A stretch of DNA of 64,000 nucleotides. Origin: Candidatus Magasanikiibacteriota bacterium. GTDB lineage: Bacteria > Patescibacteriota > Patescibacteriia > Magasanikbacterales > UBA922. The translations under genes and the position numbers were made by a program. Under the pieces are notes generated by a model, which had not been told where the DNA came from, ran no database searches, and worked only from the letters and a program-made list of their open reading frames with translations. The stretch is taken from the NCBI GenBank assembly GCA_021648085.1, contig JAKITS010000001.1:452948-516947 (forward strand), written 5' to 3'. Below, in pieces: positions 1 to 64,000 of this stretch; within the stretch, counting starts at the first letter, position 1, and each line of letters begins with the position of its first letter.

Positions 1-176
1 AAACTATAGGAGTTATCAAAACCCTAAAAGCTGTTATTTTGTTTGGTGTCCAAGTTTTTGGCCACTTCTTCATAAAAACTCTATACAAAAATTTATCGTG
101 TGGATGCACCTCTTGTGCCTTTTGAAACCTAAATAAATCTTTGTGAGTTTTTACATAATGGTTGAAAATTCTCATA
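1..176 (-). CDS. partial CDS (N-terminal ~58 codons, continues past window start); hypothetical protein
   Basis: Minus-strand frame open from ATG (rc) at 174-176 (MRIFNHYVKTHKDLFRFQKAQEVHPHDKF...) to the window edge without a stop. An alternative internal start at 72-74 (MKKWPKTW...) would leave a more plausible ~120-nt divergent promoter region. Not in the supplied ORF track because it is truncated at the edge. Confidence 0.3.
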
Positions 177-195
177 ACTCTGCTAAAATATAAAA

Positions 196-2286
196 ATGAA
201 GTATATCAATAATTTAAAGTATATCACTTTTTCACTACTAATTTCAACAGTTGTGTTGTTTTCACTTTGGAAAATAACAAATCCCTATTTAAGCACAGTT
301 ATTTTTTTAATATTTTTAATATTTTTTGGTTATAAATTTGGAAAATTTTTTGTGTTGAAATGCAAACTGTGGCAAACTTTTTTCGGTATAATTTCTGTTT
401 TATTATTACTAATCTCTATTCTCACCATTATTTATTGGTTCTACGAAATAAATATAAACACAGTTTCATTTTCAATTTTATCTATTACCTTAATTTCATT
501 TTTTTTAAATTCTAAAAAAAGTAAATGTCATTTACTAAAAAAATTATCCGAAGTTTCATTTCAAGAAAAGATTAGTTTATTTTCTAAAACACTATTCACA
601 TCATTTGTTATCTTATCTTTTGTACTTTTTTATACACTTCTTACAAAAAATTATGGTGACACACTAAGCTCTCCGTGGACTATTATTGGTCCAAAATTTT
701 TTATAGTTTTCACACTTACCTCTTTTTTACTACTTTTACTTTTGCAAACTGCAAAAAATAAAATTATAAAAATATTTTCAACTACAATTTATTTTGCACT
801 ATTTTTAAGTGTAGCTATAATTATTTTTAAATACGGTTTTGGTTTTGACCCGTTTATTCACCAAGCTGCAGAAAAATTTATCAAAGAAAATGGTGCAATT
901 TATCCAAAACAACCATACTATCTTGGGCAATACTCCTTAGTTTTACTTATTCATTTTCTCACAAATTTCTCTATAGAAATTATAGACAAAGCCTTAGTTC
1001 CAATTTCTTCTGCAATTTTAATTCCACTTTCTACTTATTTTACTTTCAAAAAATTAGAATTTAAAAAATTTACTATCATCTCTATTGCTCTAATTCCACT
1101 TTTTCCACTTTCATTTTTTATACAAACCACACCAAACAGCTTGAGCTTATTACTTTTTTATGTTGTAATTCTCTGGATTTGGAAAGAATTCAAAGAAACT
1201 AATTGGCGTTCAAATTTATTTGGAATTTTAACCAGTCTTACAATCTGCCTAATTCACCCACTTATTGGAATTCCAACTCTAATTATTTATATATTCTCAC
1301 TTTTGGATAAAAATAATAAAATATTTTCAAAAATGTACGGAGTACTTCTTGTGCTCGCTATTCCAACCACACTTATTGCAAGCAGTTTACTTTCTTCAGG
1401 AAAACCAAATATACATTTTAATCCAACCAACTTTTTAGAATTATTCAAACAACCATTTTGGTATATTTTTGAAAACGCACCTATTATTTGGCGACTCTTA
1501 TATTTTGCAAAATCTTTACTAATTCCAACTATTATTTTAATTGCTATTTATGGTTTTTTTATAACAACTCAAAAATACAAATTTACAAAAGCAAACTTTT
1601 TTGCAAAAACAATTGTATATTTATTTATTTCTGCTTTTATAACAAGTTCTGTTTTATTTTTTACAGATGTAATCTCGTACGAACAGGCAAATTATGCAAA
1701 AAGAATTTTAACAATGGTATCTCTAATTTTAATTCCTTTTATTGCAATTTCATTTCGTGAATTTTTTATTAAATTTTCCACAACTATTTTCAAAAAAGTA
1801 ATTATTTCTATTTTAGGATCTATTTTTCTACTTGGCTCATTTTATTTTACATATCCAACTCGCGACAAAGTTTCATTTTATACAGGTTTTACCGTTCGCG
1901 ATGCAGACATAGAAGTTGTAAATTTTATAGAAAACAGAAACAAAGACCAAGACTATATAGTAATCACAAATCAAATAATTTCTGCTGCAGCTATCCATGA
2001 GTTTGGATTTAAAAAATATTACAATACTGTAGAAGGAGAACAGTTTTTTTACTCAATACCTACCGGCGGACCAATGTACAAATTCTTTGGCAAAATGGTT
2101 TACGAGGATGCCAAAAAAGAATGGATGATAGAAGCTATGGATTTTATGGGAGTAGACAAGGCATACTTTGTACACACCAGCTACTGGGCTCCAGCTGGAG
2201 AAATTCGTGACAAAGCAAAACTAGAAGCCGACGCTTGGTGGGAGTTTGGACCAATGCAACTCTGGGTTTATGAGTACACAAGATAA
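196..2286 (+). CDS. polytopic integral membrane protein (>=12 hydrophobic helices) with ~190-aa C-terminal soluble domain; possibly a GT-C-type membrane glycosyltransferase
   Basis: 696-aa ORF. The N-terminal ~500 aa are almost entirely hydrophobic helices; the C-terminal ~190 aa are hydrophilic (…TRDKVSFYTGFTVRDADIEVVNFIENRNKDQDYIVITNQ…). Function inferred only from architecture. Confidence 0.5.
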   Translation: MKYINNLKYITFSLLISTVVLFSLWKITNPYLSTVIFLIFLIFFGYKFGKFFVLKCKLWQTFFGIISVLLLLISILTIIYWFYEININTVSFSILSITLISFFLNSKKSKCHLLKKLSEVSFQEKISLFSKTLFTSFVILSFVLFYTLLTKNYGDTLSSPWTIIGPKFFIVFTLTSFLLLLLLQTAKNKIIKIFSTTIYFALFLSVAIIIFKYGFGFDPFIHQAAEKFIKENGAIYPKQPYYLGQYSLVLLIHFLTNFSIEIIDKALVPISSAILIPLSTYFTFKKLEFKKFTIISIALIPLFPLSFFIQTTPNSLSLLLFYVVILWIWKEFKETNWRSNLFGILTSLTICLIHPLIGIPTLIIYIFSLLDKNNKIFSKMYGVLLVLAIPTTLIASSLLSSGKPNIHFNPTNFLELFKQPFWYIFENAPIIWRLLYFAKSLLIPTIILIAIYGFFITTQKYKFTKANFFAKTIVYLFISAFITSSVLFFTDVISYEQANYAKRILTMVSLILIPFIAISFREFFIKFSTTIFKKVIISILGSIFLLGSFYFTYPTRDKVSFYTGFTVRDADIEVVNFIENRNKDQDYIVITNQIISAAAIHEFGFKKYYNTVEGEQFFYSIPTGGPMYKFFGKMVYEDAKKEWMIEAMDFMGVDKAYFVHTSYWAPAGEIRDKAKLEADAWWEFGPMQLWVYEYTR

Positions 2287-2325
2287 TAACAATTAAAAAA
2301 GTCTTGCATAAAATACAAGACTTTG

Positions 2326-2592
2326 TTATTCACAACAATATTCAGCAAAAATATCAACATACTTATCTATTATTTCCCCACGGTATACAGATTTTCTAAC
2401 CTTACTGCTAAAGTTAGAATAATGCTCCATTATATCAGTTAGACTATCATTGAAACCATACTCATCTAGACCGCTCAACCTCAAAGCTTCGTTCAATAGC
2501 TCTAGTTCAATTTCTAAAAGTCTATCGAAGTTTTGCGTGATTGCCGCATCATGCAACAATTCACTAAGTTCTTCTTTTTTCATCTCAATCAC
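2326..2592 (-). CDS. hypothetical acidic protein (~85 aa), second gene of coupled pair
   Basis: ORF MIEMKKEELSELLHDAAITQNFDRLLEIELELL…, rich in E/D. Its start overlaps the stop of the upstream ORF. Confidence 0.45.
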   Translation of the reverse strand: MIEMKKEELSELLHDAAITQNFDRLLEIELELLNEALRLSGLDEYGFNDSLTDIMEHYSNFSSKVRKSVYRGEIIDKYVDIFAEYCCE

Positions 2593-2908
2593 CGTGCAGT
2601 GGGCGGATCATATAATTCCAATTTTCCAAAAATCTATTCTCTATTTCCTCTCTTTCAGACATTTTTGCAGTTTTATACCTTCTCACCAATCCCCAAAATT
2701 TTACCTTAAAATTTGACCTTCTTATTGCTCTCTCATTTTCTGGAATTCTGTTTGCCAAAAAGTCTACAAAAATACCCTCCAACATTTTATCAAATTTTTC
2801 AACAGCTTCTATATGATTTTTTCTTGATGTTCTTACAATATCTCTAAATTTATTTATTCTTTCCTTATTTACAGAATCAGAGCCTGGATACCTAAAAGAA
2901 TTTTGCAT
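2585..2908 (-). CDS. hypothetical protein (107 aa), first gene of a translationally coupled pair
   Basis: ORF with no recognisable motif. Its stop TGA overlaps the GTG/ATG start region of the downstream ORF (GGTGATTGAGATG). Confidence 0.45.
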   Translation of the reverse strand: MQNSFRYPGSDSVNKERINKFRDIVRTSRKNHIEAVEKFDKMLEGIFVDFLANRIPENERAIRRSNFKVKFWGLVRRYKTAKMSEREEIENRFLENWNYMIRPLHGD

Positions 2909-3046
2909 TACACCACCTCCTATTTTATTTTGTGATTTACTGATGTTTTTTTACTTCTTTTTGCTCTACGAACAGAATGATTGTGTGCCATTTTTTACCT
3001 CCAAATGTAAAGAACCTCTTAAATCTTACCAGATTATACTATTTTT

Positions 3047-4111
3047 TCAAATATTTAAAATTAAATTAGCCAAAGATCTAGCGTCCCCAGGCTTGTACAT
3101 TTTTCCAGTTTTTCTATTCAAAAGCTCGCCAACTCCACCAGTATTTGATGCTATCACACTTAAATTATTTTCCAAAGCTTCCAATATTACATTTGGTTTA
3201 TTTTCCAAACAAACAGAGCAAAAAACAAGTGTATCGCATTTTTTATACATTTTATTCAAATCTTCTTTTCCAAGCTTTCCATATACAAAAACTCTCTTAT
3301 CCTCTTTTTTCAATTTAAAATTATCTTTTACCATTGGTCCATCTCCCACAATATGAAGTTCAACTTTTTTTTCTTTTGAAATCATACGCCAAGCATCCAA
3401 TAAAACTTGAACTCCTTTATTTTTATTCAAAGTACCTACAAATAAAAATTTATTATTTTTAACTTTCTTTTTTAAATTACTAGTTTTTCTAAACTCATTA
3501 TTAGTTTTTCTCCACAAACTCTCTTCAAAAAAACCCCTACTTTTATAAAAATTCTTTATAAATTCAGACGGGTAAAATACAAAATTAGGACTTCCAATTT
3601 TCTTCTTCACAAAAAAACTATAAATTTTTTGATGGATTAAATCTTTTTTATGATTCCATTTCAAAATCCCGCTTGGTTCTACTAATTGAACATCGTGCAA
3701 TGTATGAATATGCTCTATTTTCAAACTATCAATTAACTTTGGAATAAAAAATCCAAGCCCAGTCAAATTGTGAGTATGCACAGTATCTGGATTGGTTTCT
3801 ATAAAAATTCTTTCAATTTCTTTTTTACCCCAAAAACTAAACTTATCAAGAAAATGCCAAACAAATTTATGTAAAAAGTTTTTTGATGATAATTCTTTAT
3901 AACCAAAAATATTAAACTTTGGAATTCTATAAACACTAATTCCATCTTCCTCTATTTTTGTTGTTTTATTATTATCATCACAATTCAAAGTTATAATAAA
4001 AACTTTTCTACCTTTATTTTTATGCTTTTTTGCAATCTTAAAAACAACTGTTTCAGCTCCTCCAACCGAATTTGGTGGATATAAATTGTTTACCAAACAA
4101 ATCTTTTTCAT
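3047..4111 (-). CDS. glycosyltransferase family 1 (GT4-type)
   Basis: N-terminus MKKICLVNNLYPPNSVGGAETVV is typical of the Glyco_transf_4 N-domain. C-terminal GT1 motif …TLVFCSVCLENKPNVILEALENNLSVIASNTGGVGELL. Confidence 0.8.
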   Translation of the reverse strand: MKKICLVNNLYPPNSVGGAETVVFKIAKKHKNKGRKVFIITLNCDDNNKTTKIEEDGISVYRIPKFNIFGYKELSSKNFLHKFVWHFLDKFSFWGKKEIERIFIETNPDTVHTHNLTGLGFFIPKLIDSLKIEHIHTLHDVQLVEPSGILKWNHKKDLIHQKIYSFFVKKKIGSPNFVFYPSEFIKNFYKSRGFFEESLWRKTNNEFRKTSNLKKKVKNNKFLFVGTLNKNKGVQVLLDAWRMISKEKKVELHIVGDGPMVKDNFKLKKEDKRVFVYGKLGKEDLNKMYKKCDTLVFCSVCLENKPNVILEALENNLSVIASNTGGVGELLNRKTGKMYKPGDARSLANLILNI

Positions 4112-4204
4112 ATCTTATATTCTGTCAACACCTATTTATTAACACATTTTACACAGTTTATCAACTTGTGGCAAAACAAAAAGTAGGATACCATACGAAT
4201 TGTT

Positions 4205-5641
4205 ATGATAAAACAAACAGAATTAGGAAGAATTCCACCGCAAAACCTTGATGCCGAAAAATCTTTAATCGGTTCTATTTTGGTTGATCCAAATGCAATG
4301 CTAAAAATTGCAGACATGATTGAGGCAGATGATTTTTACAAAAGAGCTCATGCAAAAATATTTGAATCGATCTCCGAACTATACTCAAAAAATGAGCCCG
4401 TAGACCTACTTGTATTGAGCAATAAGCTCGAAGAGAAGGGAATACTAGAAAACATAGGCGGAAAATCTTATTTAGCTCAACTGTCCAATTCTGTACCCAC
4501 ATCATCACACGCAAAACATTATGCAGAAATAATAAAAAGAAAAGCAACACTTAGGAAACTAAGTGAGGTTAGCGAAAAAATTAGCGACCTAGTTTTTGGA
4601 GAAGAGACTGATGATGTGGAAGCAGTATTAGACAATGCCCAGCAATTGATGTACGGCGTCACAGAAAAACATTTAAAACAAAATTTCTCGCCAATTAGAT
4701 CCATTCTTAGTGACACATTTGAAAGAATAGATGAGCTGCACAGAGATAAAGGTAAAATGCGTGGAGTCCCAACTGGTTTTACAGATTTAGACAAACTATT
4801 GGCAGGACTACAAAAATCTGACCTAATTATTTTGGCAGCCCGCCCTTCTGTCGGAAAGACTTCTTTTGCTTTAGATATTGCCAGAAACGCAGCTGTGCAA
4901 GCCAAAGTTGGAGTTGGTCTTTTTTCATTGGAGATGAGCAAAGAACAACTTGTAGACCGTATGCTATGTGCACAAGCAAATATAAACTTGTGGAAAATGA
5001 GAAATGGAAGTTTGTCCGACAGTCCAGACAGTGATGACTTCAAAAAAATTGGCTCAGCGATGGGAGTTTTGTCCGAAGCTCCAATTTTTATAGACGACAG
5101 TGCTGGCGCAAATATAACTCAAATAAGAACCAAAGCTAGAAGATTAAAAACAGAACACGATATAGGACTTATTGTAATAGACTATTTGCAGTTGATGAGT
5201 AGTGCAGGCAGAAGATCTGACAATCGTGTTCAAGAAGTCGCTGATATGAGTCGTGGATTGAAACTTCTCGCTCGTGAATTAAATATTCCACTTCTTGTGC
5301 TTTCTCAGCTTTCCCGTGCAGCAGAACAAACTAAACCAGCAATACCAAAACTTTCTCATTTGCGTGATTCAGGAAGTATTGAGCAGGATGCTGATGTTGT
5401 TATTTTTTTATATAGAAAAGCAACCGACAGAAACTATAGACCAGAAGACATAACACCGCAAGAAAGATCTATCGCAGAAGTACACATCGCCAAACACAGA
5501 AATGGACCAGTTGGAATGATAAAAACATTTTTTGATGAAACTCAAGCCAGTTTCAAAAACTTAGACACAAGGTTTCAAACCACAGAACCACCCCAACAAC
5601 ATCAAGGAAGTGCACCCGTTCCAGAGGCTCCGCCGTTTTAA
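4205..5641 (+). CDS. dnaB: replicative DNA helicase DnaB
   Basis: N-terminal DnaB domain (PQNLDAEKSLIGSILVDP). Walker A ARPSVGKTSFALDIA. RecA-like motifs IVIDYLQLM and SQLSRAAEQ; H-motif …HRNGP. Confidence 0.95.
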   Translation: MIKQTELGRIPPQNLDAEKSLIGSILVDPNAMLKIADMIEADDFYKRAHAKIFESISELYSKNEPVDLLVLSNKLEEKGILENIGGKSYLAQLSNSVPTSSHAKHYAEIIKRKATLRKLSEVSEKISDLVFGEETDDVEAVLDNAQQLMYGVTEKHLKQNFSPIRSILSDTFERIDELHRDKGKMRGVPTGFTDLDKLLAGLQKSDLIILAARPSVGKTSFALDIARNAAVQAKVGVGLFSLEMSKEQLVDRMLCAQANINLWKMRNGSLSDSPDSDDFKKIGSAMGVLSEAPIFIDDSAGANITQIRTKARRLKTEHDIGLIVIDYLQLMSSAGRRSDNRVQEVADMSRGLKLLARELNIPLLVLSQLSRAAEQTKPAIPKLSHLRDSGSIEQDADVVIFLYRKATDRNYRPEDITPQERSIAEVHIAKHRNGPVGMIKTFFDETQASFKNLDTRFQTTEPPQQHQGSAPVPEAPPF

Positions 5642-5667
5642 AATAACTAATTATAAAAATAAATTAT

Positions 5668-5697
5668 CCCCTGGGCAAAAGCCCCAGGGTATTTTTT
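5668..5697 (+). terminator. Rho-independent terminator after dnaB
   Basis: Hairpin ccctggg-caaaagc-cccaggg followed by tattttttg. A second hairpin (acaccgagg…cctcggtgt, 5713-5734) lacks a T-run. Confidence 0.55.
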
Positions 5698-5856
5698 GTT
5701 TTAATTGTTTCCACACCGAGGCAAGCCTCGGTGTATTACTATGAATTAAACAAGAGATGCACTTCTCTTATTTTTTTTTAATTCCATAAAAAACTAGACA
5801 AAAAGCAGGTTTTTAGCTAAGATAGAGACTATATAACATTTTTAATTATAAATATT

Positions 5857-6159
5857 ATGTTTAACAAACTGAAACAATTCAAAGATTTGAGAGACAAGGC
5901 AAAAGAACTACAAAAAGAATTGGAAAAAGAAACAATTACAGTAAATTCTGCTAGTGGAAAAGTAACACTTGTGATGGACGGAACTATGGCAATGAAAGAT
6001 TTGCAAATAGATGCAGAAATGCTTTCACCAGACAAAAAAGAAAAACTTCAAAACGCTATAAAAGATGCACACAAAGATGCAATGAAAAAAATGCAGCGCA
6101 TAATGGCAATGAAAATGAAAGATATGGGGGGATTACCGAATATTCCAGGTCTGAATTAG
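5857..6159 (+). CDS. ybaB: nucleoid-associated protein YbaB/EbfC
   Basis: 100-aa protein with MFNKLKQFKDLRDKAKELQKELEKE…VTLVMDGTMAMKDLQID, the typical YbaB/EbfC pattern. Sits in the classic position upstream of recR. Confidence 0.9.
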   Translation: MFNKLKQFKDLRDKAKELQKELEKETITVNSASGKVTLVMDGTMAMKDLQIDAEMLSPDKKEKLQNAIKDAHKDAMKKMQRIMAMKMKDMGGLPNIPGLN

Positions 6160-6185
6160 AGCTCTAATTACAGAAAAACGGATCT

Positions 6186-6812
6186 TTGTATGAACAAGGA
6201 TTACGAACGAAAATAATGTATCCTCAACCAATTCACAGACTCAAAAATGCACTAAAAAAATTACCAGGCGTAGGCCATAGAACTGCTGAACGCTATATTT
6301 TTTATTTGTTAAAATCTGGAAAAGGTGAGGTTGCAGAGCTTATAAATGCACTGAACAATGTCATACAAAATGTAAAAAGTTGTCAAATTTGTTGGGATTT
6401 TGGAAATACTGACCCCTGCTCAATCTGTATGAATCCCAAAAAAGATAGGACAAAAATTTGTGTCGTTGCAGAATCGCAACACACAAAAACAATACTAAAC
6501 ACAACTAAATACAATGGGCTTTTTCATGTATTACGAGGAACTCTTAGTTCTGAAGTGGACAATTTAGAGCAGTTAAAAATTGAAAGTCTACTAAAAAGAA
6601 TAATAATGAACCCGCAAGTAAATGAAATAATTCTTGCATTAAACCCAGATTTAGAAGGTGAGACTACAATTTTGTATTTATCCAAAAAAATACACGAAAT
6701 AAGAGAAATTAAAATAACTCGTTTGGCTCGTGGACTTCCAATGGGAAGTGATATGCTTTATGCGGACGACATTACACTATCAAATGCATTAGACAACAGA
6801 ACAGTAAGTTAA
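6186..6812 (+). CDS. recR: recombination protein RecR
   Basis: HhH motif LPGVGHRTAERY. C4 zinc finger CQICWDFGNTDPCSIC. Toprim region ICVVAESQHTKTI. The true start may be the internal ATG at 6216 (MYPQPIHRL…). Confidence 0.9.
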   Translation: MYEQGLRTKIMYPQPIHRLKNALKKLPGVGHRTAERYIFYLLKSGKGEVAELINALNNVIQNVKSCQICWDFGNTDPCSICMNPKKDRTKICVVAESQHTKTILNTTKYNGLFHVLRGTLSSEVDNLEQLKIESLLKRIIMNPQVNEIILALNPDLEGETTILYLSKKIHEIREIKITRLARGLPMGSDMLYADDITLSNALDNRTVS

Positions 6813-6831
6813 AAAAATCAAACCTGTCAAC

Positions 6832-6860
6832 ACAAAAACCCGCATTTCGCGGGTTTTTTT
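6832..6860. terminator. bidirectional Rho-independent terminator (A-run/hairpin/T-run)
   Basis: aaaaa-cccgc-atttc-gcggg-ttttttt lies immediately 3' of both recR (+) and the giant surface protein gene (-). It is also part of duplicated segment copy 1. Confidence 0.65.
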
Positions 6861-6866
6861 ATGTTT

Positions 6867-9800
6867 TTATTTTAACTCTTTTCCTATTTCGTATTCTTCA
6901 TCATTTTTTATCGTCACTATTCTATCCCACCTAAAATTCAATCTACTAAAGGCTTCCTCGTTTTTAATATGTCTTTTTACTTGTTTTGTCTGGTCTGTTA
7001 GGTCTGGCTCTAGCCTAAATACTTCTGGGTTATTTTCATATTTAACAAGTGTGTAGTTTGGATGGCGATTTGTATAATCTATTATCTCACCAATTGTGTA
7101 TTTATTGAGAAGTCTTGGGTCAATATCTTCTATCCAATTCCAACTATAGTTTAGCTTATTAAATACTTCTTCAGAGTCTATCCAATATTTTTGATTACCA
7201 AGAAGTAGGTACACCATTGGATCTGTTGTTATTTTTACGAGAGCACCATATTTTGGATCATATTTTGGACCCCAAGGCATAAAACCTAAAGTGTCATCTT
7301 CTACTGTTTCTAGTCTTTTCTCTTCTACTATCTCCACATTATTCCAAGAGTCAAAGTATGTGTAGAAAACATCTGCCCTACTAAAAGCTCTTTTTTTACA
7401 GTCTGGTGTAACAAGATATACGGCAGAAGAGTTTGGTGTTTTATATACTCCACCTTCTTTTAGACTGCAGTCTGAACCTTGTTTTTCTGTTTGAGTATCA
7501 GTCTCAGTTTCTGTATTTAACTCATTTAACAGAATTGTGTCAAAATATGTTGATGCTGTTCCACCGCTTGAAAGAAATTTAGAATAAACAGTTTTTTCTC
7601 CATTTCCAGAAGGCAGTTTCCAGTTTAATTTTGAGGTAAATGGTGTAAATACTGAACCAGCAAAATCTTTTGAATTTGAAACTGCCATTCTATCTGCATC
7701 TAATATGTTAAAAGTTATAGTTACATCTCTTGACTCTGTTGTATAAGCTCCATAATTTATTACAACTGGATTAGAAATTTCTGATTCATCTGTTAAATTT
7801 ATTAGATTAATTTTCACAGAATCATAATTTAAAAACTCTGCATACTCTATTTCCAAATCTAAAACTCCATCTTTGTTTGTGTCTACTTTTTGACTCACAC
7901 CCTTTATTAGGTTCAATATAATTGGGTCTGACTCAATTGTTACCGTAATACTCTCTTTTGCTATTCTAGAGACAAACACACTATGAAAAGAAGCTCCAAC
8001 TTCTGCAGATTTTTCTTCTTGCAGGAAAAACTCTGTAAATAATAATCCTGACGATACACTTTCCGTAGCTGGAGTTTTGGATGGAGTTGGTGGTGGTGCA
8101 AAGAATCCACCGCCGGTAGACGCAACATCGTCATCTGTAATAGTTGCGGTTACACTTGCGATAGTTAAGCTGTCAAAGTTAGAGTCTGAGCTTGCAGATG
8201 TGTTTGAGATTATAGTTGTAGTCTCGCCATCAACCTCGCTATCATCTGTAGCTGTGACTGTCACAGTTTGTTCTGTATCCCAATTTGCATTTGTAAAGGT
8301 GAGGTCAGAGGAAGAAAGACTAACTTCTGAGTTTGATAGTGCGGCTGACACAGTTACATCGTCCGTAGGTTGTGCGTCTAAAACCGCAGTGTATGTGTCA
8401 GTTGTTGACCCTTCTGTCACAGAAACAGACGAAAGAGAGATTGTAACTCCTGCTGTATCATTGTTTGTAATTGTATATGTGTAAGTTGTAGTAGAACCTA
8501 GCGAACCTCCAACAGGGTTTGATATTGTTATTATTAGAGTTTCATCATTTTCAACCAAGTCATCATCTACTACAACCAAACTCAAAGAAGTTGTTGTGTT
8601 TCCATTTGTAATTGAAGCCGTTCCGCTAGAAAGTGTGTAATCTGTTCCACTTCCTGTTGCTGTTCCTCCTGTTATTGCATAATCTACTGAGACATCACTT
8701 ACTACACTTTGATCTGAAGAAATTAAGACAGAGACTGCTGTTGTTCCCTCATCTCCAGAAGCTGTGGTTGCAGAAAAATTAATCTCATAATCAAACTGCC
8801 AACGAGTATTATTTCCAGAATCACTACAACCGGTTGTACATACTATTTGTGTACTACTTAAGTTATTATTATCTTTTACATCTAGATATTGTGCGCTCGT
8901 TGTACTTTTTGGATCAAACTTTGTCTGTGTTCCAGAGCTACTACTTCTTAGGCTCAAAAGATTTCCAGATGTTCCTGCCAAAGTTAGAGTTCCATTTACT
9001 GTTGTGGTCGTACTAGCTGGAAGTGTAAAAGTGTTTGCAGATGAGTCTGTTTTAGTTAGGTTATAAAAAGTATTTGCACCAGAAATTGTCTGGCTTGCGC
9101 CAACAAAGTCTACCGTACTTGAGTTTGGTGTAAGTGTACCTCCTGTGTTTAGGAAGTCTCCTGTTATATTTAATGTTCCAGTTGCTGAATATATTCCAGA
9201 TGCCAAAGTTATATCATTATTTATATTTGTTGTTGCAACACTCGGAGCCAAACTATCTCCAGAATCTGTAAAATTTATAGAAATATCATAAAAATCCACA
9301 ATAGAAGTAGAATAAGCATCTGAACTTGCATCACCATTTCCAACATATTCTACTGTTCCTGAATCTGTGTCATTTGTAAGTGTTACAGTCTCACCTCCTT
9401 GAATACGAAGTGTTCCATCGTTGCTAAATGTACTTGAAACAGTTAAATTATTTCCATTTAATGCGACTGTTCCAGAGCTAATTGTCATTGTGCTTGTAGC
9501 TACCGTACTCGTATTGAATGTATATGTTCCACCTCCTGTGAAAGAAACATCATAAAAAGTTGAAAAACTTGGAAGAGTGTATGAACTAGCTCCATAAAAT
9601 ATAGCTGAACTTCCAGAGCTAAAACTAGGATAAGTTGCGTTTGTTGTAACAGTCTCACCACCTTGCATTTTTAAAATTCCACCATCTTGTACCACTACTG
9701 TTCCAGAAGATCCATTTACTATTAAAGTATTTCCGTTTAGGTCTAAGGTTCCTTCTATTATGTTTAAATCTGTATTCGCATAATCCATTGTTAAACCAGA

Positions 9801-12248
9801 ATTTAATGTGACAGTTCCTGATGATTTATTTATGTTTATATCTGAATTTATTTTATCTTCCACTCCTGTTAAATCTATTGTCTGATCTTGGGTTCCCGTT
9901 AGGTTGAATGTGGCCACATCTAAATTGTCAAATGTGCTGGCCATTGAAAAGTTTGTTCCAGTAAATTCTAATATATTACCAGGCATCCTACCATCAATAA
10001 GATTTAAAGTAGAAGAAACTACTAATGTATCTCCTGAAGCAATAGTGACTGTTTGACCACTATCTCCTTCTATTGTTAAGTTTGTAAAAGTAAAAGTTGT
10101 TGGTACATCTATAGTTGCTGATGTTGAATGAGTATAATATAATGTAGTTCCATTTTCATAAACAGTAGCACCAGCTCCAATAGTAAGATTGTAAACAAGA
10201 CTTGTTGTTCCGGTTGGGAATGTAAAAGTTCCGCCTGTAATAAAAAGACCCTCGTAAATATATGTGATTGAAAGATCACCTGTTCCACCATCGAAAGTAC
10301 CTCCAGAAACTATTAAAGCCCTATAACTTTCCATTAATGCACTTTGCATATTGAAAGTTCCACCAGAGATATTTATAGCATAGGAGTTAAAATCCAAATA
10401 GTTTGAATTTTGAGCATCAAAAGTTCCTCCTGTCATTGTAAAAGCACCGTTAAACACAATGTCAGTAGAACTTGCGTTTATTGTTCCAGCTTCTAAATTT
10501 AAAGTACTTTCAAAAGTAGTAGAAGCTACACCAGAAAATTCTATTGTTGTATTCGTTGCGTTTAGTGTAAATTTAGGCATATCGACATCTGCTGGAATTA
10601 TTATATTCCTTGTGTCTGTTCCTGTTATTTTGAGAAGTCCTGTTCCACCATCAAATGTAGTGGCCATAGAAAATCCACTTCCAGGACCTATAAATTCAAA
10701 AGTACCTGAACCATCCAAAGCACCATCAACTAAATTTAAAGTAGAAGAAACTACTAATGTATCTCCTGAAGCCATGCTCACTGTTTGATTAGTACTTCCA
10801 TCAATTATAAAGTTTGTAAAAGTAAAAGTTGTTGGTACATCTATAGTTGCTGATATTGAATGAGTATAATATAATGTAGTTCCATTTTCATAAACAGTAG
10901 CAGTTGCACCAATTGTTAAATTTCTTTTTAAAGTTGTTGTTCCTGTTGGGAATGTAAAAGTTCCTCCTGAAATTGTAAGATTTGCATATGTATATTGAAT
11001 TGTAAGATTTCCTGTTCCACCATCGAAAGTTCCTCCAGAAACTGTTAAAGTGTTATAACTTTCCATTAATGCACTTTGTAAACTAAAAATACCACCTGAT
11101 ATAGTGGTAGAGCCATTAATATCCAAATAATTTGAGTTTTGTGCATCAAAAGTTCCTCCTGTCATTATAATAGATTTAAAGCTTATATCCGTAGAGCTTG
11201 CATTTATAGTACCAGCATCCAAATATAAATAACCTTCAAAAGTTGTAGACGCTACTCCAGAAAATTCTATTGTTGTGTTTACTGCGTCCAATCTAAGTAA
11301 AGGAAGCTTAACATTTGCATCAAGTATAATATTTCTTGTTTCTACTCCTGATATCTTAAGCTGTCCAGATGATGCAGAAGATCCGCCATCAAATGTTGTA
11401 GCCAAAGAAAAACCACTCCCAGGACCTGTAAATTCTAAAACTCCAGTGCCATCTAGCTCTCCGTCTATAAGCGTAAGAGTGGAAGAGACTATTACAGTGT
11501 CACCAGTATAAATAGCTAACCGCTGACCGCTTCCACCAGCAATTGTAAGGTTTGTAAAAGTAAAAGTTGTTGGAACATTTAAAACAGCACTAGTTATAAA
11601 AGTCATTATCAAATTTGTGCCATTTTCATATACAGTAGCACCAGCTCCAATAGTTAAATCGTCTGTAATAGTTGTTGTTCCGGTTGGGAATGTAAAAGTT
11701 CCACCTGAAATTGTAAGATCTGCATAACTATACTGGAATATCATAGTTCCTGTTCCACCATCGAAAGTACCTCCTGAGAAAACGAAATTATTATATGGTT
11801 CGAATACTGAAGATTGCATATTAAATGTACCTCCTGAAATTGTAGTAGATCCATTAATATCAATAATCGTATCCCCTGCATTAAATGTGCCATCAGCCTG
11901 TGTAAAATTTCCAGTAGTAAGCGTAACACCTGTTGCAACAGTAATAGTCCCAGAATAACCAGCATCTATTTGAAAAGTTGTGACAGTAGAATCAACATCA
12001 ATAGTTGCATTGTCCACATCTCCACCATCAAAAATAGCTATGTCTCCAGAAATAGGATGAGTAGTATCATTTGCCCCACCGGTTGTGGTGGACCAATTTG
12101 TGTCAGCAGAAAAATTTCCTCCAGAAGTTCCTATCCAATATTTGGTGGCTGCTTGTGACGCCGTAGGAATTAGTGAAAAAAATAAAAATAAAAAAATAAA
12201 AAAGAATAATTTTCTATACAAAAAATTATTTTTAGGTTTAGCTATCAT
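6867..12248 (-). CDS. giant secreted repeat protein (1793 aa): signal peptide, 4x ~190-aa beta-helix-like GGTF repeats, Calx-beta-like domains, Pro-rich linker, ~400-aa C-terminal domain; putative adhesin/surface protein
   Basis: N-terminal signal peptide MIAKPKNNFLYRKLFFFIFLFLFFSLIPTASQA. Repeated blocks ISGGTF(N/D)…GGTG…LTISGGTFTFPTGTT…LTIGAGATVYENGT. Calx-beta-like segment …LVVVDDDLVENDETLIITISNPVGGSLG. Linker GGGFFAPPPTPSKTP. Confidence 0.85.
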   Translation of the reverse strand: MIAKPKNNFLYRKLFFFIFLFLFFSLIPTASQAATKYWIGTSGGNFSADTNWSTTTGGANDTTHPISGDIAIFDGGDVDNATIDVDSTVTTFQIDAGYSGTITVATGVTLTTGNFTQADGTFNAGDTIIDINGSTTISGGTFNMQSSVFEPYNNFVFSGGTFDGGTGTMIFQYSYADLTISGGTFTFPTGTTTITDDLTIGAGATVYENGTNLIMTFITSAVLNVPTTFTFTNLTIAGGSGQRLAIYTGDTVIVSSTLTLIDGELDGTGVLEFTGPGSGFSLATTFDGGSSASSGQLKISGVETRNIILDANVKLPLLRLDAVNTTIEFSGVASTTFEGYLYLDAGTINASSTDISFKSIIMTGGTFDAQNSNYLDINGSTTISGGIFSLQSALMESYNTLTVSGGTFDGGTGNLTIQYTYANLTISGGTFTFPTGTTTLKRNLTIGATATVYENGTTLYYTHSISATIDVPTTFTFTNFIIDGSTNQTVSMASGDTLVVSSTLNLVDGALDGSGTFEFIGPGSGFSMATTFDGGTGLLKITGTDTRNIIIPADVDMPKFTLNATNTTIEFSGVASTTFESTLNLEAGTINASSTDIVFNGAFTMTGGTFDAQNSNYLDFNSYAINISGGTFNMQSALMESYRALIVSGGTFDGGTGDLSITYIYEGLFITGGTFTFPTGTTSLVYNLTIGAGATVYENGTTLYYTHSTSATIDVPTTFTFTNLTIEGDSGQTVTIASGDTLVVSSTLNLIDGRMPGNILEFTGTNFSMASTFDNLDVATFNLTGTQDQTIDLTGVEDKINSDININKSSGTVTLNSGLTMDYANTDLNIIEGTLDLNGNTLIVNGSSGTVVVQDGGILKMQGGETVTTNATYPSFSSGSSAIFYGASSYTLPSFSTFYDVSFTGGGTYTFNTSTVATSTMTISSGTVALNGNNLTVSSTFSNDGTLRIQGGETVTLTNDTDSGTVEYVGNGDASSDAYSTSIVDFYDISINFTDSGDSLAPSVATTNINNDITLASGIYSATGTLNITGDFLNTGGTLTPNSSTVDFVGASQTISGANTFYNLTKTDSSANTFTLPASTTTTVNGTLTLAGTSGNLLSLRSSSSGTQTKFDPKSTTSAQYLDVKDNNNLSSTQIVCTTGCSDSGNNTRWQFDYEINFSATTASGDEGTTAVSVLISSDQSVVSDVSVDYAITGGTATGSGTDYTLSSGTASITNGNTTTSLSLVVVDDDLVENDETLIITISNPVGGSLGSTTTYTYTITNNDTAGVTISLSSVSVTEGSTTDTYTAVLDAQPTDDVTVSAALSNSEVSLSSSDLTFTNANWDTEQTVTVTATDDSEVDGETTTIISNTSASSDSNFDSLTIASVTATITDDDVASTGGGFFAPPPTPSKTPATESVSSGLLFTEFFLQEEKSAEVGASFHSVFVSRIAKESITVTIESDPIILNLIKGVSQKVDTNKDGVLDLEIEYAEFLNYDSVKINLINLTDESEISNPVVINYGAYTTESRDVTITFNILDADRMAVSNSKDFAGSVFTPFTSKLNWKLPSGNGEKTVYSKFLSSGGTASTYFDTILLNELNTETETDTQTEKQGSDCSLKEGGVYKTPNSSAVYLVTPDCKKRAFSRADVFYTYFDSWNNVEIVEEKRLETVEDDTLGFMPWGPKYDPKYGALVKITTDPMVYLLLGNQKYWIDSEEVFNKLNYSWNWIEDIDPRLLNKYTIGEIIDYTNRHPNYTLVKYENNPEVFRLEPDLTDQTKQVKRHIKNEEAFSRLNFRWDRIVTIKNDEEYEIGKELK

Positions 12249-12337
12249 ATATAAAAATCTCTATTAATCTTTTAATTATATCTTTTAATTACAATAATAT
12301 CAAATTGGGAATTGTGAATAAAAAATTATTAAAAATA

Positions 12338-12364
12338 AAAAAAGACGCTCAGCGTCTTTTTTTT
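12338..12364. terminator. Rho-independent terminator of rplU (hairpin gacgc-tca-gcgtc flanked by A- and T-runs)
   Basis: aaaaaaagacgctcagcgtctttttttt, 12 nt 3' of the rplU stop. This is the last element inside duplication copy 1. Confidence 0.6.
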
Positions 12365-12377
12365 AACTGAAATATTT

Positions 12378-12704
12378 TTAAGCGATTTCAGTAATTTTAA
12401 TTTTTGTAAAATGTTGTCTGTGTCCAAAAACTTTTTTATAGCGTATTTTTCTTTTGTATTTTACTACACGAACTTTTTTACTACGACCGTTTTCTTCTAC
12501 TGTAGCTTTTACAATAGCACCTTCAACAATAGGTGTTCCAACTTTTACATCTCCACCCTCTTCGTTTGCAAGCAAGTAAACTTTATCAAAAGTAACTTCC
12601 TCACCTTCATTTATATCTAATTTTTCTACTTTTAGAACGCTTCCCACCTTCACAAGGTATTGCTTTCCACCAGTTTCTATAACTGCAATCATATACGTAA
12701 ACAT
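12378..12704 (-). CDS. rplU: 50S ribosomal protein L21
   Basis: MIAVIETGGKQYLVKVGSVLKVEKL…VRVVKYKRKIRYKKVFGHRQHFTKIKI matches the L21 family throughout. No rpmA (L27) follows it. Confidence 0.9.
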   Translation of the reverse strand: MFTYMIAVIETGGKQYLVKVGSVLKVEKLDINEGEEVTFDKVYLLANEEGGDVKVGTPIVEGAIVKATVEENGRSKKVRVVKYKRKIRYKKVFGHRQHFTKIKITEIA

Positions 12705-12910
12705 TTAATTTAATCCGCCAAATAGGCCATTATGTAATTGCTTTTAGTTAGAATTTAATAAAATTTAAGCGAAAACAATTTTTTATTAATAAACTTTATA
12801 AATATAAGGTGTTTAAGAAAAAATAGTTTGTAGCTAAATTTTATAAATTATGGGCTAAAATGAATTACACAATGGGTCTATAATACATTATTTTTTTATT
12901 TTAGTCAAGC

Positions 12911-13387
12911 CTATTTGTCGGAAACAGTCAAAATATCACCTATTTTAAGATTATTTTGCTCTGCCCAGTTTGCTGGTAATTCCAAAACCATGTTTGAGTC
13001 TTTTCTTGGATAATACACCATAAGCTCAGTGTTTGATATATTTTCAGGTTGCAAATTTGGTGCAATATCTACTACTTTCCCACTATTAAACCAAACAATA
13101 TCTATTGAAAACTCCATATCCCTCATTACAAAACCATGTCTGTCAAAATTATCAAATAAAAACATCATTCCATCGAATTTTCCAAAATCTTTCCGATTAC
13201 TTAGACCTTTATATCTTGTAGATTTTGTATTGGAAACCATTACATTCAGATTTTTATCTTGCAAAACAACTACCGCACTCGGCGTACGCAAGTTCCAAAC
13301 AGATAATACTGAAAATGCTACAAAAAATATACCTAAAAATATTAAATTTATTTTTTTAAATGCACCCTTCTTTTTTTTAATGCCCAT
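12911..13387 (-). CDS. DUF192-family secreted/membrane-anchored protein
   Basis: N-terminal TM/signal. DUF192-like pattern GMMFLFDNF…FVMRDMEFSIDIVWFNSGKVVDI…MVLELPANWAEQNNLKIGD. Confidence 0.55.
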   Translation of the reverse strand: MGIKKKKGAFKKINLIFLGIFFVAFSVLSVWNLRTPSAVVVLQDKNLNVMVSNTKSTRYKGLSNRKDFGKFDGMMFLFDNFDRHGFVMRDMEFSIDIVWFNSGKVVDIAPNLQPENISNTELMVYYPRKDSNMVLELPANWAEQNNLKIGDILTVSDK

Positions 13388-13411
13388 ATTTTTTGTTTTA
13401 TTATTTAAATT

Positions 13412-14479
13412 TTATTTTTTTCCTGCTTCTTGTTTTTTGTTTATTTTTGTAAACCTAAACGCTAACAAAAGCATTAAAATAAACAGTAAGACAAGTGCAA
13501 TTAGTTTCTGACTACTTTGTAAAAACAATGCTGTTAACCCAAACAAAATTGCTATAGTATAAAAAAATAATACTGCCTGTTTTTGTGAAAAACCAGACTC
13601 CAAAAGTTGAAAATGTAAATGCTCCCTATCCCCCAAAAATACCGACTTCTTTTTTTGTATTCTACGAATTATCACCCTACCAATATCTAGCATTGGCACA
13701 CCAACAACCAAAAGTGTGATGGCTATTTTACTTCCAGAAATAATTGCCAAAGATCCAAGAATAAAACCAACAAACAAACTTCCCCCTTCACCCAAAAATA
13801 TTTTTGCCGGTGAAAAATTCCACACCAAAAAACCCAAACAAGCACCAGCAAAAACAATAGATATAACTGCAATCTCAGGCTGAAACCAAATTGTATAAGT
13901 AGAAAAAGAAAATATCATCAAAGCACCAATAAACACCAAGCCAGTGACCAAACCATCTAAACCATCTAAAAGTTTTGTGGTATACATCATTGCCATAAGC
14001 CAAAAAAATACTATAATATCTGCCAAAATAGCCCAATCACCAAAAGAACCAAAAGAAACTTTAAATAAACTTAAATCAAAAACTCCACCAAAAGGATTTG
14101 TGATTATATGTGGCCCAACTCCAAAAAATATCACAACTAAAACCGCAAAAATAGGAAAAACTATTTGGGTTTTTGCTTTTAAATTATACTTATCGTCTAA
14201 AAAACCGCCAATGATTAAAATTAAACTCCCCACAAAAAGCCCAATGAATTTTCTAAAACCTACATTTAGACCTAAAATTCCATTATAATAAAGCGAAAAA
14301 GAAACGATAAAAAAACTAATCATAATCGCCAAACCACCACCAAGTGGAATCTTTTTTTTATGCCTTTTTCTTTTTCCGTGCGGAATATCCATGACATTCA
14401 TTTTCTTCATCAAAACCAAAACAACCTTCGATAAAGAAAGTGACAAAATAAATGTTATAAAAAAATATATTAAAAGCAT
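13412..14479 (-). CDS. polyprenyl-phosphate N-acetylhexosamine-1-phosphate transferase (MraY/WecA glycosyltransferase family 4)
   Basis: ~10 TM helices. Signature LLDGLDGLVTG and DDKYNL loop motif typical of MraY/WecA/WbpL. Confidence 0.8.
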   Translation of the reverse strand: MLLIYFFITFILSLSLSKVVLVLMKKMNVMDIPHGKRKRHKKKIPLGGGLAIMISFFIVSFSLYYNGILGLNVGFRKFIGLFVGSLILIIGGFLDDKYNLKAKTQIVFPIFAVLVVIFFGVGPHIITNPFGGVFDLSLFKVSFGSFGDWAILADIIVFFWLMAMMYTTKLLDGLDGLVTGLVFIGALMIFSFSTYTIWFQPEIAVISIVFAGACLGFLVWNFSPAKIFLGEGGSLFVGFILGSLAIISGSKIAITLLVVGVPMLDIGRVIIRRIQKKKSVFLGDREHLHFQLLESGFSQKQAVLFFYTIAILFGLTALFLQSSQKLIALVLLFILMLLLAFRFTKINKKQEAGKK

Positions 14480-14545
14480 AATTTGGACGGTCTATAATTA
14501 TCTGATAAAATAACATTATGTAAAGAAACAAACAAGGAGGGCATT

Positions 14546-14911
14546 GTGTCTATATCGTTCATTACAAAAACAGCTTGGGTGATAAATCCAGACGACCCAT
14601 CACAAATAGAATATTTTTTGTTTCTAAATGCAGAGAAAATGGAAGCTGACCAAAATTTTAAAGATTTTTTAGGAGAAGAGTATTCTGTTGTGGACTTGGG
14701 AGAATATGTAAATGATTTACTTGATTTTATACTTGTAAATTGCATACAGACTTTTGATTTTATATATAGCAAACAGCAGGAAAATTATGCAATTGCAGCT
14801 TTAGATATAAGTCAAAGAGATGAAAACAATGTATCTACAGACTTTTTATTTATTATAGTTTTAGAAAAAATAGATTCAGATAAAAAAAATCATCTCAAAT
14901 TAGTAGAATAA
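14546..14911 (+). CDS. hypothetical acidic protein (121 aa)
   Basis: Strong RBS acaaggaggg 5-7 nt upstream of a GTG start. No recognisable motif. Confidence 0.5.
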   Translation: MSISFITKTAWVINPDDPSQIEYFLFLNAEKMEADQNFKDFLGEEYSVVDLGEYVNDLLDFILVNCIQTFDFIYSKQQENYAIAALDISQRDENNVSTDFLFIIVLEKIDSDKKNHLKLVE

Positions 14912-14921
14912 GGAGTATAAA

Positions 14922-15224
14922 ATGTCCATCGTCAAAAATATAGTCTTACTAGAATATAAAGACAATTCTTCAGAAATAGATATTATTGTCACTCTAAGTA
15001 AAATATTAATGGCGTTAAGTTCAGAATGTAAAAAAGCTTTAGGAATAAACCCGTCTTTGAGACTTTTGACCATCTTTATTTTGCAAAATTTTCCAGAAGT
15101 ATCAGGTATTTTAAGTGAAAAAATATCAGAAGGTTGTGAGTTGAAACACATAAACATAGAGGTAGGTAGTACAAGCAATCCTTTAATGTTGTTAATTTTT
15201 ACACTGAAAAAACCAACAAGTTAA
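14922..15224 (+). CDS. hypothetical protein (100 aa)
   Basis: Strong RBS aaggag 7 nt upstream of ATG. No recognisable motif. Confidence 0.5.
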   Translation: MSIVKNIVLLEYKDNSSEIDIIVTLSKILMALSSECKKALGINPSLRLLTIFILQNFPEVSGILSEKISEGCELKHINIEVGSTSNPLMLLIFTLKKPTS

Positions 15225-15228
15225 TCTA

Positions 15229-15262
15229 AAACTACACACTTAAGGGTGTAGTTTTTTATTTA
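15229..15262. terminator. bidirectional terminator hairpin (aaactacac…gtgtagtttttt)
   Basis: Inverted repeat ctacacac/gggtgtag with flanking A/T runs, between the convergent genes 14922-15224 (+) and clp (-). Confidence 0.5.
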
Positions 15263-17985
15263 ATCTCTAACTCTAAACCTCTCCCCAAAATCACGACATC
15301 TCCCCTATTTAATTTATCTTCCAAAAACAAATCTGCCAACTTATTTTCTACATTGTCTTGAATAGCTCTTCGCATTGGTCGTGCTCCAAAATCTGGATCA
15401 TAGCCAATATCAGCTAATTCTTCTAGTGCAATACTCTCCACTTTAAACTCAAAACCTTTCTCTTCCAATTGTACACCAACTTGTTTTAACATCAAACTTG
15501 CAATTTGTTTTATCTCTTCTTTTTCTAAAGTTTTGAACAAAACTATAGCATCAAACCTATTTAAAAACTCTGGTGCAAAATATTCACGAAGCTCATTTCG
15601 CATCATTTTTTGCCGAACCTCTTCTACCTCTACACCACTATTTAATTGTTCTTGTGCAAAAGCTGTGCCAGCGTTTGAAGTAGAAATTATAATTGTATTT
15701 GTAAAATCTACCGTTCTACCAACACTATCTGTAAGACGCCCGTCATCAAAAACCTGTAAAAATAAATTTAAAACATCTTTGTGTGCTTTTTCTAATTCGT
15801 CTAGCAAAACAAGTGAGAAAGGTTGTTTCATTACAGCTTCGGTGAGAATTCCTGTTCCTTGTTTTTCTGGTTGCCCAATCAATCTGTAAATACTATTTGG
15901 CTCTTGGTACTCACTCATATCTATTCTTATCATATTGTTTTCTGAGCCAAAATAATTATTTGCAATTGTTTTAGCAAGTTCTGTCTTTCCTACTCCGGTT
16001 GGACCTAAAAATAAAAACACAGAAATTGGCTTTTTCTCACTCCGCATACCAGCTCTTGCGCGCTTTAGTGCGTTTGCAACAAGCTCAACAGCATCGTCCT
16101 GACCAATTACCCTTTTGTGCATTTCATCTCCCAAATTCATCAACTTACTCTTTTCTTCACTTGTTACAGAAACCGCTGGAATTCCAGTCTTGCTTTTTAT
16201 AATATATCCAATATCTTCCTCGGTCACCAGCTGAGAATTTGGTTTTGAGTGAACATAAGAACCAGCTTCATTTACAATTTCTAGCGCACTTCCTGGTAAA
16301 CTCTTGTTGTTTATAAACTTCCTTGCCAAAACTACAGATTGTTCAATTGCAGAATAAGAAAAAAATACTTTATTTTTACTTTCAACTCCCCCAATTTTGG
16401 ATTCTACCACTTGAATTGCCTGATTATTATCCAATTCTTTTATGTCCACAGTTTCAAAAACAGAGCTTAAATTACTTCCAGAAATAAATTTTTTATAGCC
16501 ACTATTTGTACTTGTTGCAAAAGTTAAAATACTTCCACCACTCAAATGTTCGCTTAGGCTATTTGCAACTTCATTTGCCAACTCACTAGCCTCTGTATTC
16601 AATAATTCATCTAAATTTTCTAAAAATAAAATTACATTTCCAGCTCTAGCTACTTCACTCATAATTGTTAGAACCCTTTCTTTTGCCCCACTCGGCGTAG
16701 TGCCAGCGGTTAGTGAGCTCATAGAAATTTTTACCAATCTTTTGTCAAATAATCTTTCTGGAACATTGTTTTCTATCATTTTTCTTGCAAGCCCTTCTAC
16801 TAATGTTCTTTTGCCAACACCATAATCTCCCACAAGTAAAATACTAGACCTACCACTATCCACAACTCTAAAAATTTCTTCGAATTCTTTTTTTCTGCCA
16901 ATACATGGTGCAATTGCCCCATATTTTGCCATTGCAGTGAGATCTTCGCTAAATCTATTTAAATAGGGAGTAGAGACCGCAGTCATAGCTCTATCAATTC
17001 CATGTTTACTACGGAAAGATCCTGCTTTTTTAAGTTCTTTGTACTCTTCTCGCAATTTTTCTCGCAAAGAAAACCAAGCCGTCACATTTTCTAATTTATC
17101 ACTGTCAATTTTTAAATCATACAAAATTTCTTGTAACCTCTCTGATTGTTCCAAAGTACAGACTAACAAATCCAAAACACCAACATATTTTTGACCATTT
17201 TTGAAAGCTAATTCATAAGCTTTGAAAATAATCTGATAAAAATCCTCTCTAAACTCTGGTAAATGCACACTTTTTCCAGGTGTCAGAAGTAAATCCTGAT
17301 ATTGCTCTTTGAAAAATTTTGTCGGTACTTCAAGCCGAAGCATTGAAGAAGAGACAAGTTTAGAGTCTAATAGTCCCATAAATAAATACTCCGAATTTAC
17401 CTCTACTGATTTTTTATTTTTAGCTGTCAAATATACTTTTCCCAAAACATCTAGTGCGTCTTCCGTAAAACTTTTTGATATGTCTTTTTGTTGAGTTTTT
17501 TTAAACTTATCGACAATACTCCAATCTGATGAAGTAAGGTTTGAAAATTCTTGCTTTTCAAACTCTAATTTCTTTTTATAATTATAACTCTCAACTTTTC
17601 CAGCCTTTTTACCAAAAACCATTGTTCTATAAATAAAATAGCAAAAAAAGAAAATAGAAATTAAAAACAAAGCAACCAAATAATTACCAGAACCAAACCA
17701 AAAATCTGAAGTAAAAAAAGAAATAACTTCTAAATCTCTATAAAGAAAAAAAGAGAGTAATCCAAAGAAGATAAACGATAGAAACAAAGAAAGCGTTATT
17801 CTAATTTTATCCAAAACCTTTCTTCCTTTTTTAAGTTTTATATTATATTCAGTTATTTCGCTACCCCAATTTAACAATAAATTTCTACGGACCAAAACAG
17901 CCAAAAATCCACTGCAAGCAGTTTTGAATTTTCCCGGATCAGAACAGATTATAACTGGTAATTGTTCACCTTTTTGAAACTTCAT
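15256..17985 (-). CDS. Clp/Hsp100-family AAA+ ATPase (ClpC/ClpA-like, short M-domain) with N-terminal transmembrane anchor and apparently degenerate D1 ATP site
   Basis: Two hydrophobic helices at aa ~63-83 and ~100-120. Clp_N repeats (EDALDVLGKVYLTAKNKK…, …YQIIFKAYELAFKNGQKYVG). D1 Walker A reads GDYGVGKRT instead of GxPGVGKT, and D1 Walker B reads ILFLENLDEL instead of ILFIDELH. D2 is canonical (GPTGVGKT; LLDELEKAH). Confidence 0.85.
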   Translation of the reverse strand: MKFQKGEQLPVIICSDPGKFKTACSGFLAVLVRRNLLLNWGSEITEYNIKLKKGRKVLDKIRITLSLFLSFIFFGLLSFFLYRDLEVISFFTSDFWFGSGNYLVALFLISIFFFCYFIYRTMVFGKKAGKVESYNYKKKLEFEKQEFSNLTSSDWSIVDKFKKTQQKDISKSFTEDALDVLGKVYLTAKNKKSVEVNSEYLFMGLLDSKLVSSSMLRLEVPTKFFKEQYQDLLLTPGKSVHLPEFREDFYQIIFKAYELAFKNGQKYVGVLDLLVCTLEQSERLQEILYDLKIDSDKLENVTAWFSLREKLREEYKELKKAGSFRSKHGIDRAMTAVSTPYLNRFSEDLTAMAKYGAIAPCIGRKKEFEEIFRVVDSGRSSILLVGDYGVGKRTLVEGLARKMIENNVPERLFDKRLVKISMSSLTAGTTPSGAKERVLTIMSEVARAGNVILFLENLDELLNTEASELANEVANSLSEHLSGGSILTFATSTNSGYKKFISGSNLSSVFETVDIKELDNNQAIQVVESKIGGVESKNKVFFSYSAIEQSVVLARKFINNKSLPGSALEIVNEAGSYVHSKPNSQLVTEEDIGYIIKSKTGIPAVSVTSEEKSKLMNLGDEMHKRVIGQDDAVELVANALKRARAGMRSEKKPISVFLFLGPTGVGKTELAKTIANNYFGSENNMIRIDMSEYQEPNSIYRLIGQPEKQGTGILTEAVMKQPFSLVLLDELEKAHKDVLNLFLQVFDDGRLTDSVGRTVDFTNTIIISTSNAGTAFAQEQLNSGVEVEEVRQKMMRNELREYFAPEFLNRFDAIVLFKTLEKEEIKQIASLMLKQVGVQLEEKGFEFKVESIALEELADIGYDPDFGARPMRRAIQDNVENKLADLFLEDKLNRGDVVILGRGLELEIK

Positions 17986-18341
17986 AATAAACCAATAGAG
18001 CTAATAAAAACTACAAGTAGTACAGATGGGAAACTAATCCAAAACAAAACAAAAACCCCAACAATCCAAATCCAACCGATGACCAAAAATCCACGAACAA
18101 CCCCATTTACAAGTCGCATAAAAAAACTCATAATTCTACCCTGCAAATCATACTGCCCAAACATTGGCACAAAGAGATTTTTAAACCACAAAAGTGGAGC
18201 TAAGCGTAAATTTGCCTGCCCAACCAAATTATAAGAAAAAATCAAAATCTGCTGTAAACCTTTTGTAAACCACCAAACTGGAAAATACAAAAAATCTAGC
18301 AGAAAATCTATAATTAATTTTTGTATAATTGCTATCCACAT
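17982..18341 (-). CDS. small integral membrane protein (119 aa), start overlaps clp gene (ATGA)
   Basis: Hydrophobic ORF. 4-nt overlap with the downstream clp start suggests co-transcription. Confidence 0.5.
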   Translation of the reverse strand: MWIAIIQKLIIDFLLDFLYFPVWWFTKGLQQILIFSYNLVGQANLRLAPLLWFKNLFVPMFGQYDLQGRIMSFFMRLVNGVVRGFLVIGWIWIVGVFVLFWISFPSVLLVVFISSIGLL

Positions 18342-18443
18342 ACATATATAATACCATATTTTTAGAGGTGGAACTAACTTGACCTTTTTATAAAAAATAA
18401 TGTACTATATTTCTATACGATCATTACAATAAGAGGGGTAAAA

Positions 18444-19211
18444 ATGAACAGAGAGGAGAGTGTCTATTCTTGGGAAAATGATTATAATATTTCTTCACAA
18501 AATTTAATAGCACAAAATAAAAGTGGTAAAATTATATCTTTATTAGTAGTGTGCAATAACGAATATGGTAAATATTTTTTAATTAGATTTGTACAACCAA
18601 ATATAGACAAAGAAGTATGGAAAAAAATACAAACAGGTATGCAAAAATATTGTGTAGAGAGTAATGAGGAAATTTCTTTTATTTTTAGTACTTACGAAAA
18701 TGGTAAACAAAAATCTTTGGAGTTGGCAAACAAAATTCTACAAAGTGCTGGTTTTGTTTTAGAAGAAAAATTAAAAGTTCAAAAAGAGTTTAAAACACTT
18801 TATAATACATGTTCAAATATAAGTCCTGAAACATTTGAAAATTTTTTAAAAAAAATTTATTTTTGGAAAATACTTACACCAACAATATATACGGCTTGCC
18901 AAAAAAATGGGGCTCAACTATTGTTTATATGTCAAAACAATAGCGGATACTGGCGAGTATCCCTAAATATAAAATATTTAGAGATACTTTTGCAAAAAAA
19001 TTATACAGAATTATTAGAACTAATTTCAAACTTATTTGAAAATTCTCCGATATCAACCCTATTTCCAGTTTTTCAAATACAAATGAATTATTTATACAAG
19101 GAGTGGAATATCGGCCCTTTTGAAGATCCTGAAAAAGGCTTAAAACAAATTCAAAATGTTTTTGACAAAGTTCTACATAAACTAGGTTTTATTCTTTATC
19201 CTCATAAATAA
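18444..19211 (+). CDS. hypothetical protein (255 aa)
   Basis: ORF with RBS agagggg upstream. No recognisable motifs. Confidence 0.5.
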   Translation: MNREESVYSWENDYNISSQNLIAQNKSGKIISLLVVCNNEYGKYFLIRFVQPNIDKEVWKKIQTGMQKYCVESNEEISFIFSTYENGKQKSLELANKILQSAGFVLEEKLKVQKEFKTLYNTCSNISPETFENFLKKIYFWKILTPTIYTACQKNGAQLLFICQNNSGYWRVSLNIKYLEILLQKNYTELLELISNLFENSPISTLFPVFQIQMNYLYKEWNIGPFEDPEKGLKQIQNVFDKVLHKLGFILYPHK

Positions 19212-19217
19212 AAATAA

Positions 19218-19246
19218 ACCACACTTTTCAAAAGTGTGGTTTTTTA
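19218..19246. terminator. bidirectional terminator (aaccacacttttcaaaagtgtggtttttt)
   Basis: Perfect 9-bp stem ccacacttt/aaagtgtgg between the convergent gene ends. Confidence 0.55.
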
Positions 19247-19264
19247 AATTATATTTTTATTTTT

Positions 19265-19630
19265 CTACCTTCTAGCAAAAACTCCAGCAGTCACATCCAC
19301 ATAATCAATTTTGGAAATAGGAATCATCTCCAATTCTTGTAAACGATCTTGGATACTATGCATAGAACGATATTGTGAAATCTCAAAACTTAATTTATCA
19401 TTTTCACGCTCTAGTGATACTAGTTGTTTTTCCAAATCAGCAATTTGATAACCTTTTGTAGCCACAGAATTAACACTTCCCAAATACATAATCCCAAAAA
19501 AAGCAATCAAACAGAAAAGGAGTGCGCGAGTAGTTTTTGTCATAAACCACTTTCGAGCTTTCAATTTCTCGTCTCGCATTGCATGATTTTTATTGTGATT
19601 GTTTACACGCATATTATATTTTTTCTGCAA
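19265..19630 (-). CDS. ftsL: FtsL-like cell division protein (single TM + coiled coil)
   Basis: Position immediately downstream of rsmH (17-nt overlap). One TM helix (ALLFCLIAFFGIMYLG) followed by a coiled-coil segment (LEKQLVSLERENDKLSFEISQY). Confidence 0.6.
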   Translation of the reverse strand: MQKKYNMRVNNHNKNHAMRDEKLKARKWFMTKTTRALLFCLIAFFGIMYLGSVNSVATKGYQIADLEKQLVSLERENDKLSFEISQYRSMHSIQDRLQELEMIPISKIDYVDVTAGVFARR

Positions 19631-20507
19631 CTCTTAATTTTGCACTTCTAGCTCGCCTATTTTCATTTAATTCTTCTTGTCCTGGCGAAACTGGCTTTTT
19701 TGTAATAATTTTCAACTTATTTTGCTGTGATTTGAAAAAATGTTTTACAACCCTATCTTCCAAAGAATGAAAACTTATAACAGCCAGTCTTCCGCCTGTT
19801 TTCAAATTTTCTACAGCTTGAGGAAGTACATCTTTCAAAATACGGATCTCATCGTTTACAGCAATTCGCAGTGCTTGTAAAATTCTAGTTGCCGGATGTA
19901 TTTTTTCTCTTGAACCCTTCTTTTTGTAAATATCCATTGCAATTTCTACCAACTGACCTGTTTTAGAAAATTTTTCTTTTCTTCTTTTTTCAATTACAAC
20001 TTTTGCAATATCTTTGGCAAATCTCTCTTCACCATATTCACGAAAGATTTTCTCCAATTCTTCAAAACTCGCATTGTTTAATATATCTGCTGCTGTTTCA
20101 GAATTTTCATGATCTTGGGCATTTCCACCAAACCTCATATCTAACAGTTCATCTTTTTGAAAAGAAAATCCACGACCACGCTCTTCAAACTGTGGACTAG
20201 ACCAGCCTAAATCAAACAAGATTGCATCCACTTCTTTAAAAACCTCTTTTTCCAAAATCTTGCTAAAGTTAGAAAAATTATCTCTGACCAATACAACATT
20301 TTCTTCTGAAGATTCTAAAAATTTTTTTGCACGCAAAATTGCCTCGGGATCCATATCTATCCCAAGCAATTTTCCATTTGGTAAAATCTTTTCTAAAATG
20401 AGCTCCGAATGCCCTGCATCGCCAAGCGTCCCATCCACGACCTTCATTCCAGACTTCAAATTTAACAACTCTACCACCTCATTCACTAATACTGGTTTAT
20501 GTCTCAT
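19614..20507 (-). CDS. rsmH: 16S rRNA (cytosine1402-N4)-methyltransferase RsmH
   Basis: MRHKPVLVNEVVELL…VDGTLGDAGHS… matches the conserved RsmH/MraW N-terminus and SAM-binding region. Confidence 0.9.
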   Translation of the reverse strand: MRHKPVLVNEVVELLNLKSGMKVVDGTLGDAGHSELILEKILPNGKLLGIDMDPEAILRAKKFLESSEENVVLVRDNFSNFSKILEKEVFKEVDAILFDLGWSSPQFEERGRGFSFQKDELLDMRFGGNAQDHENSETAADILNNASFEELEKIFREYGEERFAKDIAKVVIEKRRKEKFSKTGQLVEIAMDIYKKKGSREKIHPATRILQALRIAVNDEIRILKDVLPQAVENLKTGGRLAVISFHSLEDRVVKHFFKSQQNKLKIITKKPVSPGQEELNENRRARSAKLRVAEKI

Positions 20508-20518
20508 ACTTCCTTATT

Positions 20519-20950
20519 TTATACCCCCAAATCCGCCATCTGCTCTGCTATTTCACTACTTTCTTGTTCTGCTTTTGTAGTATATTCCACCCACTTTTCC
20601 TGATCCCAAATCTCCAATCTATTGTACAAACCTGCCACAATAGTTGTTTTTTTGAGCCCAGCAAAACTGCGCAAATATTCTGGCAAAACTATTCTTCCCT
20701 GCTTGTCTATATCCACATCCATTGCTCCAGCCAACATAAGTCTAGAAAACGCACGACTCTTGGCCTGACTAAAAGGCAAAGAAGCAAGTTTTTCCGCTAG
20801 CTTTTCCCATTCTTTTTTTGTATAAAGAAATAAACAATTGTCCAATCCACGAGTAATTACTGCACCACCTTTTAGATCTTCTCTAAATTTCTTTGGCACA
20901 GCCATTCTCCCCTTCTCGTCTAAATTGTGCTTGTATTCTCCAATAAACAT
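20519..20950 (-). CDS. mraZ: transcriptional regulator MraZ
   Basis: MFIGEYKHNLDEKGRMAVPKKFRE…; duplicated MraZ domain (DKQGRIVLPEYLR). Confidence 0.9.
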   Translation of the reverse strand: MFIGEYKHNLDEKGRMAVPKKFREDLKGGAVITRGLDNCLFLYTKKEWEKLAEKLASLPFSQAKSRAFSRLMLAGAMDVDIDKQGRIVLPEYLRSFAGLKKTTIVAGLYNRLEIWDQEKWVEYTTKAEQESSEIAEQMADLGV

Positions 20951-20984
20951 AATTTTTTTAATGAGGCAAACCTCTTTGTGGTGT

Positions 20985-21223
20985 CAATCCTAATTTGAGT
21001 GATATAACCTATTGGTTAGTATTTTTTCAAACTAGTGAAAGAGCAAACGCTCAAATTAGGATTGGGGGCTATCACCAAATATTATTTTGTTGGCTAAATC
21101 TTCAAATTTTGAGCGGGACGAAAAGAAAAAATCTTTGCCCTGCCATAGCATCGGAAATATTTTTTCTTAAAGTCGCAGTCAAAATTTGAAGATTTAGGTA
21201 GAAATAGTGTTTGGTGATAGCCC
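20985..21223. other. two adjacent long imperfect palindromes (hairpin 1: 20985-21064 with 16/17-bp stem; hairpin 2: 21066-21223, ~70-bp imperfect arms incl. perfect 13-bp ggctatcaccaaa/tttggtgatagcc) - candidate structured RNA / regulatory element in mraZ leader
   Basis: Seen directly. caatcctaatttgagtg…cgctcaaattaggattg; ggctatcaccaaat…ggctaaatcttcaaattttgagcgg… mirrored by …cgcagtcaaaatttgaagatttaggtag…atttggtgatagcc. The two track ORFs here (20995-21189 + and 21102-21299 -) give mirror-image peptides, as expected for a palindrome. Confidence 0.6.
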
Positions 21224-21350
21224 TATAGTAGGAAGACAAGCATTTTCCCCACTTCTCACCACTTATATCCATTATATACCACTTCCGCACATTTCTCAAC
21301 CATACTTATCCACAGGGTAGAAAATCATGATGCACGATACAGATAACATG

Positions 21351-21557
21351 AGGCAAAAAACACACATCATCCTGAGCGAAATGGAGCAAAGCGGAATGCA
21401 GTCGAATGCCTGCCGGCAGGCAGGGATCTTGAAATAGTTTCACTAAATTAAGAATTAACAAAGAATAAAAAAGACGGGCTAAAGTTTTATTTTAATTATT
21501 TATACTTTGATTATGTTGTACGGGGATCCGTTCGACTCCACTTCGTTTCGCTCAGGA
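21351..21557. repeat. MITE-like element: 21-bp terminal inverted repeats cacacRtcatcctgagcgaaa flanking AT-rich core
   Basis: Left end cacacatcatcctgagcgaaa (21351-21371); right end tttcgctcaggatgacgtgtg (21537-21557). Also contains the perfect 14-bp palindrome gcctgccggcaggc. Confidence 0.6.
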
Positions 21558-21565
21558 TGACGTGT

Positions 21566-21652
21566 GTTAATTTATCATTCTCAGCTTGACTTAGGAATCC
21601 AGAATCTCCAAATAAGAACATTGATTCAAACCTTAAAACCACAATCAAGTTG
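21566..21652. repeat. MITE-like element (~87 bp) with TIRs tcattcYcaRcttgaYt, related to elements at 27399-27424 and 29639-29729
   Basis: atcattctcagcttgacttaggaatcc … caatcaagttgggaatgac (rc gtcattcccaacttgattg). Confidence 0.55.
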
Positions 21653-21682
21653 GGAATGACAAAAAAGGAACACAGGACATTC

Positions 21683-21716
21683 TACAAAAAATAAAAAAAA
21701 CCGTTAGTTTTACCTA
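21683..21716. terminator. bidirectional terminator (A8-ccgttag-ttttac-ctaacgg-ctttt), probably the uvrC terminator
   Basis: Perfect 7-bp stem with an 8-A run on the plus strand (U-run on the minus strand). Confidence 0.5.
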
Positions 21717-21951
21717 ACGGCTTTTAAAAAACCGATGTCTTTTTTCAAAAAAAGTATATGGAATTTTGCTCAATAAAAAAAATAGAAATAAACCAGGTAA
21801 AAATCCTACGACAAATAGAACACTCCCCCTTCACCCCTAAAGCCTTAAATTTTGTAGCCATTACTTCCTCCTTTAGGAAAAGTATTGAAAAATGAACTAA
21901 AAACTACTAACTCAGAATTATATCCTATTTTACTCCTTTTGTCAGCCTTTT

Positions 21952-23211
21952 TTACCTTATTTTCCTCAACTTCCTCTGATAATTTATTGCAAACCTGTGC
22001 GCCTCATCGCGCACTTTTATGAAAGTTTCTTTGTTTTCTTCTACCAACTTATAATTTATCTGATCAAAAATAAATTCATTCTTTTTTCGTTTGGCGCCTT
22101 TTGCGATTCCAACCACAGGAATTTCTACACTAAATTCCTTCAAAATCTTTTTTACTCTGTTTACTTGCGGTTTTCCACCGTCTATTAGAAATACATTCGG
22201 CAAAAGCCACTTGTCATTACTCTGCTCATCTATGTCCACTGCCCCAGAATGGCGAAGCCTTCTTCTTATTACTTCTTCCAAACAAGCTGTATCGTTTTGT
22301 CCTTTTACAGTTCTTATTTTAAATTTTCTATATTTACTTTTGTTTGCTTCACCGTTTTCAAACACAACCATAGAGCCAACTTTGCCAGTTTCACCCAGAT
22401 TAGAAATATCATAACCTTCTATTCTTTTTAATTTTTTCTCATCTTCAATGTTTGCCACAAAACTTTTGTTTATAAGTGCAATATCACGAATTTCTTGAAG
22501 AGAAAAAATCTGATTGCGAAGTCTGCGCGCCTCCTCGAACTCTTCTTTTTTTGCACTCTCTTTCATCCTTATTTTTAGCTGTTTTATCAAAATCTTCTTT
22601 TTTCCATTCAAAAATAATCCAAGCGGATTTACAATTTTTCTTTTATAATCTTTTGCAGAAATTTCACCTACACAAACACCTTCGCACTGATGCATTTGAT
22701 AATACATACAAGATCGTTTTGCGTTTGGTTTGCACACAGAAAAATGAAAGATCCTACGAAGTACTGCTAAAGTTTCCTTAGATTTTAATCCAGGAAAAGG
22801 CCCAAAAATTTTTAAATATTTCTTTTTTATTTCTTTTTCAGAAAATTGCTTGAAAGTGTGCTGACGCAAAGTCAAAACACGCGAAAATTCATCTTTTGTA
22901 AAAATTATATAATTCCAACTTTTATCGTCCTTCCCTTTTACATTATATTTTGGCTCATACTTTTTTATATAAATTGCCTCCAAAATCACTGCTTCCAGTA
23001 CAGAATCAGTTTGCTTGTATTTTATATTTTTTACCTCGTGAATCAACTCTTCTATTGGTCTAGAAGTTCTTTGCCCAGCAAAATAACTACGCACACGACT
23101 TTTGAGCGAAGTCGCCTTTCCTACATATATAAGCTGTTTTTTTACACAATAAAAAAGATAAATTCCTGGTTTATCTGGTAAATTTTGGATTTTTTTCTTT
23201 ATATTCTGCAT
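21952..23211 (-). CDS. uvrC: excinuclease ABC subunit C (short form, 419 aa, lacks C-terminal (HhH)2 domain)
   Basis: GIY-YIG motif GIYLFYCVKKQLIYVGKATSLKSRVRSYF. UVR motif EEFEEARRLRNQIFSLQEI. RNase H-like endonuclease region IEGYDISNLGETGKVGSMVVFENG. The protein ends ~180 aa earlier than canonical UvrC. Confidence 0.9.
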   Translation of the reverse strand: MQNIKKKIQNLPDKPGIYLFYCVKKQLIYVGKATSLKSRVRSYFAGQRTSRPIEELIHEVKNIKYKQTDSVLEAVILEAIYIKKYEPKYNVKGKDDKSWNYIIFTKDEFSRVLTLRQHTFKQFSEKEIKKKYLKIFGPFPGLKSKETLAVLRRIFHFSVCKPNAKRSCMYYQMHQCEGVCVGEISAKDYKRKIVNPLGLFLNGKKKILIKQLKIRMKESAKKEEFEEARRLRNQIFSLQEIRDIALINKSFVANIEDEKKLKRIEGYDISNLGETGKVGSMVVFENGEANKSKYRKFKIRTVKGQNDTACLEEVIRRRLRHSGAVDIDEQSNDKWLLPNVFLIDGGKPQVNRVKKILKEFSVEIPVVGIAKGAKRKKNEFIFDQINYKLVEENKETFIKVRDEAHRFAINYQRKLRKIR

Positions 23212-23248
23212 AACTTAAGACCTCTTCACTTGATTTTTCTATTATAAT

Positions 23249-23926
23249 ATGTTATTATCTTTTATTCAGTTCATTTCAACTCACCGATTAGGAGACATAA
23301 TGGAAAAACGACTTACAGACAGATTAAAAAATACAAATCCTTTTTTTGTTTACACGGCACTATTCATATTATATGAAGTATTATATGTAATTACAAACAG
23401 AATTCCAACTTTTTATGGGCCATTTGAATTGCCAAAAATATTTTACGAAGACCAAATCCCACTTATTCCAGAAACATCTTTGGTTTACATTTCTATCTTT
23501 GGTTTTATGGCTATTACAATTTGGATGTTGCCGAGAAAATACAAAAACCCAACAGCTATAATATTTATGTATTTACTGTTTATTCACACCTTCATATTCT
23601 TATTTTTTCCAACTATTTATCCGCGCGAAGAGATTACTAATAAATATGGAATATTCGATTGGCTTATGCACGATATAATTCAAGAGTTGGATACTCCACG
23701 AAACTGTTTCCCCTCTCTCCATGTTTCACTTCCGTTTACAATGGCTTTTGTCTGGTTAAAATTAAGTAAAAAAATTGGAATTGTTATACTTTTTATTGCG
23801 ACTTTAATTGCACTTTCAACACTCACTACAAAACAGCATTATTTGCTAGATGTGTTTAGTGCAATAGCAGTTTCATTTATTTTAGTACAGCTAAAGTTCA
23901 AAAATCCTCAAACCTCTTTCTATTGA
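23249..23926 (+). CDS. PAP2-superfamily membrane phosphatase-like protein
   Basis: 6 TM helices. PAP2-like motifs …CFPSLHVSL… and …TTKQHYLLDVFSAI (SRxxxxxHxxxD-like). Confidence 0.55.
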   Translation: MLLSFIQFISTHRLGDIMEKRLTDRLKNTNPFFVYTALFILYEVLYVITNRIPTFYGPFELPKIFYEDQIPLIPETSLVYISIFGFMAITIWMLPRKYKNPTAIIFMYLLFIHTFIFLFFPTIYPREEITNKYGIFDWLMHDIIQELDTPRNCFPSLHVSLPFTMAFVWLKLSKKIGIVILFIATLIALSTLTTKQHYLLDVFSAIAVSFILVQLKFKNPQTSFY

Positions 23927-23937
23927 AAGAGGTTTTT

Positions 23938-26517
23938 TTATTTTAAACTTCTTTTCAAATATTTTCCAGTGTGACTAAAACCATTCATCGCCACATCTTC
24001 TGGAGTGCCATATACTACAACTTCTCCACCTTTGTCTCCGCCATCTGGACCCAGATCAATTATCCAATCTGCACATTTTATCAAGTCCAAATTATGCTCT
24101 ATTATCATTACAGTATTTCCTTGAGACACAAGTCTTTGAAGTACAACTATCAATTTTTTTATATCATCATAATGAAGCCCCGTTGTAGGCTCATCTAATA
24201 AATACAAAGTTTTTGTGGTATTTCTTTTTGCCAATTCTTTACTCAATTTTATTCTCTGAGCCTCTCCACCAGAAAGCGTGGTTGCAGATTGCCCCAAAGT
24301 CAAGTAGTCCAAACCAACCTCATTTAAAACTTTTAGTTTGTCATAAATTTGTGGAATATCTTTAAAAAATTCTTCAGCTTCTGCAATTGTCATATTCAAA
24401 ATATCAGAAATATTTTTTCCTTTAAAATAAATTTTTAAAGTTTCATTGTCAAATCTGTGCCCACGACAAACATCACAATCCACCTGAACGCTTGGCAAAA
24501 AATGCATTTCAATAGTCAAAATACCCTTTCCTTCGCAATTTTCACATCTTCCGCCAACAGTATTAAAACTAAACCTTCCTTTTTTATAACCACGCATTCT
24601 AGCCTCTGGCGTAGATGCAAATAAATCACGAACATGGTCGAAAACTTTTGTATAAGTTGCAGGATTACTTCGAGGAGTTCTTCCAATTGCACGCTGATCT
24701 ATTTTAATTATCTTATCTATATATTCTGTATTCAAAACTTGCTTATATTTACCTGTTTTTTTCTTCACATGATTCAGCCTGTTTGCAACAGTTCTGTACA
24801 AAATATCATTCATCAAAGTAGATTTTCCAGATCCAGAAACACCAGTCAAACACACAAATCTGCGAAGTGGAATTTCTACATTTATATCTTTCAGGTTGTG
24901 CTCTTCTGCTCCTTTTATTTTAATTTTTGGAGTTGTTCTATCTACTTTTCTTCTTTTTTCTGGGACTTCTATTTTCAACTCCCCTCTTAAATATTTTCCG
25001 GTTAAACTATCTACTGTTCCACTCGCCGTACAGCCATAATTATTACTAATTTTGTGATTCTTTTTTGCATCCAGCAAATCATCTGTTCTACCAGAATAAA
25101 TTATATTTCCACCTTTTTTTCCTGCTTCTGGACCAATATCCACAACCCAATCACTCGCCAAAATTGTATCTTCATCATGCTCCACTACAATTACAGTATT
25201 CCCAATATCACAAAGCTGACGAAGTGTTGCAACTAGTTGTTCGTTGTCTTTTTGATGAAGCCCAATTGTAGGCTCATCCAAAACATAAAGTGCACCCACA
25301 AGCTTAGTGCCAACCTGTGATGCAAGGCGAATTCTCTGTGCTTCTCCACCACTCAAAGTCCCAGATCTGCGAGCCAAAGTTAGATAATGCAATCCAACAT
25401 TAAGCATAAAACTAAGTCGATTTTTTATTTCATTTAGTGCAGCAGAAACAATTTCAACCTCTTTCTCATTTAAACCATCCAAATTATTAAAAAAATCTGC
25501 CACATCTGCAATAGTCAAACTCACAAGTTCAAAAATATTTTTTCCACCAACTTTTACATTTAAAGCGTCATTATTCAATCTTCTACCTTCACAAACAGGG
25601 CAAACCTCTTCACTAAACAATTCTTTGGTTCCAAGTCCATGACAATATTTACAATAACCATAAGGACTATTGAAACTAAACATTCTAGGCTCAATTTCTG
25701 GAAAACTATAACTATCTACAGGACAAGAATATTCTGTACTATAAAGCGACTCATCTATATCTGGATAAACTACAATACAAAGTCCATTTGATAAATCAAC
25801 TGCATTTTCCACAGCTTCTGCCAAACGCTCTTTTGTTTCTTTATTTTGTACTTTTTCGTCCCCTGCCAAAGGAATTCTATCTACCACCACTTCTATAGTG
25901 TGTTTTTTCTTTTTTTCCAAAATTATTTGATCACGCAAACTTTTTAACCTTCCATCCACACGAACCTCTAAATATCCAGAGTTATATAAATCATAAAGCA
26001 TTTGATAATACTCCCCTTTTCTACCACGAACAACAGGAGAAAATATTACCAATTCCTGAGCTTTTATTTTTACATTTTTCTTTTTTAAAACCTCTACAAT
26101 TTTATCTACCATCTCGTCCACTGTCATCTTTTCTATTTTTGTATTACATTGCGGGCAGTATGGTTTCCCAATTCTTGCATAAATAACACGCAAATAATCA
26201 TAAATTTCTGTAATTGTAGCAACTGTAGAACGAGGATTTGCACTGTGAGTTTTTTGATCAATTGAGATAGCTGGAGAAAGTCCTTCTATTTCATCTACAT
26301 CTGGCTTTTGCATACTCCCCAAAAACTGCCGAGCATAAGAAGACAAACTTTCTATATATCTTCTCTGACCTTCTGCAAAAATAGTATCAAAAGCCAAAGA
26401 AGACTTCCCCGAACCAGAAAGACCTGTAAACACAATCATTTTGTTGCGCGGCAATTCTAAATTTATGTTTTTTAGATTATGCTCTCGTGCACCTTTTATA
26501 ACTATTTTTTCTTGCAT
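23938..26517 (-). CDS. uvrA: excinuclease ABC subunit A
   Basis: Two ABC ATPase modules ([15 protein letters not shown]…; [15 protein letters not shown]…; LSGGEAQRI x2). Zn-finger Cys clusters (CPQC, CPVCEG, CENCEG). 859 aa. Confidence 0.95.
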
Positions 26518-26609
26518 AGAAAACTAATTGTATCAGAAAAGTAGTATTTTGTAAATATAATTGAATTAAAATATACTTTATGCTAGATTTTAAATAAGCT
26601 CTTTCACAA

Positions 26610-27041
26610 ATGGAGGTAAAAATGGACACGCAGGTTGAATCAGTGGATTATATTTCTATTTTTCTAATGACTTTGGTAAATTCTTTAATAGAATCTACAT
26701 ATACAATTGCCATATATTTTTTATGTTTTTCTGTGTTTATCTTTTTTGTAGTATTTTTAGTTAGAGAAATACTCAAAAAAAGACTTAGGGAAGAAGTACT
26801 CATAATACTTTATCTAAACAGATGTTTTATAAATTCAGAAAAAAGTTTTCCTTTTACAAGAATAAGAAGTGAAATGAGTTTCAAAAAAGATATTAAACCA
26901 AAACAAATTGCAAAATTACTAGCAAATTTGATATATCGAGAGCTAATTCAAGAGGTAAAAGATAGAAAAAATAGTTTATATTGGAATGAAAAACACTACG
27001 CACTCACCCAAAAAGGTAGAAATTTGTTCATAAGTACTTGA
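26610..27041 (+). CDS. hypothetical small membrane protein with possible C-terminal winged-helix-like segment
   Basis: ORF with two hydrophobic helices, then …KQIAKLLANLIYRELIQEVKD…YALTQKGRNLF. Weak. Confidence 0.4.
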   Translation: MEVKMDTQVESVDYISIFLMTLVNSLIESTYTIAIYFLCFSVFIFFVVFLVREILKKRLREEVLIILYLNRCFINSEKSFPFTRIRSEMSFKKDIKPKQIAKLLANLIYRELIQEVKDRKNSLYWNEKHYALTQKGRNLFIST

Positions 27042-27219
27042 CAAATATTAAAAAATAGAGTAGTAAAGACTCACTACTTAGAATATCAAGATCATTTGAT
27101 AATTTAAGTAGGTACGAATACAAAAAACCTACAACCGACAGTCTTGTCTCTGGAATCTGTCATGGCTCCAAAGACAAAGCCCCGCTACTTTCTAGGTAGT
27201 GGGGTTCTTTTTTATTGTT

Positions 27220-27424
27220 ATCATATTGAGCGGAGTGAAACGGAGTTGAAAACCCAATGCACGTCATATTGAGTGGAGTGAAACGGAGTCGAAATATCTC
27301 GATTTAATTTCATTAGAACTTTGAATATTTTATGTTTTGGTGATGATACTGTCCCGAGATCCTTCGGCTTCGCTCAGGATGACGTGTGGGATTTTTGTCA
27401 TCCCCAACTTGATTGGGGATCCCC
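27220..27424. repeat. cluster of MITE-like repeats: partial copy 27220-27262, full ~130-bp element 27260-27390 (cacgtcatattgagYggagtgaaacggagtcgaaatatctcg … cgagatccttcggcttcgctcaggatgacgtgtg), solo gtcatccccaacttgattggggatcc 27399-27424
   Basis: Same termini (cacgtcat..tgagcg / cgctcaggatgacgtg) as the elements at 21351-21557 and 29740-29873. Confidence 0.6.
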
Positions 27425-27570
27425 GCCTACCGGCGGACAAACAAAATTTATATAATAGTGTAATTATTATAGTTTATATATTTTTATATAAAAATAATTC
27501 TGATTTGTAGACTCTGGATTCCCGATCGGGGTCGGGAATAACAATACATATCCAGTTTTATTTTCATGTC

Positions 27571-29625
27571 TTATACCTTTTCCTTATTCTTCCTATTTTG
27601 CTGTTTTTTAAGTAATTTTATTTCATCTCTCAAAACAGTTGCCAACTCAAACTGCAATTCTTTTGCAGCTTTTTTCATTTCAAATTCCTTTTCTCTTATT
27701 ATTTTCTCAATTGGCCTGTCATCCCCTTTCAATTCTAATTCCAAAACTTTTTCCTGCAAAGTTAATTTTTTTGTTTTTTTGGAACTCTTCTTTTTCGTTG
27801 TAATTCCAAATTCCTCCAGCAAATTCTTTATTTCTTTTTCAATTGTTTTTGGAGTTATTTTATGTTTTTTATTATAAGCAAGTTGAATTTTTCTTCTTCT
27901 GTCTGTTTCTTTTATTGCTCGCCCCATAGAACCTGTAATTCTATCGGCATAAAGTATTACTTGTCCATCTACATTTCTAGCAGCACGACCAATAGTTTGC
28001 ACCAAGCTTGTTTCACTTCTCAAAAATCCTTCTTTATCTGCATCTAAAATTGCAACCAAAGAAACTTCTGGAATATCCAAACCCTCTCTCAACAAATTTA
28101 TACCAACCAAAACATCAAATTCGCCTCTGCGCAAACCGGTAATTATTTCAATTCGCTCCATAGTTTTTATGTCGCTGTGCAAATATTTTACTTTTATTCC
28201 TTTTTCTTCCAGATATCCACTCAAATCTTCTGCCATTTTTTTTGTAAGTGTTGTCACCAAAATTCTTCCACCACTCTCAACTTTTTTATCAATCATTTTC
28301 ATTAAATCATCTATTTGAGAAATATTTTTTGCAGTTTCTGTGACAGGCTTAATGATAATTTCTGGATCAATTAAACCAGTTGGACGCACAATTTGCTCCA
28401 CTATTTGACCGCTTCTTTCTAATTCATATTCAGCAGGAGTTGCAGAAGAATAGATAACCTTATCAGTCCTTTTTTCAAACTCCTCAAATTTTAATGGTCT
28501 ATTGTCTCGTGCACTCGGAAGTCTAAAACCATATTCCACCAAATTGTCTTTTCTAGCTTTATCACCCATATACATTGCGCGGATTTGTGGCATTGTCACA
28601 TGAGATTCATCTATAATTGTCAAAAAATCCCCAACTCCGTGTGTGAAATAATCCATAAGAGTGGCAGGCGGTTCGCCTGGCGCGCGCCCATCAAAATGCC
28701 TAGAATAATTTTCAATTCCGTTACAATATCCCAAATTTTTGATCAATTCCAAATCATAATTTACCCTTCTCTTCAACCTTTCATATTCCAAAACTTTTCC
28801 TTGTTTTTTAAATTTCTTCAATTGTTCATCTGCTTCTTTTCGAATTGTTTTTAAAGCTCGCGCACGCAAATCTGACCCAACTACATAATGCTTTGCCGGA
28901 AAAAACCAAGAATCTTCTTGCTCGCGAATTATCTTTCGAGTTATAGGGTCAATTATTTCAATTTTATCTATTTTTTCACCAATTTCAAATCTATAAATTT
29001 TCTCCTCGTTTGCTGGCATAATCTCAAAAAACTGCCCACGCATTCGAAAAGTTCCTCTTTTCAGTTCCAAACTTGTTCGCTCAAACTGCATTTCTATAAG
29101 TTGAGCCAACATTCCCCTTCTATCCATTTTTTGCCCACAAGTGAGGTGAAGTACAATCCTCTCATATTCTGCGGGTGAACCCAAACCATAAATAGCCGAA
29201 ACAGACGCAACAATAATTACATCTTTTCTACTCAAAATAGCCTGTGTACAAGCATGGCGAAGTCGCTCTATCTCATCATTTATCTGAGCTTCCTTTTCTA
29301 TATAAGTGTCCGATCCAGAAAGATATGCTTCTGGCTGATAATAATCATAATAACTTACAAAATATTCCACTGCACTGTCTGGAAAAAAACCCCTAAACTC
29401 TGTACAAAGTTGCGCCGCCAAAGTTTTGTTATGCGCAATCACCAAAGTTGGCAAACCTGTTTTTTCTATCACATTTGCCAAAGTAAAAGTCTTTCCAGAA
29501 CCAGTAACACCTAGCAAAGTCTGGTGTTCAATATTTTTGTTCAAACCACTCACCAACTGCTTTATAGCTTTGGGCTGGTCTCCTGCTGGCTTGTATTTAG
29601 ATTTTATTTTAAATCCTTTTTTCAT
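27571..29625 (-). CDS. uvrB: excinuclease ABC subunit B
   Basis: Helicase motifs (GVTGSGKTFTLANVI; DESHVT; …TIGRAARN). C-terminal UVR domain (KELQFELATVLRDEIKLLKK). The longest-ORF start (29646) lies inside a repeat element, so start MKKGFKIKSKYKPAGDQP at 29625 is preferred. Confidence 0.93.
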   Translation of the reverse strand: MKKGFKIKSKYKPAGDQPKAIKQLVSGLNKNIEHQTLLGVTGSGKTFTLANVIEKTGLPTLVIAHNKTLAAQLCTEFRGFFPDSAVEYFVSYYDYYQPEAYLSGSDTYIEKEAQINDEIERLRHACTQAILSRKDVIIVASVSAIYGLGSPAEYERIVLHLTCGQKMDRRGMLAQLIEMQFERTSLELKRGTFRMRGQFFEIMPANEEKIYRFEIGEKIDKIEIIDPITRKIIREQEDSWFFPAKHYVVGSDLRARALKTIRKEADEQLKKFKKQGKVLEYERLKRRVNYDLELIKNLGYCNGIENYSRHFDGRAPGEPPATLMDYFTHGVGDFLTIIDESHVTMPQIRAMYMGDKARKDNLVEYGFRLPSARDNRPLKFEEFEKRTDKVIYSSATPAEYELERSGQIVEQIVRPTGLIDPEIIIKPVTETAKNISQIDDLMKMIDKKVESGGRILVTTLTKKMAEDLSGYLEEKGIKVKYLHSDIKTMERIEIITGLRRGEFDVLVGINLLREGLDIPEVSLVAILDADKEGFLRSETSLVQTIGRAARNVDGQVILYADRITGSMGRAIKETDRRRKIQLAYNKKHKITPKTIEKEIKNLLEEFGITTKKKSSKKTKKLTLQEKVLELELKGDDRPIEKIIREKEFEMKKAAKELQFELATVLRDEIKLLKKQQNRKNKEKV

Positions 29626-29638
29626 AAGGTAATTCTCA

Positions 29639-29939
29639 CACGTCATATTGAGCTTGACTGGGGATCCAGGGTTTATATCACAGTTCTATTTTGTATACTC
29701 TGGATTCCCAGTCAAGCTGAGAATGACAGAAAACTTTTTCATGTCATATTGAGCGGAGTGAAACGGAGTCGAAATATCTTGGGACTATATCATTAGAACT
29801 TTGAATATTCAGTCTTCTAATGTTTTTGTTTCGAGATTCTTCGGCTGTCGCTCAGGATGGCGTGATAGAAAGGTGATATTGTCTCGAGATCCATTCTACT
29901 TCATTCCACTTTGCCTCATTCCGCTCAGGATGACATGTG
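29639..29939. repeat. cluster of three MITE-like repeats: 29639-29729 (~91 bp, TIR cacgtcatattgagcttgactggggatcc / ggattcccagtcaagctgagaatgacag), 29740-29873 (~134 bp, near-identical to 27260-27390 element), partial 29883-29939
   Basis: Direct sequence comparison. These fill the whole uvrB-rnj intergenic region. Confidence 0.6.
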
Positions 29940-30011
29940 TTGAATTTTCTTATTTTCTTTTTTTACTTTTTAATTTATAAACTTTTTAACTTCCTTTCTC
30001 TATCTAATCTG

Positions 30012-31367
30012 CTACCCAATTTCTACTTCCTCCTCATATTCAGGAATAAACACTTTCAAATCATATTTATCTCGAAGTCTGTGTGAAAGCTCGGTTGCAG
30101 AATGCTCTTCACCGTGAACCAAATAAACTTTTTCTGGTTTTTTCTCTCCACTATTTATCCATTCCATCAACTTTTTTTGGTCACCGTGTGCAGAAAGTGA
30201 ACCTATTGCTTTTATTGTTGCTCTTACTTCCATATACTTACCCATTACTTTTACATTTTCTGCGCCTTCATAAAGTTTTCTACCCAAAGTTCCGTGAGCT
30301 TGATAACCCACAAAAATAAGAGTTGAGTTTGGATCATCCAAATAACGCACAGCGTGATGCAAAATTCTTCCACCATTCATCATTCCTGCGCCAGCAATTA
30401 TTATTTTTGCACCTTTTTTACTATTTATTCTTTTTGATTCATCTCTAGTGTGAGTAATTTTCAAATTTGGAAACTGCAAAAAATCACCTTCAGTTTGGTA
30501 TTCTCGCATTGCTTCTTCATCATAATATTCTGGAAAAAGTTTATAAACTTTTGTAGCTTTTATTGCAAGTGGGCTATCCAAATAAATAGGTACTTTTGGC
30601 AAGGTATGATCGTGTTCACTCATTTTATGGAGTTGAAATAAAATCTGCTGAGTTCTTTCCAAAGAAAAGGCTGGAATCATAATTGCACCACCACGCTTTA
30701 CCCCTTCTTGGATCATTTTCAAAAGTTCTGCATACCCCTCTTCCACTGGCTCGTGTATTCTATCTCCATAAGTCGACTCGCAAACCACAACATCTACATT
30801 ACTTAGATTTTGTGTATCTTTTAAAATTGGTACATCGTCATTTCCAACATCTCCAGAAAATGCAATTTTCTTTTTACCATCTGTAATTTCTATAAAAGAA
30901 GACCCATAAATATGTCCCATATCCTTAAAAATTGCAGAAATACCATCTCCCAAATCTACATTATCATTATAATTTACACCCTTACATCTAGCTTTTGCAG
31001 TTTCTATATCTGCCTCAGAATAAAGAATAGGCACTTGAAATTTTCTATTGTTATATTCCATTATTCTAAAAGCATCTTCCCAAATCAAAGTAGCAAAAGC
31101 ACAAGTTGCTTTTGTCATAAAAATATCACCACTAAAACCATCTCTTATCAACTTTGGAATTCTACCAATATGATCTAGATGTGCATGTGTCACCAAAACA
31201 ACATCAATCTCTTTTGGAACAAAAGGAAAATCATCATGATTTCTACCTTCATTGAAATTGGAACCCTGAAACATTCCACAATCTACTAAAATATTCTTTC
31301 CGTTCGCCTCCAAAAGATGTGCCGAACCTGTCACTTGTCTATTTGCTCCACAAAATTTTATTTTCAT
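30012..31367 (-). CDS. beta-CASP metallo-beta-lactamase ribonuclease (RNase J-like)
   Basis: MBL motif VLVTHAHLDHIGRIP. N-terminal MKIKFCGANRQVTGSAHLLEANGKNILVDCGMFQG is typical of RNase J/CPSF-like nucleases. Later His/Asp residues are beta-CASP-like. 451 aa is shorter than canonical RNase J. Confidence 0.75.
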   Translation of the reverse strand: MKIKFCGANRQVTGSAHLLEANGKNILVDCGMFQGSNFNEGRNHDDFPFVPKEIDVVLVTHAHLDHIGRIPKLIRDGFSGDIFMTKATCAFATLIWEDAFRIMEYNNRKFQVPILYSEADIETAKARCKGVNYNDNVDLGDGISAIFKDMGHIYGSSFIEITDGKKKIAFSGDVGNDDVPILKDTQNLSNVDVVVCESTYGDRIHEPVEEGYAELLKMIQEGVKRGGAIMIPAFSLERTQQILFQLHKMSEHDHTLPKVPIYLDSPLAIKATKVYKLFPEYYDEEAMREYQTEGDFLQFPNLKITHTRDESKRINSKKGAKIIIAGAGMMNGGRILHHAVRYLDDPNSTLIFVGYQAHGTLGRKLYEGAENVKVMGKYMEVRATIKAIGSLSAHGDQKKLMEWINSGEKKPEKVYLVHGEEHSATELSHRLRDKYDLKVFIPEYEEEVEIG

Positions 31368-31466
31368 AGCATTTATTAAATATAATATTAGTTTAACATA
31401 TATAAAAAAATATTCTCAAATTTTACTTTATTATTTTCCTACTTTTTGCTATAATTCAAAGAGCTT

Positions 31467-32108
31467 ATGCGACAAAAAATAGACAGTGTAGAAATAAAAC
31501 AACCGCCTATTGGTGGACTAAGAAAAAAACCATCTTGCATAAAGCGTGGCTGTTTTATGAGTTGTGGCTTAATTGTATTATTTTTAATAGCAATTTTAGT
31601 TATTTTAAAATTTACAACAACAGAAAGACCAAGAGAATTAAAAGAACTTCCAGAATTTTTTCCAATAGAAATACCCATTTACGATGCAGACAATGTAGAC
31701 ACAATTACACTTCAGTCTGAGCACAAAAAAAATAAAGAATTAGAATTGGTATTAATGTTACCAAAAATTATTGTTTCTCCTATAGTTATATTAAAATCTG
31801 AAAATAAAGAAAGTTCGTGGAAAACTTTTACAGAATTTATCACGAAACCAATTATTCCCACAAAAGAAAATGTGACGATAGAATGGTTTGATTTATCTGC
31901 AAGTTCAGACTTTTTACAAGAATATTATGCAAAAGAATTCAAGAAAAATAACTTTAAAGTTCTAATCTCCAAAGATAATGGAAATAGAAGGCAATTTAGT
32001 TTTAAAAAAGAAGGTGTAAGCGGATTATTTTTTATAAATGATTCACCAAAAACAGAAGGAACAGACTACCTGTCACTTTCTGTAAAAATAATAAATACTC
32101 CAAAATAA
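31467..32108 (+). CDS. hypothetical membrane-anchored protein (213 aa), likely co-transcribed with corA
   Basis: Single TM (GLIVLFLIAILVILKF). Stop 1 nt before the corA start. Confidence 0.45.
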   Translation: MRQKIDSVEIKQPPIGGLRKKPSCIKRGCFMSCGLIVLFLIAILVILKFTTTERPRELKELPEFFPIEIPIYDADNVDTITLQSEHKKNKELELVLMLPKIIVSPIVILKSENKESSWKTFTEFITKPIIPTKENVTIEWFDLSASSDFLQEYYAKEFKKNNFKVLISKDNGNRRQFSFKKEGVSGLFFINDSPKTEGTDYLSLSVKIINTPK

Positions 32109-32109
32109 T

Positions 32110-33030
32110 ATGGCAATTCGTGTAATAAAACAAAAAAACCTAACATGGATAAATATAGACAAGGTGGATGAAGAAGCTTTGAAATACTTAATGGAAAATC
32201 ATAATTTCCATCATTTGGACTTGGAAGACCTACAGAGTGAAGCACAGACTCCAAAATTAGATGTTTACAAAAACTATCTTTTTGTTGTATTACAATTTCC
32301 AACTTGGCAACCCCATTCAAAGAGTATTTCCACACAAGAAATAGATGTTTTTTTGGGAGATGGATATTTAATAACTATTCAACATACAAAATCCAAAGAA
32401 ATGAAAAACTTCTTCTTTAGATGTATGCGAAACAGAAAAATAAAATCCGACTGGATGAGTAAAAGTTCTGGATATTTATTAAACAAAATACTAGAATCAC
32501 TTTTTTCAAATTCACAACCTATTTTAAACAATATGGGTCGCCAAATTTCTAAACTAGAAGAAGAAATTTTCAGCAAAGAACCAGACGGAAAAATCGTAAA
32601 AGAGTTAGCAATTCACAGAAGAAATATATTAAACTTTCGTAGAATTATAGATCCGCAAAGATATTTAATCTCAAACCTATCACACACAAGAAAATCATTT
32701 TTAGATGAATCGCTTACACTTTATTTTGACAATGTAAATGACTTTTTATCCAAAATCTGGTCCATTATTGAAAACTACAAAGAAACAGTAGATGGATTAC
32801 ATGTTACAGTAGAATCTTTGATAGCTCGTCGCACAAACCGTGTAGTTGCAACTCTTACTGCTATTTCTGTAGCACTACTTCCACTTACTTTACTTTCTGG
32901 AATTTATGGTATGAATATAGACAGCCTCCCTTTTTCACACAATCCATTTTATGTGTGGTTAATGTTCTTAGGTCTTGCAACTTTTATAATTGCAATTCTA
33001 ATTATTCTAAAAAAGAAACGACTAATATAA
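32110..33030 (+). CDS. corA: CorA-family Mg2+/Co2+ transporter
   Basis: Two C-terminal TM helices with YGMNIDSLPF (GMN motif). Confidence 0.85.
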   Translation: MAIRVIKQKNLTWINIDKVDEEALKYLMENHNFHHLDLEDLQSEAQTPKLDVYKNYLFVVLQFPTWQPHSKSISTQEIDVFLGDGYLITIQHTKSKEMKNFFFRCMRNRKIKSDWMSKSSGYLLNKILESLFSNSQPILNNMGRQISKLEEEIFSKEPDGKIVKELAIHRRNILNFRRIIDPQRYLISNLSHTRKSFLDESLTLYFDNVNDFLSKIWSIIENYKETVDGLHVTVESLIARRTNRVVATLTAISVALLPLTLLSGIYGMNIDSLPFSHNPFYVWLMFLGLATFIIAILIILKKKRLI

Positions 33031-33046
33031 CCTATATACCACAAAT

Positions 33047-34660
33047 ATGATTCGCAGGCTTTTTTCTAGTCAAATTAAAAGCATAACTGGGGCTGCCATT
33101 CTACTTGGATCAGCTTCTTTTGTTAGTCGTATTATTGGAGTTTTGCGTGACAGGATTTTTGCACACGAATTTGGAGCAGGCCCAACATTAGACGCATATT
33201 ATGCAGCTTTTAGAATTCCAGACTTAGTTTACAATTTATTAGTTATCGGTGCACTTTCAGCTGGTTTTATTCCAGTATTTTTGAAAGTTTACGAAAAAAA
33301 TAAAAAGAAAGCTTGGGAAGTCACAAACGGAATAATTCATATTCTTGGACTTGGACTAATTATAACCTGCACAATTCTTTTTATTTTTACACCGCAAATA
33401 GTACCACTCTTAGTTCCTGGTTTTAGCGGAGAAAAATTGAAACTAACAATAATACTTACCCGCATAATGTTTTTTAGCCCATTTTTACTTGGGCTTAGTA
33501 GTGTTGTAAGTGGGGTTTTGCAAGCCACAAAATCTTTTTTTATTTATGCTCTAACTCCAATAATGTATAACTTGGGAATTATAGTTGGTGCTTTATTTTT
33601 TGTTCCTATTTTTGGTGAGATTGGCTTGGCATTTGGTGTAATTCTTGGAGCACTTATGCATTTACTTATCCAACTACCCACTTTTTTCAAACAAGGTTAT
33701 AGGTATAAATTTGTCTTCAACTTAAAAGATAAATTTGTACGAGAAATTGCAAAATTAATGGTTCCACGAACTTTAGGACTCGCCACAAGTCAACTTCATA
33801 TTTTAGTAATTACTTATCTTGCTTCCACACTTTCCGAAGGAAGTCTTACTATTTTCAACTTCGCAAATAACTTGCAACACTTCCCTATTGGAATTATCGG
33901 CTACTCTTTTGCAATTGCTGCGTTTCCAACACTTTCATATTTGGCAGCAAAAAATAAAAAAGAAGAAATTTCTCAACATATTTCTTCTACAACTCGACAA
34001 ATATTGTTTTTAATAATTCCACTCACTATTATATTCCTACTTTTGCGTGCTCAGATTGTACGCGTAGTTTTAGGAAGTGGCGCTTTCGATTGGACTGCCA
34101 CAATTTTAACTGCAAACACTTTAGCATTTTTCACACTTTCACTTTTTGCCCAATGTCTAATTCCACTTTTTGCCAGAACTTTTTATGCTTTAGAAGACAC
34201 AATGACGCCGTTTATAATTAGTTTTATTGCAGCTGGCGTAAATATAGCTTTGGGGATTTACCTCAAAGATATTTTAGGAGTTGCCGGTTTGGCCTTAGCC
34301 TTTTCCGCAGCAATGATAATTCAACTTTCATTTTTATGGTTATTTTTAAAATTAAAACTAGGAAGTTTGGGAGAAGTAGTTATTTTAAAATCTTTAAATA
34401 AAATAATCTTTTCCGCTTTTTGGATGGCAATTACAATTCAAGTATTAAAAACTCCTCTATCGAATATGTTTAATATGACTACTTTCAAAGGAATTTTAGC
34501 TCAAGGGTTTTTTGCAGGAATGTCTGGAATATTTGTTTATATTATAATATGCTATTTATTGAAATTACCAGAATTAAAACATATTCTAAGTAGTCTTACC
34601 AAAAAGTGGCTTAAACTTAGAAATGTCCAAGCCGAGATAAATGAGGCTGACGAGGTTTAA
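33047..34660 (+). CDS. murJ: lipid II flippase MurJ (MviN)
   Basis: N-terminus …AAILLGSASFVSRIIGVLRDRIFAHEFGAGPTLDAYYAAFRIPDLVYNLL is a hallmark of MurJ. 14 TM helices. Confidence 0.9.
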   Translation: MIRRLFSSQIKSITGAAILLGSASFVSRIIGVLRDRIFAHEFGAGPTLDAYYAAFRIPDLVYNLLVIGALSAGFIPVFLKVYEKNKKKAWEVTNGIIHILGLGLIITCTILFIFTPQIVPLLVPGFSGEKLKLTIILTRIMFFSPFLLGLSSVVSGVLQATKSFFIYALTPIMYNLGIIVGALFFVPIFGEIGLAFGVILGALMHLLIQLPTFFKQGYRYKFVFNLKDKFVREIAKLMVPRTLGLATSQLHILVITYLASTLSEGSLTIFNFANNLQHFPIGIIGYSFAIAAFPTLSYLAAKNKKEEISQHISSTTRQILFLIIPLTIIFLLLRAQIVRVVLGSGAFDWTATILTANTLAFFTLSLFAQCLIPLFARTFYALEDTMTPFIISFIAAGVNIALGIYLKDILGVAGLALAFSAAMIIQLSFLWLFLKLKLGSLGEVVILKSLNKIIFSAFWMAITIQVLKTPLSNMFNMTTFKGILAQGFFAGMSGIFVYIIICYLLKLPELKHILSSLTKKWLKLRNVQAEINEADEV

Positions 34661-34669
34661 AAAACAAAA

Positions 34670-34700
34670 AAAACCCTTGCAACCTGTTAAAGTCGCAAGG
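34670..34700. terminator. bidirectional terminator hairpin cccttgc…gcaaggg
   Basis: aaaaaaaacccttgcaacctgttaaagtcgcaagggtt lies between convergent genes. Confidence 0.5.
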
Positions 34701-34707
34701 GTTAGAA

Positions 34708-35037
34708 TCAGCACTCGTCCTTCTCCTCTTTGAAAAGCTCCAAAAGATCTTTTAGCTTTTGAGCATAATTACTAAAATTATACTTTTCAGTAAAAACTAG
34801 AAGTGATTCTAGCTCGCTGATAAGCACATCGAAATCTGTTTCATTATCTTGCACATTTGCAAGTAAAACGAAACAAATTTCCACTCTTATGATAAGCGGA
34901 TCAATAGTACATCCACCCTCAATCATTTTCAAAAAACAATAATCTAGAATTCCCAATACCATCTGAAACGCTGGAATTCTGTTATTATTTTTTTTCATTT
35001 TTTCCTCCTTTTTTGTAAAAATAAAAGAACTTATCAA
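34708..35037 (-). CDS. hypothetical protein
   Basis: ORF only. The start is probably the internal MKKNNNRIPAF. Confidence 0.4.
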   Translation of the reverse strand: MISSFIFTKKEEKMKKNNNRIPAFQMVLGILDYCFLKMIEGGCTIDPLIIRVEICFVLLANVQDNETDFDVLISELESLLVFTEKYNFSNYAQKLKDLLELFKEEKDEC

Positions 35038-35183
35038 TAAATCCTATCACAAAAAAACACTTTTGTCAAGTCAAGCCCTTGATTTTTATGTAAAAATAGG
35101 ATAACATAAGGACTACTACTATATACTTTTTTAGTAATAAAATTCCATATTTTTTGTAAAAAAATAGTATTAGTTTAAAATAT

Positions 35184-36974
35184 ATGAATGAGATAAAAAA
35201 CTTTTGCATAATTGCACATATTGACCATGGAAAGTCTACTTTGGCAGACCGTTTTTTGGAGATCACAAATACAATAGATAAAAGAAGGACAGGAACTCAG
35301 ATATTAGACACAATGGAGCTAGAACAAGAGCGTGGAATAACAATCAAACTTCAACCTGTGAGAATGCAATTTAAAAATCACACACTAAATCTAATCGACA
35401 CTCCTGGGCATGTAGACTTCACATACGAAGTCTCTAGGTCTCTTGCTGCGGTAGAGGGTGCAATTCTTTTGGTAGATGCATCGCAAGGCGTGCAGGCTCA
35501 AACTATTGGAAATCTATACCTTGCAATGGAGCAAGATTTGGAAATTATTCCAATTTTAAACAAAATAGACTTGCCAAATGCAGATGTGGAAAAAGTTAGT
35601 GAAGAAATTATACATCTTATTGGTTGCAGAAAAGAAGATATTTTAAAATGTTCAGCAAAAACAGGAGAAGGTGTTGAGCAAATTTTAGATAAAATTATAG
35701 AAAAAGTTCCAAGCCCAAAAACAGAACTAAAAGAAAAAATACTTCGAGCATTGATTTTTGACTCAACTTACGACGATTACCGCGGAGTTATAGCTTCTGT
35801 TAGGGTTGTTGATGGTGAGATGACGAAAGGGGATAAATTGAAATTTATAGGAACAAAAAATGAAGCAGAAGTTTTGGAAACTGGTTTTTATTCTCCAGAG
35901 CTTACACCATCTGAAAAATTAGAAAATGGACAAATTGGTTTTGTGGTCACAGGAATAAAAGATATTGGAAGTGTTCGCGTTGGAGATACAATTACATTCA
36001 AAAAAGAAGGTTCCATTGAAGGACTACCTGGATATAAAGAAGTAAAACCAATGGTTTTTGCTGGAATTTTTCCAAAAGAAGGTGATGACTATTCTACTCT
36101 TCGTGATGCAATGGACAGATTGAAATTGAGTGACTCTGCTTTAAGTTATGAGCCTGAACACTCCCAAGCTTTAGGTTTTGGTTTTCGTTGTGGTTTTTTA
36201 GGAATGCTTCATTTGGATATTTTCCAAGAAAGACTAAAAAGAGAGTTTGGTCTTCATATTATAGTCACGGTTCCAAGTGTTGCGTACGAAGTTTACAAAA
36301 CATCTGGCGATAATATTATTATCAAAAGTCCTCAAGATCTTCCACTCAGAACACAAATAAAATATATAAAAGAACCTTGGATGGTTGTGGATATAATTAC
36401 ACCAAGCAATTATATTGGAAATGTAATGGGTCTTGTTTCTGATAGAAAAGGAAGGTATTTGAATACAGAATACCTAAGTGCAGGAAATCAAAATCGTGCG
36501 ATGCTTCACTATGAAATGCCATTAGCTTCGCTTATCACGGATTTTTATGATAAACTAAAAACAGTGACAAGTGGTTATGCTTCACTAAATTACGAGCTAA
36601 AAAACTACGAAAAAGCAAATGTTGTGAAGCTAGATATTATAGTTTCAGAAGAACCAGTAGAATCACTTTCCACACTTGTGTGGGAAGGAGAAGCACATAA
36701 AATTGGAAAACAAATTGTAAAATCCCTAAGAGACACACTACCAAAACAGCAATTTGTCATAAAAATTCAAGCCGCAATTGGTGGAAAAATAGTTGCAGCA
36801 GAAAGAATTAGTGCACTTCGCAAAGATGTGACAGCAAAACTTTATGGTGGGGATGTCACAAGAAAACGCAAACTACTAGAAAAACAAAAAAAAGGTAAAA
36901 AAAGAATGCTCGCAATGGGAAAAGGTAAAGTAGATATTCCAACAGAAGCATATTTAGCAGTTCTTAAGCGTTAA
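35184..36974 (+). CDS. lepA: elongation factor 4 (LepA)
   Basis: G-domain motifs AHIDHGKST, DTPGHVDF, NKIDL. LepA-specific C-terminal domain. Confidence 0.95.
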   Translation: MNEIKNFCIIAHIDHGKSTLADRFLEITNTIDKRRTGTQILDTMELEQERGITIKLQPVRMQFKNHTLNLIDTPGHVDFTYEVSRSLAAVEGAILLVDASQGVQAQTIGNLYLAMEQDLEIIPILNKIDLPNADVEKVSEEIIHLIGCRKEDILKCSAKTGEGVEQILDKIIEKVPSPKTELKEKILRALIFDSTYDDYRGVIASVRVVDGEMTKGDKLKFIGTKNEAEVLETGFYSPELTPSEKLENGQIGFVVTGIKDIGSVRVGDTITFKKEGSIEGLPGYKEVKPMVFAGIFPKEGDDYSTLRDAMDRLKLSDSALSYEPEHSQALGFGFRCGFLGMLHLDIFQERLKREFGLHIIVTVPSVAYEVYKTSGDNIIIKSPQDLPLRTQIKYIKEPWMVVDIITPSNYIGNVMGLVSDRKGRYLNTEYLSAGNQNRAMLHYEMPLASLITDFYDKLKTVTSGYASLNYELKNYEKANVVKLDIIVSEEPVESLSTLVWEGEAHKIGKQIVKSLRDTLPKQQFVIKIQAAIGGKIVAAERISALRKDVTAKLYGGDVTRKRKLLEKQKKGKKRMLAMGKGKVDIPTEAYLAVLKR

Positions 36975-37444
36975 ATATTCACTTTCCTGTCATTTCGAAC
37001 TAAAGTGAGAAATCCCTTAAATGTTGATTTAAATATATTCTTTTTTAGCGATAACAACAAAATTCTCTTATCTTACATTTTGGCACCAAAAGATAATCAA
37101 AAGTGCCGAACGGTTGAAAATTTTAGGCTTAATTTCTTTTTAAAACTTATTTAACTCACCGCAGTTCGCTAAATTCGTTATTTTCTGTATCCTCAGAAAA
37201 CCATAAGTTTTGAAAATAAATTAGTCCAAAAATTTCAAATGTTCGGGAGGTTTAGAATAGGAAAAGAAAAGAACATTTCGAACAAGCGAAGCGATAGAAC
37301 AACTTTAACTTTAAAAAATATGAAACACAAAAGTAAAACATTTAAAATATTCTGGACAATCGTAAGTATTGTAATGATTGTAAGTATGGTTTTCTTTACT
37401 ATCTTGCCAGTCTTTTACTAATCTGAGTTTTTGTTCTAAAATAG

Positions 37445-37472
37445 ACAGACAATTAAAATTGTCTGTTTTTTA
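37445..37472 (+). terminator. terminator hairpin acagacaatt-aa-aattgtctgt + T6 downstream of a possible small membrane-peptide ORF (37323-37421)
   Basis: Perfect 10-bp stem and a T-run abutting the annotated recJ ATG. Confidence 0.45.
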
Positions 37473-39229
37473 TGGAAACACATTGGGATATAATGCCAAA
37501 AACTCCAGAGGATATTTTTGAGAAGTTAAATGCTTTGCCAAAATTAGTTTCCACACTCCTCTACAATAGAAATATAAAAACTACCAAAGAGGCAGATGAA
37601 TTTTTGAATCCTGTTTACTCCAAAAATGTTCATGATCCTTTCTTGTTTCAAGATATGCAAAAAGCTGTGGATAGAATTTTTATAGCAATAGAAAAAAAGG
37701 AGAACATAATAATATATGGAGACTACGATGCAGATGGAATTTCTAGTGCAATACTTTTAGACTCTATAATTGAAAAATTGGGAGGAGGAGTAAGTGTATT
37801 TTTACCGCACAGACAAAATGACGGATACGGGTTAAATATAAAAAATATTGAGCAATTTGCAAAAGATGAAGTAAACCTAATAATAACTTGCGACTGCGGG
37901 ATAAGTAACAGAAATGAAGTTAAAAAAGCAAAAAAACTAGGAATAGATACAATAATCACAGATCATCACACAGTTCCAGATATTTTACCAGATGCAGTTG
38001 CAGTAATTCATCCCGGTATAAAAAACACAACATATCCAGATAACACTTTGGCTGGTGCGGGTGTTGCTTTTAAACTTCTACAAGGACTTTTAAAACACCA
38101 CAAAAAAACAAACGAAGTCTTACCAGATGGAGAAAAACACGAAGCATTTGAAAAATGGTCACTTGATATGGTCGCGATTGCCACAGTTGCCGATATGGTC
38201 CCTTTGAAAGGAGAATCACGAACTTTAACCAAATATGGACTACTCGTACTAAACAAAACAAGAAGAGCTGGACTTCAAAAATTATATGTAGAAGCAAGGA
38301 TTGCAGAAGTAGATGGAAAACTGAAAAAAAGAATTACAGAAGAAACAATTGGTTTTTATATAGCACCTCGAATAAATGCTGCCGGAAGAATTTCACACCC
38401 AAAAATTGCCTTTGACTTATTAAAAACAAAAAGTAAAACAAATGCTGTAGACTTAGCCTATTTATTGGATACTCACAATAAAAATAGAAGGCAAGAAACA
38501 GAAATTATCTTAAAAGACGCACTTCATATTGTAGAAAAAGAACAATACGACAAAGAAGTTTTATGTGTAATTGGAAAAAATTGGTCTAGCGGACTAGTTG
38601 GGCTTGTTGCAAGCAAATTGAAAGAAAAATACAATAGACCTGCACTCGTTGTATCTCATACTCAATCTCTGGTTGGTTCTGGGAGAAGTATCACAGGCTT
38701 CAATATGATAGAAGCTATGCAAAAAATGCCAGAATTTTTTGTTAAATTTGGCGGACATCCTATGGCTTGTGGATTCACCTTAAAACACATTGATATTGTA
38801 GAAGATTTTCAAAATAGCTTAATAAAATATTTCCTAGAAACAGGAGACAAAGATAGACGAAAAGTAATCAAAATTGACACAGAAGTAGATTTGGAAAAAT
38901 TGGACTGGGATATGTACAATTATGTCCAAAGATTTGAACCTTTTGGAAAAGACAATGAAAAACCAAAATACCTTGCAAACGAACTTACAATTACACACAT
39001 ACAACAAATGGGAAAAGGTGGAAAACATGTTCGACTAATGGTAAAACACAGATCCCAAAGAATTTTTAAAGTAGTTGGTTGGAATTTATGTGGTAGAAAA
39101 GAAAAAGATTGGTGTCAAATTTTACGAATTGGTGATAAAATAGACATAGTTTTTGAACTTGGGATAAATGAGTGGAATGGAACAACAGAACTACAAAGAA
39201 CTATAATCGACATTAGAAAAACTACATAA
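37472..39229 (+). CDS. recJ: single-stranded-DNA-specific exonuclease RecJ
   Basis: DHH motifs (IIIYGDYDADGISS; ITDHH). DHHA1 region (GGHPMACG). C-terminal OB-fold region. Confidence 0.9.
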   Translation: METHWDIMPKTPEDIFEKLNALPKLVSTLLYNRNIKTTKEADEFLNPVYSKNVHDPFLFQDMQKAVDRIFIAIEKKENIIIYGDYDADGISSAILLDSIIEKLGGGVSVFLPHRQNDGYGLNIKNIEQFAKDEVNLIITCDCGISNRNEVKKAKKLGIDTIITDHHTVPDILPDAVAVIHPGIKNTTYPDNTLAGAGVAFKLLQGLLKHHKKTNEVLPDGEKHEAFEKWSLDMVAIATVADMVPLKGESRTLTKYGLLVLNKTRRAGLQKLYVEARIAEVDGKLKKRITEETIGFYIAPRINAAGRISHPKIAFDLLKTKSKTNAVDLAYLLDTHNKNRRQETEIILKDALHIVEKEQYDKEVLCVIGKNWSSGLVGLVASKLKEKYNRPALVVSHTQSLVGSGRSITGFNMIEAMQKMPEFFVKFGGHPMACGFTLKHIDIVEDFQNSLIKYFLETGDKDRRKVIKIDTEVDLEKLDWDMYNYVQRFEPFGKDNEKPKYLANELTITHIQQMGKGGKHVRLMVKHRSQRIFKVVGWNLCGRKEKDWCQILRIGDKIDIVFELGINEWNGTTELQRTIIDIRKTT

Positions 39230-39241
39230 TTATATTATACT

Positions 39242-39643
39242 ATGAAATTAAAAATTTATTCAGACGGTGGAGCAAGAGGAAATCCTGGTCCATCTGCAAC
39301 AGGAGTTGTAATAAAAAATAAAGCAGGGAAAATTGTTGCAGAATATGGTGAATATCTAGGAAAACAAACAAACAACTTTGCTGAGTATTCTGCTTTTATC
39401 TCTGGTCTAAAAAAAGCAAAGATACTCGGAGCAACCGAGGTAGAATCACTTGTGGATAGTCAGCTATTAGAAAAACAAATGAAAAGAGAGTGGAAAGTGA
39501 AAGAACCGACACTACAAAAACTTTTTGTAGAAGGCTGGAATGCAATGCAAGAATTCAAAAAAGTGGAAATAAAACACATTCGAAGAGAATTCAACAAAGA
39601 AGCAGACGCTTGGGTGAATAAAATTCTTGATCAACAAAAATAA
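39242..39643 (+). CDS. rnhA: ribonuclease HI-type (RNase H domain) protein
   Basis: DEDD-type residues in context (YSDGGARGNPGP; NNFAEYSA; LVDSQL; NKEADAW). Resembles compact archaeal/bacterial type 1 RNase H. Confidence 0.75.
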   Translation: MKLKIYSDGGARGNPGPSATGVVIKNKAGKIVAEYGEYLGKQTNNFAEYSAFISGLKKAKILGATEVESLVDSQLLEKQMKREWKVKEPTLQKLFVEGWNAMQEFKKVEIKHIRREFNKEADAWVNKILDQQK

Positions 39644-39649
39644 ACAAAA

Positions 39650-39682
39650 AAACAGTCAAAATTTTGACTGTTTTTTAATAAA
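39650..39682. terminator. bidirectional terminator aacagtcaaaattttgactgtttttt
   Basis: Perfect 8-bp stem cagtcaaa/tttgactg with flanking A/T runs. Confidence 0.55.
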
Positions 39683-39694
39683 AATAAGTTTAAG

Positions 39695-40174
39695 TTAAGA
39701 TAAATTTCCAAAAAATATAATAATAAGAAAAACAACACCAATTACAACTAAAATTTTCTGCAGCCAGTTAAATTTTTTAGGTTTTAATTTTGGATTTTCT
39801 ACTTTATAAAATCTATTCATATTTTTTACCAAAGGTAGTAACGGTATAAAAGTAAAAAATGAAATCATCCAAAAAGGATTTGGTAAGATATATAAAATTG
39901 ACAATATAAAATAAATCATACCTATATTTTTTGAATCGGATTTTTCTATTTTTAAATCTTTATCTTTTAAAAATTCTTGGAAATTCTTTGCAAAATCTCC
40001 AGCATAAAAAGGAGAAAAAAAAGCTCTCCAAAAAGGATTAATATTCATCTTCTTTTTATTTTTTAATAATTTCCAACCCCTATAAAACCAAACTAATTCG
40101 TAAATTCCAAAAGTTATAAGAGAGAGTAGAATAAAATTATTAATAGGAATAATTTTTACTTTTTGTTTTGGCAT
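39695..40174 (-). CDS. hypothetical integral membrane protein (4 TM)
   Basis: Hydrophobic ORF. No recognisable motif. Confidence 0.5.
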   Translation of the reverse strand: MPKQKVKIIPINNFILLSLITFGIYELVWFYRGWKLLKNKKKMNINPFWRAFFSPFYAGDFAKNFQEFLKDKDLKIEKSDSKNIGMIYFILSILYILPNPFWMISFFTFIPLLPLVKNMNRFYKVENPKLKPKKFNWLQKILVVIGVVFLIIIFFGNLS

Positions 40175-40249
40175 ATTTTAAATTATATAAACTACACTTA
40201 CATTATAACAATAAAAAAGATGCAAAAAAAATTGCATCTTATATTTTTA

Positions 40250-40753
40250 CTAAAGCTGTTTAAAACCAGCATCCCTAAACTCTTGCATTAAAACGACTAA
40301 AACAGAATCTAACTCTTTGGGCATATAATAAAAAATTATATCAAATTCATTATCCAAATAATCGAATTTTTTATGTAAAATAAACAAAGAAAACTTTGAA
40401 GCCTCAATTTCAAAATATACCATCTGTTCTTGGTACACATCTTCACTTATAAAATCGTCTGGCACATAATTTGTATGCCCTAAAGCGTGATGCCCCACTT
40501 CATGAAAAAAAACAAACCACTGAAACTCTTTTGGAAATCTTTTCAAATAATCTGGATTTAGAAATAAAAAAGGCACACTAGCCTCCCAATTAAAACTACA
40601 CCCAGCATTTGTATTATGACTATCTACAATTATCAATTTTGTACCTTCATAATTATAAAACTGCTCTTTTGGAATGTCAACCTCATAGTACAAATTTGCG
40701 GACGAACAACCAAATATAAAGATCGCGAACAGAACAAAAGTTACATTTCTCAT
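40250..40753 (-). CDS. putative zinc metallopeptidase lipoprotein (HExxH)
   Basis: Lipoprotein signal …LFAIFIFGCSS. Zincin motif FFHEVGHHALGH. Confidence 0.55.
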   Translation of the reverse strand: MRNVTFVLFAIFIFGCSSANLYYEVDIPKEQFYNYEGTKLIIVDSHNTNAGCSFNWEASVPFLFLNPDYLKRFPKEFQWFVFFHEVGHHALGHTNYVPDDFISEDVYQEQMVYFEIEASKFSLFILHKKFDYLDNEFDIIFYYMPKELDSVLVVLMQEFRDAGFKQL

Positions 40754-40873
40754 CTTTCACCTCCTACAAAACACATTAGCAAAAATCTACTATTTTGTCA
40801 ATCTAAGTTGACAAAACAAAAAAAATATGATACTGTTTTAATGTTCTTTTATACCCAAACTAGGAGAAGATAA

Positions 40874-41161
40874 GTGAAAATTTTACCAATAATCTCACCA
40901 AAAGTGCTTGCTATAAGACTTTTAAAAATTAGCGAGCAGATCTCAAATACAGAAGACAAGTTTGAAAAAATTCAAAAGCTATTAAATACACCCATTAATA
41001 TAACTTTAGAAATTTTATCTTTTTTAATCTTAATCACTATGGTTTTAGGAAATAAACCAAGATTTTTATTAAAATTCATAGAAATGTATGTTGAAAGTAT
41101 TATTTTTAACAAAAAACATGAGTTAGATAAATTTTTCAACAATGAGGTATGTAGACCATAA
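40874..41161 (+). CDS. hypothetical protein (95 aa)
   Basis: GTG start with RBS aggaga 7 nt upstream. Confidence 0.4.
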   Translation: MKILPIISPKVLAIRLLKISEQISNTEDKFEKIQKLLNTPINITLEILSFLILITMVLGNKPRFLLKFIEMYVESIIFNKKHELDKFFNNEVCRP

Positions 41162-41165
41162 AAAA

Positions 41166-41200
41166 TAAACCCTACACAAAAATGTAGGGTTTTTTATTGA
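41166..41200 (+). terminator. terminator aaaccctacacaaaaatgtagggttttttatt
   Basis: 8-bp stem ccctacac/gtgtaggg (with loop) followed by a T-run. Confidence 0.55.
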
Positions 41201-41261
41201 CTAAATCTACTTTTTTAGATACTCTATACTCAGTCGACCTTTACAAACAACGGAGTGAAAG

Positions 41262-41930
41262 ATGGAAAAATTACAAATTCTTATTGCACTTAGCGCAAAA
41301 GATAAAAAAAGTGATCCACTAAATCAATCATTAATTTTTACCGAGGATTTTAAAATTTTTGCTATTTTTAGCCAAGAACAATTCCAAAAACTAACATATT
41401 TGTACGAAATTAGTTTTGATAACACAGAAACACAAAACCTCTTACCTACTCATTCTGAAAAAGAGGTAATTGAGATAAATTGTGATCCAAACACAAACCC
41501 AGCACTATATTTAATGTTTATGGATTTGAGTGATCTGTACACAATAAGAGTAAAGATGGAAAAAGATTTAGGAAAAATATTAGGAATAGAAGCAAAAAAA
41601 ACTTATTTATTCAATACATTGTTCCCCTTAAAAACAGATTTTGACAAAGATGTTTCTGAAAATCCTATTCAAGATACTGAAATTCCAAAAGAAGTAAAGT
41701 TTGAAGAAACTCCATTTTGTAAATCTTGTGATAATTTAGAACCTTTTACACCAACAATAACACTAAATGTTGGAGAATTTTGCCTAAAATGTTGTGACTT
41801 CCCTATTGGAAATAGTATTGCAAAACAAAGAATAAAACTTGCAATAACAAAAAGAAGGGTTCAACTTCAAATGGATTATTACTATCTAAAAGCAGAAGGA
41901 TTAGAAATAGAACTTTCAGACCTTCCATAA
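41262..41930 (+). CDS. hypothetical protein with C-terminal Cys4 cluster (possible zinc ribbon)
   Basis: CKSCDN…(N17)…CLKCCDF near the C-terminus. Confidence 0.45.
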   Translation: MEKLQILIALSAKDKKSDPLNQSLIFTEDFKIFAIFSQEQFQKLTYLYEISFDNTETQNLLPTHSEKEVIEINCDPNTNPALYLMFMDLSDLYTIRVKMEKDLGKILGIEAKKTYLFNTLFPLKTDFDKDVSENPIQDTEIPKEVKFEETPFCKSCDNLEPFTPTITLNVGEFCLKCCDFPIGNSIAKQRIKLAITKRRVQLQMDYYYLKAEGLEIELSDLP

Positions 41931-41983
41931 ATCAAAAACCCTGCACAAATTGCGGGGTCTTTTTATTTTCAAATAAATTAATT

Positions 41984-43063
41984 TTACAATTCACTTTCCA
42001 ATTCTTTCAACAACTTTTTCGCTTTTCTGCTTACTCTTTTTGGAATGTTTACAATTACCTTCAAAAAGTGATCTCCTCTTCCAGATCTATTTAATCTGTG
42101 TGCACCTAAACCTCTCAAACGAATTTGCTGTCCAGACTGAGTTCCAGATGGTACTACCACTTTTTTCTTGCCATCCACTGTGTTTACCTCTACTGTCTCA
42201 CCCAAAACTGCCTGTGGATAATTTACAGTCAAATTAGAATAAATATCTGCCCCACTCCTTTTAAATTCTTTGTGAGATTTAACATGCACAACCACATACA
42301 AATCTCCAGAAGTCGCATTTTTACCTAAGTTCTCCCCTTTTCCAGAGATTCTTATAGTTTCACCGTTACTTATCCCAGCAGGAATTTTGAATTTATAGCT
42401 TGATGCACTTTTTTCAAAACCACGACCATTGCAGTGTTTACATTCTTTTTCTGCCTTATCCCCCACACCATTACAGCTTGAGCAAACTGCATTTGTTTGT
42501 ATGGCACCCAGAATTGTCTGTTGAACTCTAGAAACTTGTCCCTGTCCATTACACTCTCTACAAGTTTTTATATTTGAACCGGGTTCTGCACCACTTCCAG
42601 CACAAACATCACAATTATTATTTTTTGTTAAATTTATTTCTCTTTCAATTCCAAAAACTGCGTCTTCAAAACTAATCTCAATATCAACCTGAATATCTTT
42701 TCCTCTTTTTCCTTTTCTGTTTCTATTTCCTCCAAATCCAAACAAGTCTCCCACTATATCTCCAAAATCAAACTGAAATCCCCCTCCACTTTGTCCGCGA
42801 GAAGCATTCATAAAGTCTTCCCAACCAGCTCCACCACCAAATCCACCTTGCTGATCAAAATTAGACCCAAACTGATCATATTTTTGTCTTTTTTCTGGTT
42901 TACCCAAAACTTGGTAAGCCTCATTTACCTCCTTAAATTTAGCCTCGTCCCCAGTTTTTTTATCCGGATGAAACTTGTGCGCCAACTTACGAAAAGCCTT
43001 TTTCACTTCATCATCCGTTGCACTCTTCTCCACTCCTAGAATTTTATAATAATCTTTTGACAT
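41984..43063 (-). CDS. dnaJ: chaperone DnaJ
   Basis: J-domain with HPD (KLAHKFHPDKK). G/F-rich region. Four CxxCxGxG zinc-finger repeats. Confidence 0.95.
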   Translation of the reverse strand: MSKDYYKILGVEKSATDDEVKKAFRKLAHKFHPDKKTGDEAKFKEVNEAYQVLGKPEKRQKYDQFGSNFDQQGGFGGGAGWEDFMNASRGQSGGGFQFDFGDIVGDLFGFGGNRNRKGKRGKDIQVDIEISFEDAVFGIEREINLTKNNNCDVCAGSGAEPGSNIKTCRECNGQGQVSRVQQTILGAIQTNAVCSSCNGVGDKAEKECKHCNGRGFEKSASSYKFKIPAGISNGETIRISGKGENLGKNATSGDLYVVVHVKSHKEFKRSGADIYSNLTVNYPQAVLGETVEVNTVDGKKKVVVPSGTQSGQQIRLRGLGAHRLNRSGRGDHFLKVIVNIPKRVSRKAKKLLKELESEL

Positions 43064-43122
43064 AATTTATTTTAAAACCACGAACCCCGAGCAGTACTCA
43101 GGGTTCGGATGTTTTATGACGA

Positions 43123-45066
43123 TTATTTCTTTTCGTCTACTACTTCACCCTCAATTGTCTCACCTTCTTCTTTCTTTTCTTCTTTTCCTTCTGTTTTTGA
43201 AGTTTCAGCTTTTGCGTCTGCTTCCGTTTTAGCCTGTTCTTGTTGGTACATTTTTGTTCCAATAGCTTGTCCAGCAGTTGCCAAATCATCAGACGCTTTT
43301 TGAATAGCTTCCAAATCATCGCCATCTTTTACCTCTTTCAACTTCGCAAGTGATGCTTCTACACCTTTTTTCTCATCGTCTGTAAGTTCAATTTTCTTCT
43401 CTTCCACATCTTTCATCATTTTCTCAGTTGTGTACACCATTGTATCAGCTGTATTTTTTGCGTCAATTAGCTCACGCTTCTTTTTGTCGTCGTCTGCGTG
43501 TGCTTCTGCATCCTTTTTCATTCTTTCTATTTCCTCGTCAGAGAGACCGCTGGAAGCCTCAATACGAATTGACTGCTCTTTTCCTGTTGCCTTATCTTTT
43601 GCAGAAACATTCAAAATTCCATTTGCATCTATGTCAAAGTTTACCTCAATTTGTGGTACTCCGCGCGGTGCTGGTGGAATTCCATCCAACATAAACCTTC
43701 CCAAAGTCTTGTTGTCTCCTGCCATTTGTCTTTCACCTTGCAAAACATGAATTTCCACACTTGGCTGACTATCTGCTGCAGTTGAGAAAATCTGACTTTT
43801 TCCTGTAGGAATTGTTGTATTTCTCTCAATAAGTTTTGTCATTACAGAACCCATTGTCTCAATTCCAAGTGAAAGTGGAGTGACATCCAAAAGCAAAATC
43901 TCTTTGCCCAAATCACCTTGAAGCTGTCCAGCCTGAATTGCTGCTCCCAAAGCTACAACTTCATCTGGATTGATACTTACATTTGGTTTTTTACCAAAAA
44001 ATTCTTCTACTTTTTTCTGTACCAACGGCATACGAGTCATACCACCAACCAAAATCACTTCTTCAATATCTTTCTTATCATATCCAGAATCACTCAAAGC
44101 TTTTTTCACTGGCTCAAATGTTTTTTCTACCAACTCCATTACCAACTCTTCCAATTTAGCGCGAGTCAATTTCAATACCAAATGCTTTGGCCCATCTGTC
44201 CCAACTGTAATAAACGGCTCATTGATTTCTGTTTCTTTAGAGCTAGAAAGCTCAATTTTTGCTTTTTCTGCTGAATCCTTTACACGCTGAAGTGAAAGCG
44301 GATCATTTGATAAATCAATTCCCTCATTTTTCTTAAATTCACCTATAATCCAAGCAATAATCTTTTGGTCAAAGTCGTCTCCACCCAAATGAGTATCACC
44401 ACTTGTTGATTTTACCTCCACTGTAGAATTGTTGTCTTCCTTGTCATAAGAAATATCTAGAACTGAAACATCAAATGTTCCACCTCCCAAATCGTACACC
44501 AAAATCTGCTGGTCATTGTTCTTGTCAAAACCATACGCAAAAGCTGCTGCCGTTGGCTCGTTGATAATTCTACTCACCTTCAATCCTGCAATTTCTCCTG
44601 CATCTTTTGTTGCCTGTCTTTGTGAGTCGTCAAAATATGCTGGCACAGTAATAACTGCTTCTGTGATTTTTTCTCCCAATTTTTCTTCTGCGTCTGCTTT
44701 TAACTTTTGCAAAATCATTGCAGAAATTTCCTGTGGAGTATAAGTTTTATCACCCATTTTTACCTTTACTTTTTCACCGTCTGCTGTGATTTCGTAAGGC
44801 ACATGTTTTTTAATTTCATCCACTTCTTTATCTTTGATACTACGCCCAATAAGACGCTTGATAGAATAAAGTGTATTTTGTGGATTTGTGGTTCCTTGAC
44901 GCTTTGCAAGTTGCCCTGCCAAACGCTCACCACTCTTTGATACTGCGACCACAGACGGAGTGGTTCTGTTGCCCTCCTTACTTTCCAAAACTTTTGGCTG
45001 ACCACCTTCCACAATGGCCATACATGAATTAGTTGTTCCAAGGTCTATACCTAGAATTTTTCCCAT
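43123..45066 (-). CDS. dnaK: chaperone DnaK (Hsp70)
   Basis: [21 protein letters not shown], and acidic C-terminal tail. Confidence 0.97.
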
Positions 45067-45123
45067 ATAGTACTTTTACTTAATTTTTAAGGACTTGGCT
45101 GAAAATTTCAACCAAGAGACTTA

Positions 45124-45555
45124 CTAATTAATATTAATATCAATTTTCTTTATTTCTTTTTTTTCCTCCTTTATTGGACAGGTTATTTTCAAAACACCAT
45201 CTTTAAAATCTGCACTTATCTTTTCCTTATTTACAGTAGAAGGTAGAGAAATTTGCCTAAAAAACGAACCCATTCTTACCTCTTTTCTATAATAACTCTT
45301 ATCATCCACTTCATGCTCTTTTTTACTCTCACCTTTTATAGTTAGAACATTATCTTCCACAGAAATACTTACATCTTTTGGATTTATCCCTGCCAAAGGT
45401 GCTTCCACAACCACCCTTCCATTCTCCTCATAGACATCTACAGCTGGTATAAATGACTTTCTATTTATAGGGTTTCTATTTGGCAAAAAACGCTTCATCA
45501 TCTCTTCCATTTCTTCAAATGGATCTAACATTGGTCTCCACTTCATTATTGACAT
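45124..45555 (-). CDS. Hsp20/alpha-crystallin small heat-shock protein
   Basis: Alpha-crystallin domain with …ADFKDGVLKITCPIKEE… Sits inside the hrcA-grpE-dnaK-dnaJ cluster. Confidence 0.8.
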   Translation of the reverse strand: MSIMKWRPMLDPFEEMEEMMKRFLPNRNPINRKSFIPAVDVYEENGRVVVEAPLAGINPKDVSISVEDNVLTIKGESKKEHEVDDKSYYRKEVRMGSFFRQISLPSTVNKEKISADFKDGVLKITCPIKEEKKEIKKIDININ

Positions 45556-45559
45556 ATTT

Positions 45560-46033
45560 TTATTTATTTACTATCACTCTAGCAACTTTCAAAACCTTGT
45601 CGCCAACCTTATAACCAACACCAACTTCTTTCAAAATTTTTCCACTTTCAAACTCTTCTGAATCTTCCTCACTTACAGCCTCGTGAAATTCTGGATTAAA
45701 ATCTTCTCCAACAGTTTTTATTACTTCTATCCCATTTTGAGTCAAAATATCTTCAAACTGTTTCATTATAAATCCAATTCCTTTTGACCAACTCTCCCAA
45801 TTCTTGTCTTCTGGCAAATTGTCTTTATGTGCAAAAGCTGTTGTAAAATTATCAAATACTGGTAAAAAATCTTCTATTACTTGAACCTTACTCATCTTTG
45901 CCCAAACAATTCTTTGCTCAGAAACTTCCTTTTGCAAATTCTGATAATCAGCCTGCGCGCGTAAAGCCATATTTTTATATTCCTGTATTTTACTTTTCTT
46001 TTTTGCAGGTTTTATTATTTTTTCTTTTTTCAT
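45560..46033 (-). CDS. grpE: nucleotide exchange factor GrpE
   Basis: Coiled-coil N-terminal part. C-terminal …FEDILTQNGIEVIKTVGEDFNPEFHEAV…GYKVGDKVLKVARVIV is typical of GrpE. Confidence 0.85.
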   Translation of the reverse strand: MKKEKIIKPAKKKSKIQEYKNMALRAQADYQNLQKEVSEQRIVWAKMSKVQVIEDFLPVFDNFTTAFAHKDNLPEDKNWESWSKGIGFIMKQFEDILTQNGIEVIKTVGEDFNPEFHEAVSEEDSEEFESGKILKEVGVGYKVGDKVLKVARVIVNK

Positions 46034-46707
46034 AATTTACTAATCAAAAATTTTAATATAGCTATATTTTTCTCATAATCCATTCTAGTTGGACCAATCA
46101 ATATAAACAAACCCTCTTCTCCAAATCTTGCAATAATACTAGAGCAAGATGAGCCGAGCGGATTTTCTCTACCTATTAAAACACTCGTTTTATTCTGCTC
46201 TATTTTACCCAAAAGATTATAAACTATTTCTTCACATTTATCAAACATTACAGATGTGTTTAGAGTATTTATATGATTTTTAAATTCTGGCTGTGAAAAT
46301 AAATTGGAAATTCCTGTGTAGTAAACAGAATTACTATTAAAAGCCACAAAAACGGCATTGTTTAAAAATTCTGCAACCTCTTGAGCTATTTTTTTTACCC
46401 TATCGCAACCTTCAAAATTCACTATTTCACTTTTTTCCAACACTTCCTTAAACTCACCAATTCCTACTGGTTTTATTATATTCTCAACATAAAACTTATA
46501 CCCTTTTTCTGTAGGAATTCTTCCTGCAGAAGTATGAGGATGAGTCAAAAATCCTTCAGATTCAAGCTCTCGCATCTCATTTCGAACTGTCGGTGCACTT
46601 ACATCCAAACTCCCGCTGTTTGCTAAGAATTTAGATCCAACTGGCTCTACAGTTTTTATATAATTTTCTATGATAAGTTTTAGTAATTTTTTCTTTCTTT
46701 CTTTCAT
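46030..46707 (-). CDS. hrcA: heat-inducible transcription repressor HrcA (short form)
   Basis: N-terminal wHTH …VEPVGSKFLANSGSLDVSAPTVRNEMRELESEGFLTHPHTSAGRIPTEKGY. Its position upstream of grpE (4-nt overlap). Confidence 0.8.
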   Translation of the reverse strand: MKERKKKLLKLIIENYIKTVEPVGSKFLANSGSLDVSAPTVRNEMRELESEGFLTHPHTSAGRIPTEKGYKFYVENIIKPVGIGEFKEVLEKSEIVNFEGCDRVKKIAQEVAEFLNNAVFVAFNSNSVYYTGISNLFSQPEFKNHINTLNTSVMFDKCEEIVYNLLGKIEQNKTSVLIGRENPLGSSCSSIIARFGEEGLFILIGPTRMDYEKNIAILKFLISKL

Positions 46708-46710
46708 ATA

Positions 46711-46737
46711 TTATCACTCTAACCTATTGAGTGATAA
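46711..46737 (-). promoter_or_regulatory. CIRCE operator variant TTATCACTC-N9-GAGTGATAA (HrcA binding site)
   Basis: Perfect 9-bp inverted repeat with a 9-nt spacer, 3 nt upstream of the hrcA ATG. One substitution per arm relative to canonical TTAGCACTC-N9-GAGTGCTAA. Confidence 0.7.
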
Positions 46738-46764
46738 TATATCACATCTATTTTTTAGTGTCAA
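46736..46764 (-). promoter_or_regulatory. sigma70-type promoter of hrcA operon (TTGACA-17 nt-TATATT) overlapping CIRCE
   Basis: The minus strand reads cTTGACActaaaaaatagatgtgaTATATTatcactc…. The -10 element overlaps the left arm of CIRCE. Confidence 0.5.
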
Positions 46765-46815
46765 GAAAAAATAATAATAGAGTATTTTACAAACTCTATT
46801 ATTAATAAAAACATA

Positions 46816-49800
46816 AAAAAACCCGCATTTCGCGGGTTTTTTATGTTTTTATTTTAACTCTTTTCCTATTTCGTATTCTTCATCATTTTTTATCGTCACT
46901 ATTCTATCCCACCTAAAATTCAATCTACTAAAGGCTTCCTCGTTTTTAATATGTCTTTTTACTTGTTTTGTCTGGTCTGTTAGGTCTGGCTCTAGCCTAA
47001 ATACTTCTGGGTTATTTTCATATTTAACAAGTGTGTAGTTTGGATGGCGATTTGTATAATCTATTATCTCACCAATTGTGTATTTATTGAGAAGTCTTGG
47101 GTCAATATCTTCTATCCAATTCCAACTATAGTTTAGTTTATTAAATACTTCTTCAGAGTCTATCCAATATTTTTGATTACCAAGAAGTAGGTACACCATT
47201 GGATCTGTTGTAATTTTTACAAGAGCACCATATTTTGGATCATATTTTGGACCCCAAGGCATAAAACCTAAAGTGTCATCTTCTACTGTTTCTAGTCTTT
47301 TCTCTTCTACTATCTCCACATTATTCCAAGAGTCAAAGTATGTGTAGAAAACATCTGCCCTACTAAAAGCTCTTTTTTTACAGTCTGGTGTAACAAGATA
47401 TACGGCAGAAGAGTTTGGTGTTTTATATACTCCACCTTCTTTTAGACTGCAGTCTGAACCTTGTTTTTCTGTTTGAGTATCAGTCTCAGTTTCTGTATTT
47501 AACTCATTTAACAGAATTGTGTCAAAATATGTTGATGCTGTTCCACCGCTTGAAAGAAATTTAGAATAAACAGTTTTTTCTCCATTTCCAGAAGGCAGTT
47601 TCCAGTTTAATTTTGAGGTAAATGGTGTAAATACTGAACCAGCAAAATCTTTTGAATTTGAAACTGCCATTCTATCTGCATCTAATATGTTAAAAGTTAT
47701 AGTTACATCTCTTGACTCTGTTGTATAAGCTCCATAATTTATTACAACTGGATTAGAAATTTCTGATTCATCTGTTAAATTTATTAGATTAATTTTCACA
47801 GAATCATAATTTAAAAACTCTGCATACTCTATTTCCAAATCTAAAACTCCATCTTTGTTTGTGTCTACTTTTTGACTCACACCCTTTATTAGGTTCAATA
47901 TAATTGGGTCTGACTCAATTGTTACCGTAATACTCTCTTTTGCTATTCTAGAGACAAACACACTATGAAAAGAAGCTCCAACTTCTGCAGATTTTTCTTC
48001 TTGCAGGAAAAACTCTGTAAATAATAATCCTGACGATACACTTTCCGTAGCTGGAGTTTTGGATGGAGTTGGTGGTGGTGCAAAGAATCCACCGCCGGTA
48101 GACGCAACATCGTCATCTGTAATAGTTGCGGTTACACTTGCGATAGTTAAGCTGTCAAAGTTAGAGTCTGAGCTTGCAGATGTGTTTGAGATTATAGTTG
48201 TAGTCTCGCCATCAACCTCGCTATCATCTGTAGCTGTGACTGTCACAGTTTGTTCTGTATCCCAATTTGCATTTGTAAAGGTGAGGTCAGAGGAAGAAAG
48301 ACTAACTTCTGAGTTTGATAGTGCGGCTGACACAGTTACATCGTCCGTAGGTTGTGCGTCTAAAACCGCAGTGTATGTGTCAGTTGTTGACCCTTCTGTC
48401 ACAGAAACAGACGAAAGAGAGATTGTAACTCCTGCTGTATCATTGTTTGTAATTGTATATGTGTAAGTTGTAGTAGAACCTAGCGAACCTCCAACAGGGT
48501 TTGATATTGTTATTATTAGAGTTTCATCATTTTCAACCAAGTCATCATCTACTACAACCAAACTCAAAGAAGTTGTTGTGTTTCCATTTGTAATTGAAGC
48601 CGTTCCGCTAGAAAGTGTGTAATCTGTTCCACTTCCTGTTGCTGTTCCTCCTGTTATTGCATAATCTACTGAGACATCACTTACTACACTTTGATCTGAA
48701 GAAATTAAGACAGAGACTGCTGTTGTTCCCTCATCTCCAGAAGCTGTGGTTGCAGAAAAATTAATCTCATAATCAAACTGCCAACGAGTATTATTTCCAG
48801 AATCACTACAACCGGTTGTACATACTATTTGTGTACTACTTAAGTTATTATTATCTTTTACATCTAGATATTGTGCGCTCGTTGTACTTTTTGGATCAAA
48901 CTTTGTCTGTGTTCCAGAGCTACTACTTCTTAGGCTCAAAAGATTTCCAGATGTTCCTGCCAAAGTTAGAGTTCCATTTACTGTTGTGGTCGTACTAGCT
49001 GGAAGTGTAAAAGTGTTTGCAGATGAGTCTGTTTTAGTTAGGTTATAAAAAGTATTTGCACCAGAAATTGTCTGGCTTGCGCCAACAAAGTCTACCGTAC
49101 TTGAGTTTGGTGTAAGTGTACCTCCTGTGTTTAGGAAGTCTCCTGTTATATTTAATGTTCCAGTTGCTGAATATATTCCAGATGCCAAAGTTATATCATT
49201 ATTTATATTTGTTGTTGCAACACTCGGAGCCAAACTATCTCCAGAATCTGTAAAATTTATAGAAATATCATAAAAATCCACAATAGAAGTAGAATAAGCA
49301 TCTGAACTTGCATCACCATTTCCAACATATTCTACTGTTCCTGAATCTGTGTCATTTGTAAGTGTTACAGTCTCACCTCCTTGAATACGAAGTGTTCCAT
49401 CGTTGCTAAATGTACTTGAAACAGTTAAATTATTTCCATTTAATGCGACTGTTCCAGAGCTAATTGTCATTGTGCTTGTAGCTACCGTACTCGTATTGAA
49501 TGTATATGTTCCACCTCCTGTGAAAGAAACATCATAAAAAGTTGAAAAACTTGGAAGAGTGTATGAACTAGCTCCATAAAATATAGCTGAACTTCCAGAG
49601 CTAAAACTAGGATAAGTTGCGTTTGTTGTAACAGTCTCACCACCTTGCATTTTTAAAATTCCACCATCTTGTACCACTACTGTTCCAGAAGATCCATTTA
49701 CTATTAAAGTATTTCCGTTTAGGTCTAAGGTTCCTTCTATTATGTTTAAATCTGTATTCGCATAATCCATTGTTAAACCAGAATTTAATGTGACAGTTCC

Positions 49801-52357
49801 TGATGATTTATTTATGTTTATATCTGAATTTATTTTATCTTCCACTCCTGTTAAATCTATTGTCTGATCTTGGGTTCCCGTTAGGTTGAATGTGGCCACA
49901 TCTAAATTGTCAAATGTGCTGGCCATTGAAAAGTTTGTTCCAGTAAATTCTAATATATTACCAGGCATCCTACCATCAATAAGATTTAAAGTAGAAGAAA
50001 CTACTAATGTATCTCCTGAAGCAATAGTGACTGTTTGACCACTATCTCCTTCTATTGTTAAGTTTGTAAAAGTAAAAGTTGTTGGTACATCTATAGTTGC
50101 TGATGTTGAATGAGTATAATATAATGTAGTTCCATTTTCATAAACAGTAGCACCAGCTCCAATAGTAAGATTGTAAACAAGACTTGTTGTTCCGGTTGGG
50201 AATGTAAAAGTTCCGCCTGTAATAAAAAGACCCTCGTAAATATATGTGATTGAAAGATCACCTGTTCCACCATCGAAAGTACCTCCAGAAACTATTAAAG
50301 CCCTATAACTTTCCATTAATGCACTTTGCATATTGAAAGTTCCACCAGAGATATTTATAGCATAGGAGTTAAAATCCAAATAGTTTGAATTTTGAGCATC
50401 AAAAGTTCCTCCTGTCATTGTAAAAGCACCGTTAAACACAATGTCAGTAGAACTTGCGTTTATTGTTCCAGCTTCTAAATTTAAAGTACTTTCAAAAGTA
50501 GTAGAAGCTACACCAGAAAATTCTATTGTTGTATTCGTTGCGTTTAGTGTAAATTTAGGCATATCGACATCTGCTGGAATTATTATATTCCTTGTGTCTG
50601 TTCCTGTTATTTTGAGAAGTCCTGTTCCACCATCAAATGTAGTGGCCATAGAAAATCCACTTCCAGGACCTATAAATTCAAAAGTACCTGAACCATCCAA
50701 AGCACCATCAACTAAATTTAAAGTAGAAGAAACTACTAATGTATCTCCTGAAGCCATGCTCACTGTTTGATTAGTACTTCCATCAATTATAAAGTTTGTA
50801 AAAGTAAAAGTTGTTGGTACATCTATAGTTGCTGATATTGAATGAGTATAATATAATGTAGTTCCATTTTCATAAACAGTAGCAGTTGCACCAATTGTTA
50901 AATTTCTTTTTAAAGTTGTTGTTCCTGTTGGGAATGTAAAAGTTCCTCCTGAAATTGTAAGATTTGCATATGTATATTGAATTGTAAGATTTCCTGTTCC
51001 ACCATCGAAAGTTCCTCCAGAAACTGTTAAAGTGTTATAACTTTCCATTAATGCACTTTGTAAACTAAAAATACCACCTGATATAGTGGTAGAGCCATTA
51101 ATATCCAAATAATTTGAGTTTTGTGCATCAAAAGTTCCTCCTGTCATTATAATAGATTTAAAGCTTATATCCGTAGAGCTTGCATTTATAGTACCAGCAT
51201 CCAAATATAAATAACCTTCAAAAGTTGTAGACGCTACTCCAGAAAATTCTATTGTTGTGTTTACTGCGTCCAATCTAAGTAAAGGAAGCTTAACATTTGC
51301 ATCAAGTATAATATTTCTTGTTTCTACTCCTGATATCTTAAGCTGTCCAGATGATGCAGAAGATCCGCCATCAAATGTTGTAGCCAAAGAAAAACCACTC
51401 CCAGGACCTGTAAATTCTAAAACTCCAGTGCCATCTAGCTCTCCGTCTATAAGCGTAAGAGTGGAAGAGACTATTACAGTGTCACCAGTATAAATAGCTA
51501 ACCGCTGACCGCTTCCACCAGCAATTGTAAGGTTTGTAAAAGTAAAAGTTGTTGGAACATTTAAAACAGCACTAGTTATAAAAGTCATTATCAAATTTGT
51601 GCCATTTTCATATACAGTAGCACCAGCTCCAATAGTTAAATCGTCTGTAATAGTTGTTGTTCCGGTTGGGAATGTAAAAGTTCCACCTGAAATTGTAAGA
51701 TCTGCATAACTATACTGGAATATCATAGTTCCTGTTCCACCATCGAAAGTACCTCCTGAGAAAACGAAATTATTATATGGTTCGAATACTGAAGATTGCA
51801 TATTAAATGTACCTCCTGAAATTGTAGTAGATCCATTAATATCAATAATCGTATCCCCTGCATTAAATGTGCCATCAGCTTGTGTAAAATTTCCAGTAGT
51901 AAGCGTAACACCTGTTGCAACAGTAATAGTCCCAGAATAACCAGCATCTATTTGAAAAGTTGTAACAGTAGAATCAACATCAATAGTTGCATTGTCCACA
52001 TCTCCACCATCAAAAATAGCTGTGTCTCCAGAAACAGGATGAGTAGTATCATTTGCCCCACCGGTTGTGGTGGACCAATTTGTGTCAGCAGAAAAATTTC
52101 CTCCAGAAGTTCCTATCCAATATTTGGTGGCTGCTTGTGACGCCGTAGGAATTAGTGAAAAAAATAAAAATAAAAAAATAAAAAAGAATAATTTTCTATA
52201 CAAAAAATTATTTTTAGGTTTAGCTATCATATATAAAAATAAATAAAAATCTCTATTAATCTTTTAATTATATCTTTTAATTACAATAATATCAAATTGG
52301 GAATTGTGAATAAAAAATTATTAAAAACAAAAAAAGACGCTCAGCGTCTTTTTTTTA
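46816..52357. repeat. segmental duplication copy 2 (~5.54 kb) of 6834-12364
   Basis: Same as copy 1. Includes a second copy of the rplU-type terminator hairpin (52336-52357) although no rplU is nearby. Confidence 0.9.
46849..52230 (-). CDS. giant secreted repeat protein, paralog 2 (1793 aa; 2 aa substitutions vs copy 1)
   Basis: Identical architecture to 6867-12248. The differences I could find are I66V and I70T plus synonymous changes. Confidence 0.85.
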   Translation of the reverse strand: MIAKPKNNFLYRKLFFFIFLFLFFSLIPTASQAATKYWIGTSGGNFSADTNWSTTTGGANDTTHPVSGDTAIFDGGDVDNATIDVDSTVTTFQIDAGYSGTITVATGVTLTTGNFTQADGTFNAGDTIIDINGSTTISGGTFNMQSSVFEPYNNFVFSGGTFDGGTGTMIFQYSYADLTISGGTFTFPTGTTTITDDLTIGAGATVYENGTNLIMTFITSAVLNVPTTFTFTNLTIAGGSGQRLAIYTGDTVIVSSTLTLIDGELDGTGVLEFTGPGSGFSLATTFDGGSSASSGQLKISGVETRNIILDANVKLPLLRLDAVNTTIEFSGVASTTFEGYLYLDAGTINASSTDISFKSIIMTGGTFDAQNSNYLDINGSTTISGGIFSLQSALMESYNTLTVSGGTFDGGTGNLTIQYTYANLTISGGTFTFPTGTTTLKRNLTIGATATVYENGTTLYYTHSISATIDVPTTFTFTNFIIDGSTNQTVSMASGDTLVVSSTLNLVDGALDGSGTFEFIGPGSGFSMATTFDGGTGLLKITGTDTRNIIIPADVDMPKFTLNATNTTIEFSGVASTTFESTLNLEAGTINASSTDIVFNGAFTMTGGTFDAQNSNYLDFNSYAINISGGTFNMQSALMESYRALIVSGGTFDGGTGDLSITYIYEGLFITGGTFTFPTGTTSLVYNLTIGAGATVYENGTTLYYTHSTSATIDVPTTFTFTNLTIEGDSGQTVTIASGDTLVVSSTLNLIDGRMPGNILEFTGTNFSMASTFDNLDVATFNLTGTQDQTIDLTGVEDKINSDININKSSGTVTLNSGLTMDYANTDLNIIEGTLDLNGNTLIVNGSSGTVVVQDGGILKMQGGETVTTNATYPSFSSGSSAIFYGASSYTLPSFSTFYDVSFTGGGTYTFNTSTVATSTMTISSGTVALNGNNLTVSSTFSNDGTLRIQGGETVTLTNDTDSGTVEYVGNGDASSDAYSTSIVDFYDISINFTDSGDSLAPSVATTNINNDITLASGIYSATGTLNITGDFLNTGGTLTPNSSTVDFVGASQTISGANTFYNLTKTDSSANTFTLPASTTTTVNGTLTLAGTSGNLLSLRSSSSGTQTKFDPKSTTSAQYLDVKDNNNLSSTQIVCTTGCSDSGNNTRWQFDYEINFSATTASGDEGTTAVSVLISSDQSVVSDVSVDYAITGGTATGSGTDYTLSSGTASITNGNTTTSLSLVVVDDDLVENDETLIITISNPVGGSLGSTTTYTYTITNNDTAGVTISLSSVSVTEGSTTDTYTAVLDAQPTDDVTVSAALSNSEVSLSSSDLTFTNANWDTEQTVTVTATDDSEVDGETTTIISNTSASSDSNFDSLTIASVTATITDDDVASTGGGFFAPPPTPSKTPATESVSSGLLFTEFFLQEEKSAEVGASFHSVFVSRIAKESITVTIESDPIILNLIKGVSQKVDTNKDGVLDLEIEYAEFLNYDSVKINLINLTDESEISNPVVINYGAYTTESRDVTITFNILDADRMAVSNSKDFAGSVFTPFTSKLNWKLPSGNGEKTVYSKFLSSGGTASTYFDTILLNELNTETETDTQTEKQGSDCSLKEGGVYKTPNSSAVYLVTPDCKKRAFSRADVFYTYFDSWNNVEIVEEKRLETVEDDTLGFMPWGPKYDPKYGALVKITTDPMVYLLLGNQKYWIDSEEVFNKLNYSWNWIEDIDPRLLNKYTIGEIIDYTNRHPNYTLVKYENNPEVFRLEPDLTDQTKQVKRHIKNEEAFSRLNFRWDRIVTIKNDEEYEIGKELK

Positions 52358-52369
52358 TTTTTGTGTGTT

Positions 52370-52963
52370 TTATTCTGCTATTTTTTTGTATTCATTTACA
52401 CTTCCAATTTCACTTAAAAGTATATTTTCCACAAAAATTCCACGAGGGTAAAAAATTCTTTCTATTTCATTTTTTAATTCTGTCTCAACCTCATCTCTTT
52501 TTACACCTACTATTTCTTCTTGTGTAAATTTACTTGCAACCATTCGAATACGACTTCTTACAGTTGGACGAATTATTTTTATTACAAAATCTTCTCCTAT
52601 TGTTTGCCACAAAGATGGGATTTGTTGAATATCCAAACGAAGTAGAATTGTTCCCTCAAAAGCAATGCGTTTTGCATCTTTTGTGACAGCCGATATTGGA
52701 ATATCTCCCATTGCTTTTTCATGCTCTGGGTTAAATTTACGAGAAATTCCATACTCCAAAGTTTGTGTATTAAAAAGCTTGGCTTTTTGCCAAAATGGTA
52801 TTTTGAAATGTAATCCTGGAGTCAAAACCTTTTTCAATACTCCACGACCAAGATCATAAACACATGCAACATATCCAGGTGGTACATAAATAAAGAAGCC
52901 TTTTAGGACATCTTCCATTACAAATGAGTACATTAATTTATCTAGTGACTCTTCTTGAGACAT
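52370..52963 (-). CDS. SPFH/band-7 (prohibitin/stomatin-like) domain protein, possibly C-terminally truncated
   Basis: …VPPGYVACVYDLGRGVLKKVLTPGLHFKIPFWQKAKLFNTQTLE… is typical of the SPFH domain. The protein ends (…NEYKKIAE*) where the coiled-coil region normally begins. The stop lies 13 nt from the duplication boundary. Confidence 0.65.
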   Translation of the reverse strand: MSQEESLDKLMYSFVMEDVLKGFFIYVPPGYVACVYDLGRGVLKKVLTPGLHFKIPFWQKAKLFNTQTLEYGISRKFNPEHEKAMGDIPISAVTKDAKRIAFEGTILLRLDIQQIPSLWQTIGEDFVIKIIRPTVRSRIRMVASKFTQEEIVGVKRDEVETELKNEIERIFYPRGIFVENILLSEIGSVNEYKKIAE

Positions 52964-52997
52964 AATATTATTTTAAACTATTTTTCTAACAAATTTA

Positions 52998-53705
52998 CTA
53001 ACTGTCCTCCATCTTTTTTGGTGTAAAAACTACTTTAGTAAACTGGTGTACAATAACAGAAAATAGCAGAGATGTCAAGACAAAAAGTGCTTTCACCATT
53101 GGTAAAAACCATAAAATTAGAAATACTGAAAATGGAAACAAGAAGAAGTAAGCTAAATCTTTTTTTCTAACTTTTAGTTTTAATTTTTTATATTTCCTAT
53201 AAATTTCAAAAAATAACAACATTCCAACTAGTGCAGACCAAAAAAAACTATGGTTCATACCCAACTCAAAACCAAAAAAAATAGTATTTATATCTCCTGG
53301 TAACTCCACAGAAGGATACAAAAACTTTGCAATTTTATCTCCTGTAATACCACGCAGAAAAACCTGATAAATCAAAATTAAAACTACTGCTTGTATACCC
53401 AAAACAACGGCCTTTGCCCACGGCTGAACTCTGCGAAGTTTAAGCATTTTTCTTATCTCTTGCTTTTTTGTAATAGAATCCATGTGAACATTTTTCTGTA
53501 CAGCCTTCACATCTTTTATTAAAACCTCGTTTCTAACTCTATTTCTTTCGCTAACAAGAGTAAATGGTAATAATGCTATACGCAGCAAAATTGTCACATT
53601 TACAACCGCCCATCCAAGATTTTGGTTTGTCCAATTGTTATAAACCCAAATCAAAAAATTAAACAATGGTTTATATAGTAGGTCGTTCCAAATGGAAATT
53701 AACAT
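52998..53705 (-). CDS. yidC: membrane protein insertase YidC/Oxa1 (short form)
   Basis: 235 aa with 5 TM helices. Conserved …LLPFTLVSERNRVRNEV… (60KD_IMP-like) region. Confidence 0.7.
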   Translation of the reverse strand: MLISIWNDLLYKPLFNFLIWVYNNWTNQNLGWAVVNVTILLRIALLPFTLVSERNRVRNEVLIKDVKAVQKNVHMDSITKKQEIRKMLKLRRVQPWAKAVVLGIQAVVLILIYQVFLRGITGDKIAKFLYPSVELPGDINTIFFGFELGMNHSFFWSALVGMLLFFEIYRKYKKLKLKVRKKDLAYFFLFPFSVFLILWFLPMVKALFVLTSLLFSVIVHQFTKVVFTPKKMEDS

Positions 53706-53745
53706 ATTTTATAAAGCTTTTATTTTTAAAGTATACCACAAAAGT

Positions 53746-55185
53746 TTAAGTTTTTTCCCAATCTTCAACATCTTTTAAATATTCGTCTTTTATACTTAAA
53801 AAATACTTTTGTGCTGGCTCGTGTTCGTTTGGGATAACCCCATCCAAAATAGCTGTCTCTATCGCCTCTTTTATCTTACCGACCGTTGGACCTGGTTTTA
53901 ATGAACACAGCTCCATAATTTCCTCTCCACGAACTGGAGACTGAAAAGCTCTCAACTTATCTCTTTCTAACACCTCTTCAATTCTCTCTTCCAAGAAATC
54001 GTAGTTTTTAAGTCTGCGCTCTTTTTTTGATGGATTTCCTGTGGTAATATCACTTCTTCCTAATTTCAATAAATCCTCCAACTCTTCACCTGCATTTACA
54101 ATAAGACGACGCACCGCGCTGTCTGTAATTTTGTCATCCATAAGGCTTATTGGGTGTTGATGCCAACGCACAAGTTTTGCAGTATAAGCAATGTCTGTTT
54201 TTTTCATTCTAAGTCGCCTCCCTATGTTCCACACCATTTTTCTACCAAGCATTTCATGCCCATCAAATGTCCAACCTCTACCTTTTGTAAATCTTTTTGT
54301 TCCTGGCTTACCAATATCGTGCATAAGTGCCGAAAAACGCAACATTACATTATCAGTATATTTAGAGATGTTATCCACAACCTTAAATGTATGTGCTAAA
54401 TTATTTTTGTGGGTTTGCCCATAAACTTCTTCGACACCATACAAATCATTTATTTCTGGTAAAAAATAATTAAAAAGTTTTGTATTATAAAGAGCCCAAA
54501 GACCAACTGAAGGTTCTTTTGTTTTAAGAAGCTTAAAAAGCTCTTCATTTATCCTTTCTTTTGAAATTATTTTTAACCTTTCTGCATTTTTTTCTATCGC
54601 TCTATAAGTTCCTTCTTCAATCTCAAAATCAAGCTGCGCAGAAAATCGAACAGCTCGCATCATACGAAGTGGATCATCAAAAAAAGTTTTATTTGGATCT
54701 ATTGGTGTTTTTAAAATTCCACCTTCTAAGTCTGCAATTCCATTAAAATTATCAACTACATTTTCAATCTTTCCAACCAACAAATCTGCAACACCTAAAG
54801 CCATAGCGTTTACTGTAAAATCTCGTCTAGACAGATCGCTTTCTAAAGTTGCAGATACAACTTTTGGCTTGCGTGTATCCTCTTTGTATTCTTCGCTTCG
54901 AGCCCCAGCAAACTCCAACTCCAAACCATTATCAAATACATATCTAGCAGTATCAAAATCTTCAAACAAAACCAAAGACCCAACCTCACCCATAACTTTA
55001 TCTACTTTTTTTGCAAACTCAACACCACTTCCCAAAACAACAAAATCCACATCTTTTGTTTTAAGTTGTGTAAAATTACCATTTGGATTATCTTTTAAGA
55101 AACGAAGTAGATCACGAACAAACCCGCCAACAACATAAACCTTCCCCACTTTCTGAATTTCCTGTAAAACTTTCTTCAATTCCAT
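53746..55185 (-). CDS. cca: CCA-adding tRNA nucleotidyltransferase with HD domain
   Basis: Pol-beta-like NTase motif YVVGGFVRDLL…DVDFVV. HD motif …ALMHDIGKP…. Confidence 0.85.
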   Translation of the reverse strand: MELKKVLQEIQKVGKVYVVGGFVRDLLRFLKDNPNGNFTQLKTKDVDFVVLGSGVEFAKKVDKVMGEVGSLVLFEDFDTARYVFDNGLELEFAGARSEEYKEDTRKPKVVSATLESDLSRRDFTVNAMALGVADLLVGKIENVVDNFNGIADLEGGILKTPIDPNKTFFDDPLRMMRAVRFSAQLDFEIEEGTYRAIEKNAERLKIISKERINEELFKLLKTKEPSVGLWALYNTKLFNYFLPEINDLYGVEEVYGQTHKNNLAHTFKVVDNISKYTDNVMLRFSALMHDIGKPGTKRFTKGRGWTFDGHEMLGRKMVWNIGRRLRMKKTDIAYTAKLVRWHQHPISLMDDKITDSAVRRLIVNAGEELEDLLKLGRSDITTGNPSKKERRLKNYDFLEERIEEVLERDKLRAFQSPVRGEEIMELCSLKPGPTVGKIKEAIETAILDGVIPNEHEPAQKYFLSIKDEYLKDVEDWEKT

Positions 55186-55186
55186 A

Positions 55187-56200
55187 CTAAATCTTTTTTA
55201 AAAACATGTCTATCAGTTTTTTTTGTTTTATCTTTCCTGTAGTTTTTACACACTTTGAAACCAATTTTGCCAGAGGTAATTCTATTTTTTTTGTTTTTGT
55301 AATACTCAAAAGTGCTTTTACTGCAGAAACACCTTCCACAGTTTGTCCAACTTTTTTTATAGCATACTTTGGAGACATACCTTTTCCAAGTGCTTCACCA
55401 AAACTTCTATTTCTACCTTCTTTTGAAAATCCTGTAGTTATTAAATCTCCAATTCCTGCAAAACTGTAAACACTATCATCTTTTCCAAAAAATACCTTAT
55501 TTAATATACTCATCTCTTCTAAAGCTAACACAACAAAAACAGCTTTGGTATTTTCACTAAATCCAAGACCATCGCAAATACCCAGAATTATTGAATACAC
55601 ATTTTTTGTAAAACCACCCAACTCCACACCAACAATATCAGAAGTTGGATATAGTTTTAAAAAATCATTTTGCAAAACTGAACTCACCACTTTTATAGCT
55701 TTTTCATCTTTAGATGCGATATTCATAAAAGTATAATTTCTTGTTGCCATCTGCCTTGCGATAGCTGGACCAGAAATTGCAACGACACTTCCTTTAAACT
55801 CTTTATTTTTTTTCATTAACTCTGGAATAAATCCAAAAGTGTCAGGGCATACACCTTTCGAACTATCAACCACAATAGAATTTTTATTTAAAAATGGTAT
55901 TGTTTTTTTAAAATTACTCAATATAACATTTGTGGGTAGTGCAAAAATAACTATACTCGCACCACTTACTGCTTTTTCTAAGTCTTTTTCAGCTTTTATT
56001 TTTTTTGACAATTTTACACCTTTTAGATACTTTCTATTTTCCTGAAAACTAGCTATTTGAGTCAAAGGCTCAATATCCCCTTCCCAATTCCATATTTTTA
56101 CATTAAATCCATTTTCTGCAACTACCTGGGCCAATGCTGTACCCATATTTCCTGCACCTATTACTGTTACTGTTTTGTTAGACATAAATATTTTAAACAA
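55187..56200 (-). CDS. gpsA: NAD(P)H-dependent glycerol-3-phosphate dehydrogenase
   Basis: Rossmann motif VTVIGAGNMGTALAQV. GpsA-type C-terminal domain. Confidence 0.85.
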   Translation of the reverse strand: MFKIFMSNKTVTVIGAGNMGTALAQVVAENGFNVKIWNWEGDIEPLTQIASFQENRKYLKGVKLSKKIKAEKDLEKAVSGASIVIFALPTNVILSNFKKTIPFLNKNSIVVDSSKGVCPDTFGFIPELMKKNKEFKGSVVAISGPAIARQMATRNYTFMNIASKDEKAIKVVSSVLQNDFLKLYPTSDIVGVELGGFTKNVYSIILGICDGLGFSENTKAVFVVLALEEMSILNKVFFGKDDSVYSFAGIGDLITTGFSKEGRNRSFGEALGKGMSPKYAIKKVGQTVEGVSAVKALLSITKTKKIELPLAKLVSKCVKTTGKIKQKKLIDMFLKKI

Positions 56201-57017
56201 AATATAAAATTAAAATTAAAGCACCCAATACAAATCTATAAATTGCAAAATCTTTGAAAGTTCTTTTTTGTATAAACCGCATCAAAAAGCAAATAGCAAA
56301 AAAACCACTTACAAATGCTGATATAAATCCTACAAAAAGATGAGAGACAGAAATGGTTTCTAAACTAGATTTGGTAATATCTAAAAAAGTCAAAAGCCCT
56401 GCGCCAAAAATTACAGGAATACTCATCAAAAAAGAAAAACTCGCCGCATCCTTCCTATTCATTCCTTTTAAAAGTCCCGCACTTATCGTAATTCCAGACC
56501 TGCTCGTACCTGGAATTAAAGCTATTGCTTGGGCAAAACCTATGAACAATGTATCTTTCCAGTTTAAGTCATTGTGTGTTTTTTGTGTTTTATGATGTCT
56601 GGATTTCCAATCTGCAAACCACAATACCCCACCCCAAAAAATAAGACCAAAAGCAACAACCAAAACAGATCTTAGACTATTTTCCACAAAATCTTTTATT
56701 AAAAAACCTACCAATACTGCTGGTAAAGTAGAAATAGCGAGCAGAAAAATAAACCTCCTTTCTTCTTTGTTATCTTCTGTTTTTCCAAAAATAGAAAATA
56801 ACAATGATAAAAGTTTTTTACGAAAATAAAATACAACAGCTAGTAAACTTCCTAAATGCAGGACAACATCGAAAAACAACCCCTGATCAGACCAGTTAAG
56901 CCAATTAGAGAGTAATATTAGATGTCCTGAAGATGAAATTGGCAAAAATTCAGCAACACCTTGCAGTATTCCTAAAAAAAATGCCTGAAAAAATGTAGTC
57001 ATAAAATCTAAAACCAC
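56193..57017 (-). CDS. uppP: undecaprenyl-diphosphatase UppP/BacA
   Basis: Motifs …LPISSSGHLIL… and …IPGTSRSGITI…. Confidence 0.9.
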   Translation of the reverse strand: MVLDFMTTFFQAFFLGILQGVAEFLPISSSGHLILLSNWLNWSDQGLFFDVVLHLGSLLAVVFYFRKKLLSLLFSIFGKTEDNKEERRFIFLLAISTLPAVLVGFLIKDFVENSLRSVLVVAFGLIFWGGVLWFADWKSRHHKTQKTHNDLNWKDTLFIGFAQAIALIPGTSRSGITISAGLLKGMNRKDAASFSFLMSIPVIFGAGLLTFLDITKSSLETISVSHLFVGFISAFVSGFFAICFLMRFIQKRTFKDFAIYRFVLGALILILYFV

Positions 57018-58150
57018 TTTAAAATACTATAGACAATACCACCAGAAAGAGTTAAAAGAAGTATTATAATTAAAAATAAGACATGATGCAACTTAAATCT
57101 ACCAGTTTTAAGATCTCCGAGTTGTTTTGCACGCCAATAAATCAACAAAACCAAAAGCATTTGTGAACTCAAAAATACACCTCCTATTACATCTATTGTC
57201 TGAATAAACCCCCTTATTCCAGCCAAAAATAATATAATTGGTAATACGGAGACAATAATGGAAGCTAGTAATTTAGGCATTTTAAAATCCCACATAAACG
57301 AATCTTTGAGAGCAAGACCGGTAAGCAAAAAACTATTTCCCATAGCAGTAACCGCAAAAACATTACCCAAAATCAACATTATTGGACCAACTTTATACCC
57401 CAAACCAATTGTTGCAATTTCTGTAGTGTCTGCACCAGTCACACCCACTACCACAAGAGTAAAAAGAGAGTAAATCAAGATATTTATTAATCCTGCTAAA
57501 ATTATAGATTTTTTAAAAATTCTTTTATCTCCTTTTATAATACTCTTTGCTTCTGGAATTGTAGCTAAACCACTATAAGCAAAAAGTAGCACACCGTAAG
57601 GCACAAATAAAAACTTCCAATTTACATATACTAAATTTTGAACTTCAAAATGAGAAAAATTTAAAAAAACTATTAAAACTACAATTAAAATTAAACCCAA
57701 ACTTGTAATAAGTTCAACTTTTTTAATAACGCCCATTCCAACAAAAATTAAAGCTGTTGCAAAAACAAAAAATAAAATACTCCAAATAAAAATACTACCA
57801 CCAAACAAAGTTGCAAGAGCTTGCCCTTCTCCTATTATATATACAACTAGCACCCCAAAAGCCATAGAATAAACCAACGACATCATTAAAAATTCACCAA
57901 ATCTTCCCAAATACTTTCGTGCCAAACCAACGAGTTGTAAATTAGTTTTCAACTTAGACAAAACCTCTCCAATTAAAAGATTTAACCCTGTCATAAGCAC
58001 ACCAAACACAACTATATAGACTAGACCAACCATAAGACCAACTTTTGCAACAACAAAAGGTATCCCCAAAACTCCAGCACCAACAGTACCACTAACTATC
58101 AAAGCCGTGGACTCATACAGGTTTAGTTGTTTTCTATTTTTATCTTTCAT
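57008..58150 (-). CDS. amino-acid transporter-like permease (APC/AAAP-type, ~11 TM)
   Basis: MKDKNRKQLNLYESTALIVSGTVGAGVLGIPF resembles the N-terminus of Trp/Tyr and other amino-acid permeases. Start chosen at the internal MKDKNRK; the ORF extends to 58189. Confidence 0.55.
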   Translation of the reverse strand: MKDKNRKQLNLYESTALIVSGTVGAGVLGIPFVVAKVGLMVGLVYIVVFGVLMTGLNLLIGEVLSKLKTNLQLVGLARKYLGRFGEFLMMSLVYSMAFGVLVVYIIGEGQALATLFGGSIFIWSILFFVFATALIFVGMGVIKKVELITSLGLILIVVLIVFLNFSHFEVQNLVYVNWKFLFVPYGVLLFAYSGLATIPEAKSIIKGDKRIFKKSIILAGLINILIYSLFTLVVVGVTGADTTEIATIGLGYKVGPIMLILGNVFAVTAMGNSFLLTGLALKDSFMWDFKMPKLLASIIVSVLPIILFLAGIRGFIQTIDVIGGVFLSSQMLLVLLIYWRAKQLGDLKTGRFKLHHVLFLIIILLLTLSGGIVYSILKWF

Positions 58151-58213
58151 ATTTACTCTTAAATTATAACACAAAAAAAACAAACGCAACCTACGCTTGT
58201 TTTTTGTTTTTAC

Positions 58214-58729
58214 CTATCTACTCAGCTCTACCTCTGCGCTAAGCTCGTGCTCACAAGCACGAATAGTCACAAGATCTGCAGATGATTTTTCCAGAGTATA
58301 ACCTGTAATAGATGCAGACCAAGCACCGTCTCCATTTGGACTAATAGGGATTGAGCCCAAGTATCCCTGTGTCACCATATCTGAAATATCCACACAGACA
58401 GACTGTGTTGGATCTGTAGTACAAAAACTTGTCACATTTGAAGCTGTAGCCCCAGTCACACAAGTTCCGATAAGATAAACCTGCCCAACAGTTGTGTTTG
58501 TAATTGTAGTAAGGTATGTACCGCCGTTGTCAATTTGATCCACCTTAACAGCCTGAAGAATGTTATTTACATCTGAAAATCTTCTTGCATCTCTTGCATC
58601 TTTAAAACGCTTTGCAGGATTTAGAGCTACAAAAATTAAAAGAGCCAGAATTGCAATAATTGCAATAACTAAAAGTAATTCGATTAAAGTAAAACCTTTT
58701 CTTTTTTCTAAGTACTCTTTAATTTTCAT
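58214..58729 (-). CDS. type IV pilin-like protein (class III signal peptide)
   Basis: MKIKEYLEKRKGFTLIELLLVIAIIAILALLIFVAL is a prepilin cleavage/methylation motif G|FTLIELL. C-terminal Cys pair. Confidence 0.8.
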   Translation of the reverse strand: MKIKEYLEKRKGFTLIELLLVIAIIAILALLIFVALNPAKRFKDARDARRFSDVNNILQAVKVDQIDNGGTYLTTITNTTVGQVYLIGTCVTGATASNVTSFCTTDPTQSVCVDISDMVTQGYLGSIPISPNGDGAWSASITGYTLEKSSADLVTIRACEHELSAEVELSR

Positions 58730-58849
58730 AAAAAAATAACGAAATAATAATACATACATTATACCACAAAATAAAAAATATTTAAATTTATAAGACAAAA
58801 CAAAAAACAAGCCTTATGCTTGTTTTTTGTTTTTGAAGTTTTTTGAAAA

Positions 58850-59365
58850 CTAACGAGTTAAAGTAATCTCTGTTGTGTTCTCATCTTCACAAGCTCTAAT
58901 AGTTACAGACCCATTTGCAGCTTTTGCAATAGTGTATCCTGTGTTTGCAGCTGACCATGTTGCGGTACCATCAGGACTTATAGGAATAGATCCTAAATAA
59001 CCATCTGTCACAAGTCCGGTTAAGTCTGCACAAGCATCTTGAGTTGGTTCTGTTGTACAAAGATAATTTGTTACTGTGGTTGTTGCTCCAGTAGTACAAG
59101 TACCGACCATATAAACCTCGGAAGCTGTCGCACTAGTAATACTAGCTAGGTACGGACCTTTATTATCCACCTGGTCAACCTTAATTGCGGTCAAAATATT
59201 ATTTACATCCGAGAACCTTCTTGAATCACGAGCGTCTGCAAACCTAGTTGCAGGATCTAACGCTACAAAAATTAAAAGAGCCAAAATCGCAATAATTGCG
59301 ATTACCAAAAGCAATTCGATTAAAGTGAAACCTTTTGCTTTTGCCAAAGTTTTTTTCATTTGCAT
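58850..59365 (-). CDS. type IV pilin-like protein, paralog of 58214-58729
   Basis: MQMKKTLAKAKGFTLIELLLVIAIIAILALLIFVAL. Same N-terminal 40 aa as its neighbour but a divergent C-terminal domain. Confidence 0.8.
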   Translation of the reverse strand: MQMKKTLAKAKGFTLIELLLVIAIIAILALLIFVALDPATRFADARDSRRFSDVNNILTAIKVDQVDNKGPYLASITSATASEVYMVGTCTTGATTTVTNYLCTTEPTQDACADLTGLVTDGYLGSIPISPDGTATWSAANTGYTIAKAANGSVTIRACEDENTTEITLTR

Positions 59366-59684
59366 ATGCTATGAATTATATAAATAATAATTAATAAATA
59401 ATCTTACGAATTTAATTATACCATATTTATTAATTTTTTTTATATTAGACTTGTGTATAACTTACAAATTCTCCTCGTATAGATGCATTTCTAGACTATT
59501 AAAATAAACTGATTTTTTAGTATGTTTTTATATTATAATTGTGCATTTCATAAACATAGATAATACATATAATTTATAAAATTTTATTTATAAGTTCTAT
59601 TCAAGAAACTATCAAAAAAATATCCTGTTGGATATTTTTGTACACTCCAAAAGAATCTCACTACTCACCTCTTCGGGTTGCGCT

Positions 59685-59824
59685 CCTAAGAACCTTCAGG
59701 TTCTTAGGAAAACCTCCTCTACAAGTAGGGGAAAGTTTTCCCCTACCACCCCTTAGTTCGAATCCCTTGGCGTCAAAAAAATACCATTTCAGGTATTTTG
59801 TTTGTACACGCCAAGGGATTCGAA
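59685..59824. other. hairpin-rich non-coding element with inverted 17-bp tRNA T-arm/acceptor-like repeats (ttcgaatcccttggcgt / acgccaagggattcgaa); degenerate tRNA-derived sequence or att-like site
   Basis: Perfect hairpins cctaagaacc-ttca-ggttcttagg (59685-59708), gtagggg-N8-cccctac (59725-59746) and aaatacc-N5-ggtattt (59779-59799). GGTTCGAATCC-like T-loop strings occur in both orientations. No cloverleaf can be completed (see rejected). Confidence 0.35.
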
Positions 59825-59972
59825 CCCGAATATGCAGGTTTTGAAATGTCACTTAACCTAGCAAAATTGCTAAAATAAGCGAAATTTACGACTTCGCTAA
59901 AATCTCAATTTTCGCTGAAAAACGACAAAAACTGAATTTTTGGGCAGATTTTGGGCAGATTGATCTCAAAAC

Positions 59973-60003
59973 AAAACACCACTCTATTTTGAAGTGGTGT
60001 TTT
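59973..60003 (-). terminator. terminator for 60039-60578 gene (aacaccact…agtggtgtt + A/T runs)
   Basis: Perfect 9-bp stem with a U-run on the minus strand. Confidence 0.5.
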
Positions 60004-60038
60004 GTTTTTGTTTGAATATCGAGATAGCTTCCGAGCTT

Positions 60039-60578
60039 TTATTTTGTGATTTGTTTAAAACTTTCAAGCATTGTTTTTGCAAATTCTTTTGGATTTTCTA
60101 CTTCTCTACTAATATTAAACTCAAAATATTCATTTGTGTTTTCTGGAGTAAAGATTAGAATTGTACCTAAACCATGTGTAATTACTGAAGCGTTCCATGC
60201 AAGATCTTCTTTTTCTTCTACAAGAACAGGATCTCCTTTGTGGTAATCTTCAAACTTTTCAAACACACCAGCGTTATAAGAATCTACATGGAAAATAAAC
60301 ACACCTCTTTTATCATCTTTTTCAAAGTAAATACTATCTCCGACAGGTCCACCCTCAGAATATAACTTCACGTCATTTCTTTCTTCTTTAAATTCAAAAT
60401 TCTTAGGAATGTTTACAGTAAACCCAATTTTGTTATTTGTGTATTCACCATTATCAACTACCACGTCATTTGGCACTTCATCCATTTGTTGGTTATCCAA
60501 AGAATTGAAGTATAGAAAACCTCCAACAGCAGTTACAGCCACAATAAATGCAATAATAATTTTTATTTTTTTATTCAT
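60039..60578 (-). CDS. hypothetical secreted/membrane-anchored protein (179 aa)
   Basis: N-terminal hydrophobic anchor KIKIIIAFIVAVTAVGGFLYF. No recognisable motif. Confidence 0.5.
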   Translation of the reverse strand: MNKKIKIIIAFIVAVTAVGGFLYFNSLDNQQMDEVPNDVVVDNGEYTNNKIGFTVNIPKNFEFKEERNDVKLYSEGGPVGDSIYFEKDDKRGVFIFHVDSYNAGVFEKFEDYHKGDPVLVEEKEDLAWNASVITHGLGTILIFTPENTNEYFEFNISREVENPKEFAKTMLESFKQITK

Positions 60579-60669
60579 AATTTTTTATTAGTTTCATAAT
60601 TTGTTAAAAGATACACTAAAGCATAAAAAAAGTCAACAAAAAACCCGCCTTTTTAAGACCGGTTACAGT

Positions 60670-61583
60670 TTAGTAAGGTACATTTATGGGTACATAATCT
60701 AAATATTCCCAATCATCATCGTCATCATCTATAGTATCAACGTAAACATCTGCTTGGTATGTTCCTGCTTGACTTAGATGTAAAGAATGCCATGTATACC
60801 CATGCTCCCAAACATAAGGGCTGACGGAATTCCATCCAGAAGTTTGGGTCGCATATACTTCGTCATTACGGTAAAAAATTGTCTTAAATCTATGTTCTTC
60901 TCGGATATTATGAATACCTGATAAAACATAAACTGTTTGACCTGTATAATAAGTATATGTTTCTGTTGTACAAGAGTAAACCCAGTTTGTTGATGAGCTT
61001 CCAGTTATACCTCTACAGGCTTTGGTACTCCAATCACTTTCCAACTGCCTATATTCATTAAAAACATATTCGTTTTCAGTTGTGGAGCCTAGTCTATACA
61101 CGTGAAGGTATAAAGTTGAATAAGTGTCCATCCAAGAATCTATATCCCAGTCATGCACACCAACCGTATTGCTAGAAACAAAATTAGCATCTACTACTCT
61201 GATAACGCCACTACCAAGGTCTTCCAAAAAAAAATGGCTGTGTGCATGCCTGTTACAAAAGTCGTGTTATTATATGCACTACAAGATTCATAACCTGAAG
61301 ATGTATTAATTTGAATCACATCGCCTAGTTGGGCGTTTGTAATTCCACCAGACACTTCAGAACCAAGATCAAGATAAGCTTGGCAATATCCTGTACCAAG
61401 AGTAGCACCTAATTCTTGGTTGATTACTTGTTGAACAAACCCCTTACACTCAAAAGGGTAAACATTTTCAGTGTCATAGCTAAGAGCAGTGCCAGCTAAT
61501 TCATCATTGGTAAAAGCATATACACTTGAAACACAAAAAAACATAACACAAAATAAAATAAAGATTTGTGCGTACTTTCTCAT
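60670..61583 (-). pseudogene. secreted protein gene split by frameshift at T9 homopolymer (coding strand) - pseudogene or phase-variable gene
   Basis: ORFs 61194-61583 (signal peptide MRKYAQIFILFCVMFFCVSSVYA…) and 60670-61227 overlap at A9/T9 (61226-61234). Adding one T joins them in frame (…TGMHTAIFFLEDLGSGVIRVVDANF…) to give a ~305-aa protein. Confidence 0.6.
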
Positions 61584-61746
61584 TTTCTCTCTCCTCTGCT
61601 CGGTTTTGGGTTGTTGTGAAGGAACATTTTTTCCGAGCGTTGGCAGCAGTTTAAACTATTTTTTATTAGTTGTCAAGTCTTTTTTAACAAATAGTATTTT
61701 TTTGTTTTTAATTTATAAGAATTCTATTTGAATTATTTAATACATT

Positions 61747-62337
61747 TTATTTTAAAGGCAATTCAATTGTACGTAAACTTAAATTTTTATCATTACACTC
61801 TGTGCCTAATTTCAAACTGTCTGGATTTTTTACACATTCACTTTCTAAGAAAACTGCCTTTGTTCCATCATTTGAGATTATGATAAGTTTACCTCTGGTT
61901 GGCAATTCTTCTGTCTTTCTAGTGTTAAAATCTAAATGATAATTGAAAAATGGCCCATTATTTAATTTGGAATCTTTTGGCCATTGCCAAGCAGATCCAA
62001 TTAAAGTATTTTCAGTTAAAGATGTAAGAATAGGATCAATATGCCTAGTATAAAACCCTAGAGAATCTTTTATTTCATTATTTTTCATAATTCTAGTCCA
62101 ACCTACATCTCCTTCCTTACCAAACCCTATATGATCAAAGGTAAATATGTTTTTATTATCATCTAACGTTGAGGTACACGGCACATTTTTACTATTCATC
62201 CAGTCCAACAAGCGATTTAATTGACGATTTGTTTCAATAAATTTACGCTGAATAAAATAATTGTATGAAAGGGCTATAAAAAATACTAATATTATTGCTG
62301 ATATAACTACTACTTTTTGTTTTTTGTTGTTTAACAT
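61747..62337 (-). CDS. hypothetical membrane-anchored protein (196 aa), third gene of accessory operon
   Basis: N-terminal TM VVVISAIILVFFIALSYNYFI. 1-nt gap from the upstream gene. Confidence 0.5.
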   Translation of the reverse strand: MLNNKKQKVVVISAIILVFFIALSYNYFIQRKFIETNRQLNRLLDWMNSKNVPCTSTLDDNKNIFTFDHIGFGKEGDVGWTRIMKNNEIKDSLGFYTRHIDPILTSLTENTLIGSAWQWPKDSKLNNGPFFNYHLDFNTRKTEELPTRGKLIIISNDGTKAVFLESECVKNPDSLKLGTECNDKNLSLRTIELPLK

Positions 62338-62338
62338 A

Positions 62339-62833
62339 TTAAAATAATTTTTTATTTAATTTTGTAATAGAAGAAATTTTTTCAATTAAAGTATTATGTA
62401 TTATTACAGGAATTTCTTTTTCACCTAAATGAAAAGCTACTATTGTTCTATGGCGTCCATCATTAAAAGAAATATTAGGTAAATTATTTATGAAAATTTC
62501 TGGTGGATCAATAAATCCCCCATCACCCCAATGTTCTAACAATTTTGCGATTCTAAAATCACGTTCGTCGATACCATTAAATAATATATCGGGTTTTAAC
62601 TTTGTATGACCCATTTCTCCAAAATCTGCTTTATTGATTAATTCTTTTGTATTTACAAGATATATAGAATAATCTTTTAAACCAATAAGCTTGTAATACT
62701 TAGATAAATATTTTTTATTAGTCCCATAAGCCCACTTAACAATGATTTTATTAATTTCAAATAAACTTTTATTTTTATATGAATCAATATAATTTATGAT
62801 TTCTTTTGACAACTTCACTTTTGTGTTTTGCAT
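62339..62833 (-). CDS. ParB/sulfiredoxin-like nuclease-domain protein (164 aa)
   Basis: C-terminal motif FNDGRHRTIVAFHLGEKEIPVIIHN matches the ParB N-terminal domain signature (DGxHRxxAxxxLGxxxIPVxI). No parA nearby. Confidence 0.55.
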   Translation of the reverse strand: MQNTKVKLSKEIINYIDSYKNKSLFEINKIIVKWAYGTNKKYLSKYYKLIGLKDYSIYLVNTKELINKADFGEMGHTKLKPDILFNGIDERDFRIAKLLEHWGDGGFIDPPEIFINNLPNISFNDGRHRTIVAFHLGEKEIPVIIHNTLIEKISSITKLNKKLF

Positions 62834-62870
62834 ACAAAAATAACAATAAAATCTTTTTGACTAATTTTAG

Positions 62871-63710
62871 TTAAATTTTTTCATAATTGGAAAAATAATT
62901 TAATAAATTATTTTCTTCATCTTCTTTAATTAATTTTATACAAATTAAATTTTTAACGGCTCTTGAACAGGCAACATAAAACAATTTCTGATTTTTAAGT
63001 TTTTTCTCTAATTCTTCATCGCTAAAAATAATTTGAAAATCATATTGATTCCAAAAAAATTCGTCTAAGACAATCATTACATTTTCAATTTCTCCACCTT
63101 TTGTTTTATGCATGGTTATATATTCAGATTTGATATTTTCATCTATATATTCTTGATAATTAATAATTTCTTTAAAAGACACCTTTTTATTTTTAAATAA
63201 ATCAAAATAAAATAGTTCCTTGTTATATTTTCGCAAAAATTCATTAAATAATTCTTTATCAACTTTCATTTGTTTTGCTGTTGTGTTACCGCTTTTATAA
63301 GAAGTTTTACGATCATGATAATCTTTATCTATACTTAATTCTCTTAAAAATTCATCTTTATTCTCAATGTAATAATTATAAGAACTAGTTTTTTTTACAA
63401 ACTTATTTTCAAAAGCTTTTCCAACTGCTTTTATACAATCTATTTCACCTATAATCAATTCATTAAAAAAATTGGACACTGTTTCTTGATCTTCGATTTT
63501 TATTAACTTGAATCCTGACTTATTTATTGTTGTTAATACTTTATTATAATTTCTATTTTTAAAATCAATACATAATTTAGCTAAGTCATTAATGCCTAGT
63601 CTATCAAAATCTTTTTTTATAAGTTCATTAATTTCCCAGGTTCTTAAGCTATACAAATTATATAAATTACTAAAACCTAATTCATTCGCAATAGATTTAT
63701 TAGTAAGCAT
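62871..63710 (-). CDS. protein with UvrD/PcrA-helicase C-terminal-like domain (motifs V-VI) and novel N-terminal region (279 aa)
   Basis: TMHKTKGGEIENVMIVLDEF (motif V-like TxHKSKGLEFxxVxL) and LFYVACSRAVKNLICI (motif VI-like LLYVAxTRAKxxL). No Walker A/B in the N-terminal 200 aa. Confidence 0.5.
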   Translation of the reverse strand: MLTNKSIANELGFSNLYNLYSLRTWEINELIKKDFDRLGINDLAKLCIDFKNRNYNKVLTTINKSGFKLIKIEDQETVSNFFNELIIGEIDCIKAVGKAFENKFVKKTSSYNYYIENKDEFLRELSIDKDYHDRKTSYKSGNTTAKQMKVDKELFNEFLRKYNKELFYFDLFKNKKVSFKEIINYQEYIDENIKSEYITMHKTKGGEIENVMIVLDEFFWNQYDFQIIFSDEELEKKLKNQKLFYVACSRAVKNLICIKLIKEDEENNLLNYFSNYEKI

Positions 63711-63952
63711 TAATTTTGTATATTTCTGCTCTTCTCTATCTTCGGCTTTTTTTATTAGTTCAGATAACTTTAATAAATATTGATCTTTTTCTTCCTGAGG
63801 ACTAAAAACGTTAGGTTTATTTTTACTATAAATTGAATAATATAATTTAACAATTCCTTTTCTATCATCTACAGTCTGTCCATCTTTTAACGCAACTTTT
63901 TGTTTTTATTTATGCTAGTCATGAAAGTCGCTGTATTCTTTAGATTTTAAAT

Positions 63953-64000
63953 ATGATTACCATAATTACAGGAAAACCTGGAGCTGGAAAAACCTTGTTC
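63953..64000 (+). CDS. partial CDS (N-terminus): P-loop NTPase, Walker A GKPGAGKT; continues past window end
   Basis: ATG at 63953 followed by MITIITGKPGAGKTLF. Divergent from the accessory operon. Confidence 0.45.
   Translation, partial: MITIITGKPGAGKTLF

Follow-up and report, generated by a model that had tools for sequence, protein, structure and literature searches.

A 5'-truncated gajB gene beside an intact ParB/Srx-fold gene in a probable remnant of a defence island from Candidatus Magasanikbacteria

The block of three co-directional genes that we analysed would be a decaying piece of a horizontally acquired defence island of Candidatus Magasanikbacteria (Patescibacteria). It is located in a 64-kb stretch of DNA, hereafter called the window, and its anatomy is probably the following: a remnant of the Gabija gene gajB, an intact gene encoding a ParB/Srx-fold protein and an unrelated truncated gene. 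An earlier note on this DNA had proposed that these genes form a new three-gene defence module. Our analysis instead finds that gene 1 is a truncated gajB, that gene 3 is an unrelated truncated gene and that the trio occurs nowhere else. These genes thus do not appear to constitute a new defence system, and the only lead that they leave is an Osa-like family, to which gene 2 belongs and which is possibly associated with defence or with Gabija.

The three ORFs are carried by the reverse strand: gene 1 (62871-63710, 279 aa), gene 2 (62339-62833, 164 aa) and gene 3 (61747-62337, 196 aa). They are closely packed, as previously described, with gaps of 37 nt between genes 1 and 2 and of 1 nt between genes 2 and 3. 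All three proteins have homologues elsewhere and therefore correspond to real genes or gene fragments, not to chance ORFs. Genes 1 and 2 have the lowest GC content of the window (0.213 and 0.238, respectively, for a mean of 0.326 and a standard deviation of 0.034 over its 1-kb windows), which bears out the AT-richness reported for this block. Its attribution to an accessory island also holds, the block being defence-related and compositionally foreign. A scan for promoters and terminators found 21 of them for 19.3 expected, i.e. no enrichment. A perfect 18-nt inverted repeat, GTTCGAATCCCTTGGCGT, whose arms are located at 59756-59773 and 59808-59825, corresponds to the hairpin that had been described as tRNA-fragment-like: the hairpin sequence does exist, but neither ARAGORN nor Rfam gave any credible call in this region (59756-59825).

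Judging from its sequence, gene 1 is the 3' part (~55%) of a Gabija gajB gene and encodes the 2A/2B regions, i.e. the C-core and the C-accessory domain. The ORF matches the PADLOC GajB profile PDLC00125 (E 3.9e-79, profile positions 383-665 of 669), and the match becomes longer and stronger (E 1.3e-94, positions 318-665 of 669) when the upstream extension is included. The 5'-truncated remnant hence covers 62871-63905 on the reverse strand, comprising the 279-aa ORF and an in-frame stretch devoid of start codon (63711-63905). Gene 1 includes strings resembling SF1 motifs V and VI (TMHKTKGGE and YVACSR); these strings and the GajB profile match confirm that it carries a UvrD-family C-terminal sequence. 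However, the earlier note viewed it as a C-domain fused to a novel N-terminal region, whereas its first ~200 aa align contiguously to GajB. In substance, gene 1 matches one of the situations that the earlier note had set as refuting its proposal: it retains the C-terminal part of a broken helicase, here one already named as a defence protein, Gabija GajB, as indicated by a match at E 1e-94 over positions 318-665 of the 669-position profile. Its 342-aa frame lacks Walker A, DExx and motif III, all located within residues 30-266 in a homologous Maribacter protein (DEYQD for the second one). This frame aligns with residues 320-587 of P0039, a 591-aa uninterrupted homologue in which the string KLMLTNKS is internal and the reading frame runs straight through. 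A search of PDB sequences with gene 1 gave no match.

We also considered a naturally split GajB, whose N- and C-terminal halves would be separate proteins, and rejected it: the "stand-alone C-half" ORFs of Maribacter and Sulfurospirillum result from frameshifts in A-runs inside full gajA-gajB operons, and P0039 reads through.

The ATPase N-core of GajB (motifs I-III) appears to have been cut away at about 63,905. The homology to gajB ends at 63903-63908, where a TAA stop codon (63906-63908) lies in the gajB frame, and this frame contains four stop codons upstream of the breakpoint. Consistently, a tblastn search with the N-terminal part of the Maribacter GajB (residues 311-354) gave a match at 63902-63768 that ends there, and the GajB N-part was found nowhere in the 64-kb window. 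The product of gajA is an OLD-family ABC ATPase carrying a TOPRIM nuclease, and tblastn searches of the 64-kb window with two GajA subtypes found nothing. Since gene 1 has no Walker A/B and the 64 kb contain no gajA, the Gabija system, i.e. the GajA4-GajB4 nuclease/NTPase complex, is probably inoperative here, as far as the 64-kb window shows. In Gabija, whose prototype is from Bacillus cereus VD045, the OLD-family nuclease GajA is associated with GajB, a UvrD-like SF1 protein. Gene 1 shares with GajB the C-core, the accessory domains and motifs V/VI, over the C-terminal 352 positions of the profile, but lacks the N-core, which carries Walker A and motifs II and III; as the window also lacks gajA, the complex described for GajA and GajB, like the domain layout of GajB (PMC10681800), could not form.

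The other side of the breakpoint is occupied by a divergent ORF on the forward strand, whose start is 47 nt away and whose first 16 codons (63953-64000) include a Walker A motif, MITIITGKPGAGKTLF, before it runs off the window, as already noticed. An N-terminal Walker A motif such as this one is typical of the small P-loop NTPases of mobile elements. The gajB gene might have been interrupted by the insertion of a mobile element or of a rearranged segment starting with this ORF, the 5' half of gajB and gajA being located past 64000, an explanation that also fits the sharp loss of homology at 63903-63908, the unrelated divergent gene nearby and the end of the window at 64000, behind which the missing parts could sit. 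We consider it unlikely: the junction has neither inverted nor direct repeats and the flanks show no mobile-element ends (only AT-rich chance repeats), the P-loop ORF is visible for 16 codons only, and the block has a second truncation, that of gene 3 on its 3' side, for which general decay or deletion is a better explanation than one insertion event.

Gene 3 (61747-62337, reverse strand) is a 3'-truncated copy of a gene conserved in Patescibacteria, which encodes a membrane-anchored beta-propeller-like protein of ~295 aa. The copy of the window encodes the N-terminal ~205 residues and lacks the last ~90. It had been viewed as a small membrane-anchored protein belonging to a defence module; the membrane anchor stands, but the copy is truncated and its homologues are found elsewhere in non-defence contexts. 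No Pfam match was obtained for gene 3, and its family differs from the PD40/TolB-like and the peptidase-associated beta-propellers in being small, membrane-anchored and specific to Patescibacteria. A 2.15-kb low-GC piece flanked by two truncated genes, in a metagenome-assembled genome, could also point to assembly chimeras at ~63.9 kb and ~61.75 kb, in which case both truncations would be artefactual. This is very unlikely, as the contig is 984 kb long, the stop codon of gene 2 and the start of gene 3 are cleanly arranged 1 nt apart and no repeat that would promote misassembly was found.

These truncations also bear on the hypothesis of a working undescribed module combining a UvrD-C-like recruiter, a ParB/Srx nuclease, a membrane protein and possibly a P-loop NTPase. 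The tight co-directional spacing, the low GC content, the integrity of gene 2 and the proximity of the Walker A ORF are in its favor, and there is a precedent for GajB working with a partner other than GajA: in type II Gabija, GajA is replaced by the MazF-like GajC (PMC13069673). The locus shares with type II Gabija a GajB homologue followed by a small protein that is not GajA. However, type II Gabija has a full GajB and a split MazF-like GajC, whereas GajB is truncated here and gene 2 has a ParB/Srx fold; moreover, type II Gabija is devoid of GajA, whereas the loci related to gene 2 carry GajA alongside the gene 2 homologue. Furthermore, the gajB homology extends upstream of the ATG of gene 1, the ATPase motifs are absent, the protein of which gene 3 encodes a truncated copy is Patescibacteria-wide and found in a non-defence context, the trio recurs nowhere and the genes located downstream of PDLC00125-type gajB at four loci (L011-L013 and L040) are unrelated. 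Such a module is therefore extremely improbable.

Among the genes of this block, gene 2 alone is plausibly functional. It encodes an intact 164-aa protein of the ParB/Srx alpha+beta fold with a near-invariant DGRHR motif (residues 125-129; 62447-62461, reverse strand), the ParB/Srx active-site signature. Among 60 family members, G126, H128 and R129 are invariant, while D125 and R127 are conserved in at least 90%. The counterparts of this signature are FGGCHR in Srx, DGQQR in GmrS and DGQHR in DndB (PMC4619093). The string DGRHR...LGEKEIPVII had been recognized as a ParB/sulfiredoxin signature without parA partner, and we retrieved it, likewise unaccompanied by ParA, an HTH or any partition context. 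Gene 2 was rejected as a canonical partition ParB (ParABS), since it has no Pfam match to ParB_N or HTH and is flanked by the gajB remnant and by gene 3, not by parA.

The closest solved structure to gene 2 is Osa (PDB 4OVB), and the family to which it belongs, with about 366 representatives at 50% identity, is absent from Pfam, NCBIfam and PADLOC. Gene 2 scored 13.6 bits against the Pfam family PFIN (PF22162), whose cut-off is 27, and 5 of the 60 family members showed weak PFIN matches (best E 0.032). It had no PADLOC match, and its profile matched a single protein, weakly, among PDB sequences (SbnI, E 0.12). Osa itself, the fertility-inhibition factor of plasmid pSa, is a ParB/Srx-fold ATPase/DNase of the PFIN family whose nuclease activity is inhibited by ATP and whose motif is equivalent (PMC4619093, PMC5512222). 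The likeness of gene 2 to Osa is structural only: Osa is found on conjugative plasmids, whereas the gene 2 family is found in defence islands, and a tblastn search of 72,556 plasmid records gave no match.

As to the co-occurrence of genes 1 and 2, put forward as a check of the proposed module, the combination of genes 1, 2 and 3 was found nowhere else, but genes resembling gene 2 recur beside complete Gabija operons and beside other defence systems. The closest relatives of gene 2 are co-operonic with, or adjoin, such operons of three GajB subtypes (loci L001, L002, L005/6 and L015), and in three cases (L002, L005 and L006) the homologue lies inside a tight co-directional gajA-gajB operon. A 303-aa protein encoded in L002 and L005 was considered as an equivalent of gene 1 and discarded, since it shows no similarity. 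More distant relatives are located beside genes encoding Old (L028), DUF4297-HerA-NucC (L019), Avs2 and PDC-M62 (L020-22), GmrSD-like proteins (L009), Upx (L010), mad3 (L018) or HsdM (L033). Most neighbors of the family are thus defence genes and not transfer or virion genes, a tally drawn from only ~19 distinct loci and without background control.

Some members of the family are fused to ADP-ribosyltransferase, amidoligase or DUF5661 domains. Furthermore, L001 also carries a terminase and a ParB-methylase, and the neighbors in L003 are ArdC-N/MPTase, RuvC and HTH genes. These fusions and phage-like or ArdC contexts fit offensive effectors of mobile elements as well as defence.

Hence, gene 2 could be a weapon of mobile elements or an anti-defence/establishment factor (a ParB domain of polyvalent proteins or a DndB-like regulator) that hitch-hikes in defence islands. 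Besides the above fusions and the contexts of L001 and L003, a match to phrog_31328 (E 3e-7) and the rationale proposed for the ParB domains of polyvalent proteins (PMC5512222) argue for this role. It is nevertheless improbable given the location of homologues inside tight gajA-gajB operons, the predominance of defence genes among the neighbors and the lack of any tblastn match to gene 2 in 50,697 phage records as well as in the plasmid records; a scan of viral contigs with the family gave one marginal match.

On the model of Osa, GmrS and DndB, the product of gene 2 would bind and hydrolyse an NTP at the DGRHR pocket, and this NTP would serve to gate its binding to foreign DNA entering the cell, or the nicking of such DNA. 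This mechanism is put forward tentatively, with a little less than even confidence. A ParB domain that senses DNA in an NTP-dependent manner has a precedent among defence systems (PMC12065111, PMC4619093). Gene 2 may work by itself, or it may serve systems based on OLD-family nucleases, such as Gabija, as an accessory sensor. The family might even be a new component of defence against mobile elements, be it an NTP-gated DNase that works alone or the third, sensor-type subunit of a system with an OLD-family nuclease (Gabija, Old), as NsnA does with NsnB, but this proposal, also made by analogy, is rather doubtful. Menshen NsnA-NsnB associates a ParB-DUF262 sensor with an OLD-type ABC ATPase, and the common point is a DGxxR-type protein of the ParB superfamily beside OLD-family ABC ATPases. 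However, unlike Menshen and GmrS/SspE/DndB, gene 2 encodes a minimal 164-aa protein that has neither DUF262 nor ParBDB and no PADLOC match to NsnA. The window contains no NsnB-like gene and, unlike that of NsnA and NsnB, the partnership of gene 2 with GajA or Old is suggested by adjacency only.

If this reading is true, the window has kept the accessory gene 2 after the decay of its Gabija partner. Independently of this reading, the block probably provides an example of the gain and subsequent decay of Gabija in a reduced CPR/Patescibacteria genome, and the analysis shows that the ~280-aa "hypothetical" ORFs beginning with MLTNKS in several genomes are gajB fragments. Moreover, the gene 2 family recurs in or beside Gabija operons of three subtypes, and next to defence genes of at least seven further kinds. 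Should it prove functional, this family would bring a ParB-fold element that senses NTP into the biology of Gabija and OLD-family systems, the discrimination between self and non-self by Gabija being still debated.

The locus combines a remnant of Gabija, the anti-phage system made of GajA and GajB, with a gene that adds a new member to the ParB/Srx superfamily. Three ORFs lie on the minus strand, gene 1 (62871-63710, 279 aa), gene 2 (62339-62833, 164 aa) and gene 3 (61747-62337, 196 aa), with gaps of 37 nt and 1 nt, exactly as an earlier note had placed them. A divergent P-loop ORF starts at 63953 on the plus strand, begins MITIITGKPGAGKTLF and exits the window after 16 codons. Homologues of all three gene products were found elsewhere, and the identical proteins (L3J07_02575, L3J07_02570 and L3J07_02565, encoded on a 984,181-bp contig of a Candidatus Magasanikbacteria MAG) are annotated as hypothetical proteins, the last in a shorter version of 150 aa (77% of the 196-aa gene 3 ORF). 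As previously claimed, nowhere in the window is AT content higher than in genes 1 and 2 (GC 0.213 and 0.238, against a mean of 0.326, sd 0.034, in 1-kb windows); gene 3 is at 0.289.

Gene 1 proves to be a 5'-truncated gajB deprived of its ATPase half and of gajA. Pfam gave only UvrD_C matches, all below threshold. The entire ORF aligns with the PADLOC GajB model PDLC00125 (E 3.9e-79; profile positions 383-665 of 669). The 63 in-frame codons 5' of its ATG are open back to a TAA at 63906-63908, contain no ATG, GTG or TTG, and extend the match to profile position 318 (E 1.3e-94). The resulting 342-aa frame aligns with residues 320-587 of P0039, an uninterrupted homologue of 591 aa in which the apparent start of gene 1 (KL-MLTNKS) is internal. 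In a Maribacter homologue, Walker A (GAGSGKT, 30-36), motif II (DEYQD, 230-234) and motif III (259-266) all precede residue 311, where homology to the window gajB starts. The 342-aa frame retains motifs V and VI and has none of these three. Since the GajB homology is contiguous and given the domain layout of GajB (PMC10681800), the first 200 aa, previously taken for a novel region, are the ordinary C-core/accessory part. Within the 64-kb window, tblastn with two GajA subtypes and GajB N-terminal parts gave no further match, and no repeats were found at the gajB breakpoint.

Gene 1 homologues of about 283-299 aa are present in Maribacter, Sulfurospirillum and Arcobacter. The possibility that the gajB C-half is a natural stand-alone gene was rejected: these loci are full gajA-gajB operons with frameshifts in A-runs, where gene callers restarted at the same internal Met. 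PDLC00125-type operons are repeatedly frameshift-broken in Maribacter, Sulfurospirillum and a metagenome contig (homologue loci L012, 7535-8000; L013, 5590-5650; L011, 4912-8000; L040, 5030-8041). At the gajB junctions read (Maribacter, Sulfurospirillum), the shifts lie in A-runs, for instance one of 13 A in Maribacter; they could come from sequencing error, pseudogenisation or phase variation.

Gene 3, proposed earlier as a module member, is an unrelated gene that is likewise truncated. Its 61 homologues (47-64% identity, almost all 280-310 aa) belong to Komeili-, Buchanan-, Falkow-, Parcu- and Absconditabacteria. The window copy aligns to their residues 2-205 only, and no stretch of the window encodes the ~90 conserved residues of the C-terminus. 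Close to the gene 3 homologue of a Komeilibacteria genome (L014), a bAvd-like gene adjoins a reverse transcriptase (RVT_1) at 10850-12229, an arrangement typical of a diversity-generating retroelement.

Two truncations, of the gajB 5' end and the gene 3 3' end, delimit the 2.15-kb block, and the portion with gajB and gene 2 is foreign in composition. This would most simply be explained as a fragment of a defence island in decay. Because Gabija requires GajA and intact GajB (PMC10681800; PMC10781630), the system would be non-functional at this locus, unless the absent parts are located past 64000, behind an insertion. GajB with a partner other than GajA has a precedent in type II Gabija, with its MazF-like GajC (PMC13069673), but this architecture differs from that of the window locus. 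The UvrD-like and ParB/Srx assignments and the defence flavour of the proposed module hold, whereas the novelty of gene 1, the membership of gene 3 and a working module do not.

Beyond gene 3, overlapping minus-strand ORFs at 61194-61583 (129 aa, signal-peptide-like N-terminus) and 60670-61227 (185 aa), neither with a Pfam match, resemble a single gene for a secreted protein that a frameshift has divided. A stretch of ~670 nt without credible ORF (59366-60038), a length uncommon in compact Patescibacteria genomes, holds three strong hairpins (59640-59850, MFE -95.6 kcal/mol, z -8.6) and another near 59970-60010. A perfect 18-nt inverted repeat, GTTCGAATCCCTTGGCGT, resembling a tRNA T-arm/acceptor (59756-59773 on the plus strand, 59808-59825 on the minus strand; none expected by chance), lies within the three-hairpin region. 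The claimed tRNA-fragment-like hairpins are supported in this respect, but ARAGORN detected no tRNA across the 64-kb window and Rfam nothing credible in the hairpin region. The repeat may be what is left of tRNA 3' ends (att-like) where an island begins or ends. Further on (58214-59365, minus strand) lie two type IV pilin-like genes in tandem, which carry the methylation motif at their N-termini (PF07963, E 2e-8 and 2e-7).

Gene 2, the sole gene of the block that looks functional, is intact and encodes an Osa-like ParB/Srx protein from a family without annotation. Pfam, NCBIfam and PADLOC models gave no significant match; it scores 13.6 bits against PFIN (cut-off 27) and matches one PHROG of unknown function (E 3e-7). 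AlphaFold, run on an alignment, modelled it with confidence (pLDDT 88.7, pTM 0.84). The DGRHR motif, near-invariant in 60 family members, is the counterpart of the NTP-binding/nuclease signature of the superfamily (Srx FGGCHR, GmrS DGQQR, DndB DGQHR; PMC4619093). As the earlier note recognised, gene 2 has no parA partner; neither HTH, ParA nor partition context was found, which argues against a conventional partition ParB. Among 1.84 billion representatives, a search with the family profile recovered 366 members (E<=1e-3), mostly stand-alone proteins of 140-170 aa, a few being fused to ADP-ribosyltransferase, amidoligase or DUF5661.

Gabija occurs at four loci among the closest homologues (46-53% identity), L003 being the exception. 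L002 and L005/L006 carry tight, co-directional, partly overlapping arrays of gajA, a short gajB (PDLC00102/PDLC00148), a gene for a 303-aa unknown protein, the gene 2 homologue and genes for 356-aa and 126-aa proteins. At L001 the homologue is directly upstream of gajA-gajB, and at L015 the 303-aa protein and the homologue come after the C-terminal portion of a GajB that belongs to a third subtype (PDLC00131). With the window (PDLC00125) included, the close subfamily therefore adjoins three GajB subtypes; at other PDLC00125-type loci (L011-L013, L040), no gene 2 homologue lies downstream of gajB. The 303-aa protein, without Pfam or PADLOC match, always precedes the ParB/Srx gene in the closest relatives (L005, 4119-6968; L002, 7205-8116; L015, 1096-2022). 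At L005/L006, the Cys-rich 356-aa protein and the 126-aa membrane protein, 3' of the homologue, have overlapping reading frames. These four genes may form a separate unit attached to Gabija.

Distant members (33-40% identity) adjoin a P2 Old-like protein (L028), DUF4297-HerA and a NucC-like nuclease (L019), Avs2 and PDC-M62A/B (L020-22), a GmrSD/NsnA-like DUF262 protein (L009), an Upx-like protein (L010), a mad3-like protein (L018), type I HsdM (L033, L034-36) or a DUF4365 protein (L025). A recognised defence gene is within 1-2 genes in ~13 of 19 distinct loci, a raw count with no background control. Neither the plasmids of PLSDB nor the phages of INPHARED gave a match to the family. The ADP-ribosyltransferase and amidoligase fusions, and the phage/ArdC neighbours at L001 and L003, would also fit an offensive or anti-defence role.

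In Osa, ATPase and DNase activities share one pocket and high ATP inhibits the nuclease (PMC4619093, PMC5512222). In GmrSD, SspE and Menshen, domains of the ParB family act as NTP-dependent sensors of DNA; the NsnA of Menshen partners an OLD-type ABC ATPase (PMC12065111). By analogy with these systems, the gene 2 protein would most likely perform NTP-gated binding or nicking of incoming DNA, perhaps together with nucleases of the OLD family. What value the locus has lies in the Osa-like family, a candidate for a defence or Gabija-associated gene.
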